In this document: piece by piece, positions 1-64,000 of the stretch
Numbering within the stretch: the stretch's first letter is position 1
Layout of the letters: every line of letters starts with the position of its first letter
Source of the DNA: Macrostomum lignano
Taxonomy: Eukaryota
Reading direction: 5' to 3'
Length of the DNA stretch: 64,000 nt
Assembly: GCA_002269645.1 (NCBI GenBank)
Contig: NIVC01002034.1
Span: 1 to 64,000 of the forward strand
Made by a program: the position numbers and the translations under genes
Notes under the pieces: model-generated
What the model was told of the DNA's origin: nothing
The model's database searches: none
The model's input: the letters and a program-made list of their open reading frames with translations, nothing else

Positions 1-321
1 TACAGAGATAGGGAAAAGTTGTGGCGCAATCACTAAAAATTCATGCATTTTTTCAGCTCCGAGCAGAAAGAGGAGACAAATAAGATTATCAAAGGTCAAG
101 ATTAGAGTTTTCTGCTTTTTTGAGGATCTTAGAAATTAAAATTTCAGAATTAAAATAGCCTATAGCCGACCTCGGATAATTTCCAATCTTCCCATATAAG
201 TTTCAACGCTGAGTTGGCACTATTCAAGGAGGAGTTGTCGAAATGACAGACAGACATACAGACAGACATACAGACAGACATACAGACAGACAAACAACGC
301 GTCAACTTTAGTATATATAGA
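1..321 (-). mobile_element. 5' end of a Helitron unit that continues off the window
   Basis: Minus strand starts TCTATATATACTAAAGTTGACGCGTTGTTTGTCTGTCTG (TC start plus (TGTC)n microsatellite). The sequence matches the corresponding end of the array units at 12725-13009 and 14896-15186. Confidence 0.75.
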
Positions 322-330
322 CGAGTGGAA

Positions 331-347
331 CTCCTCCTTCGGAGGAG
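331..347 (-). other. Helitron 3' subterminal hairpin
   Basis: CTCCTCC-TTC-GGAGGAG, a perfect 7-bp stem 9 nt from the unit junction. It recurs at every junction of the array. Confidence 0.8.
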
Positions 348-479
348 AAAGGGGAAGAACTCCCATCACCGGAATTCCATTCCCTGAATTATCCATCAAC
401 TGAAATTCCATGTCTTGAACCCCATCTTCCAAATCGTCTCCAAATTCTTTACAAACCTTTCAAAGACCATAGCTCAAAG

Positions 480-1010
480 ACTCTTACGTCTCTCATATCT
501 CCTCTCTCCTCTCTTCGCTATTATCGTGACTCTCTCTCTCTCCTCTCTCTCATCTCATCTCTACCCCTACTCACTTATTTATCTCTTCTCCCTCGCCTTT
601 CGTCTGTACCCTCTTTTGTCTCTTGTCTTGCTTCTTCTCTCTTATCTCTCCCTCTTCTCTTCTCTCTCATATGTCATCTCTACTCACTTATCTATCGTCT
701 CTCTTAACCCTCTCTCTCTCTTCTCTTTTCTCTCCTCTCTGCTCTCATTTCTCAAATTTTATATACGCTCTCACACTCTCACACACACTCTCTCTCACGC
801 TCTTATCCCTCATCTATTCTCTCTCCTATCATCTCTCCTGTCTCCCTCTGCTATCTCATATCTCCCCTCTCATCTCCTCTCTCCTCTTCTCTTCTCTCTC
901 CCTCTTCATTCTCGCCTTACTCTCCTATTTTCTCCCATATGTCATCTCTAATCTCTCCTCTCTCATATCTACTCTTTTCTATAATCTCTTTTCTCTTTTC
1001 TCTGACTGAC
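480..1010. repeat. Polypyrimidine (CT-rich) low-complexity block
   Basis: The plus strand is almost entirely C/T. Homologous blocks lie at ~13160-13885, ~15340-16070 and ~17545-18575. Confidence 0.9.
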
Positions 1011-1613
1011 TGAAGGTACCAAATCCATCGAAATCCTCCGTCAAATAGAAATCCATCAAAATTCTCTCCGAGAAACAGAAATGTATCAAAATTTTCTTTG
1101 GGAAACTGAAAGCCATCAAAATCGTCTCTGTGAAACAGAACTTTATCAAATAATACATTATATCTACATGACAAAAATATTAAGTTTTTAGTTATATTTA
1201 TTACATAAATTACATTGTCACAAAACACAATCCACAGCAACCGTTGAAGTCGATAAGCATTAGAAAGCTATGGTAGAGCATCGCAATACATGTTAAGATT
1301 GACATCGGAAATAATAGGGGAAGGCGGAAATGCTACACCAAAAGCGAAGGGCAACGCATTCACTGACGAATGACCAAAAAAGTGACTGACAGGCATGACC
1401 GAGAAAGATTACAAAAAGAGAAAGTGCGACTTCCTGGGAACCCTACTACAGAAGCAGGAGCTATAATTTTATCTTCTAATAAATCGTTTGCATCGTAGAA
1501 ACTAATAATTCTGAATTAATTTTACCATGTTTGATTAAACTAACTAAACTAAATAGCTATTAAATAGTATGGTTACATGTGGTCGCAAAAAAGAAAGAAA
1601 ACAGAAAGTCAGT

Positions 1614-2045
1614 TCAGTTCGCCGCAGCCGGGTCCTCCTTGGGCGCCGCCGCAGACTCCTCAGCCAGGGTATCGCTCTTGTCGGGCTCGTCCTGGCTGTG
1701 GGGTCGCTTGGCTGGTGGTTCCAAATTGAGCTCGACGGTTGCGAACAGAACTTGCTCCTGCTCTTGCACCAGGGCTTCCAGTCGCTCGCACTCTCTCTTC
1801 TTGCGCTCCAGCTCAGCCTCGGTGTCTGTCAGTCGCTTCTTGTAGTCGTCCAGTTGCTGCCTTTGCTCAGCCACGACTTCGGCGAGTGATGCCTTGCTCT
1901 TCGATTCGTGTTGTAGTGTCTCGTGGTCCTCCTGAATTATTTCCGATGTCAATCTTAAGAATGTATTGAAGTGCTGCTCCATGGCTTTCTTCTGCTTGTC
2001 GAATTTCTCCAGGTTGCTGCCGGATTGTGTTGTGTGATGAGCCAT
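1614..2045 (-). CDS. Hypothetical coiled-coil protein, 143 aa (possible Helitron cargo gene)
   Basis: GC-rich, stop-free ORF inside AT-rich flanks. It has a heptad-like E/K/Q/L segment (LAEVVAEQRQQLDDYKKRLTDTEAELERKKRECERLEALVQEQEQ) and an acidic tail. No family recognised. Confidence 0.5.
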   Translation of the reverse strand: MAHHTTQSGSNLEKFDKQKKAMEQHFNTFLRLTSEIIQEDHETLQHESKSKASLAEVVAEQRQQLDDYKKRLTDTEAELERKKRECERLEALVQEQEQVLFATVELNLEPPAKRPHSQDEPDKSDTLAEESAAAPKEDPAAAN

Positions 2046-2498
2046 AAGTTAATTAAGTTAGGTAAGTGAATAGAGTAAATTAAGAAAAAAATTTGGACGT
2101 TATTTGGGAACAGATATTTTTTCAGATGAATGGCTGCTGTCACATTTATCGGGCTAGATTTGCACAGAACTGGTTTAGAACTGGTTGGGGTAGCCAGCTA
2201 AAGGTTTTAGCACCTTGAAAAAAATTGACAAAAAGGCCTGTGTCGAGATCAGGTAGAAAGGTCTGTAGGATTTTTTCATTTACTCGTAGACATTGCAGTC
2301 ATTGTGTAGGGTAGGCCTGCAGCTGTACACTGTGAGCGCATAGAGAAAATCCAAGAGTTTGGGGTTGATTGTTAGAGGGTTAAGCTTATTTACGCTATTG
2401 AGTCAATACACTGTTGTCGTGGTGGGGGCCGATAGTTATTGAGGTGTAAAGGTGCAGAGTGTCATTTTAAAGTTGATAGTTTAAAGTTTAAAGTTTGT

Positions 2499-2755
2499 TC
2501 TGTAGCCTACTGGGCATTCACTGTGTACACTGAACCCTATCACTTCACCGCTCGCCACCCCCGCCACCCCGGCCCCAACACGGGTTATTTGAATTGAATA
2601 GTTGTCAGAAAATTTAAAGAATGATTTTTTCTTGAATGCTGTGCTTTTTGTTTTCATGTTTAAAGCAAGAAACTTATATCCCCGAACTCAGCGTTGCAAG
2701 CTCTTTTCAGCAATATATAAGTCTCTTCTCTCAAAGTTTAAAACTCGAGGAACAG
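2499..2755 (+). repeat. ~250-bp direct repeat, copy 1 (left of RepHel)
   Basis: TCTGTAGCCTACTGGGCATTCACTGTGTACACTGAACCC...AAACTCGAGGAACAG is repeated at 11769-12016. Confidence 0.85.
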
Positions 2756-3133
2756 GTTGCGTTTGAAATTGCGTCTGTACTCTCTCCTGTATCTTTTCCC
2801 CCCTCTTTTCTCATATCTTCTCTCTCCTCTCTCCTCTACTCTCTCATCTCTCATCCCTCATCTCACTCTTCTTTCTCCTCTACTCTCCCCTATTATCTAT
2901 TTCCTTCCTATTAACTTTAACTTTAATAAATTATCTCTTGTAGACATTCTGATCAATGCTTGGCAGTTAGTTGTTTTGATAACGGAGTCTAATTTTCTTT
3001 GCATTAACTGGTTTTTCGTACTCCATATCGCTTTCCCTACTGAGGAGCTTTGCAATATCCCCTCAAATCCCTGCACTCCTGTCACTCCCTCACCATTTGA
3101 AATATCCCATCAGAACTCTGCACCCCTGTGACC

Positions 3134-3294
3134 CAGGGGCGTAGGGAGGGGGGAGTTAGGGGGGATGTATCCCCCCGAAGAGCCTGACCAAAACTTTTTT
3201 GTTGCCCTTTGTTGCTATACAATTATCACGCGACTGTGCATAGCACTTTTACCTTGGTGTATCCCTCCGTAGGAAATTCCTGGCTACGCCCCTG
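3134..3294. mobile_element. 161-bp MITE-like element, superfamily unassigned
   Basis: 11-bp TIR CAGGGGCGTAG...CTACGCCCCTG. No convincing TSD. Confidence 0.55.
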
Positions 3295-5268
3295 CCCCTG
3301 TCACGATCCCTCACCATTTGAATATCTCCAAGGAAGAAATTCTCATTCGCTAAGTAATTTCGTGTAAATGATTTAGGCAAGTCGGAGACGAAAGTTAATA
3401 ATTGAAATTTATTAGAAAAGGCCTCAACACGTGTAAGTTTGAAGATTTCCTGCCCTTCTGTGCCTCATTTCACGAAGCCACATGTGTTCAGTTATGACTT
3501 AAAAAGGCGTTTTGACATTGTGTAGAAGCAGGTATTAAAGTTTAGCAATTGATTTGAGATTTAGTAATATATAGTGATGATATAAGCTGTAACAATCATA
3601 CATTGAAGGAAATTTGTGAAGAGGCCTTTTTCATATAATTACTATTTGTATTTACATTGAAAAATTTAGAATTGTACATTATTTTACTTTAGTGACGCAG
3701 AAAAGTTAAAAAGCATAATAAAAATAGCAGTAGAAGTATCGAGCTGGGATTTTTATATAGGAAGTGAAAAATATAAAGTGCTTAATTGTAGCAACTAAAT
3801 TTTAATAACAATTTTCCATCGCTTAGTTCTACTGATAGAAAATTTTGGCAAATAGCTATTTACAACCTGGGGAATGTATTTGCGCATGATAATGGAGGGC
3901 ATCCTGAAAAAAAAATTTGTAGAAAAGGATAAAGTGAATTTGATAAATTAATCGACAATTCTATGTGGCTGATAGAATCCCCATATGGAACAGTTAATTG
4001 ACAGTCTTGAATAGCTAGCAGCGAATTTTTCTAGCTTAGCGGGAATTTTCACAAAGGAGCCAAAATTGCCGAGTTTCGACACGGCGTATGTAATTTTTGA
4101 TGCCCTGAATTATCAAAGGGAATATTTGAATGGGTGAAATACAAATGTATGAGTAATATACAATAAATGAAGATGACATGCAGAATTCATGAGGCACCCG
4201 ATCAGGGCAAGCACGATAAAACACTTGATCAGATTGAAGCAATGGCACGGAGCTGCAGCTGGGCGCAAATTGGTCACAGCTTGGGCTTCAGCGACTCCGA
4301 AGGCTGTCCAGGGGACTCTGGCCGGTGGCGTCCTCAGCTACCGGCGTGTCGACCCTCAGATCCCTGAGCAGCAACGGGCCATTGGGACAGCAGCAACGGG
4401 CGGGCTGATGGCACATTCAGCTCGGGTCGATGTTGAGAGGCCAGTCGTTGAAGTCAAGTTTGAGCAGCTCCGGCGGGAAGGAAAATGAGGGGAGACTTTA
4501 AAGCATGAATCAAGTGTTCTAGGGCTATAAAAATCTTTAATGTTTTAATATTAAAAAGCAATAAAAAAGTGGGGCTTGATCGGGTGCAAATAAATTAATA
4601 GAAAGTGCGAAATATCAGTCTAGCCTGCAGCAGGGCGTTTCAGATGTTAATCTTAATTTCAAAATTTCATTATTTACTCGTATACTGCACGTGAAGCATT
4701 ATTTGCTGTTAAATTTTTAGTTTGAACTTGCAAATTATAGCTTAAATAGAAATTAAGTTATAGATATTTTACTTTTGGCTGAGCTGCAGCCCAGACTTAT
4801 TATTTACAATGATAAATCCGGCAAAAGAAGGACACGAACCCGGTCACCTCGGCGCGCTGCTTTGCCTGCGAGGGAGCTGTCGCAGGTCAGTGTTGCGCGC
4901 CGCGGGATGAAGGCCGACCGCCTTTGAAACTGGGCCGCAGCGACCACGGCGACCAGTTCATTGTCCCGCAGATCTCGATGAAGTAACCGGGCTCTATGTC
5001 AGCGGCGAGGTCAGAAGTTGCGTGCTAGGGTGAGAAAATAAAAATTTAGCAGTCAAATTGAGTATGAAAATTAGAGTCAATTTCCCTTATAGACTCCCTA
5101 AGCATCTATGTCGGCTACCTTCAGACTTAAATTTTTACTTCTAATTTCTATATTGCCGGTATTGCCAAATTTATATTTCGGGTCACCCAAAAAAGTACAG
5201 GCTGAAATACACTAAATTCAGCTGACGACACTAAAATATGTATTTAGGGATTGAACAATTGAACTTAC

Positions 5269-8200
5269 CAATGAGCTGCCGCAGTACGATGTTCTGCGTC
5301 CGACCGCCTGGGCGCGCACCTTGACGCCCGATGCACTCCGCGCACGACTCAGAGCCACGTAGAGCTGGCCGTGCTGAAAGCAGCCCGTCGTCAGGTCGAC
5401 GGCGTAGGTGCTCAGCGATTGGCCCTGGCTCTTGTGGATGGTCATGGCGAAGCATGGCCGGATTGGAAACTGCAGGCGGCGGAACGTGAAGGGCAGCTCA
5501 GCAGGACTCGGCTCCTGTGGGATTCGCGGGATGAACACCTGTCGCCCACGGTAGATGCCAGTGGCGACCTCCGCGAGCAGCACGTTGTCCCGCAGCTCAC
5601 GCAGCAGCAGCCGGGTTCCGTTGCACAGCAGCGGTGGGTCGAGGTTCCGCATCATCATGACCGGCATGCCGACCTTGAGCTCCAGCCGGTGATGCGGCAG
5701 GCCGTTGGGATCAAGTCGGTTCAGCAGCTCCGGTGGAAAATTGGTAGCTGCCACATCGTCGTTCGGAATTGAATCGACTGATAGATAGGCCCGACTGTCT
5801 CCAGGAAAGAGCGCCAGGCAGGCGGCGTTGGTCTCGTCTACCGTCCTGTTGAGCGGCGACAGAATGCTCCGCTCCGCGAACATCTGGTCACGGTGCGGGC
5901 TTGGCTCGAACGACGGGTAGACGCGCCGGATGAGCTGCTCAGTGGTTGTGTCATCAGGCATGAGAATCTCGCTAGGTAGGGAAACCATGCCCTCTTCGTC
6001 CTCTGGTAGCTCTCCGTTGCCAACCTAATGGAATTGAGGAATAAAAGAGACATTTCACGTCATAGAGTTATTTATTTAGTCTCTGTAAGCATGCAGAAAT
6101 CGATTTAGAAGAATATTGCACATATTTTGAAATTTGTTTTGGAACGTAGCTTATGAATGAAAAGCATTAATTTGAAAGTTCGTGCAAAATAGTGAAGGAA
6201 TTATTTTCTCACCTGCATAAGAAAATCTGCGTAGCTTTTGGCATCAGAGTCGCTCTCGAGCCGCAGATTTCTGGTCAAGTGGTGCTGCTGGAAATGCGGC
6301 CACAAAGCCGACTGAGTCAGGCAGGCGTCGATCGTGTTCGCCTGCGTTCCTCCGGGCACTACAGCCAGCAGCTGGCGGAAGTCGCCGGCTAGCACCAGCA
6401 GCGCTCCTCCGAACGGCTGCTCGACCCGCAGCAGATCTCGCAGAGACCGGTCCACGATCTCCAGGTCCTTGCGGTGCGTCATCGGTGCTTCATCCCACAC
6501 GATGATTCGCGCATTCCGCAGAATCTCTGCGAGCTTGCTCCGCCTGCCGATGGAGCAGAAGGCACTGTCTTGCCGAACTGCGCAGACGGGTATCTTGAAC
6601 CTGGGCGGAGAGGATGAAGATTCGGGTTGAACAGCAAAGCTCGATATGAATTGATTAGGAAACGGAAGCCGCTAAAATATGCAAGCAAAAGTCACAAAAA
6701 GTGCCAGCAAAGCAGAAATAAAATCAAAAAGGGCGGCTCACGTTGAATGTGCGGTCCTTCCACCGGGAAGAATGGTCGCCGCAATTCCAGACGATGCCAC
6801 CGCTACAGCAATTTGACGCTTCGCTCGAGCAGAATTAAGCAGAAGCGTCAGCAAGAATGTCTTGCCCGTGCCGCCGGGAGCATCGATAAAGTACAGACCG
6901 CCACCGCCGGCCTGCATGCTGGACTGAATGGCGTCGAAAATGGCCCGCTGCTCGCCAGTCAGGGTGCCGATTTGCGCCATGACTTTTGCCTGGAGCTCAA
7001 CTGCTTCTTCGTTTGTCGGCAGGCAGTCAGTAAGTCGGTGGGTCTGGGAAAGAGAAAAGAAATTGCTTATAGAAGATTTTGTTTATCAGTTCTGCATTAA
7101 AGCTGCACTCTATAGCCTTCCTCAATAGTAAAATTTTCATATTACGTGATTATTTTTTCCGCATAAAGAGTACTCGTAAGAAATGAAATTACAGAAATAA
7201 TGCTTTCATAAGAATAAGTGCACTTACCTGATCCGGCTCTACCCGTGGCTTAGGCAGGCCGTAGGCAGGCAGCTCGGATCCTCCCATGGTCTCCAGAAAG
7301 TTCTCCAGTTGCCGCAGCACTTCCGACTCGGCAGCTTCGGTGCTGTAGCCCTGGTGCAGCAGGTCGCCAGCCATGTCACTGGAGAACTCGCGCCACAGCT
7401 TCGGTGGATCGCTGGGGTCACCATGGGTGAGAATTGCCGCGAAAAGCCGGCGCAGAGCTGCTGGCAGCCGCGTCTCCACAGCCTCGCGCATGCACAGCTG
7501 CCAGTGCTTGTCGTCTTCCAACAGCCCTCTCGCCTGGCAAGCGGCCTTGAAGGTGGGCAGCAGGACGCCGTCAACAGTGCGCAGCGCCTCGAATGACGTC
7601 GGGCCGCGCACGTTCACCAAGAGCAAGCGCAAGTAGAAGCAGTCGCCCATTCGAGGACTGACTGTGTAGATGCGGCCGATATTGCCGGTCGTCACAACGC
7701 CAGCTGGCTGACCGGCAGTCTCTCGGCCGCGACCTGCGCGATGCCAGGTGTGCGCCCTGTTGTCCCAGGTGAAGTGCCGGGGCACCTCTTGGTAGAGAAG
7801 GCCGCGCGCGACTTCATCTTGGCGACAGAGCTGGAAAGGTGTATGAATGTGTTATGATAAGAAATATTATAATAAAAAAGCGGAGTAATGTTGACTGCTT
7901 TAATTAACTTGAAGCATTCTAGTATAAGCATTGCCTATAGTACACAGAGATATATGCAGAAGCAATAGTTGGCTGAAAGACTTACATCAAAGAAGGCGGT
8001 CAGAGTCGTGTCTTTAGGCCGAGCAGCAACAGCCTGGGCCGTCTCGCGAGTGAAGAAGACCCGCTGCTCGTCCTTCAGATGAACGGCGAGTCTGATCACA
8101 GGGGGGTATCGGCTGTGCACTTCAAAGCCCAGGATCGTATTGACCGCTTCCATTGGACCGATGTACCTGCCCAGAAGGTAGTCCTTGATCTCGTCAACCA

Positions 8201-11200
8201 TCTTGCCGTGCGCCGACTGACCGACAGTAGGGGCAGTAGTGCTGGCTGACGCAGATGCAGCCTCTTGTCGGACTTGATAGGCAGCCATGTCGCTACCCTT
8301 GGTGATGTACTTGACGACATACTTGATCGCCTTGACTGTCGCGCAGATCTCGACATTAAGGTGACAGCGAAACTCGCGCAGCAGCGCTGGGCAGTACGGA
8401 ACCACCCAGCGGTTGTCGAAGGTGAAATTCGCCTTCTGACCGCCGCGCAGCTTGGCCATCTTTGTCACCGAAAAGCCGCCCATCTCGACAGATCTGCGGC
8501 AGTAGTGCGGGTAGCCGTCTTCTTCAACCCTAGTGGCTGCTAGGAATGCTCTCGGGTAGCGTTTGCTGCAGACCCCGTTCTCCATGCACGGCGCTCCCGG
8601 GTTGAGCTGCTGGCCACACGGACCATGCAGCAGATTCTCGGCGACCAGCTTGTGCAAGTCCGCGTCGGCAACTGGGTCCGGGATCTCGGCGCTGATGATT
8701 GAGTCGTACTGGTCCGGCTTCAGCTTGTCGGCCAGCCACAGCAGAGCGTGCACGTGGGGAAGACCTGGATGTGGATAAAATTTAATTTTATTACAATTAA
8801 CGAAATTTTGGAGGCGACAGATAATGCTACAGTTTAAAGCTTAAATGTACACTTGCCTCGCTTCTGGTACTCCAGCGAGCAGACTCGAGCCAGAGTATCT
8901 CCGAACAGACTCTTCAGCCTGTTTAGGAAGGCCTTCTTCTTCAGCTCGAACACCCGGGCGGTGATGTCCGGCCGATCGACGGCAGTCTGGCCCGGAAGTA
9001 GCTCAGCCAGAATCTCGGGCCACTTTGGGTTACACGTCATCGTCAGAAACAGGTCTGGGCGGCCGTAGGCGTGAACGTATGCCATGGCATCCTGCTGACG
9101 CTCAAGACGGTAACGTGGCCCTCCGACGTAGCTGGAGGTCAGGATGATATGCTTCCCGACTTCTTCCGGGTTGCCGTCGTCCTCGTGCAGCGCGTCTCGG
9201 AGACCGCGAAGACTCTCGGACTGCAGGTCTTTCTGGTGCTGCCGAATGTACGTAAGTCGCTCGGACTCGATCTTGGCAGCCTGGTCCACCAGGTACTGCT
9301 GGAAGAGCCGGCGACCGTACAGCAGGCTGTTGAACTGGCCTGGCCGCACCTGAATCATGAAGGCGTAGAACTTCATGTTGGTGATGCCGCGATCCTGCTT
9401 GAGCCCAATGTGCCAGCCGTCCTCACCGAAGGGGAATAGGAGCACATACTCCAACGGATCATAGGAGCGGTGGGTCTCGCAGATATCTTGCAGGCCTGCG
9501 AATGAGTAAAAATAGAATTAGGAAGTAATAGAGGAGATAATCAAGAATCTGGAAATATTAGCTCTAGGGGAGAATAAAATTTTACGGCTCCTATAAATTA
9601 ATTGCAGCTACTTCATATAAGCCATAATTGCAGTAAATTAATAATGTGCCTGTCGATGCCATAGAACTCACCACCATCTCTCAGACGCAAGATCACATCC
9701 CGTCGCTGCGCCTGAATTACGCCTTCATCATCGCCAAGGTCCGTTAGGATGCCAACTTCACTGCACTCGGGCAAGTTGAAGCGCCGGACATGCTCCCCAG
9801 ATGGGCGGGCATCTGAGTTAATCACGACCTTGGCGTTCTGCAGCTGCGGATCGCTGCGCAGCAAGTCGACTGCGGACTTGAAGCTGCGCACGTAGCTGTT
9901 GCAGTCGTGCAGAGTTGCCTGCAGTTCCGCCAGCAGACGGCTGTTCAGCCCGGTGGCCCACTGTAGTCGAGTTTGCAGCTCCTCGTCTACAAAGAAGACC
10001 TGGCAGAACCGAGCCGGGTCCTCCGGGTTCGGCAACAGGCTGCCGATCCGATGGTGCATCTGACCATGGAGGATGAAGCTCGGGTTCCAGCCGGGCTGCT
10101 CTCGCTGTGCGGCACCGAGAGATGTCATGTGGAGGGCGCCGTTGTACTTCCGAATGTCCTTGAGGAACTGCGAGCTGTCCGGATGCTCGCCAGTCAGCAG
10201 TCGCTTCAGGAAATCGGGCGGATCACGGCGCGGCTCCAGGTGGGTCTGCCGGTTGGGTTTAGAAAACTCCTCATCTTAAACAGGTTATTAAAATTACAAC
10301 ATGGCAATCAGTAAAAAAACTAAAAAATGTAGCATTTGCATGCTCTTGCTAGGGTACTCATTAAGTTTCTAAAGCTTCATGCCATTGATAAAGTATTCAA
10401 TAAAATGATCAATAAAACTAATTAAAAAAACTGGACTCACCTTGCCAGAGTGACAGCAGATGCTGGCTGGCTCGTCATTCCAGCGTAGCGCGCCGCAGTG
10501 GGGACATTGACGGTCCATGCGGCCGAGGACATGTGGCTGGTGTGCCAATTCCAGCAGTCTGAGAAGCAAAAAACGGGAAATGTAATTATGAGGATCATTT
10601 AAGTAAAGATGCTGAATGTGGATATAAAGTCCTATTACGCTAGGAGCCTTCTACGTAAAGGTTGTAATGTATGGGCTACAAAAATATACATTATAAAGGT
10701 TATAATCTATCTTCTTATATACTAATTTTCACGTGTTGTTTGTCCGATAAGAAGTAATAGTAAACTAATTTTAATATTAATAATAAGAACTTATAAAAAA
10801 GAACTAATAATACTTATCATAGAATATTATACACAGTAAAAGCATTGATGTACATTGTAAAATAAAGATGAGTGAAACGCCTACCTGTCTCGGCGCCGGT
10901 CTGCTTGCGCATGCAGACGCAGGTCGTGCTCATCAGCGGCCTCAGCCGTGCGACGCTGACTCTGTCGCTGCCGCTGCACGTCAAGGCGATGCATGTGGAC
11001 CGTCTGCGATTCACTCGCGCGGCATTCCGCTGTGTGCTGCCGGTCTAGCTCGCGGCGATGCTGGCGCTCGGCTTCGCCCTCAGCTGCGCGGTCTTCAGCT
11101 GTTCGCAGCCGGTCCTGCTCGAGGCGATGCTGGCGGTCGGCCTCGTCCTCAGCTGCGCGGTCTTCAGCTGTGCGCAGCCGGTTCTGCTTGAGGCGATGCT

Positions 11201-11363
11201 GGCGCTCGGCCTCGCCCTCAACTGCGCGTCTTTCCGCCTGGCAAAGCCTATTCTGCTCCAGGCGTGCTGCATGCTCCTCTGGTGTCTCGGAGTCCCTCCG
11301 CTTCTTGGCACCAGATGCAGCGCGTGTAGAGCGGGACAAATTGCCTCGACCGCGTTTAGGCAT
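5269..11363 (-). CDS. Helitron Rep/helicase (RepHel), ~1550 aa, at least 9 exons
   Basis: Phase-consistent exons: 11363-10885, 10558-10441, ~10245-9672, 9495-8857, 8764-7986, 7830-7228, 7043-6742, 6600-6213, 6024-5269. Motifs: CPHCGA..CCHSGK; IRKYNGALHMTS; HUH Rep motifs FLTMTCNPKWPEI, EYQKRG/LPHVH and KYVVKYITKG; Pif1 helicase motifs DAPGGTGKT, IIVWDEAPM, GDFRQL, FAMTIHKSQGQS and GQLYVALSR. One apparent 1-bp frameshift near 5315 puts the canonical TQNIV tail out of frame. Confidence 0.93.
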
Positions 11364-11768
11364 TACAAAAAAAGGAATATATTTGAAGAAAATATTTTAA
11401 AAAATATTGAGAGGCGATTGAAACAATCCGGCCAAGTGTGGATCGGTGGTATCGAAACAAAACGTGACTTTATATAAAGCAATTAGCTGTCCCGTGCCTG
11501 CAGCTTTGCGTCACTAAATCTCCACTTCTCTACACCAAGTGTACAAACATCGCTTTGATGAGTAAAACTGCTGCCTAACCAACCAATCAGCGGACAGTTC
11601 TCTGTGGACTAAATTTTATCTTATCTTCAATGTACATACAGACAATCGATTTAATTTAATAATTTAGAATTCACCAATTACAATGCACGAAAAGGTGTGA
11701 ATTCTTCATTGGGCCGGGGGTTGGGGTTAGGGTAACCATAATTTCATCGTTCTTTCATTTCATTGCTA

Positions 11769-12016
11769 TCTGTAGCCTACTGGGCATTCACTGTGTACAC
11801 TGAACCCTATCACTTCACCGCGGCCCGCCACCCCTGGCCCCAACACGGGTTATTTGAATTGAATAGTGTCAGAAAATTTAAAGAAAGATTTTTCTTGAAT
11901 GCTGTGCTTTTTGTTTTCATGATTAAAGCAAGAAACTTATACCCCCGAACTCAGCGTTGCAAGCTCTTTCCAGCAATATAAGTCTCTTCTCTTAAAGTTT
12001 AAAACTCGTGGAACAG
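11769..12016 (+). repeat. ~250-bp direct repeat, copy 2 (right of RepHel)
   Basis: Matches 2499-2755. Confidence 0.85.
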
Positions 12017-13009
12017 TTGCCGTTTCTAATTTCCCAATTTCCCGACTGCTTGCCTGAGAGGCTCGCAATTTTGTACATTGAATTTCACTGCCAAGCTAAT
12101 ACACAGGGCCGATAATAAAAAAGTGAACCAATTGAATCAATTGATTGCGCAATATATTTCTGTGTTAGTCAGTATAAGTCTCAGTTAAAGTTAACAAAAA
12201 GTTTGCGCAATCTAATCAACCCTCCAATACAAAGCAACTGACCCCCTTCCTATACACAGCGCCAGTTAGAAGTCGAAACCCCCAACTTTATCTATTACGT
12301 CTCGCAAAACTGAGTACAATTTTTGCAGAAAGTTTAAAGTATGGAAATGGTTTTTTTTAATGCTGTGCTTTTTCTTTTTATATTTAAAGCATACAACTTA
12401 TATCCCCGAACTCAGCGTTGCAAGATCTTTCCAGCAATATAAGTCTCTCCTCTCAAAGTTTAAAACTCGAGCAACAGTTTGCGTTTGAAACTGTCTGATT
12501 TATAGCATTGAAGTATGGAGTGTACGTTCACTGCCTGCTTGCAAGTTGATGCATTGAATTTTAATGTCCAACAAATACACAGGGCTGCCCATTGAGAGGC
12601 AGGAAAACTTATCAGTAGCCATATCATTGCGCAATTATCTATACAGTCAGCCAGTAAGCCAGGGTCCAAGTGTACACACGCAGCCACTGAGAACGCTCCC
12701 ACCCCCACTGGAAAGAAAATACACTACAGAGATAGGGAAAAGTTGTGGCGCAATCACTAAAAATTCGTGCATTTTTTCAGCTCCAAGCAGAAAGAGGGGA
12801 CAAATAAGATTATCAAAGGTCAAGATTCAAGTTTTCTGCTTTTTTAGGGATCTTAACAATCGAAAATAAAATATTAAAATAGCCTATAGCCGACCTCGGA
12901 TAATTTCCAATCTTCCCATATAAGTTTCAACGCTGAGTTGCCACTATTCAAGGAGAAGTTGTCGAAATGACAGACAGACAGACAAACAACGCGTCAACTT
13001 TAGTATATA

Positions 13010-16000
13010 CGAGTGGAACTCCTCCTTCGGAGGAGAAAGGGGAAGAACTCCCATCACCGGAATTCTATTCCCTGAAATATCCATCAACTGAAATTCCATG
13101 TCTTTAACCCTATCTTCCAAATCGTCTCCAAATTCTTTACAAAATCTTTCAAAGACCATAGCTCAAAGACTCTCAAGTCTCTCATATCTCCTCTCTCCTC
13201 TCTCTCATCTCATCTCTACCCCTGCTCCCTTATTTATCTCTTCTCCCTCGTCTTTCGTCTGTACCTTCTCCTGTCTTCTGTCTCCTCTCTTCACTCTTAT
13301 CTCTCCCTCTTCTCTCCTCTCTCATATGTCATCTCTACTCACTTATCTATCGTCTCTCTTAACCCTCTCTCTCTCTTCTCTTTTCTCTTCTCTCTGCTCT
13401 CATTTCTCATATTTCATATACGCTCTGACACTACTTTCTTGTCTCCCATCTTTCTTCCTCCTTTTCACTATCCCCTGTCTCTTCTCTTCTCTCTTTTCTA
13501 TTCTCTCCATTCTCTCTTTTCTCCTTTCCTTGCTCCTTTCATCTCTCTCCTCTCTCCTCACTCTCTTCTCCTTTCGCTTCTCTCTCCTCTCTCTCCTCTC
13601 ATCTTTACTACCTTATTTATATCTTCTCCTAGTCTTTCGTCTGTACTCTCTCCTGTCTCCTCTCTCCCCTCCTCTCTCATCCCTCATCTCCTCATCTCAC
13701 TCTTTCTTTCTCCTCTACTCTCCCCTCTCTTCTATTGCCTCTGTACGCTCTTATCCCTCATCTATTCTCTCTCCTATCATCTCCAATCTGTCATGTCTAA
13801 TCTCTCCACTCAATTATACTCTGTTTTCTATCATCTCTTCTCTCTTCTCTTTTCAGTCTTCTCTTTACTCTCTTCTCTGACTGATTGAAGATGCCAAATC
13901 CATCAAGATCCTCTCCGCGAAGAAAAAATCCTGTCTGTGCAACTAAAAACCATCGAAATCCTCTCAGTGAAACTGGACTCCTTCGAAATCCTCTCCTTGA
14001 AACTTAAATCCATCAAAATTGTTTCCATAAAACAGAAATCAATCATAAATTATCTCCGCGAAACAGAAAGCCTCTCCGTGAAGCTGAACATGATCGAAAT
14101 CCTCTCCGTGAAACTGAACACCATGGAAATCCTTTCGTGAAACTGAACATCATCGAAATCCTCTCCACGAAACAGAAATCTTCTCCGTCAGAATTTAAAC
14201 ATTGAAATCGTCTCCGCTAAACTTGACTTAATCGAATTTTTTCCGTCAAACAACTCAACTCGCCAGATTCATTAGGGTTAGGGTTAGGGTTAGGGTTAGG
14301 GTTAGAACTACGCACAGCTTCGTGTTAAAAGGCACAGATAAAAATATTGAACTAATTGTATCAATTCATTGCGCAACCGATTTCACAGTCAGTCAGTATC
14401 AGCCTCAGGTAAAGTTAACAAAAACATTGCGCAATCTAAATCGACCCTCCAATACACAGCAGCAGTGAGAAGTTGAACCCTCCCCCCAACAATCTTTGCA
14501 GATTAAAGTACAATCTTTGCAGAAAGTTAAAGCTGTGCTTTTTCTTTTCATATTTAAAGCAAACAACTTATATCCCCGAACTCAGCGTTGCAAGATCTTG
14601 CCAGCAATATAAGTTTCTCCTCTCAAAGTTTAAAACTCGAGGAACAGTTAGCGTTTGAAACTGTCTGATTTATAGCATTGAAGTATCGAGTGTACGTTCA
14701 CTGCCTGCTTGAAAGTTGATGCATTGAATTTCAATGTCCAACAAATACACAGGACTGCCCATTGAAAGGCAGGAAAACTTATCAGTAGCCATATCATTGC
14801 GCAATTATCTATAAAGTCAGCCAGTGAGCCAGGGTCCAAGTGTACACACGCAGCCACTGAGAACGCTCCCACCCCCCACTGGAAAGAAAATACACTACAG
14901 AGATAGGGAAAAGTTGTGGCGCAATCACTAAAAATTCATGCATTTTTCAGCTCCAAGCAGAAAGAGGGGACAATTAAGATTATTAAAGGTCAAGACCGCC
15001 GTTTTCTGCTTTTTTGAGGATCTTAGAAATTAAAATTTCAGAATTAAAATAGCCTATACCGACCTCGGATAATTTCCAATCTTCCCATATAAGTTTCAAC
15101 GCTGAGTTGGCACTATTCAAGGAGGAGTTGTCGAAATGACACACAGACAGACAAACAACGCGTCAACTTTAGTATATATAGATAGACGAGTGGAACTCCT
15201 CCTTCGGAGGAGAAAGGGGAAGAACTCCCATCACCGGAATTCTATTCCCTGAAATATCCATCAACTGAAATTCCATGTCTTTAACCCTATCTTCCAAATC
15301 GTCTCCAAATTCTTTACAAAATCTTTCAAAGACCATAGCTCAAAGACTCTCAAGTCTCTCATATCTCCTCTCTCCTCTCTTTCATCTCATCTCTACCCCT
15401 GTTCCCTTATTTATCTCTTCTCCCTCGTCTTTCGTCTGTACCTTCTCCTGTCTTCTGTCTCCTCTCTTCACTCTTATCTCTCCCTCTTCTCTCCTCTCTC
15501 ATATGTCATCTCTACTCACTTATCTATCGTCTCTCTTAACCCTCTCTCTCTCTTCTCTTTTCTCTTCTCTCTGCTCTCATTTCTCATATTTCATATACGC
15601 TCTGACACTACTTTCTTGTCTCCCATCTTTCTTCCTCCTTTTCACTATCCCCTGTCTCTTCTCTTCTCTCTTTTCTATTCTCTCCATTCTCTCTTTTCTC
15701 CTTTCCTTGCTCCTTTCATCTCTCTCCTCTCTCCTCACTCTCTTCTCCTTTCGCTTCTCTCTCCTCTCTCTCCTCTCATCTTTACTACCTTATTTATATC
15801 TTCTCCCTAGTCTTTCGTCTGTACTCTCTCCTGTCTCCTCTCTCCACTCCTCTCTCATCCCTCATCTCCTCATCTCCTCATCTCACTCTTTCTTTCTCCT
15901 CTACTCTCCCCTCTCTTCTATTGCCTCTGTACGCTCTTATCCCTCATCTATTCTCTCTCCTATCATCTCCAATCTGTCATGTCTAATCTCTCCACTCAAT

Positions 16001-19000
16001 TTTACTCTGTTTTCTATCATCTCTTCTCTCTTCTCTTTTCAGTCTTCTCTTTACTCTCTTCTCTGACTGATTGAAGATGCCAAATCCATCAAAATCCTCT
16101 CCGCGAAGCAAAAATCCTGTCTGTGCAACTAAAAACCATCGAAATCCTCTCAGTGAAACTGGACTCCTTCGAAATCCTCTCCTTGAAACCTGAATCCATC
16201 AAAATTGTTTCCATAAAACAGAAATCAATCATAAATTATCTCAGCGAAACAGAAAGCCTCTCCGTGAAGCTGAACATGATCGAAATCCTCTCCGTGAAAC
16301 TGAACACCATGGAAATCCTTTCGTGAAACTGAACATCATCGAAATCCTCTCCACGAAACAGAAATCTTCTCCGTCAGAATTTAAACATTGAAATCGTCTC
16401 CGCTAAACTTGACTTAATCGAATTTTTCCGTCAAACAACTCAACTCGCCAGATTCATTAGGGTTAGGGTTAGGGTTAGGGTTAGAACTACGCACAGCTTC
16501 GTGTTAAAAGGCACAGATAAAAATATTGAACTAATTGAATCAATTCATTGCGCAACCGATTTCACAGTCAGTCAGTATCAGCCTCAGGTAAAGTTAACAA
16601 AAGATTGCGCAATCTAAATCAACCCTCCAATCCACAGCTGTAGTGAGAAGTTGAACCCTCCCCCCAACTTTATCTATTACGTCTTGCAAAACTGAGTACA
16701 ATATTTGCAAAAAGTTAAAAGTATGGAAATAGTTTTCCAAATGCTGTGCTTTTTCTTTTCATAGTTAAAGCAAACAACTTATATCCCCGAACTCAGCGTT
16801 GCAAGATCTTGCCAGCAATATAAGTTTCTCCTCTCAAAGTTTAAAACTCGAGGAACAGTTAGCGTTTGAAACTGTCTGATTTATAGCATTGAAGTATCGA
16901 GTGTACGTTCACTGCCTGCTTGAAAGTTGATGCATTGAATTTCAATGTCCAACAAATACACAGGACTGCCCATTGAAAGGCAGGAAAACTTATCAGTAGC
17001 CATATCATTGCGCAATTATCTATAAAGTCAGCCAGTGAGCCAGGGTCCAAGTGTACACACGCAGCCACTGAGAACGCTCCCACCCCCCACTGGAAAGAAA
17101 ATACACTACAGAGATAGGGAAAAGTTGTGGCGCAATCACTAAAAATTCATGCATTTTTCAGCTCCAAGCAGAAAGAGGGGACAATTAAGATTATTAAAGG
17201 TCAAGACCGCCGTTTTCTGCTTTTTTGAGGATCTTAGAAATTAAAATTTCAGAATTAAAATAGCCTATACCGACCTCGGATAATTTCCAATCTTCCCATA
17301 TAAGTTTCAACGCTGAGTTGGCACTATTCAAGGAGGAGTTGTCGAAATGACACACAGACAGACAAACAACGCGTCAACTTTAGTATATACGAGTGGAACT
17401 CCTCCTTCGGAGGAGAAAGGGGAAGAACTCCCATCACCGGAATTCTATTCCCTGAAATATCCATCAACTGAAATTCCATGTCTTTAACCCTATCTTCCAA
17501 ATCGTCTCCAAATTCTTTACAAAATCTTTCAAAGACCATAGCTCAAAGACTCTCAAGTCTCTCATATCTACTCTCTCCTCTCTTCGCTATTATCGTGACT
17601 CGCTTCTCTCTCCTCTCTCTCATCTCATCTCTACCCCTACTCTCTTATTTATCTCTACTCCCTCGTCTTTCGTTTGTACCCTCTCCTGTCTCTTGTCTCC
17701 TCTCTTCTCTCATATCTCTCCTCTTCACTTCTGTCTCCTGTCTCCTCTCTTATCTCTTCCTCTTCTCTCCTCTCTCATATGTCATCTCTCCTTACTTATC
17801 TATCGTCTCTCTTAACCCTCTCTGTCTCTCTTCTCTTTTCTCTCCTATCTGCTTCTCATTTCTCATATCTCATATACGCTCTCACACTCTACTTTCTTGT
17901 CTCCTATCTTTCTTTCCTCCTTACCACTATCCCCTGTCTCTTCTCTTCTCTCTTTTCTATCCTCTCCATTCTCTCTTCTCTCCTCTCCTTTCTCTTTTCA
18001 TCTTCTCCCCTCTCTTCTCTAATCTCTAATCTCTTCTCTCTTATGTTCTCACTCATCTCTTTTCTCATCGCATCTCTCATCTCTCCTCTCCTCACTACTT
18101 TCCTTCTCTTAACTCTCTTATCTCTGATCTTTCATCTCTCTCCTCTCTCCTCTCTTTCTTCTCCTTTCGCTTCTCTCTCCTCTCTCTCCTCTCATCTCTA
18201 CTACCTTATTTATATCTTCTCCCTGGTCTTTCTTCTGTACTCTCTCCTGTCTCCTTTCTCCCTCTTTTCTCCTCTCTTCTCTCTCCCCTCCTCTCTCATT
18301 TCTCATCCCCCATCTCACTTTTTCGTTCTCCTCTACTCTCCCCTCTCTTCTATTTCCTCTGTATGCTCTTATCCCTCATCTATTCTCTCTCCTATAATCT
18401 CTCTTTTCTCCCTTTGCTATCTCATATCGCCCCTCTCATCTCCTCTCTCCTTCGTCCCGCCTTACTCCCCTCTTCTCTCCCATCTGTCATGTCTAATCTC
18501 TCCACTCATTTCTACTCTGTTGTCTATCATCTCATCTCTTTTCTTTTTCATTCTTCTCTTTACTCTCTTCTCTGACTGATTGAAGATGCCAAATCCATCA
18601 AGATCCTCTCCGCGAAGCAGCAATCTTGTCTGTGCAACTGAAAACCATCGAAATCCTCTTCGTGAAACTGAAAACCATCGAAATGATCTCTTTAAAACTG
18701 GACTCAATTGAAATTTTCTCCATCAAAAAGAATAAAATATCAGGATTCATTGGTTAGGGTTATTGTTAGGGTTAGGGTCAGGGTTAAAGCTACACACAGC
18801 TGCGTGTCCAAATAAAAAATTGAACCAATTGAATCAATTGATTACGCAACCGATTTCTCAGTCAGTCAGTATCAGTCTCAGTTAAAGTTAAAAAAGATTG
18901 CGCAATCTAAATCAACCCTCCAATCCACAGCAGTAGTGAGAAGTTGAACCCTCCCCCCAACTTTATCTATTACGTCTTGCAAAACTGAGTACAATATTTG

Positions 19001-22000
19001 CAAAAAGTTAAAAGTATGGAAATAGTTTTTCAAATGCTGTGCTTTTTCTTTTCATATTTAAAGCAAACAATTTATATCCCGAACTCAGCGTTGCAAGATC
19101 TTTCCAGAAATATAAGTCTCTTCTCTCAAAGTTTAAAACTCGAGGAACAGTTAGCGTTTGAAACTGTCTGATTTATAGCATTGAAGTTTGGAGTGTACGT
19201 TCACTGCCTGCTTGCAAGTTGATGCATTGAATTTCAATGTCCAACAAATACACAGGGCTGCCCATTGAGAGGCAGGAAAACTTATCAGTAGCCATATCAT
19301 TGCGCAATTATCTATACAGTCAGCCAGTAAGCCAGGGTCCAAGTGTACACACGCAGCCACTGAGAACGCTCCCACCCCCCACTGGAAAGAAAATACACTA
19401 CAGAGATAGGGAAAGTTGTGGCGCAATCACTAAAAATTCGTGCATTTTTTCAGCTCCAAGCAGAAAGAGGGGACAATTAAGATTATCAAAGGTCAAGACC
19501 GCCGTTTTCTGCTTTTTTGAGGATCTTAGAAATTAAAATTTCAGAATTAAAATAGCCTATAGCCGACCTCGGATAATTTCCAATCTTCCCATATAAGTTT
19601 CAACGCTGAGTTGGCACTATTCAAAGAGGAGTTGTCGAAATGACAGACAGACAGACAAACAACGCGTCAACTTTAGTATATGTAGATAGATAGATAGAGA
19701 CGAGACGAGGCCAACTCCTCCGATGGAGGAGAAAGGGGAAGAACTCCCATCACCGGAATTCCATTCCCCGAAACCCCTTAGCTGAATCCCATGACCCGAA
19801 TCCCATCATCAAAACATCTCCAAATCCATCAAACTCCTCTCCGCGAAACAGAAATCCTCTCCGTGAAACTGAAAACCATCGAAATCCTCTTCGTGAAACT
19901 GAAAACCATCGAAATGATCTCTTTAAAACTGGACTCAATTGAAATTTTCTCCATCAAAAAGAATAAAATATCAGGATTCATTGGTTAGGGTTATTGTTAG
20001 GGTTAGGGTCAGGGTTAAAGCTACACACAGCTGCGTGTCCAAATAAAAAATTGAACCAATTGAATCAATTGATTACGCAACCGATTTCTCAGTCAGTCAG
20101 TATCAGTCTCAGTTAAAGTTAAAAAAGATTGCGCAATCTAAATCAACCCTCCAATCCACAGCAGTAGTGAGAAGTTGAACCCTCCCCCCAACTTTATCTA
20201 TTACGTCTTGCAAAACTGAGTACAATATTTGCAAAAAGTTAAAAGTATGGAAATAGTTTTTCAAATGCTGTGCTTTTTCTTTTCATATTTAAAGCAAACA
20301 ATTTATATCCCCGAACTCAGCGTTGCAAGATCTTTCCAGAAATATAAGTCTCTTCTCTCAAAGTTTAAAACTCGAGGAACAGTTAGCGTTTGAAACTGTC
20401 TGATTTATAGCATTGAAGTTTGGAGTGTACGTTCACTGCCTGCTTGCAAGTTGATGCATTGAATTTCAATGTCCAACAAATACACAGGGCTGCCCATTGA
20501 GAGGCAGGAAAACTTATCAGTAGCCATATCATTGCGCAATTATCTATACAGTCAGCCAGTAAGCCAGGGTCCAAGTGTACACACGCAGCCACTGAGAACG
20601 CTCCCACCCCCCACTGGAAAGAAAATACACTACAGAGATAGGGAAAGTTGTGGCGCAATCACTAAAAATTCGTGCATTTTTCAGCTCCAAGCAGAAAGAG
20701 GGGACAATTAAGATTATCAAAGGTCAAGACCGCCGTTTTCTGCTTTTTGAGGATCTTAGAAATTAAAATTTCAGAATTAAAATAGCCTATAGCCGACCTC
20801 GGATAATTTCCAATCTTCCCATATAAGTTTCAACGCTGAGTTGGCACTATTCAAAGAGGAGTTGTCGAAATGACAGACAGACAGACAAACAACGCGTCAA
20901 CTTTAGTATATGTAGATAGATAGATAGAGACGAGACGAGGCCAACTCCTCCGATGGAGGAGAAAGGGGAAGAACTCCCATCACCGGAATTCCATTCCCGA
21001 AACCCCTTAGCTGAATCCCATGACCCGAATCCCATCATCAAAACATCTCCAAATCCATCAAACTCCTCTCCGCGAAACAGAAATCCTCTCCGTGAAACTG
21101 AAAACCATCGAAATCCTCTCCGTAAAACTGGACTCAATCGAAATTTTCTCCGTCAAAAAGAACTTAACTCTCAGGGTTCAGTGCCATCAGTGGTTAGGGT
21201 TAGGGTTAGAGCTGCACAGAGCTGCGGGTTGAAAGGCGCCGATAAGAATATTGAATTAATTGAATCAATTTATTGCGCAACCGATTTCTCATTTAGTCAG
21301 TATCAGGCTCAGGTAAAGTTAACAAAATGATTGCGCAATCTAATTCAACCCTCCAATACACAGTGGCAGTAAGAAGTTGAACCCTCCCCATAACTTTATC
21401 TACGCTCGTATTACGTCTAGCGAAACTAAGTGCAATCTTTGCAGAAAGTTAAAAGTTCGGAAATAGTTTTTTAATGCTGTCCTTTTTGTTTTCATATTTA
21501 AAGCAAACAACTTATACCTCCAAACTCAGTGTTGCAAGCTCTTTCCGGCAATATAAGTCTCTTCTCTTAAAGTTTAGAACTCGAGGAGCAGTTAACGTTT
21601 ACAACTTTCCGATTTAAAGCATTGAAATATCGAGTGTACGCTCACTGCCTGTTAAAGCGACTCGCAAGTTATGCAATGAATTTCACTGTCCTACATACAA
21701 TACACAGGGCTTCATATTGAAAGGCAGAACAACTTAACAGTAGCCAAATCATTGCGCAATCATCTATACAGTGCGCCAGTGAGCCAGGGTCCAATTGTAC
21801 ACACGCAGCCACTTAGAACGCCCCATCCCCCAACTGGAGAGAAATGCACTGGCGAGATAGGAGAAAGTTATGGCGCAAGCAATCAAAATTGATGCATTTT
21901 ATCAGCTCCGAGCAGAAAGAGGGGACAAATAAGATTATCAAAGGTCAAGATTGCAGTTTTCTGCTTTTTTAGGGATCTTAAAATGTGAAAATAAAAAATT

Positions 22001-23353
22001 GAAATAGCCCACTGCAGTCCCCGGAAAATTTGCAGTTTACCCATATAAGTTTCAACGCTGACTTGCAAGTATTCTAGGAGGAGTTATGCAACACACAAAC
22101 AAACAGACAAACAAACAAACAAACAAACAATCATCGCACCAACTTTAGTATTAGGATTTAGTATTAGGACGAGGCCAACTCCTCCTCTGGAGGAGAAAGG
22201 GGAAGAATTCCCATCACCGGAATTCCATTCCCTGAAATCCATCAGCTGAATCCTATCATCCAACCCCTCTCCTCGAAACTGAACACCATCGAAATCCTCT
22301 CCGCGGAACAGAAATCCTCTCCGTGAAACTGGACTCAATTAAAATTTTCTCCGTCAAACAGAACTAAACTCAGGATTCAGTGGCTAGGGTTAGGGTTAGA
22401 GCTGCACAGAGCTGCGGGTTGAAAGGCGCTGATAAGAATATTGAATTAATTGAATCAATTTATTGCGCAACCGATTTCTCATTCAGTCAGTATCAGGCTC
22501 AGGTAAAGTGAACAAAATGATTGCGCAATCTAAATCAACCCTCCAATACACAGTGGCAGCAAGAAGTTGAACCCTCCCCCCAACTTTATCTATTACGTCT
22601 CGGGAAACTAAGTGCAATCTTTGCAGAAAGTTAAAAGTTCGGAAATAGTTTTTGAATGCTGTCCTTTTTGTTTTCATATTTAAAGCAAACAACTTATACC
22701 TCTAAACTCAGTGTTGCAAGCTCTTTCCGGCAATATAAGTCTCTTCTCTTTAAGTTTAGAACTCGAAGAGCAGTTAGCGTTTACAACTTTCCGATTTAAA
22801 GCATTGAAATATCGAGTGTACGCTCACCGCCTGTTAAAGCGACTCGCGAGTTATGCAATGAATTTCACTCTCCCACAATACACAGGCTTCATGTTGAAAG
22901 GCAGAACAACATAACAGTAGCCAAATCATTGCGCAATCATCTATACAGTGCGCCAGTGAGCCAGGGTCCAAGTGTACACACGCAGCCACTTAGAACGCCC
23001 CATCCCCCAACTGGAGAGAAATGCACTGGCGAGATAGGAGAAAGTTATGGCGCAATCAATCAAAATTGATGCATTTTATCAGCTCCGAGCAGAAAGAGGG
23101 GACAAATAAGATTATCAAAGGTCAAGATTGCAGTTTTCTGCTTTTTTAGGGATCTTAACAATCGAAAATAAAATATTAAAATAGCCTATAGCCCGACTTG
23201 GAAAATTTGCAGTTTCCCCATATAAGTTTCGACGCTGACTTGCCAGTATTCTAGGAGAAAAATTGCAACACACAGACAAACAGACAAACAGACAAACAGA
23301 CAAACAGACAAACAGACAAACAGACAAACATCGCACCACTTTTAGTATTAAGA
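13010..23353 (-). repeat. Tandem array of six non-autonomous Helitron units
   Basis: Units: 13010-15186, 15187-17389, 17390-19705, 19706-20935, 20936-22169, 22170-~23353 (about 2177, 2203, 2316, 1230, 1234 and 1184 bp). Each junction reads hairpin-CTCG|(TC)...ATACTAAAG-(TGTY)n on the minus strand. Units also carry a ~30-bp subrepeat (gaaatcctctccgtgaaact core) and TTAGGG tracts. Confidence 0.88.
14272..14305 (+). repeat. Interstitial telomere-type repeat (TTAGGG)5 inside a Helitron unit
   Basis: Five perfect TTAGGG plus TTAG. Homologous tracts at 16457-16484 (4 copies) and shorter or degenerate ones near 11720, 18755, 19985, 21193 and 22385. Confidence 0.9.
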
Positions 23354-23642
23354 GAGAAGAAGAGATGTATTCTGTAGTCCTTCAACATTATTTTGGTTCG
23401 AGTGCCGCCGCTCTAATCTTGAGGTGCCAATGTTTAGAGTTCATAGTCCCCAGTCAAATTGCGGCAGTCACTTGTCGAAGGCCCCAAGGCCAAGACCCTA
23501 GGCCCCCTAATACCATGCAGGATGTTGGGGACTGAGAGTCCCCTTTCGCGACATTAAATAATTAGTAAATGATCGGAGGCTGAGCTTTACTGGCATGAAT
23601 TCAAGGTAGTAGAGCACCGGCCGGGTCACATACACGTAGCCC

Positions 23643-24097
23643 CACAGATACTAGAATAACCAGATGGGCCACTCAGCACATTTGCGTGTAAGCTACTTTC
23701 AGTTCAGTAGCAAGTTAAACAGAAGCATTTTAATGTATTTTTAAAGCCAAGGCTCATTTATTGGCTCTTACCCCCCTCCCCCACTTAAACCTCCAACCGC
23801 GCCTTTCCACCCCCCCTCGCCCCGCCCCACCCTAATTTTTATTGCCTTTCTCGGGATTCCAGCCTAAAGCGGCCATGTATATTTAAAGTGGACTGGCTAA
23901 TGTACATTACTGCCGAACCAATTAGCAAGCTGTTTACGCCTGCAAGCTTGGGCTTCTAAACTTATCAAAGTCATTTCAGCTGCCTTTATTTTTATAAAAT
24001 AGCTTATATATACTTCCTTGCTACTGAACTGAAAGTAGAAAGCTGTTTTACTAAGTATATATGCCTGAGTGGCCATCTAGTTATTTTAGTATCTGTG
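23643..24097. mobile_element. 455-bp non-autonomous DNA transposon (P-element-like MITE)
   Basis: Imperfect ~70-bp TIRs, CACAGATACTA...TAGTATCTGTG. Exact 8-bp TSD CGTAGCCC at 23635-23642 and 24098-24105. A CANRG terminus with an 8-bp TSD fits the P superfamily; hAT is not excluded. Confidence 0.75.
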
Positions 24098-24380
24098 CGT
24101 AGCCCTAGCAACATTTAAACCGTCACCAATTCGCCACTCAAATACATGTCGTATACACTGTAATATATGAGCCGTACCTTTTTGTAATCCAGTTTGCCAA
24201 AACAATACGTACATGTAGAACCAACTTCGGGCACTTCCGGCACTGCGAGTTCACTCGATTCAGTTGAAGGGTAGGCAGAGGCAGAGAGCCAGCATTCTGC
24301 CTTAAACTGACTGACTGAATTCATTCTCATAGCATCGCTCTATGCAAATAAGCCTGTCAGCCTCGTCAGCTGTTATCAAA

Positions 24381-25180
24381 CCAACAGCTCCGCTGCATTC
24401 CGCCGCTCCCCCAACAGCTCCGCTGCTTTCCGCCGCTCCCCCAACAGCTCCGCTGCTTTCCGCCGCTCCCCCCTAACAGCTCCGCTGCTTTCCGCCGCTC
24501 CCCCAACAGCTCCGCTGCTTTCCGCCGCTCCCCCAACAGCTCTGCTGCTTTCCGCTGCTTCCACCAACAGCTCCGCTGCATTCCGCCGCTCCCCCCAACA
24601 GCTCCGCTGCTTTCCGCCGCTCCCCCAACAGCTCCGCTGCTTTCCGCCGCTCCCCCCTAACAGCTCCACTGCTTTCCGCCGCTCCCCCAACAGCTCCGCT
24701 GCTTTCCGCCGCTCCCCCAACAGCTCCGCTGCTTTCCGCCGCTCCCCCAACAGCTCCGCGCTGCTTTCCGCTGCTTCCACCAACAGCTCCGCTGCTTTCC
24801 GCCGCTCCCCCCTAACAGCTCCACTGCTTTCCGCCGCTCCCCCAACAGCTCCGCTGCTTTCCGCCGCTCCCCCAACAGCTCCGCTGCTTTCCGCCGCTCC
24901 CCCAACAGCTCCGCTGCTTTCCGCTGCTTCCACCAACAGCTCCGCTGCATTCCGCCGCTCCCCCCAACAGCTCCGCTGCTTTCCGCCGCTCCCCCAACAG
25001 CTCCGCTGCTTTCCGCCGCTCCCCCCTAACAGCTCCACTGCTTTCCGCCGCTCCCCCAACAGCTCCGCTGCTTTCCGCTGCTTCCACCAACAGCTCCGCT
25101 GCTTTCCGCCGCTCCCCTAACAGCTCCGCTGCTTTCCGCCGCTCCCCCCAACAGCTCCGCTGCTTTCCGCGGCTCCCCCC
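24381..25180. repeat. 30-bp GC-rich minisatellite (~26 copies)
   Basis: Unit CCCCCAACAGCTCCGCTGCTTTCCGCCGCT with variants. Confidence 0.95.
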
Positions 25181-25765
25181 GCATGCCTCCATGCCTTCAG
25201 ATCTAGATTCCTTGGTTCTATCCGTGATCCAAGATCCAACTATTGATATAAAATATCTCTATCAATCAAACACTAAGTTTGCTGCTCAATCTGCTTTCCA
25301 TATACCTTGCTTGAGGAGCATATGGATCAGTGAAGTCTAGCCAGTGTCGTTTAGATCGTCAAAAGCAATACAGCATGGCATTACAATGTATTTCAAGCAA
25401 TTCAAACGGCTATTACGCTAGTAGCATTCAACAAGATTGGTTTCGGCGCCACGCAATGTAAAATTTTTGGTACAATGTTACGTCAGTAGATACGAAGTAC
25501 TATAATAATTGTAATGCAGAACAGCGGCAGTAGCTAAATAATGACACCCGAACTTGAATTTTGCGGTAATATTACACGCAATAAATAGCATTGATATCGG
25601 AAGGCAATAAGTAAAACAGTAATAAGTATAAGCTATTGAATCGCGAGTACGCGATATGCACCATCACAGTTCGCAGCTAGGCAATTTTTTTTGGAAGAGA
25701 AAATAACAACAAGGAACACCCAGTATTGTTGAGTTAAAAGTAACAGTTCACAATGGGAGGCGGTG

Positions 25766-26360
25766 TCAGATCAGTTCTCTCAGTGCGAGCTCTCTAAAGG
25801 CGGCAACAGCGTGCGCCTGGCCAATCACCCCAGCGCCATCCAACAGGCAATCCGCGACGCGACTCGCCCGGCCGTAGCCCCGGCGCCAGGGGCCCTGCAT
25901 CGTGAGCAGCAGGACGTCTTGCACTGGTTGAGAACAGTAGGCCTCCGCGTGGATGGTGTGGCCCGCCAGCTGATGTCTTCGCCTGCGGAGGGTCTCGCTA
26001 GGTGATCGCAGCAGTCTGGCAGCGCGGCGTTCTGCAGGACGACTCGGATGGAGCGGAAGGCCGCCCAGGCCAGGCCCCTGCGTCGCGCCAAGTCCTCCTG
26101 GACAAGATCGCCGGGGTACGTGAAGCACGCGCAGCGAGGTAGAGCTGCTGCATGACCGTCGGGTGTCCCAGCAGGTGATTTTGATAGGCAGCTCCGCAGG
26201 TACAGTCATCACCTCCGTCTTCTCGATGTTCACCGCTAGCCCGACCGATGCCGCAGCTGCCACCAACCAGGCTGTCTAGCATGCGCTGAGCTCCCTCAGC
26301 CGTAGAGGGGGCAGCGCCAGGTCGTCGGCGTAACCCATGAGTGACAGCCGCAGGTCCTCT
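25766..26360 (-). pseudogene. Degenerate RTE-clade non-LTR retrotransposon fragment (RT C-terminus)
   Basis: LSLMGYADDLAL near 26340, AASVGLAVNIEKTEV, LRRRRHQLAGH. It is a diverged relative of the RTE copies at 43.6 and 56.8 kb, with frameshifts. Confidence 0.8.
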
Positions 26361-26432
26361 GAAGACATTCAGAGGTGCGAGGACATTCTGAAGAGAGAAA
26401 AAAGAAATATTATTTTTCACTTCTGAAAAGGA

Positions 26433-27078
26433 AGTAGATGTCATGAGGGGGCTTCTGGGACAAAATTTTTCACCTCCTCCATAATCCACCTAAATCCATC
26501 TATATTATCACCAACAGAATCAGAAAAAAGGGGGGCCGCACTCGCTCACAAAACGTCCTCCATAATCCACCTAAATCCATCCATATTATCCCTGAAGAAA
26601 AAATAGGGCCGCCCTTGCTCCGAAAACGTCCCCCATAATCCCATTAAATCCATCCATATTATCCCTGAAGAAAAAAATGGGGTCCTACTCGCCCATAAAA
26701 CCCCCTCCATAATCCCATTAAATCTATCCCCGACAGAATCAGTGCATAACAGATGTCCACTAACACCTGTTATGCTCACTGACACTGACATAATCCACTG
26801 ACATCCACCCAGAAACAATCAGAAAATAATCTGCATCCTTCTCCCCATGGGGCCCACATTCAATTCGCAATTCGCAACGCATCCCTAAGACTTTAAATCG
26901 GTCCTCACCCTATGAAAAAAAATTAAATTCTCAATAAAAAATGTTTCCAGTTGTCTCTCCAGGTTCTTTTTACAAAGCGCACGAGCCCAATTACAAGAGT
27001 AAGTACCAATGCAAACTTGAATGCAGCGAGTACATGAGAAAATATTGGCCCGACGTTGATATCAATGTCCCTAATATT
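26433..27078 (+). repeat. Left TIR of the Maverick
   Basis: Reverse complement of 42214-42882. Contains about four 70-80-bp subrepeats (ataatccacctaaatccatccatattatc core). Confidence 0.9.
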
Positions 27079-27177
27079 AATCTAGCACTTAAATCTCACT
27101 GGTTTCTTAAGTATGGAGTAGTCATTAACGATTACGACAGCTACTATAACTTTGCAGAAATCATTAGGCAATTGTAA
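26941..27177 (+). CDS. Small Maverick ORF (78 aa) starting inside the left TIR
   Basis: ATG in the AATAAAAAATG context shared with other element genes. No family recognised. Confidence 0.5.
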   Translation: MFPVVSPGSFYKAHEPNYKSKYQCKLECSEYMRKYWPDVDINVPNINLALKSHWFLKYGVVINDYDSYYNFAEIIRQL

Positions 27178-27183
27178 TTTTTT

Positions 27184-28052
27184 TCACATTCTCTCAATGA
27201 TCAACGTCAATACAAACTCTTCACCGTTGAAATCAACACCCAACCCATCTTCAGTCTCAAACTGTATCACAATCTCGTGAATCTCCTTATTACTCAATAC
27301 AACTCTTTTCACTGGATTTGGTTTCTCTACCGTACCAGCATCTGTCCTCCAGCTACAGAGTTGGAGATGTTGTACAAAATATTCGTTCGCTTTCCCTTAA
27401 ATACCCAATCAAGACTGAGATTACTTCTGATTAGAATATTCAAACCCTTTACAATGTCTGCAATATTGGGTGCTAAGAACAAACCGCTTACATTTTCTCG
27501 GGCCATGCTAACGGCCCCCGACGCTTGAGTGGCGGTCCGCGCCGCGGATTCTGCCTTATAAACTTTCTTCTCGAATCCCAATTCCCTATACCAAGTGTCA
27601 TCTTTAAACTCAACCTCCGCATCTTTGTGAACTTGCATGACCACTCTCATTACAGTGAGATCATAGGTTAGTTTTACAGGGAACAGTTTTTTATCTGGCT
27701 TACTCGCATCAGGTGTCTCAAAATGGCCTCTTTTAGTAAAGACGTTTTCTAGAAAGTAATTGTAGGTATCCACACTTTGCGTGCTCACAGGGAATGCCAC
27801 AGGATCTGCTGCTGCTCCTTTCCATTTGTAATGAAACTTATTATTTGCTGCCATCACATTGGGAACGTTTGACCAACCAGTGAAGTCGTTAAGATAGACA
27901 TGGTAATTAGCACTTGTATCCAGGCGAATCGCCTGCTCTAATTTTTCAACAAATATCACGTTTGAGTCATTAATTCGCCCGGTTATTGTAATAGGAATGC
28001 TCTCCTTAGAGTGTGAAACAATGTTGTTTAGTCTTTCGGCTATGGCTTCCAT
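27184..28052 (-). CDS. Maverick minor capsid (penton-like) protein, with two frameshifts near the 3' end
   Basis: 241-aa ORF with ELGF and NIADIVKGLNILIRSNL..ILYNI. Shifted frames continue VEKPNPV...IHEIVIQFE and DFNGEEFVLTLII, which resemble the conserved C-terminus of this family. Confidence 0.75.
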
Positions 28053-28071
28053 TTTTATTGAAAAAAATTAT

Positions 28072-29319
28072 TCAAACTTTACTAGACGAGTTATTGATCA
28101 TATTGACCTTGATTTTCCTTTCAAACGCGTAGATAATAAACAGATCAACAGCAGTTGCGGCACCAATCTCTTTCCGCTCGATATTAGTCACAATGTTAAC
28201 AGGGCTGTTATCAGTAGGAATTTGTCTGGCAGACACATCAACACCAAATATTGGATACAGTTTTTTATACTGCAAGGTTGTCAAAACAATACCGTTATTC
28301 TCTTTGACAGCCAGGTCTGACAGTTCATTGTAAAATTTACTAATCTTGTTCTCTGGGAAATCTCCATTCTGTGGCAATGCAGGGTATAAATTATCACTGA
28401 TTTCATGCTGGACTGATCGAACGTTTCCATGAAAATATCTACCTACATTAGTCGTATTCCTCATAGTGACAATAATGTACCTTGGATTGCTACAGGAGCC
28501 CTCTTTAATGCAGATATTGTGTCTAGAATCATTCCGCTCATCTCTGCACATATAAGCTGTATAAGCAACATCAATGTCTTTCTCAATCGCCTTCAAGTAT
28601 TCAGCTTTGAGTGCAGTCTTGGGCTCAATAAATTCTAAGTACAGCTCCACGCCAGTAAGCTTAATCTCCATCGATGTATGATCGGCCCCTGACCAAATTC
28701 CTCTGTTCCGATCATCTCTAGTCAGTCTAAATGTGTAGCTAAAATTGCTTGTCAGTCGATTAAAACGATTACAGAAACCGCTCATAAATCTTAACGGCAC
28801 AAAACTGTCTACGGACCTATACAGTGCATTCCTTGCAGCATCAGTTGCAGCCACGAGAGCATAGTTGTATCTCTCCTTTCTCTTTTTGTAACCGGGGTCA
28901 TTATCATCTTCTGTCTGCTCATTGGGGATGAATCCAGCACCGCTCCCCATCTGAATAAAATCCGGGTTCTCAATCAAGCACTGGGTATCATAGACCACAC
29001 CAAAGTTTGCTATTCTTTCCAACTCTGTGCTCCCATTTGATACACTAAACTCTTTGAACATATAAGCCCAGAAGTTACTGGTTAGTGCCACATTTGCATT
29101 GTGCTTATCGTCATTGGCATGAGCAGCATCGTCTCCGCCTTTTGTCTTGAATTGGAAAGTCATGTAGAATCCACTTCTTAGACTGTGGACACTGACCAAT
29201 GACGAGCAACCATTGTATGTGAAAGTCAGTGTCTGACCTGGACCTAGATTAGTTTCATTCTGGTTCTCGTGACTCGGAACTCTAACTTGTGTCGCTTTAA
29301 TAGTGCTGTCATCACTCAA
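28072..29319 (-). CDS. Maverick major capsid protein (hexon-like double jelly-roll)
   Basis: 415-aa ORF with VPLRFMSGFC, PRYIIV, LYP...DF, YKKLYPIFGVDVS. Size and position next to the penton gene fit. There is no in-frame ATG at the 5' end. Confidence 0.8.
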   Translation of the reverse strand: MSDDSTIKATQVRVPSHENQNETNLGPGQTLTFTYNGCSSLVSVHSLRSGFYMTFQFKTKGGDDAAHANDDKHNANVALTSNFWAYMFKEFSVSNGSTELERIANFGVVYDTQCLIENPDFIQMGSGAGFIPNEQTEDDNDPGYKKRKERYNYALVAATDAARNALYRSVDSFVPLRFMSGFCNRFNRLTSNFSYTFRLTRDDRNRGIWSGADHTSMEIKLTGVELYLEFIEPKTALKAEYLKAIEKDIDVAYTAYMCRDERNDSRHNICIKEGSCSNPRYIIVTMRNTTNVGRYFHGNVRSVQHEISDNLYPALPQNGDFPENKISKFYNELSDLAVKENNGIVLTTLQYKKLYPIFGVDVSARQIPTDNSPVNIVTNIERKEIGAATAVDLFIIYAFERKIKVNMINNSSSKV

Positions 29320-29347
29320 AATGGGTTTGTTAATCTTTAATCTAAAA

Positions 29348-30531
29348 ATGAAGCGGAAAAGTTCATATCATATCTCTGAACTAGAAAAGCTGGCGCAGGC
29401 AGAGAAACGAGTTACCGGACTAATCAACAAAGAACAACAATCTTACAATGAATTCGTCCAAGCAGCCACCGAATTTCACAAACCTGGATACACAGAAGCG
29501 AAGAAAAACATCGACACTGTGAAGGAAGCAATTGATGATATTCAAGAGAGCCAGTTGCAAAACACATTGGGTAAAATCCCATCTTCACCGGGACAACCAC
29601 AGCCTCAGGAACCAGGACAACCAGTGCAGATGAAAGTGACGGATAAATTTTTTGGCCCCGTAAAGGATGATGGAAAATATATTTTTGGAATTAGCGCCTG
29701 GCGAAAAAATATTACCGGAGAACCAGTGGATTACAACATTGAAGTGACAAAGGAAAATATTTCAATCAATAAAGGCGCAGAAACTAAAAGAATCCAGTTC
29801 ACTAAAGCTTTACTTGATTACATGACTAAAATCTAGAGAAAACGTCTGAAAAGCAGCTAAAGAACTATAGAGAACTGGTTACCTTTGCTCTCGATAGGGA
29901 CATAGACATTCTCAAGAACAACGGTGTTTTAAAAATTTTACATGAAAACAGGATTGTCTTGAACACGTATAAAAAGTACAAATACTTTAAACAATGGTTT
30001 GGTTTGCCAGATCAGGCGGAAGTCATAAAATATCTAGAACAACACCCGCCACAACAACCACAACCAAAACAAACAAAACCACAACAACAGCAACCACAAC
30101 AACAGCAACAACCTCCACCTCCACAACAACAAAAAACCCAGGTTGAACAAGTACTTGATCAACTTGACACCGCAGAACCGATTCTTGTTTCGCAGTACAA
30201 AGATACGAACCCTGAGACTTGGCGACAAGTAGAGCAGCTCTCCCCAGAACGAATGAAGCGAATCAATGACAGAGTATTCACACCTAGGCTACAGCAACCC
30301 TCACCAGGAACATCCTCCTCTGACCAATCATTCGAATCACCACCAAGCTCTTCCGGAAAAGGCATGCCTGAATTCTACAAGCGGTTAGCTGTTCTCCTTG
30401 GCGCAGCAAAGACCGGAATGAAAGATGAGAATAGAAAAGAGTTCGTTCATATCCTAGACAAAATGCTTGAGAGAAAGTACATCGATAAAAGAGCAACAGA
30501 ACTTTTGCTTTCACGGTTTAACAAAAAATAA
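29348..30531 (+). CDS. Conserved Maverick hypothetical protein (~395 aa, one frameshift near 29830)
   Basis: ORFs 29303-29836 and 29959-30531 join through a shifted frame (LEKTSEKQLKNYREL...). DKFFGPVKDDGKYIFG and the C-terminal RLAVLLGAAKTG..E motif resemble a recurrent Maverick gene. Contains a Q/P-rich linker. Confidence 0.55.
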
Positions 30532-30553
30532 ATTTCTATTTAAAAAGATTCCA

Positions 30554-30916
30554 ATGATTTTCGAAAAAGACATTGACAAATACTATGACAAAGAGGAACT
30601 TAATCTCATTAAACGCGGATCTGGACTTTTCCCTGCAGGACACTATCCAAGGAAAGAACGCTCAGGGAATGGCCTTGCCGATTTGATCGCTCAGGGGGCC
30701 ATGATTTTTAAGGTCATTGGAGAGAACAAAGAGAACATCAAGAATGTTGCCGAAGCGGCTGGCAGTGTAGTCACAGCAGCTAAGAAGATTAAAGATACGG
30801 TTAATGAAATACCAGATATTCAACCCCTCGCACCGAGTGCAGATAGTGTCGATCCAGCCATCTATGCGAAGATGAGAGCTGAATATAAGAAAGGAGGCGG
30901 TTTTAAATTTGACTAA
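30554..30916 (+). CDS. Small putative virion core/precursor protein (120 aa)
   Basis: Repeated basic-x-G-x-G-hydrophobic motifs: KRGSGL, RSGNGL, KKGGGF. Confidence 0.55.
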   Translation: MIFEKDIDKYYDKEELNLIKRGSGLFPAGHYPRKERSGNGLADLIAQGAMIFKVIGENKENIKNVAEAAGSVVTAAKKIKDTVNEIPDIQPLAPSADSVDPAIYAKMRAEYKKGGGFKFD

Positions 30917-31092
30917 TTTGGTACACCCGGACGGTAAAAGGGGTGTGAGGCGAGGATGTAGGACTAGTCGAAAAAAACACACACAACCCGAAAAAGACAC
31001 ACAACCCGAAAAAAGACACACTTGTCCCGAAAAAAGACACACGTGTCTTAAATACAGAAGTTTAAAAAGAAAAAAAATTTTTACATAAAAAA

Positions 31093-31893
31093 ATGGACTT
31101 CACAAACGACTTTCATCCCCACTGGACACGCAATCAGATAAAATTTGCTCACAACGAGATAATTCCAGGGCACTTCCGATGCATTGTTGTTGGCTCATCT
31201 GGGTCAGGGAAAACCTTCAGAGTTTTTAACATGCTCCTCAGACCTGGATTCCTCGATTATGACACACTACATATCTATTCACCCACTCTGTATCAAGATG
31301 AGTATAAAATGCTAGTAGCGGGCCTACAGAACAAACTCAACAAGGAAGATATTATTCAATGTTTTAGACATCAAAAAGACCTCAACAGCAACCCGGAAGT
31401 TGTAGCCACTGAATACGCAAAGCACATCCCAGACAATGAAAAATGGCAAAACATTAAAGTTTTCACTTATGGAGATCCACAGATAGATCCTAAAACCAAA
31501 CTCTTACCTCAACCTGATGAACTAGAAAAGGGGAGAAAGCACCTGATTGTCTTTGATGACTGCATGACCGGTCCCCAGAAACAGATAGAAAATTATTTCA
31601 CCCGGGGTAGGCACAATAACTGCAATGTTGTTTACATTGCCCAGAACTGGTTTGAACTGCCAAATAAAACAATTAGAGGTAACTGTAATTTGATTCTTCT
31701 TTTCCCAACCATACCACAGGATCGACTGAAACGATTTTATAATGAGGTAATTGCCCCAGCTCACATTACATATCCAGCTAAGAACTCTAACAGAACAATA
31801 TCACAGGAGGAATTTGTTAACATATGCTATGAAAAGTGGAACCAACCCTATCAGTTTGTCATGATTAATAAGGAGAAAAGAATTTTACTTTAA
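31093..31893 (+). CDS. A32/FtsK-like genome packaging ATPase
   Basis: Walker A VGSSGSGKT, Walker B LIVFDD, and FTRGRHNNCNVVYIAQNWF..TIRGN. Confidence 0.92.
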   Translation: MDFTNDFHPHWTRNQIKFAHNEIIPGHFRCIVVGSSGSGKTFRVFNMLLRPGFLDYDTLHIYSPTLYQDEYKMLVAGLQNKLNKEDIIQCFRHQKDLNSNPEVVATEYAKHIPDNEKWQNIKVFTYGDPQIDPKTKLLPQPDELEKGRKHLIVFDDCMTGPQKQIENYFTRGRHNNCNVVYIAQNWFELPNKTIRGNCNLILLFPTIPQDRLKRFYNEVIAPAHITYPAKNSNRTISQEEFVNICYEKWNQPYQFVMINKEKRILL

Positions 31894-31908
31894 TTTTTCA
31901 TTTAAAAA

Positions 31909-32596
31909 ATGTCAATAAATTTTGCAGGTGAGTCAACTACAGGCAACAACACTCTCACAACTTCCTTCCTTGACAAGCGCTATATTAACACTGATGAAGA
32001 GATTCCAGAGATCGGGCCAATCGACTAAAACAATTAGAGCGCTCCATGCACCAGTTGCAAATAAACATGGAAGATCTCAGGCTTAAAGTAGCTAGACAGA
32101 AGTTTGAAAGTGATAAGCTTTATGTGCCGTTGTTAAACGCAACTAATGCAGCTTGAGATCATCAGTTAATCTTCTGGGAAATTCCACTGATAGACGGATG
32201 CGTATTCTTGAAGGAGGAGTTTTCACAAACACAGCTAAAGTGAATAATTTAGAAGAGTTCATGAACCAGTCAACAGCATTGCATGACAGAATTAAAGAAA
32301 ACGTCGCAACCAACACAGTTAAAGTCAATAATTTAGAAGAGTTTATGAACCAGTCAACAGCATTGCATGACAGAATAAAAGAAAGACTTGAAGCATTAGA
32401 GAGAAACGATAGATCACACAGTAGCTATCTAAACGGAATGTTTACCTCTTGGGGTAAAATACTAAGGAGGCTTGATCGTCTGGAGAGAACACTCAATCTT
32501 CGTGATATTGCTATTGATGAAGCAGAATCTGCTGCTCGTCCGGTCATTACTGCAGATGAAATTATCAAAAAGAAAACAGATCTTTCAACCGGGTAG
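31909..32596 (+). CDS. Hypothetical coiled-coil protein, apparently frameshifted
   Basis: ATG in an A-rich context at 31909. Open frames link to ORF 32153-32596, which has a duplicated NTxKVNNLEEFMNQSTALHDRIKE segment. Confidence 0.4.
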
Positions 32597-32632
32597 TTTT
32601 ATAATCTTTTTATTTTTTCTTCTAGGAAAAAA

Positions 32633-33315
32633 ATGGCCCAACAAAATTCTTTATACGATCAGTCTGAAACTAAAATACCGACAGCACCAAACCCAATGGC
32701 ACAGAATCTGAATGCACCTCAATATGAGCAGCAAAAACTATACCCCGTCATTACATGTAACTCTCAGCAGTTTCGACTGGTGGAGATTCAAAAAATGCGA
32801 GATAATCTTGAAAAAAAGATTTTCAACAACACAAAGAAAATTAAGCGCTACAATGCTCACTGTAAATTTTTCGACTACAGTAATATTACTCTCGGATCTG
32901 TGTCTGTTCTAACTGGGTCTGCTGCAGCTGTCTCAACGTTGCCAGTCATCACAGCCCCAATCGCAATCCCGCTCGGCTCTGTGGGTGCTGCATGTGGTCT
33001 TATTTCAGCAACTACTGGAGCATTAGCGCGAAACAGGCGAAAAAAACTAAAGCAGCTACAGGAGAAGCAAGTAAAAGAGAAAGGGGTGCACACATCAATC
33101 ATAGGGTACATTTCAAGGGCAATAAGTTCATTTCAGAGGATGAGTTCAAAACCATTCAGGATCCTTGTGAAGAATCAATTCGAATGAACTTGAACATGGT
33201 CGGTACTGATGACATGAGTCAGCTGAGAAATGAACTCGAGAAAGTTCTTCAACATTATGCGGAAAGAAATGCGGAAAGAAATTCGGCAAGAAATTCGGCA
33301 AGAAAAGCACAATGA
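32633..33315 (+). CDS. Conserved Maverick predicted membrane protein (one frameshift near 33120)
   Basis: LYP...FRLVEI..., a hydrophobic/Gly-Ala stretch, and after the shift ISEDEFKTI. This pattern is typical of a recurrent Maverick ORF. Confidence 0.55.
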
Positions 33316-33711
33316 ACCCTTATGAAACACAGGTACGAATAATTTCCTTGTAGGTCTTTCGTGTTTTGTCATTGCATACAAAACAGTCATGCACAGCTCA
33401 CCGCAAATATCACTGCTAAGACCTTGGAGAATTAAGTCTGAGTGGTAATTTTTTTTATTATTCATATAATTTCTTAGCTCTTCTGGTACTGCCGTCCCAT
33501 AGCTATCGAAGTAATAACACTTGTGCTTGCGATCGGGGTCCATCACCCAGCAAACCCAATGAGATCCTGGCTTATCGGTGGTGTCAAAGTTCATGATGCC
33601 GCATTCTTTTCTTAGAGGAAAGTCGGGCAGAGTGTCCCTCATAAATATTCCTCTAAAGTTTGGGATTTCCAGTTCGTTAGCCAAATCTTCAAGAAAGTTA
33701 TTTGTCGTCAT
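33175..33711 (-). CDS. Adenain-like cysteine (maturation) protease
   Basis: PGSHWV (His), YYFDSYG (Asp), Q..SSDICGELC (Cys). Confidence 0.92.
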   Translation of the reverse strand: MTTNNFLEDLANELEIPNFRGIFMRDTLPDFPLRKECGIMNFDTTDKPGSHWVCWVMDPDRKHKCYYFDSYGTAVPEELRNYMNNKKNYHSDLILQGLSSDICGELCMTVLYAMTKHERPTRKLFVPVFHKGSLCFSCRISCRISFRISFRIMLKNFLEFISQLTHVISTDHVQVHSN

Positions 33712-33738
33712 TTTTTTATTAAACTTAAAACTTTTCTC

Positions 33739-36700
33739 TTAAACCTTAAACCCTTCCCGATCTAATCTCCAGTGCCCGAACAGTAGACTGTTAATGTTGT
33801 CATCAAAAATGAATCTCTTGTTATCTGCACCTGACAGTCCAATCTTCTTTTGCTGAATTGTGTGAATAATATGGTTTTTCGATTGTAGCTTTGAGAACTC
33901 ATGTGATGTCTTTTTGTTGCAATTCAAGGCGTCTCTGTATTCAGCTTCATTAAGTTCCTTCCTAACCACATGTTTCGGAATTCCCTTTGATTTTTTAATT
34001 GGGTCTGACGACTCACATTTTACAAAATAGGACTTTGCTCTCAACCCAATGAATTCAGTGATTATGTCACCAGCAATCTCGTCCTTCATTTTCCCAATCA
34101 CTTTCTTGTTAGTAGCGTCAAACACTTGATCGCCATTCTGTGTCCTGAAAGATTCATCATACTCAGACAAGTCAATCAAATCTTTTTGCTGCAGCATGTC
34201 CTGATAAATGTCTTCTGTTTGAATGTCCATAATAAAACTGTCTGTGTCAGTGTATAAGAGTTTCATTTTATCCTTGTACTGCTGCTTCATGCCATAGAAG
34301 AACTGGTACATCAGACGTTTTGATTCGTCGAGAACAGTGACACCTGTATAGATCGGCTTGCGCAGTGTCACCTTGGTTTTGTAAAATATGATCACACCTA
34401 AGTAGCTATTTAAGATATGGAGTTCTTTGAATGTTGGCTTTGACATATTTGCCTGAATAACAGCAGGCTCTGATGAGGTAACAAGTTTCAGGTTTGTTCT
34501 TTTCCGCTCATTCTCAAGAGTCTTGCCATAGACAGAGTTGTTGGCCAGCTTAAAGAGGTCCTTGTCAAAGTTATTGGTTGCGTTGGTCCTAAACTGGGTG
34601 TTCTTATCAATGTAGGGTTTCATCCACGCTTCCTCTGTAAATGTAAGAGCCCTGTGAACTTTGGTGACCCTGCAACCAAGTGAGATAAAATACTGAAGCA
34701 GTTTGTAATGAATTTTGTAACGTGTCTTGTTGTTTAGATTCTGTGTTAGTTTCTCTGTATACAGAGATCTCTGTTCTTTTTCTGTTCCTGACAGGTGCCA
34801 AGTTCCATTGGGAGTTTTGATTTTTTCGGGCACTTGATGTTCTCTGGGAAGGGTGGAAAGTCAGAGAAATAGTCATGAAGCTCTGTTGGAATGTAAACAT
34901 CAACCTCATAAATGGCAGCCAATGAAAAGTCCCACGTTAGTTCTGATGAGGATAGCCATCGAAAATCTCTAACTGGAAGATCTTGACTCATCGCCCACCC
35001 GTAGAGATTATTAGCGTCCAAGTAAGTAATGTAGTTTGAGGGCTGCTCCTTATTGTAAGATTCAATGTAAGGATTGTTTGATTTTGCATATCTATGGGTG
35101 CAAATTGAGATCCCTCCTCGCTTTGACGATTCGACGAAATTGTACATGTCAATATCTGTAAGAAGTTCAATGTACCAATCTGGATCTTGATCCCATTTCA
35201 TTTTAAGCAAAGATTCCCAGCTAGTGGCAGGCAGAGACACATAATGTGCTGGATCGAGGCCATATGCTGTGTACCAGGTGTATCTGAAGGTTTCAAACAC
35301 ATCAGCCAACAGAAACACATCTGTGAAGAGGTAAAGCAGGTGATACTGGAAGAAATTTTGACAATTGAAGTAATTATAGACATGCTTCGCGTGCTCATAG
35401 TCTTTGTCAGAGATTCCAGAGTTTGTTAGCTTTGAAAAGAACTTCTCCTGCGGCGGCAGTCCCTCTTCAAAAACATGATAACCAGTAATATTCTCATAGG
35501 GGTAGAAGCCCTTCTTTCTTAAAAGTTCAAATGATTCATCAGGTCTTGCAAACATCTTTGTATATGTACATTGTTCATCTTTTAGATTCTTACTTAGTGC
35601 GTCTAGACTGGCAGCTAGAAATTGATATGAATCCTTCAGTCTTATTTTACCTTTTATTTTACCTTCAGGCCGATTATCCTGTTTAATTTTAACACACTTA
35701 AACTTCTCCTTGTTCTCTGCGATGCAATCAAGGTGTATGTCTGGAATCATGCCGATTTTTTCAACTATTAAATGCATGTCATAGTTCTTTGCGTTGTGAC
35801 AAAATATCGTTAGATCATGAAGGTTCGATTTTAGATTTTGATTACAGGTGCTATGCGCTGCACCTCTAAATTTCCCAGTATAGTGGCAGTGGTCCCTAAC
35901 GGTGGGGTTTTTAAAATCAGTGCAAGTTAAGTGTTTCCTGCAGATGTGGCAATGACTTGCTGATAGGAAATTGCTTTCATCCTCCTCAGTCATCATTATT
36001 GGAACAGGTTGAAGGGTGCTAATCATTTTTTGCAACTCTAACATTCTGGCAATAAACTGCTCCACACACTGCTCTCCAAAGAAATAATTATACTCAACAA
36101 GTCCTTTTGTATTAATAAAGGCATATGCTACTGAATTGGGGACATGTTTTTGAGTTTGGGTTTGTTTTTGAGTTTGAGTTTGTTTTTGAGTTTGGGTTTG
36201 AGTTTGAGTCTCAGGCATGATTGAGCATTCGAAATCAGCATATACAACAAATGGGAGCTTCTCCATCTTGTGATAGTTCTTAAACCGGAGATACTTCTCT
36301 TCAGCTGAAGGAAGAGAGCAGTTGGTGGGGTGATCTTGACATGATAATTCATGCTCTGCTAGTTTCTCAAGACGCTCAGATCCACTGTAATGTTTAAGGC
36401 ACAAGCGGCAGATGGCAACAGCCTCGTGATGATTTGATGTGTTCCTTATTACCCGACTTTTGGTAATCAAAGAACAATCACTTCTAGCTCAGTAGCTAGG
36501 CAACCCAGTACGTCAACAGAGGGTATTCAATTACCTTGAGTCCTTAACTGAGAGCTCTCGTCAATACTCCTTGTTCGTTGATCTCGTTATCAGTAGCGTT
36601 CCTGTCCTTCAGGAATTCCGGGCGCCGGTCAACAGTTGATCTGGTCCGCTCTTGCAATTGTCTCCTTGACTTCTTGCCGGCCGGTTATCTGTAGTTCGGA

Positions 36701-45339: not shown

Positions 45340-48300
45340 AGAAGACAAACGTCAAATATGAGCACTAAAGGGCAAAGGAAAAACGCAGAAAGGCCGGAGC
45401 AGTGGCAACACCCTAGTGTTGCCACTCTTCCAGTCGCCGATCCACTGGATCTCCGCCACCGGCAGCTGCCCAAGTGACCCCACCTTGCCGCAGGCTGTGA
45501 ACCGAGTAGAGTTCGGCGCCACACCCAGCCCTCTGCAGCTTAGAGTCAAGAAACCGTTATAAGTCCCGAGCGGCTAGATAGCGCCGCTGTCCATTGCCCG
45601 AGGACCCGAGTGGCGCCTCGGCCATCGCCAGCTTGTTGACACACAGATGTCGTCGAATCGCCACTACCGGGCAGAGCGAGGGGCAGGCGGGAAACTTCGG
45701 AAGCAGGTCGCGGTGCACCCGATCCCGGAACTGAATAGTCTTACCAAAGTCCACGCTTAAGAGGAGGCCGCAACGGTGAGGTGCCAGATTTTTCACCCTC
45801 ACCCCACTACCCAATTGAGGCGACGACCGAAGGAGTGACGATTTTCGCAGCATTCGCCACTAGGCAATGATGGTTACCGCTCAGCAGGCCAGCTGCCGAT
45901 TGTCGCCCTTGTAAACCAGGGACCTCAGCTTTTGCAGCACAGACGGAGACATTGGTAGCTTTTGGTTGACCTGAAGCCCCAGCGCTCACTTGCAGCCCCG
46001 CAGCAGATGCTGGGTGAGGGTGTGCTTTGTCAGTTCCTGAGTGCCACAGTGAAAGCGAGCTGACGTGACCGCGAATGCTACTGCATGTAGGCTCGCAGGC
46101 GTGTGTCCATGAGTCCAGCCAGGTAGTTTAGCAGCGCGGACACAGTACACCCGGCGGAGTCGAGTCCCTTGGCTGAGCAGTTCGCGCGCCAGGACAGCAC
46201 ATGAGCGCTGATGGCGCTTTCGAGCGGGCCGCATAAAAGGAACCGAGTAGTTCACGGGCTCTGTGGCTGAGGTGGTCTGGCGCAGTCTGGCGACCTGAAA
46301 ACAGAGAAAAGCGGATGTGGCAGCAGAAACCGTGTGCCGGGCAAGCGAAAAATCGGTGGGATCCATCAGTGAGCCATATTAGCGCAGCAAAACATTTAAC
46401 AACTGATGTAGCCGAGACGCGGCGTCAACAAAAATTTGAAACGACCCTGTCACACGGTAAACACGCAGCTGAATGTTCTGACGAATGCAAAGCAGTGACA
46501 CCGTCTGCAACAGCCTAATCACCAGAAGGCACATTGAGACTCCATTGCACGCAGCCATATTATCGCAGTAGATGCACAGCCGACAGTTGAGCAGGCGATC
46601 CCGCCACGACAGCAACGCCATTAGAGGTATCACAGCCTCCTTGTAATTGATTGGCAGGTCCCTAAAAACAGCATCAGCATCGAGGTCCCAATTAATGTAG
46701 CGCCAGTCACTCACGTGTTGCAACAACCGCAACACGGCTGCGCCGTCCACCAGGAAGGCGTCCGACTCGATCGCGTCATCGAAATCGCTATTGAACCACA
46801 GAGTCCTCCACCTCTGGGCAAGCAGAGCAGAATTCCACCAGCGTAGCTGACTACGCAGGGCCGCATCCATCTCATCTTGCTGATCGCAAAATTGTTAGAG
46901 CGCGAAATTAGGTCCTGAATGAAGGGCCGACCGCATTCGATCACCTGCGAAGCCCACACCAGCCTGCCGATGATATGTTGTAATGATCTGTTGGCCGCTG
47001 ACACGGTCTAATTCACGGTGAAGCCCAGTCTGGTCATCAGCGATGTCAACACATTGAAGAAGGCCTCGTACTCGTTTTGCGAGCCGCAAAAAGCAAACTC
47101 ATCCAGATAGCTGGCCTCAGATTGACAAAGCCGCGGTATGATGGAAAGCCATGACGGAAGCAGCATCACCAAATGGCAGGCGCGTGTCCACCATGTAGGT
47201 GTCGCAAGCATCGACACCAAACCGAAATTTCAAACCGGTAAACTTGCGTCAGGATGGATCCCACATGAACGATAGGCTTCGCTGAGATCGACCTTGCACA
47301 TAAATTAATTCGTCTTTAGCCTCTATATTGAGACCAGTGGGTAAAACAAGAGGAATAAAATTCGCTCTATGATTGTTGCGGTTTCTCCTCACCGCTTGAT
47401 TCGTCGCGGTGGAAGGCTGCGTGCGCCAGGCTGCATCTTCGGCAGCGATGCAGGAACCGACAGCTCTTGCGTTCGCATCCGCGTATCCTGTTGTAGTCGA
47501 AGCAAACCAATTGATTGCGCTCCTGGGCACCACCCCCCGATTGCTGCTTCTGGGGAGCCATGAGGTACGCCGCAACCAGACTCAGATCTGAGCTGTGCGA
47601 CTCCCACTTGCCAGCTGACGCTTGGCTGAACCACCAGCACTCGTCATCAAATCTCATGACACGGCTCCTGTCGAAGCCCAGGTCTAACAACTCGCCAATG
47701 CGTGCGGTGTACCTGAAATAGTCTCTAAGCTTCGCCACATCCAAACGACCATCCTGATCTTGTCTGACTAGGTGCCCGTCAGTCAGCATCTGGAGCATCG
47801 CCTGCGCATCTGCCACTTCTTTAGACTTACTCTGCCCTAGGAGACACTGCTTGCGCTCTGCGCGGACTCTGATTCCAGCTGCGCTTCTTCTTTGCGCAGC
47901 TTCAGCAGACGGATCCGCTTCGCCGCCTCTAGCAGCTGTTCATCCAGGCCGCCAGCGGCGCCAGACCCACCGTTCTCGACGTGTCGCCGCTTTGGGGGCT
48001 GCCCCCGCTGCTCGCTACCGCCGAGTCCTGCCCTGTAGCTCGCAGAATGGCCTGAATGTCCGTTAGCTCGTCACTCACGACAGGGGTCTCTACGTCTTGA
48101 ATATGGGCGCGAAGCCTTTGGACCAGTTTTACTCCGAATACTTTGTTGCCAAAGGTGGGCAAACCAAGCTCTTTTTTGTCGCAGTGCTGGCACAGTTGTG
48201 GGGACGGAATCGACTGACTGGCTATGGGTGCGGTTAATGACTCTGCAAAATTTTTATTTCTATTAAAAAAATTTACTGCGAGAAGGCACAGTGAGCCGCC

Positions 48301-48340
48301 ATTAGAGCGCGACGGGGGTTTAAAAACACCCCCTGCCACC
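45340..48340 (-). mobile_element. Degenerate DIRS/Ngaro-type tyrosine-recombinase retrotransposon
   Basis: Gag-like ORF with CFDYN..GC..KSC.F.H.C..C...H (47367-47816). RT pieces VDTRLPFG and SYLDEF. RNase H pieces INYKE, CIYCDN, DAASRL (46379-46870). YR pieces KTIQF...CPVVAI and IGDWKS. Many stops and frameshifts. Confidence 0.8.
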
Positions 48341-49098
48341 CAAATGTGGGGGAGCTGGCGGCGATGTACAAATCAACGCGCTGGGCACCAATGCAATCTT
48401 CGCCCTCCGCTCTTCCCAATCCCTCCTCACCCAGGCGCGCGATGGCGTATTCAGCGTGCCAGTGAAGTATGAGACAGACTAGGCCTACGGGCTAAGGTCT
48501 GCGATACTTCACGCCTGCCCCTATCTTGAGCGGGTCAAGGCTGGTGGGAGGTCTGCACCCTCTATTTGCCTCTGGCAGCCGCAAACCCCCCGCACGCTGT
48601 CTCGCAAGTCAACCCAGGGGTACCCGTCCCCGCGTGTGTTCAAGGCAGACCCTAGGGCTGCTGGACAGACTGGGCTCCGGCGCTGGGGACCCATCCAGTG
48701 GCTTTGGCCGAACTTGGGTATGCGGGTCTGGCTTGCCAAGCCTGCAGGCTGTGGTACTGCTTAACGTACCCTCTAATGCCTACGGTGTTCTACCGTGCCG
48801 ATGTGCTGGAAGGCCGGGGAGTAGTCGGGTCGCTAGCGGTCCCTTTTTCAAACCGGCTGGCTTGATGTGTCGGCCAGTCGGGTACTCAACTCGCGTAACG
48901 AGTAGCCCTCCCCCGCTTTTCAGCTATGGCCTCTAACGGCCTCCAACCGGACCAGCTGATGCTGCCGCCGAGCACCCCGGCCGCCAGTCGAGCCGATCGC
49001 GCACGGCCGAGTCCCGACGGTAGCGAAATATCCGCCGCAACTGTAAGCGGCAGGAGAAGCGGGCTGCTGCTTCGTCCGCGGAGGGCGGGCAAGCCGCG

Positions 49099-49830
49099 GT
49101 GAGGCCTTCGGGAGCCACCGCAGCAGGGAGGCCCTCTGGGGAGTCCGATGGCGCGGCTGGGCCGTCAGGAACTGCCGTGTCCTCGGACTCTCAGGGGGCA
49201 ACCCTGCAGGCCAACCGCCTTTCAAGGACAAAGCGGCCCTGCTCAAGACCTCCGAGTCCTACGCCTCCAAGGTCAAGCAGCCACTGCAACCTGCCGTGAT
49301 GATCCTCGGCGGGGATTTCGACCTAACGCCCGAGCAGCTCAACGTCGCGTGGCGTACCATCGACGAGGGCCTACTCAAACTAACCATTGAGGGCGTCTTC
49401 GTGTACATCGTCAAGTCCACCAAGGCTATCGTCAAGTCCACCAAGTCCACCAACTCCGAGGAGAGCACCCAGCCCCTGCGGGACCAGCTGACTAAGTTCG
49501 ACTGGCACAGCGACCTGGGCCAGCTGACCTTCGCCCTTTAGAGCGAGCGGCCAAAGACCATCGGCCATCGGATTTGGGTCCCGGCTGACAGTGCAATCAA
49601 GTCCGGGGAGCAGCTGTGGCAGCTCCTGCTCAAGCGGCACCCGGATCTCGACGCCAGTGGTCTTGTGTACCACAACATGGTCCGCAAGGGTACGACCGGG
49701 GCCACCGTTATCCTTGCCTAGACGAAGGGATGGGCCAAGCGGCTACCGCATGGCTCAAACCTCCACCTTGGTGTCTCCACCAACTGACCATCCTCCGCTG
49801 CGACGAGGGCAAGGTGGAGACTAAGAACGA
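49099..49830 (+). pseudogene. ORF1 (gag-like) fragment of a LOA/R1-like non-LTR element
   Basis: GGDFDLTPEQL..W..I and LLLKRHPDLDASGL...GATVILA resemble the DUF4780-type ORF1 region. Stops are present. Confidence 0.45.
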
Positions 49831-50460
49831 CGGGAAGCGCGCCGCACCCAGAGCTGGGTGTTGTATATGCACTAATTTAACTATTGCGTATACGACGAAC
49901 GTTATTTTTTATTTGTGTTATGCATTACAGTCCTCATGTCTATGTGCTTGACTTAAGTGCTCTTAATGAGCCGCGACTAAAAGAGAAAAAAAGAACAAAT
50001 CGCGGCTGGAGGATAAAATATCAAGTACGCTGGAGCTCAGACTCCCGACGGCGGGGCGCAAGGCGAAGGCAGCAGCCGTACCCCAGTCGCTGGGGAGGAG
50101 GGCGGTGCAGCGCGGCTAGGTGACTCACCTGCCGTGGGCGCCGTGTCCGCCTCCGCGTTGGCTGGGGAGGCGGCTGAGCCTGAGCCAATGGTAATTGGCG
50201 ACTCAACTATCACCGATGAGGCTGGAAATGAGTTGCTTTTCTCCTCCCCTGGACAGTAGACATGACTGTCTCCCAGGGTGTAACAAAGTCTGTGTGGCTT
50301 GCAGAGAGAAAAAACCTAAGAGCCGGCTAAGCCTAGCTCTCTCAATAAATACCACTTTATTTTCCAGCCTGACGCCTAGTCAGCCTAGTGACCAATCAGC
50401 CGCTGCCTCTGACGTGCTCGCGCTCCAGAGTACTCACATGCGCAAGTACGAGTACAATCC

Positions 50461-50462
50461 GA

Positions 50463-50519
<57 letters not shown>
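50461..50519. repeat. (GA)n microsatellite
   Basis: About 29 GA units with one interruption. Confidence 0.97.
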
Positions 50520-50522
<3 letters not shown>

Positions 50523-50732
50523 CCATCCCCCACTCTGCACAGAAAGCGAAACGCAGTCACCACATCCCTCCACACGTAGATGAAAAAAAAAAAAAAAACA
50601 GCAACAAAAAACGGAAAAGGAGAAAAGAAAATACTTTCTAGCACCACGACAACACTAACAGAAACAAAAAATATCGAAAACCAGCCAAAGCTGTAAACAA
50701 AAAAGGTCTGTCAGGGAAAAACAAAAAAACGT

Positions 50733-53600
50733 TCACTTGTACGTCAACCTGTTCGGCCATTTTCGGTTCCTCTGTGAATGCCGCGCCTGAGGAGTCGGAG
50801 GAAGCGGCGGCTGCGTGGGCGGCGGCGGCGCGGTCGGTGGCTGTGTGTGCGGCGGCGGCGTGGGCGGCAGCAGCGGCGGAACCTCTGCCTCAGCCGATTC
50901 GTAGCGCAGGTCATCATTCATTGGCAGTTCCGTCCTTCCTGAGGTCAGCGGTTCGACGCCTGCAGAGGCTACATGGTCGGCGTGGCGGCGTACAAAGCGA
51001 TGATCAGGCAGCCGGCACTCGTAGGACAAAGGTGCCGTTTGTCGGCTGATGCTGATCCTGTCGTCGCGTGACCGCAGCCGAGACGTCCGGACGTACCAGA
51101 TCCAGCAGTGTTCGCAGAGGCCGGCCCATCATCAGCTGGCTCGGCGGAGCGCCAGTCGTGCTGTGCGGAGTCACCCGGTAGGTCAGCAGGAACCGAGCGA
51201 GCCGAGTCTGCAGAGCCGCCGGCCGTCCCTACACCAGAGCCGCCTTCACTGTTTGTACCGCGCGTTCCGCCAGGCCGTCGACCCTTGACCACGGTCTTTC
51301 AGGCCAGGGCCAGAGCTGCAGCGGCGCTGGAGGTGGGCTGTGCTGATGCAGTTTGCACTGCCGGCAGTGCTGCGAGAGCCGCTCGATGTCTCCGTCCATT
51401 CCCGGTCACCAAAAATAGTTCCTAGCCAGCGACTTCAGCTTGGACGCTCCTAGGTGACTTTGGTGCAGACACTCGAGCAACGCCAGGCGTCCCTGAACCG
51501 GCACCACCACTCTGGTGCCCCACAGCAGGCAGCCGTCCTCCACGCTGAGTTCCGCAGCTCGAGATGCAAACGGCCGCAGATCTTCGCTCCATCGCCGATC
51601 CTCCGACTCAGCACGAACCTGAGCACTCAACCGAGTAGCGGGTCTCGCCGTGTCCAGCAGCGAACTTGAGCCGCAGTCACTGGCCCTTGTTGAATGAGTC
51701 GATCAGCAGTACCACCTCAGCCGGCGGCGGCGCCTCCGCTGGCTTGGACGGCAGCGGCAACCGGCTCAGCGCATCCGCCTGCAGCAGGGTGGCGCCCTTG
51801 CGGTATTGCAGTCGATAGGAGTAGCTGGACAGCAGCAGAGCCCAGCGCTGAATCCTGGCAGATGCTAGTGGCGGAATGGCTTTGTTCTCGTGAAGCAGCC
51901 CTAGAAGCGGCTTGTGGTCACTCTTCAGCTGTAAGTTCCGGCCGTACAGATAGGTATGGAATCGCTTGACGCCGAAAACAACTGCCAAGGCCTCCTTCTC
52001 CGTCTGGGGTACTAGTTCTTCTCCGCATCGGCCAGAGTGCGGGACGCAAACGCGATGGGCCGCTCCACGCCATCTATTAGGTGGCATATGACCGCGCCGA
52101 GACCGTAGGGCGAGCTGTCGCACTCCAGGATGACCTCTTTACCGGTGTCGAAATGCACTAGCGTCTGAGAGCTCAGCTCTTGCGGGCTGTTCCATTGCCA
52201 GGCAGCGCCCTTGTCCAATAGGCGGTGCAGCGGAGCGAGCACGCTAGACAGGTTCGGCAGGAATCGTCCATAATAATTGATGAGGCCCAGGAAGCTGCAG
52301 AGTTGGGTGACGTCCTGGGGAGCTGGCGCCTCGACGATCGCGCTGACCTTGCTTTCCAGCGGGTGGAGACCGCCGGCGTCGATTCGGTGGCCCAGGTAAC
52401 TCACGGACTCCTGCATGAACCGGCACTTGTCAGCTCGGCACTTCAGCCCAGCATCTTGTAGGCGCTGCAAAACAGCTTCCAGAGACAAGAAGCACCTGGA
52501 GAACCTGGAGAACCTGGAGAACCTTGTCTTCTTGTTCCTGTCACCAGCAGATCGTCGATAAAAGCCGCCGTGTGCGGTCTTCCTTGAAGCAAGCCGTCCA
52601 TTGTCCTCTGAAACATGCCGACTGCCGGTGAGATGCCGAACGGCAACCTGGTGTACCTGAGCAACCCCTTGGAGGTGTTGATGGTGCACAGACGCTGTGA
52701 TTCCGAGTCCAGGGGCAGCTGCTGATACGCCTGACTGAGGTCTAGCTTGGTGAATTTCTGGCTTCCTGTTAACTTTGCGAACAATTCTTCAATTCTGGGG
52801 AGCGGGTAGGAGTCCTGCACAACGTCTTGGTTCACCGTGCGCTTGAAATCCGCGCAGATTCTGAAGGATCCATCCGCCTTGAGCACCGGCACGATAGGAG
52901 ACGCGTACTCGGAGTTAGAGACAGGCTGCAGAACGCCTTGCTCGATCCCCGGTCAAGCTGCTCCTCTACCTTGGACTTCAAAGCGAACGGCACGTCAGAG
53001 CTTTGAAAAATTTGGGCTGTGCACCTGGTTTCGTCCGCAATTTCAGTGGTTCGCCTGTGTAGCAACCTAGTCCGTCCGAAAATACTGCGCTGTACTTTTG
53101 CACCAGCTGCTCCACCTGCTGATTGCCCTGAGCCGGCAGTTTTCGCTCTCGCAGCTTCTTGATGCTTCTCCAGTCCATGGTTAGCTCCGACAGCCAATTC
53201 CGTCCGATCAAGCTGGAGCCACTTCCTGAGACCACCACCAGCGGCAGCAGTTTCTGTTTATTTCCTGGAATCTCCACAATGACGCTCAACTGTCCCAACA
53301 CGTTGACAGTTTGGCCGCCGTAGTTCCGCAGCCGAATCGTGGTCCCACCGAGCTTAGGGATACCACCGAGAAGATCCTGGTAGACTTGGCTGAGATCAGC
53401 GACACCGCGGCGCCCGTGTCGATCTCCATCTGGCAGGACACGCCGTTGATCAGTACCGTGGTCAAGTAGGGTGGCACCTTGGCTGCAACGCTGGGCACTG
53501 CGTTAAGGAAGCTGCAGTCTTCGTCTTCTGCTTCTTGCACACCGGGAAATCCCGGTCGTTTCTCCCGGAGTTCGGGCTCGTGTTCTGACCCTCGCTGTGG
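50733..53600 (-). pseudogene. Ty3/Gypsy pol remnant (PR-RT-RH-INT), no LTRs found
   Basis: MEIDTGA (protease). RICADFK, LDLSQAYQQL, RLPFG and FIDD (RT). CDSSPYGLGA, EKEALAV, SDHKPL and ADALSRLP (RNase H). HQSHLG..C..C (integrase Zn finger), then GLAERAVQTVK and RRHADHV. Frameshifts and internal deletions. Confidence 0.9.
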
Positions 53601-54154
53601 TCGCCCACCCACTCGCGTACCACGCGGAGTCGGTTGGGGTGGTTTTGGGACAGGCGTTTGACGCTCCAATCCAGAGAGATACTCGTGGGCCCACGGGAAA
53701 ACAGCGCAGGATCGCAGAGAACGGGTACTCGTAAACGCACGAGAGCAGTTAGCCGCAATGGTGGTGGGCCTCAAGTCGAGACGAGCCGCAAACTTAACCA
53801 AAAAACCTCAACAGGGGTCCCACCTAAATAGACAGGCGGAGCAGGGTAGGGCAGAGGGTGGCCACACGGCAAAGAGAGGCAAACTCCCAAACAGCGCGAG
53901 GGTGGGGTAGAACCAGCCAATCAGTCGGCTCCACGGCCCAAAGAAATAACGCGACCCCCGGCTAAAACCAAACCCTGGCTGCACGCAGGCTTACTCTCAT
54001 ACCTCAATACATGCAGAGTTATAGAGAAATATGGATGGGCCGGTTTTCACCGATACGCGCGAGGAGAGAAGTACACGTAAATAAACAACGCGGGAAGGAC
54101 CATGTGTCCTTTAAACGGTTGGGAAAGGGGTACTTACTCGTACCACACCCCCTA

Positions 54155-55426
54155 CACCATTTTACCTTCTATTTTGAACAAAGTCTTGTTCAAAAAAACA
54201 AGAAGAACTTCAATTCAAACACTTTAGGAAATATCAGCGCTTGCGGAACTTCAATTCAAACAAAGTCCCTTTCTATTGAAACAGAAGAACTTCAATTCAG
54301 ACTGTCTGTGGCCAAAACTGTCCCCGAATGACGCGCATGCGCAGATTTGAACTTCAAAAGAAACAAAGTCACATTCTATTTCTACAAACAAAGGGATAAA
54401 ACACAACAACGTATCGACGAACATAAGAGTAAAATGAAAAACAGCAACAAGACAGTGTCAGTTGGCCAACTTGAGACACCTATCCATCAATTGCCTGTCC
54501 ACCAAGGCAGCGAGGGAAGCATGTAAACACATAGTTGAACCACTCAGTGCACTTGTCACCAGAGATGCAGCCAATGGTTCCGTCCACCATGCTTTACAGA
54601 ATTTCTCGCCGATAGGCCGCCATCGACTGATTCCCGCGCTACTCAACTGTCGGAGCGATGAACTTTTGCTGGTCTGCTGCCAGTTCTCTCTTCAGAGCGG
54701 CCTTCCAACAGGAGATTGAGTTCTCCACAGGAGTCAAAATGGTGGTAGGTGGAAGGCGCTTGACCTGAATGGAGTCCGGAATCTCGTAGGCTGCTTTTCC
54801 GCTCTCCCTGACCTCACAATCGTGTACGCTGTTGACCTCTTGACTGCAAGTTGGCGCGCCAGTTCCACAAAGTCATCCTCACGATCAGCAGCCCTGATGA
54901 AACGGTCTCTGTCACTGTTGATTACAATTACGTACTGCCGAGGCTGCTGTTCCAGGATATCTTCATCGAATTCTGCTTCAAATTCACCGATTTCACCTTC
55001 TTCCAGCAATTCATCGTCTTCTTCAATATGATATTCAGCATTCATATCGTTTCTTATTGCGCAACGATTGTACAGTTATGCAATACAGGAAAAACAAAAT
55101 TCGATTAATGTACTAAAAATGTACTCGTACATAAATTTATGTGAAAAATCTCTGTCGAAATAAAATGTGACTTTGTTTCTTTTGAATTTCAAATCTGCGC
55201 ATGCGCTTCATTTGGGGACAATTTTGGCCACAGGCAAAATAATCAGTTCTTCCGTTCCAATAGAAAGGGACTTTGTTTGAATTGAAGTTCCGCAAGCGCT
55301 GATATTTCTTAAAGTGAATTGAAGTTCTTCTTGAAGAATTGAAGAAGAAGAAAAGAAGAATTGAAGTTCTTCTTGTTTTTTTGAACAAGACTTTGTTCAA
55401 AATAGCTCGTAGGAGGAAAAATGGTG
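54155..55426 (-). mobile_element. Non-autonomous Tc1/mariner-IS630 element (1272 bp)
   Basis: TA TSD at 54153-54 and 55427-28. ~250-bp imperfect TIRs starting CACCATTTT. Inside, an HTH-like ORF (54734-55045, DFVELARQLAVKRSTAYTIV) abuts a remnant resembling the LPP.SP.L.P.EN..S.WKA C-terminus of DDE_3 transposases. Confidence 0.8.
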
Positions 55427-56357
55427 TACAAGACAGAAAGTTCGAGTTAAAATAACCGATCTCCTGAAATCAACCGAAAAGAAGCGACAGTACCAACACA
55501 AAAAACTAATCGATACTTTAAATTGGCACGAACGCATATACATGTACAAGCAATTGATAAGTGTTTATATAGAATGTCATAGTCTATGGCCGAAACCATC
55601 ACCAAACGCTATGTACTCAGTTTTGAAAAATGAATGTTTGCTGCATAACACTTGACGGCTCTCTTTTCGATTCCGCCAGTTCTCAGACCGGGTATAGTCG
55701 CTTCTGGTTGCCGCTGCGTCTCGATCACGGCAGCGGTCGTCCAGGGAGTCGCCTAGTGCCGTGCCTCTCTTCGGGTCGCCTGCCCAGGCCTAGACCAACC
55801 CCGAATCCCGGGGTGAACCACCCTCAGGTCGAACAAAGTCGAGTGGCTGCCACCACTGTATGTGACCTGGCGCACCTGGATCTTAATACCACCTCTCGAG
55901 GCTAGAGCCCCGCCTGGATTGGTTACCAGGAGATTTAGGCTAACAGGGGAGACACATGCAGCCGAGTACAGGGACTCTGCTTGGGGCATGATCGGGAGCT
56001 CTGGGCTCAATCTGGAGGATTTCTCAGCAGGGGATCCTTTGCGGCTGTGAGCGAGGCTGACTTGCAACTTTAATTACTAAGAGCAGTGTGAGGCGAACAT
56101 GTAGTTTAGATTGCTCAGGGCGAAGGGACGCGTCAGCATGGGGTTGCAACCTTCCTACTGCCATTCTGTGCCAAGACTCGCTAATTCCCTCTACTGCAGG
56201 CACACACGGACCCGCAGCACGCACTCACAGGCGGGCTTTGCACGGGGAGAGGCCATTAGCTTACCCAAAATTCCTTATGCTTTGCCACCCCGGGAGTAAG
56301 GCTTAGCAAGCCATGGATGAAATGATGGTGAAAGAGTGAATAATGAGGGAGTTAGTA

Positions 56358-58812
56358 CACCTTTTCACTTTCAATTTTGAACAAAGTCCAGTTCTAAAAA
56401 AACTAGCAGAAATTCAATTCAGACACTTTAGACTGGGGCAACGCTTACGGAAAATCAATAAAAACAAACCCCAGTTCAAAACAGACAAAGCCGTTTCAAT
56501 TCAAACACTACTGGTTTTGCCTGACTAAACCTTGCTTCGGTGGCGGTGAGGGACACCAACAGAACCAGATATCAATTATAAAAACAGAAATTCAACATAG
56601 GATTTTTGTCTGTGGCAAAACCTTTACGGGAGAGAGACCGATAAGAAAATCAATACAGACAAAATGCTGATCAAAAGAAACAGAAGCACTTCAATAAAAA
56701 CTGACACAACTGTCTATGGTCGAATCTTGTATATATATTTCACTAGGTGGAGCATCAAGAAGTTCAAAAACAACAACAGAGTACGCTGCCAGTTCGCAAA
56801 AGCAGCGTCAGATGGCGCGCTTCGAAGCTTGGGCGCGAACAAAAGCCGCACTGCCGGCAGAGTCCGGGGCGCCGGCGTCAGCCAGCAGACAGTCGACGTA
56901 GCGCCGAGTCCTCGCCTGTCCCCGCCGGTAGGGTGCCTGCAACGTAAGTAGCAGCACCTCCTGCACCGGCTCCGGACAGTAGGCCTCGGCGCGGATGACG
57001 TGGCCTGCCAGCTGGAGTCGCCGACGGCGCAGCAGATCGCTAGGACGGGCCAGGCCGGCGCGATGATAGAGCGCCGTGTTGGTGACTCGCTCGTTGCCGA
57101 TCTTGAAGGCGGCGCGCAGCAGGCCAGCGTGCGCCGCGTCGACTTGAGCCTCGAGCGAGTCTGTCAGCGTCCAGGTCTCGGCGTTGTATAACAGGACGGT
57201 CTCGATCACCGCCTGGAACAGCGCCGCCCTCTGGCGGTCCGGTAGGGCCTCTGACTGCAGGACTGACCTTATAGAACGAAAGGCAGCCCAGTCAAGTCCT
57301 CGGCGACGCCGCAGATCCTCGCGGACGTCGGGAACCAGACCGCCGAGGTAGACGAACTGCTGACATCTTGGAAGCTCACTCGCCTGTCCGTCAGCGCCTC
57401 GGCAGAAGATTGCAGCCTCGGTGTTGTCCGGCACGCATAGCACGACGGTCTTCTGCGTGTTGACCACCAGGCCGACGCTCGCCGCAACGGTAACCAGCCT
57501 ATCCAGCTGTCGTTGGGCGCCCTCGACGGTCAAGGACAGCAGGGCGAGGTCATCAGCGTAGCCAAGCACGCTGAGCCGTCTCTCCGGTTGGCGTCGACCC
57601 ACGCGTCGCCGCAGCAGGAAGCCGTCGTCGTTGGAAGGCAGAGCAGTCCGTAGCACCCAGTCAAGCACCAGAATAAATAGGAACGGCGCTAGCGTATCTC
57701 CCTGGAGCACCTCGGAGGATGTCTCGAAGAAATCCGATAGGCCGTCCGGTGTTGAGACAGCAGCCGTCGTGCCGTGGTACAGCGCCATGACAGCAGAAAT
57801 CAGCAGCTCTGGCACGTTGTACGCACGGCAACACCTCTGGGAGCGCGTCCCTCACGACCGAGTCGAAAGCCTTCCTGAAATCGACGAAGATCAGGATCAG
57901 GGTCAACTGGCGGATGCGCGCCTCCTCGATGACTCGTCGAAGAGCCAGGATCTGCGTCACTGTGCCGCGATGCGGCCGGAATCCGTTCTGCTCAGGTCGC
58001 AGGTACGGGTCCAGCACAGGCTGTAACCGCGATAGCAGCATGCGGTTGAACAGCTTCGCGGCGCAGGAGTGTAGGCAGATGCCTCGATGCTCCTCGAGCT
58101 TGGTGGTGCATCAAGAAGTTCAAAAGAAACAGTTCCCTTTCAAAACAGACATGGCAACTAACGAAAAAGACTCAGTTTACCTGCCTGGTAGTGAATAGAG
58201 CTCCATTTAACTTCTTAGCTCGCTGACGGTTTTATCCGTTACTCGTGGTTTCATTGGGCAGTTATGACAAAGGTTGGCATTTAACTGCTTGATCGTAATG
58301 AGAGGATCGCTTCCATCTGAGCTTCAATGAATGCTTGCATTTCTTTATCCCACTTTCTCTGTTTTGCACCTCCTTTTGGTTGCTTCTCTGGCCTTCCAGA
58401 TCATACAATCGTGTACGCCGTTGTTCTTTTTACGCCCAACTGGTGTGCCAAATTCTCAAAGTCTTCTTCTCTTTCAAATGCTCCGATATTCCTAGCTCTA
58501 TCGGCATTGCTAATCCTATCGTTTGTCCGGTGTCGCTGACCATTGAGCTCACCAACTTGATCGTCGACCATTGCGACACTCTTCGCCATCCTCCTCCAGC
58601 AGGTCAACGGAGTCTTCTTCGTTAGTCGCCATGTCTGTTTTGAAAGGGAACTGTTTCTTTTGAACTTCTTGATGCTCCACCTAGTGAAATATATATACAA
58701 GATTCGACCATAGACAGTTGTGTCAGTTTTTATTGAAGTGCTTCTGTCTCTTTTGATCAGCATTTTGTCTGTATTGAATTTCTTCTCGGTCTCTCTCCCG
58801 TAGGGTTTTACC
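56358..58812. mobile_element. Two inverted partial copies of a second Tc1/IS630-like element, one interrupted by RTE copy 2
   Basis: TA-CACCTTTT start at 56356 resembles the 54155 TIR. 56617-56769 plus 58126-58190 is inverted-repeated at ~58600-58812. The minus copy encodes EDFENLAHQLGVKRTTAYTIV. Confidence 0.6.
56770..58107 (-). mobile_element. 5'-truncated RTE-clade LINE, copy 2
   Basis: Nearly identical to copy 1. 335-aa RT/C-terminal ORF at 56808-57815. (GTT)n tail. TSD GCATCAAGAAGTTCAAAA at 56752-56769 and 58108-58125. Confidence 0.92.
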
Positions 58813-59568
58813 ACTGGGATTCTTCTTGTAATGTCCAGTCGGAAAGACCACAGAGTGAAAGATTATCTACAAGCATGTATGTCTGTGTCCTCTGGGAGTT
58901 TAGAACTTTCTGTTACAGATGTAAAAGTGTTTCATCTTAATCCGCAACATCCCCAAAAGTGTTCAAAAAAGCATGGCTTCGAAAAGACAGGTTGTTGGGC
59001 AAAATCGACCGAGGCGTCGATGAGGACAGTGTCAAAAAAAGACAGTGTACGTCTGCTCGCAGTGTCCTGGCGTCCCGTCACTTTGTCTTGTGAGTTGCTT
59101 TGGCACGTGGTATAATAATTAAAGAACCATTATCATCTTCTAAGGTGCTAGAAAGCTTTGAATGCTTTTGAAATGTGAATGAAACTTTCCCGCTATGTTT
59201 GCTGGTTTGTTACTGCTGTTACTGTTAATAGCTACATGTACGAGCCATCTTTGCAAAGTTTGTTTTTTGCTTTACTTCTATTTTTGGTCGAGTTCGACCC
59301 ATAGCCGACTGGAACGGTGGGTAGAGAATTTGTGCGCTTGCCATAGATATTTTGAACCGACTGCGCTGGGGAGTTGTAAGTGGTCGAAAACGACCTTCCC
59401 GACTTCTTAAGGTTAAAGCGGCCTTTTAGAATTCTGCCAATTATTTTCAAGAGTAACGTCCTTGTTGGTGAATTGTTAAGTAGTCCTTGCACAGAGGTTT
59501 CAGCGCAAAAACTACACAGAAGAGGCCCTAACGATCACCGCTCCACACTGCTTGGTGTAAACGCTTTC

Positions 59569-60187
59569 TTATCGGCCCGATTCCGGGCATTTCGGCGACT
59601 CGGACCGGGGTCGCACCTGTAGCTCGCTTATTTTCCGTAGGAATTCCGCGATGAGTTCGGCATCCTCCGCACGCCTCCTCTCTCACCCAGCTACTGTCCA
59701 GAACGTCGAACCCGGCCCATTGCAGACGAAACTCTCGTCCCTCCTCAGTTTCACGCACTGCCAACACATCCAAAACTTTAAACTTCTCCTCCTGGCCACG
59801 CTCCGCTACGTTTTCCTCGTCCGTCACTACATAACCAATTTCACTATTCTCGGTTTCGCTCGTCGACTCCCAACCTATCTTCTTCCTGCTTGCGCCTCAC
59901 TTCGTCCAGTAGATCATCTAGCATCTCTTCGTCGTCCAGCATCTTCTCCGCAAAGTCCAGTAGCTTATTGGGCTCCAAAATCATTCCTCCGAACCAATCA
60001 TATAGCTTCCGGCGGATTGGGCAGGACAGAGCCGGTACGCTTCCTCGCACTCCTGGGACTGCTGCTTGAGGATGCTGTCGCCTCTCTTGTTAGGATGGTA
60101 CTCCCGAGCTCGACGGTAGAATGCTTTCCGAATTTCTGAGGTCGTCGCTTCTTTGGTAACACCCAGTCGCTCATACAGATTCGACAT
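59569..60187 (-). CDS. J-domain plus chromodomain coding cassette (one ~205-aa fusion or two small ORFs; frameshifted)
   Basis: NLYERLGV..ATTSEIRKAFYRRAREYHPNK...EEAY..LSCPIRRKLYD (DnaJ fold, HPN instead of HPD). Then FKVLDVLAVR..GREFRLQWAGF..SSWVREE...ELIAEF (chromodomain). Confidence 0.7.
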
Positions 60188-60290
60188 CCTAAAACCGTTT
60201 AATAAAACTTCTGATACCAGTATCGAATGTTTTTATACGCTTGCTTTCTTCGCCGATATCTCTATACTACGCGTCGTGCGCCTGCCCGGG

Positions 60291-61099
60291 TCAGAAGTAA
60301 ACCGGCTGTCCGAACCGGTCCGGGGGTCTCCGTCGTCGTCGCGGTCGGATACCCTCAGGCGGAGGCTCGAGTTCGATCTCCACTTCCTGGTGTGGTTCAA
60401 TCACTTCAGGCTCCGGTGGCTCCAGCTCAGCTATCTTGTCCTCGTCTGATGGCGTACGCGTCTGGCCACTTTGAGAAGGCGTCTTGCACAGTAAGGATGT
60501 ACAAGTTACCCCTTTTGATTCAGGGAAGCGGCCCTACCACACGTCAATCATCACGATGTCGAAGGGCGCTGAGCTTGGAAGCAGCTCTAATGGACCCACC
60601 GGCTTCCTTCTTGTCTTCGCTTCTGTGCAGCTCATGCAGGCCCGAACATGCACTTTCACGTCCCGTGCCAGGCCCGGTCTCCAAAACAACCACAGAGCTT
60701 TCTACTCTACCACCACTAGCACCTGCATGGCATTCCTCGATCACCTCCATCATTTTCTTTGGTAGCAGCAGCCTTTCCGGAAGTCTCCCCGGGGAGCTAC
60801 AGATCAGGACACCGTCGCCATTAACTTAGATTTCAGCTTGTCTCTCGCAGATTTTCCGGGCCGTCGGTGAGATAGTCCGTAACTGCTCTTCAGAGGGCTC
60901 TCCCTCGCTGAGTTCCAGCAGCCCGATCGCAGCCTGCACGTTTTCATCTTCGCATTGCACTTGCTTCATGTCCTCGGTCGACCACCTTCGCAGATCGATG
61001 GCGTTGGCTTCCAGCCGGTCCGGTGCACAACCCGGACATTCCTTGCTCCCTTGATGTCGCCACCGTGGATTCCTCGACAATGCATCAGCGTTGGGCACT
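60291..61099 (-). pseudogene. Second Ty3/Gypsy pol remnant (RH-INT linker, integrase Zn finger, C-terminal tail)
   Basis: NADALSR, ECHAG...C..C, PFDIVMID, DAFSKWP, then RPRRRRRPPDRFG and a stop at 60291. Most of the catalytic core is deleted. Confidence 0.75.
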
Positions 61100-64000
61100 C
61101 CGCTCGGGATTGGCGGCAGTTGGAAATGCCATCCCATCTGCGCAAGTGCAGGATGTCCGCCCAGTCGTTAAATGGACGATTAAATGACCGTGGCGGGGAT
61201 GGGGGCCAGAGGCACGGGGCCAAGGAGCGAGCCGAACACAACCCGCCTTGGCGAGGGAGTCAGCGAGATCGTTACCTTTGAAACCGGCGTGACCTGGGAT
61301 CCACGTAAGCCGGACGGTGTTTCTCTGAGTCAGCTTGTTGAGCTGCCCGACACAGTCGCGAACTGTTCGGGAGTTCGTAGTGGTGTGACACAAGGCCTGC
61401 AAAGCGGCCTGGCTGTCAGAGTGGAAGAAGATTCTTCTGTCGTTGAAGTCCCTGCAGTGGAGCTCAGCTGCACAGGAGCTGATGGCTAGGACTTCGTTCT
61501 GGAAGACGCTGGAGAGTCTGCCGGTGTGTTGGGCGTGAGTGGCGATCACGTGGCCGTTGATAAGGATGCAGACTCCAAAGCCAGTGAGGATCCGTCAGTA
61601 AAGCAGTGAACCTCCTGAGGGGCCCAGCTGTCGTTGGCGTTCTTCCAAGAGGGGATAACGAAGCGTTGGTAGAGATTGAGGGAGCGCAGCTCAGCGTCCG
61701 AAAGGACAATTGCACTCCCACTCTCCTCCAGAGCCAGGCACAGGTCAGAGTGCGGCAGGAGCTTGCGCTTTGCCATCGCTCTTTGTGGCTTGAAGCTAAC
61801 GCTAGTCTCGATGAGCCGGCGGGTGGTTTTAGCCGCCTCGCGACGGATGAAGATGTCCAGGGGCGCAAGGCAGAGGAAGGCCGTCAAAGGGAGCAGAGGC
61901 TGAGCATTCAGGATCATGCGACACGCGCGTCCCTGCACCTTTTTGAGGGCTTCGTGGCAGGTTTTAATCTGCAAAGCGCTGGTCCAAACCAGGCCGGCAT
62001 AAGTAACGGCCGGCCGGACCATTGCAGTATAGATCCACCAGAGCCGCTTCGGGGTGAGGCCCCAGGTGGTGCCGACGGATCTGCGCAGCTGCGCAAGAAT
62101 TGCGAGGGCTTATTTTGGTTTTGGCCTAAACATGGGTGGACCAGCTCAGCCTGTGGTCCAGCGTAATGCCGAGACACTTGGTTTGCTTGCAAGATGGGAT
62201 TTCCACCCCGTAAAGCTTTAGTGGGCAAATGTACCAGTTGATCCTGCTGGTGAACATGATCGCGACAGTTTTGGTCTCGGAGAGCCTAAGGCCGCACCCG
62301 TCCGCACATTGTTCAGCAGAGCGAATAAAGTTTTGCAGAAGACCCCTAAGGGTTTAGGATGAGGGTCCGGATGCTACGGCGTAACCGACCTTAAGGATGG
62401 GGTCAATGTGGCTGTCCTGAAGGAGCTCATTGATGACAATGCTCCAGAGAACTGGAAAGAGAACACCGCCCTGGGGGCTGCCTTTGCAGAAAGTTACCGT
62501 CCGTTGGTGGCCCAGCAGGTGTGCGGTGGCAGTACGGTGGCTGATCATATACATGATCCACCGGATGAGGTGCGAGTGGGTTCCTCTAGCACGTAGAGCT
62601 CTCAAAAGCCTCAAAGAGGATATTATCGAAGGCTCCAACAATGTTGTTGTTTTTAACCCTCGCCAGGGTCGCGCTGGACAGGCAGCGACAGGAACTCAGC
62701 GACTTCAACAGGGTTGCGCCAACAGGTCAGAGGGCTCCAACTCGGTGGGGTGAGCCGGGCAATTAAAAAGATGCAGGCAGCCATGCGAGGCCGCGTCACA
62801 TTCCGGACAGCTAGAAGGCGTCTCAGGATTCAGCCGGTGCTGGTAACGAAGCAACGGACTGAAGCCAGAGCGCAGCTGGGCGAGCAGACAGAGGGTCCGG
62901 CGCGGCAAAGAACGCTCGGAATCGTAGACGTCAGGGCGAGGAAGACAATGTCGAGGAAGACAGCAAGAGCGTAGCCATTACCAAGAACGGCTTTCTCCAA
63001 CATGTCAACCAAGACGTGAAGCGCGCTTTCCGTGGACCTGCCTGCCCTAAAGGCGTGCTGGTTCTCACTGAGTGGCTTGTTCTTGAGTTATACAGAAAGG
63101 AGGCGCCAGAGCACCAGTCTCTCTAACAGCTTCATCTGTGAGGAGGTGAGAGGCTAATTAGTCTGAAGGATTTAATAGACCGGTAGTCCGGTCGGCCGGG
63201 CTTGGGGATAAAAACCACCTTACCAATTGGCCTCGGTCCAGGGTTTCGGAACAAAGCCGAGTACAATGCAAGCTTTCAGGAGCCGGCAAAGGTTCCGCAG
63301 GAAACCGGTGCATTTCACCGCCTCCCGCAGGAAGGCTGGCACAACGCCGTCCGGTCGTGGGGATTTGAAGGGTTTGAAGGAGGAGACTGCTTTAGTAACG
63401 CGGTCCTCCGTAATGATTGAGTCAGCCAGTACGTGTCCGCCCACTGAATGATCGGGGCCTGGATGGCTCGTTCGAGAAAAAACGCTGTTAGCATCGCCTC
63501 CAGCGTTTCTCCTGGGTTCTCAGTGAGCGAGCCGTCGGCTCTCTTAACTAAGGAGAGTTTGGACATTTTGTCCAGAGTGAGGGCTTTAACGATTCTGGAG
63601 GTAGGGCGGGAGCCCTCAAGTTCCTCACAGTATTCGCGCCACTTATTGGTTTTGGCGTTCCTATTTAACTTAACTTAGCTGCAGGGTGGTCCGTAGACAC
63701 TGCGGGGAGGCGAGGGTGTTCCTAACCTGCCTCTTGAACTCGTGGATAGAGTTCTCAGGTAGGCGGTTTGGTCGACCGCGGGTTTTTAGTTTTTTGGGCC
63801 CTACGGTGAAGCCTTTTAGCTCTGCGACGGAGGTCGCCAGGCTGCGGGTTCCACCATAGGGCCGACTGTTTGCCTTATATGCCTTTAGTGGGCATGAGGC
63901 TTTATGAAGGCAGCAGTGAGCAAGTCCGTGAGTACGGACGCAAATTAATTTGCTTCCTCGCAGATGTTTATGGAGACTGGAGTGCTAGTGCAACGATAGG
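61100..64000 (-). mobile_element. LOA/R1-like non-LTR retrotransposon ORF2 (RT plus RNase H), degenerate, continues off the window
   Basis: FKPFKSP.PDG, VVFIPKPG, AVFLDI.GAFDN, GSPQGGVL, YTAMVRPAVTY, CFTDGS, SVFQNEVLAI, SDSQAAL, WIPGHAGFKGNDLADSLAK. Confidence 0.88.
62645..62944 (-). mobile_element. 300-bp 3' fragment of an Ingi/I-like LINE nested in the LOA-like RT
   Basis: LAQLRSG...CPEC....H..HLFNC zinc knuckle. (CAA)n tail. 7-bp TSD ACAATGT at 62638-62644 and 62945-62951. Removal restores FLDIVGAFDN. Confidence 0.75.

Follow-up and report, generated by a model that had tools for sequence, protein, structure and literature searches.

A J-domain ORF3 behind pol in a clade of Ty3/Gypsy retrotransposons of Macrostomum lignano

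Does a J-domain and chromodomain cassette lying behind a Gypsy pol sequence belong to the retrotransposon, and what would such a protein do for it? The cassette was found on the minus strand of contig NIVC01002034.1 of Macrostomum lignano, within the 64,000 nucleotides that were analysed (the window). The features are as follows.

60445..61092, minus strand: remains of Gypsy pol with a frameshift; the zinc-binding region and the first part of the integrase core are kept, the rest of the core is missing
60291..60533, minus strand: frame of the pol C-terminal tail, ending in RRPPDRFGQPVYF stop, common to sister copies
60188..60290, minus strand: spacer of 103 nt, ending in acceptor-like TTTTAG one base 5' of the ATG
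59990..60187, minus strand: ORF3 J-domain with HPN (HPD in sisters), placed by Pfam and sister alignment, break near 60030
59790..59989, minus strand: helical extension of ORF3 followed by the acidic linker; a deletion near 59870 breaks the frame
59625..59789, minus strand: HP1/Swi6-like chromodomain of ORF3 with cage residues F/W/F; the frame breaks near 59660
59490..59624, minus strand: start only of the C-terminal helical domain of ORF3, interrupted near 59610, then truncated
59415..59489, no strand: end of an unrelated multi-copy inverted-repeat element, which cuts ORF3 off at ~59490

The pol remnant matched residues 785-1007 of family-A pol at 44% (tblastn, E 5e-43) and Pfam Integrase_H2C2 (E 1e-4). 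The original prediction had placed the cassette directly behind a Gypsy integrase. The pol tail does adjoin it, but the integrase is a remnant in which the zinc-binding part and the start of the core are joined to the tail, with most of the core gone. The same type of tail closed pol in families A-G. As had been predicted, the ATG (60187) follows the pol-tail stop (60291) by 103 nt with TTTTAG just before it, and the linker frame is open into the chromodomain. Pfam DnaJ was matched at 59984-60187 (E 4e-12) and Pfam Chromo at 59531-59896 (E 2.4e-4, under the curated cut-off), and the HPN tripeptide lies at 60097. Alignment with sister copies showed that the frame is broken by short deletions near 60030, 59870, 59660 and 59610, in addition to the truncation at ~59490, and not by the three single-base errors that had been proposed. 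Neither the window nor the 10 kb that follow it gave a match to family-A LTR, gag or RT. The stretch is a dead, decayed ORF3 copy of a Gypsy LTR retrotransposon family.

The inverted-repeat element that truncates this copy gave about 35 matches, each of ~70 nt and many of them paired in inverted orientation. Upstream, beyond 61100, lies what we take from its motifs to be a non-LTR element encoding RT and RNase H. An RT-like non-LTR fragment occurs twice, at 43628-44962 and in inverted orientation at 56765-58100, and its two copies share 99-100% identity across ~1.3 kb. Positions 12000-25300 hold tandem CT-rich units of 1.2-2.3 kb, within which lie 30-nt repeats; a tandem array with a 30-nt unit comes after them.

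Relatives were searched in the 764 Mb M. lignano assembly. Pieces 82-90% identical to the window copy were found on four contigs (C255, C102, C1935 and C455) and form with it subfamily A2. C255 carried an HPD J-domain running into the linker in a single frame, C102 likewise read from the J side into the linker, and C1935 and C455 continued in frame from the linker through the chromodomain and 130 further residues. The three J-bearing copies (C255, C455 and C1935) had the same pol tail upstream, and all had HPD. In C1935 and C455 (L003-L006) the J-domain and the linker are separated by an AT-rich insert of 680 nt. Its reading as an intron was not supported: the insert does not begin with GT and is absent from all A1 copies, the window, C255 and C102. 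C1935 and C455 are internally deleted hybrids, with A1-like gag, PR, RT and 3' end and an A2-type pol tail and 5' part of ORF3. Over its last 46 codons C1935 shares 98% identity with A1, suggesting recombination. The cassette fragment of C255 (L002:2300-3300) adjoins ORFs that look to us Polinton/Maverick-like; the one ORF tested there had no Pfam match.

A young sister family, A1, found in protein searches and ~60% identical, carried the intact gene. An ORF3 of 326-328 aa was intact in 17 of 28 A1 loci and was ordered as HPD J-domain, acidic linker, HP1-like chromodomain and basic five-helix domain. The ~205-aa product originally proposed was thus ~120 aa too short, and the C-terminal domain of ~110 aa had escaped notice. 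The pol tail stood directly upstream of ORF3 in 25 loci and an LTR directly downstream in 27 of the 28. The five complete A1 elements that were read all had LTR pairs 99.3-99.8% identical and 4-bp target duplications; TG…CA LTR ends, PBS and PPT were present, as in Ty3/Gypsy LTR elements. In family A gag is followed by pol ordered as PR-RT-RH-IN. RT preceded IN and IN preceded ORF3 in every full locus mapped, the order being taken from the pol translation, and Pfam PR, RT and RH were matched on one clade member. The expectation of a multi-copy J and chromodomain gene in the Gypsy ORF3 position, inside LTRs and linked to pol, with one intact frame, was thus borne out: copies were neither single nor unlinked, intact copies kept the fusion, and HMMs supported both domains.

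The number of A1 loci overstates the copy number because the assembly is redundant (accessible text of PMC12801592); after removal of duplicates and unreadable loci, 18 distinct family-A insertion sites were left of 26 loci. The intact A1 protein is identical to BOX15_Mlig001265g11 of M. lignano. The gene models P0002, P0126 and P0127, annotated as 'J domain-containing' or 'hypothetical protein', are transposon ORFs, some of them fused to pol. The host J-protein count of M. lignano is likely inflated by such models.

Intact ORF3 matched Pfam DnaJ with E 5e-16, and the predicted J fold superposed on solved J-domains with an rmsd of 0.9-2 Å (Foldseek). HPD was found in all 24 readable A1 loci (4 of 28 were not readable) and in 15 of 16 element J-domains, the sequences being only 23-31% identical between families. 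The HPN noticed in the window is real but private to that copy. No DnaJ_C or zinc-finger domain typical of class A/B Hsp40 was matched in Pfam, and the C-terminal domain was modelled as five helices. With its predicted four-helix J fold and HPD, A1 ORF3 would belong to the class C J-domain proteins.

The chromodomain matched Pfam Chromo with E 1.4e-12 in A1 and 8e-7 in C1935, and its PDB sequence matches were led by Swi6 and HP1. The aromatic cage had been described as intact. It reads F/W/F in the window subfamily A2 but Y/W/V in the active A1, and Y/W/L in P0003; the V or L at the third position may weaken methyl-lysine binding. The best non-element matches in the genome were HP1-like genes (38-39%), and family A likely acquired its chromodomain by capture from host HP1. 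We take the tails of these host genes to be chromoshadow-like. No chromoshadow domain was matched in ORF3 by Pfam or PDB sequence beyond the chromodomain, the C-terminal domain being all-helical. In the full-length ORF3 model the chromodomain was placed at low confidence.

The helical domain of ~110 aa was predicted as five helices (pLDDT 86, pTM 0.79). Foldseek gave no match at E<=0.001 in PDB or BFVD, the best VIA hit had Z 8.0 and stood among unrelated helical bundles, and Pfam and ESM Atlas gave nothing usable; this absence of a structural match does not establish a new fold. Net charge was +9 to +15 in the helical domain and -10 to -52 in the linker in all eight proteins. There was no sign of an env protein: the only Pfam matches above cut-off were DnaJ and Chromo, the model showed soluble helical domains, and a crude hydrophobicity count of the ORF3 proteins gave 11-14 of 19.

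The same layout was found in families B, C, D and E, with an HPD J-domain, acidic linker and helical domain and without the chromodomain. Families F and G have the J and helical core plus a TatD-like domain (E 9e-5 to 1e-6), and C150 and C222 retain only the TatD-like part (L202:6199-7872, L206:5953-7691 and L200:5871-6413). Family F lacks HPD, yet its ORF3 frame of ~560-570 aa is open in about 11 copies. The conserved core of ORF3, common to seven families, is thus the J-domain with the helical domain. The chromodomain, taken originally as part of the core of the cassette, is restricted to family A.

In an RT tree of 30 rows, the ORF3 families all fell within one clade of 23 rows (support 99/98). 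This clade also holds members with interrupted, partial or no detected ORF3 (C1827, C870, C252, C150 and C222) and a subgroup (C23, C382, C1405 and C4067) in which neither a J-domain nor a helical domain was detected; the J matches in C1500 and C2311 are fragments of 23 residues. The sister group contains Mlig-id38, a published Gmr1/Osvaldo element, while CsRN1 and Mag lie outside; the grouping with genomic Mlig-id38 copies had support 97/96, with three references only and a long-branch warning. The J-domain tree was of low resolution, and a single origin gave p-AU 0.37. Primer-binding sites just after the 5' LTR differ between families A-E though ORF3 is common to them; those of B, C and one E are presumably of tRNA-Lys type and those of A and D of other types.

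A helical-domain profile searched against 1.84 billion proteins gave 10 matches: two M. lignano pol-ORF3 fusion models, P0003 (76% to A1, with chromodomain), five diverged proteins of other assemblies and two artefacts. Three of the five diverged proteins have an HPD J-domain, a fourth has one via its cluster mate P0135, and one is partial; since these match the profile, the J and helical core exists outside this assembly. The two artefacts, P0131 and P0134, were rejected as repeat-protein noise. Metagenome scans gave no match for P0133 and returned 80 loci with ordinary J-domains, none with the helical domain. In the M. lignano genome, as far as sampled, all 63 helical-domain matches lay in ORF3 families and no host parent gene of the domain appeared.

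Selection between sister families was estimated by Nei-Gojobori. Between A1 and the window subfamily A2, the chromodomain and the first part of the helical domain each gave a dN/dS of 0.20, and five other comparisons (B, C and E) gave 0.09-0.23, three comparisons being saturated. These values clearly indicate purifying selection on ORF3 between families.

As for expression, 7 of 9 family representatives (4 of 6 when independent families are counted) have an AG 0-1 nt ahead of the ORF3 ATG, compared with 97 of 488 background ATGs, so the acceptor-like site first noticed in the window is conserved. The remaining two representatives have TTGCAG within 20 nt of the ATG. GTAAG lies 170-228 nt behind a TATA-like box in the LTRs of all five families examined, a pattern noticed post hoc. 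ORF3s typically come from spliced messages (accessible text of PMC5408684), and M. lignano trans-splices about 30% of its genes (accessible text of PMC8629364). We infer that ORF3 would be translated from a spliced subgenomic RNA, made either by joining the LTR donor to the AG ahead of the start codon or by SL trans-splicing. Contigs of four presumed RNA runs covered A1 in full, ORF3 included (30 of 30 bins in each run). No donor-to-acceptor joint was seen for A1 or family C in contigs of presumed RNA runs, and contigs of this kind cannot exclude one. Run X7 covered 30 of 30 bins of family A and 11 of 30 of family C; it gives only a weak hint of transcription because it was chosen for holding A.

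Both LTRs of all four family-C elements carry 33 of 35 letters of the M. lignano spliced-leader exon given in the accessible text of PMC8629364. This SL-like stretch (L122:946-981 in G000:C108, and also in L181-L183) lies just behind AATAAA and 47 nt before the GTAAG donor. It was absent from sister C2 loci and from the LTRs of A, B, D and E, and it had a depth of 10^3-10^5 with adapters in front in four runs. Short family-C joints from it, with 20-22 letters on either side, were dismissed as artefacts arising from other transcripts that bear the SL. A leader encoded by the element itself could give family-C RNAs the appearance of SL trans-splicing.

Several known systems resemble these elements in part. 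As in the LTR elements of bdelloid rotifers, a third gene with a host-derived domain and modular make-up stands behind pol in an invertebrate Ty3/Gypsy element (accessible text of PMC5408684). The non-env cargo there is a DEDDy exonuclease or a GDSL esterase, whereas in M. lignano it is a J-domain and helical domain with chromodomain or TatD-like add-ons and shows clear purifying selection between families; the term 'DnaJ' is absent from the accessible text of that paper. Chromoviruses and some further Ty3/Gypsy elements likewise carry a chromodomain 3' of the integrase core, C-terminal to integrase (accessible text of PMC13524379). In family A, by contrast, pol stops 99-103 nt before the ORF3 ATG, and the chromodomain, closest to host HP1, starts ~150 aa into this separate ORF, between the J and helical domains, so that there is no fusion to integrase. 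The RT of the ORF3 families, moreover, groups with the Gmr1/Osvaldo reference.

The nearest published RT was that of Mlig-id38 (53%, compared with 40% for CsRN1 and 36% for Mag). Mlig-id38, a heat-induced Gmr1/Osvaldo element (accessible text of PMC12801592), shares the host and the PR-RT-RH-IN order. It is ~5.9 kb long with ~340-nt LTRs, an HSE and no ORF3, whereas the ORF3 families are 8.5-10 kb with LTRs of 815-970 nt. A heat-shock link was considered and rejected, as no canonical HSE occurs in 13 LTR rows of families A-E and these are not Mlig-id38. A term search of the accessible main text of PMC12801592 gave no 'DnaJ', 'J-domain', 'chromo' or 'ORF'. No J-domain ORF3 of an LTR retrotransposon was found in the literature searched, which did not extend to Repbase, Dfam, subscription journals, bioRxiv supplements or the M. 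lignano LTR classification of 2020 to which PMC12801592 refers. The J-domain ORF3 is apparently an unpublished, new type of cargo in a known position.

Because HPD is kept in nearly all element J-domains, ORF3 is probably a working Hsp70 co-chaperone. We further infer that it may serve as an Hsp70 adaptor that counters silencing on element chromatin, a reading to which we give somewhat less than an even chance. It is preferred because the add-ons and the charge point to chromatin or nucleic acid and because host J-proteins sit in chromatin-reader complexes. The J-domain would stimulate host Hsp70, the basic helical domain would bind nucleic acid or a client, and in family A the chromodomain would add a methyl-H3K9 address. 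Hsp70 would thereby be brought to chromatin at or near the element, and its remodelling of a repressive complex would loosen host silencing.

Precedents for such J-proteins are SILENZIO with MBD5/6, which ties Hsp70 to a chromatin reader (PMC8616336), DNAJs with PICKLE (bioRxiv 10.64898/2026.09.10.750567) and Mas5 in RNAi heterochromatin (PMC5985592), each as described in the accessible part of its source. In the two Arabidopsis cases the J-domain recruits Hsp70 to a complex directed by a mark reader, as proposed here, but reader and J-domain are separate host chains, while ORF3 is one transposon-encoded chain; no homology was found outside the J-domain. The cited host J-proteins promote rather than oppose silencing or compaction, which counts against the chromatin adaptor, as does the clade subgroup lacking both J and helical domains. 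Since six of seven families have no chromodomain, the core function does not depend on chromatin reading, and the open frame of family F without HPD indicates that Hsp70 stimulation is dispensable there. VANC21 of VANDAL21 is a transposon-encoded anti-silencing factor (accessible text of PMC8616336). Both VANC21 and polyomavirus T antigen are functional analogies only, as no sequence or fold link to ORF3 tested positive. The J-domain of T antigen uses Hsc70 to dismantle a host repressor. The fuller version, in which a modular Hsp70 adaptor with a bolt-on HP1-derived chromodomain or TatD-like nuclease fold strips repressors off silenced element chromatin, is doubtful, and equally doubtful is that it would be a T-antigen-like strategy not described for retrotransposons.

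A rather unlikely alternative is that ORF3 is a particle or RNP chaperone, bringing Hsp70 to the Gag, Pol and RNA complex of the element for assembly, reverse transcription or uncoating, the chromodomain being a late and minor addition. The conserved core, old and clade-wide, is indeed a J-domain with a basic helical domain and no chromatin reader, and hepadnaviral polymerase and several viruses depend on Hsp40/Hsp70. However, purifying selection is as strong on the chromodomain as on the core (dN/dS 0.20), the long acidic linker and HP1-like module suit a nuclear role better, and clade members without ORF3 have young full-length copies.

Less likely still is a tether in trans, in which ORF3 would link integrase to methyl-H3K9 chromatin in place of the chromovirus integrase chromodomain; integration targeting had been suggested originally. 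The HP1/Swi6-type chromodomain fits this, as does a pol that ends without one in the ORF3 families. Insertion flanks were compared at 18 family-A and 23 B and C sites. Four of 26 A loci had been dropped without a found LTR end and four as duplicate sites, and six of 30 B/C loci had short flanks and one was a duplicate. Tandem-repeat cover in the first 500 nt of the 3' flank was higher in A than in B and C (p 0.034, uncorrected), but this value would fail correction and the five other measures of six showed no difference (p 0.40-0.78); the interspersed-repeat measure is a proxy only. The flanks of A1 insertions resemble those of chromodomain-less families, which counts against strong chromatin targeting. 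Moreover, most families have no chromodomain, the A1 cage is incomplete, and tethering needs no J-domain.

A decoy in which a dead J-domain binds or titrates Hsp70 is very improbable: the HPN of the window copy and the intact HPD-less frame of family F speak for it, but HPN is confined to a multiply broken, dead copy, so the idea fails, and HPD in three J-bearing sisters, in every readable A1 locus and in all but one element J-domain refutes it for family A. That ORF3 is a captured host gene or processed pseudogene useless to the element has hardly any probability, although retroelements do capture host sequence and bdelloid ORF3s show no clear departure from neutrality within a genome (accessible text of PMC5408684); it is refuted by dN/dS of 0.09-0.23 at saturated or near-saturated synonymous sites, unless overlapping constraints keep the frames, and is opposed by the fixed position in seven families and the want of a host parent gene, all sampled helical-domain matches being in ORF3 families.

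Apart from env, the accessory genes of animal LTR retrotransposons are almost uncharacterised. ORF3, kept by selection in at least seven families, defines an unnamed domain of ~110 aa, and several M. lignano database entries listed as 'J-domain genes' belong to transposons. Since intact young copies exist in a transgenic model animal amenable to RNAi, it is directly testable whether retrotransposons steer the Hsp70 machinery, and also whether heterochromatin marks are read by an element gene separate from integrase.
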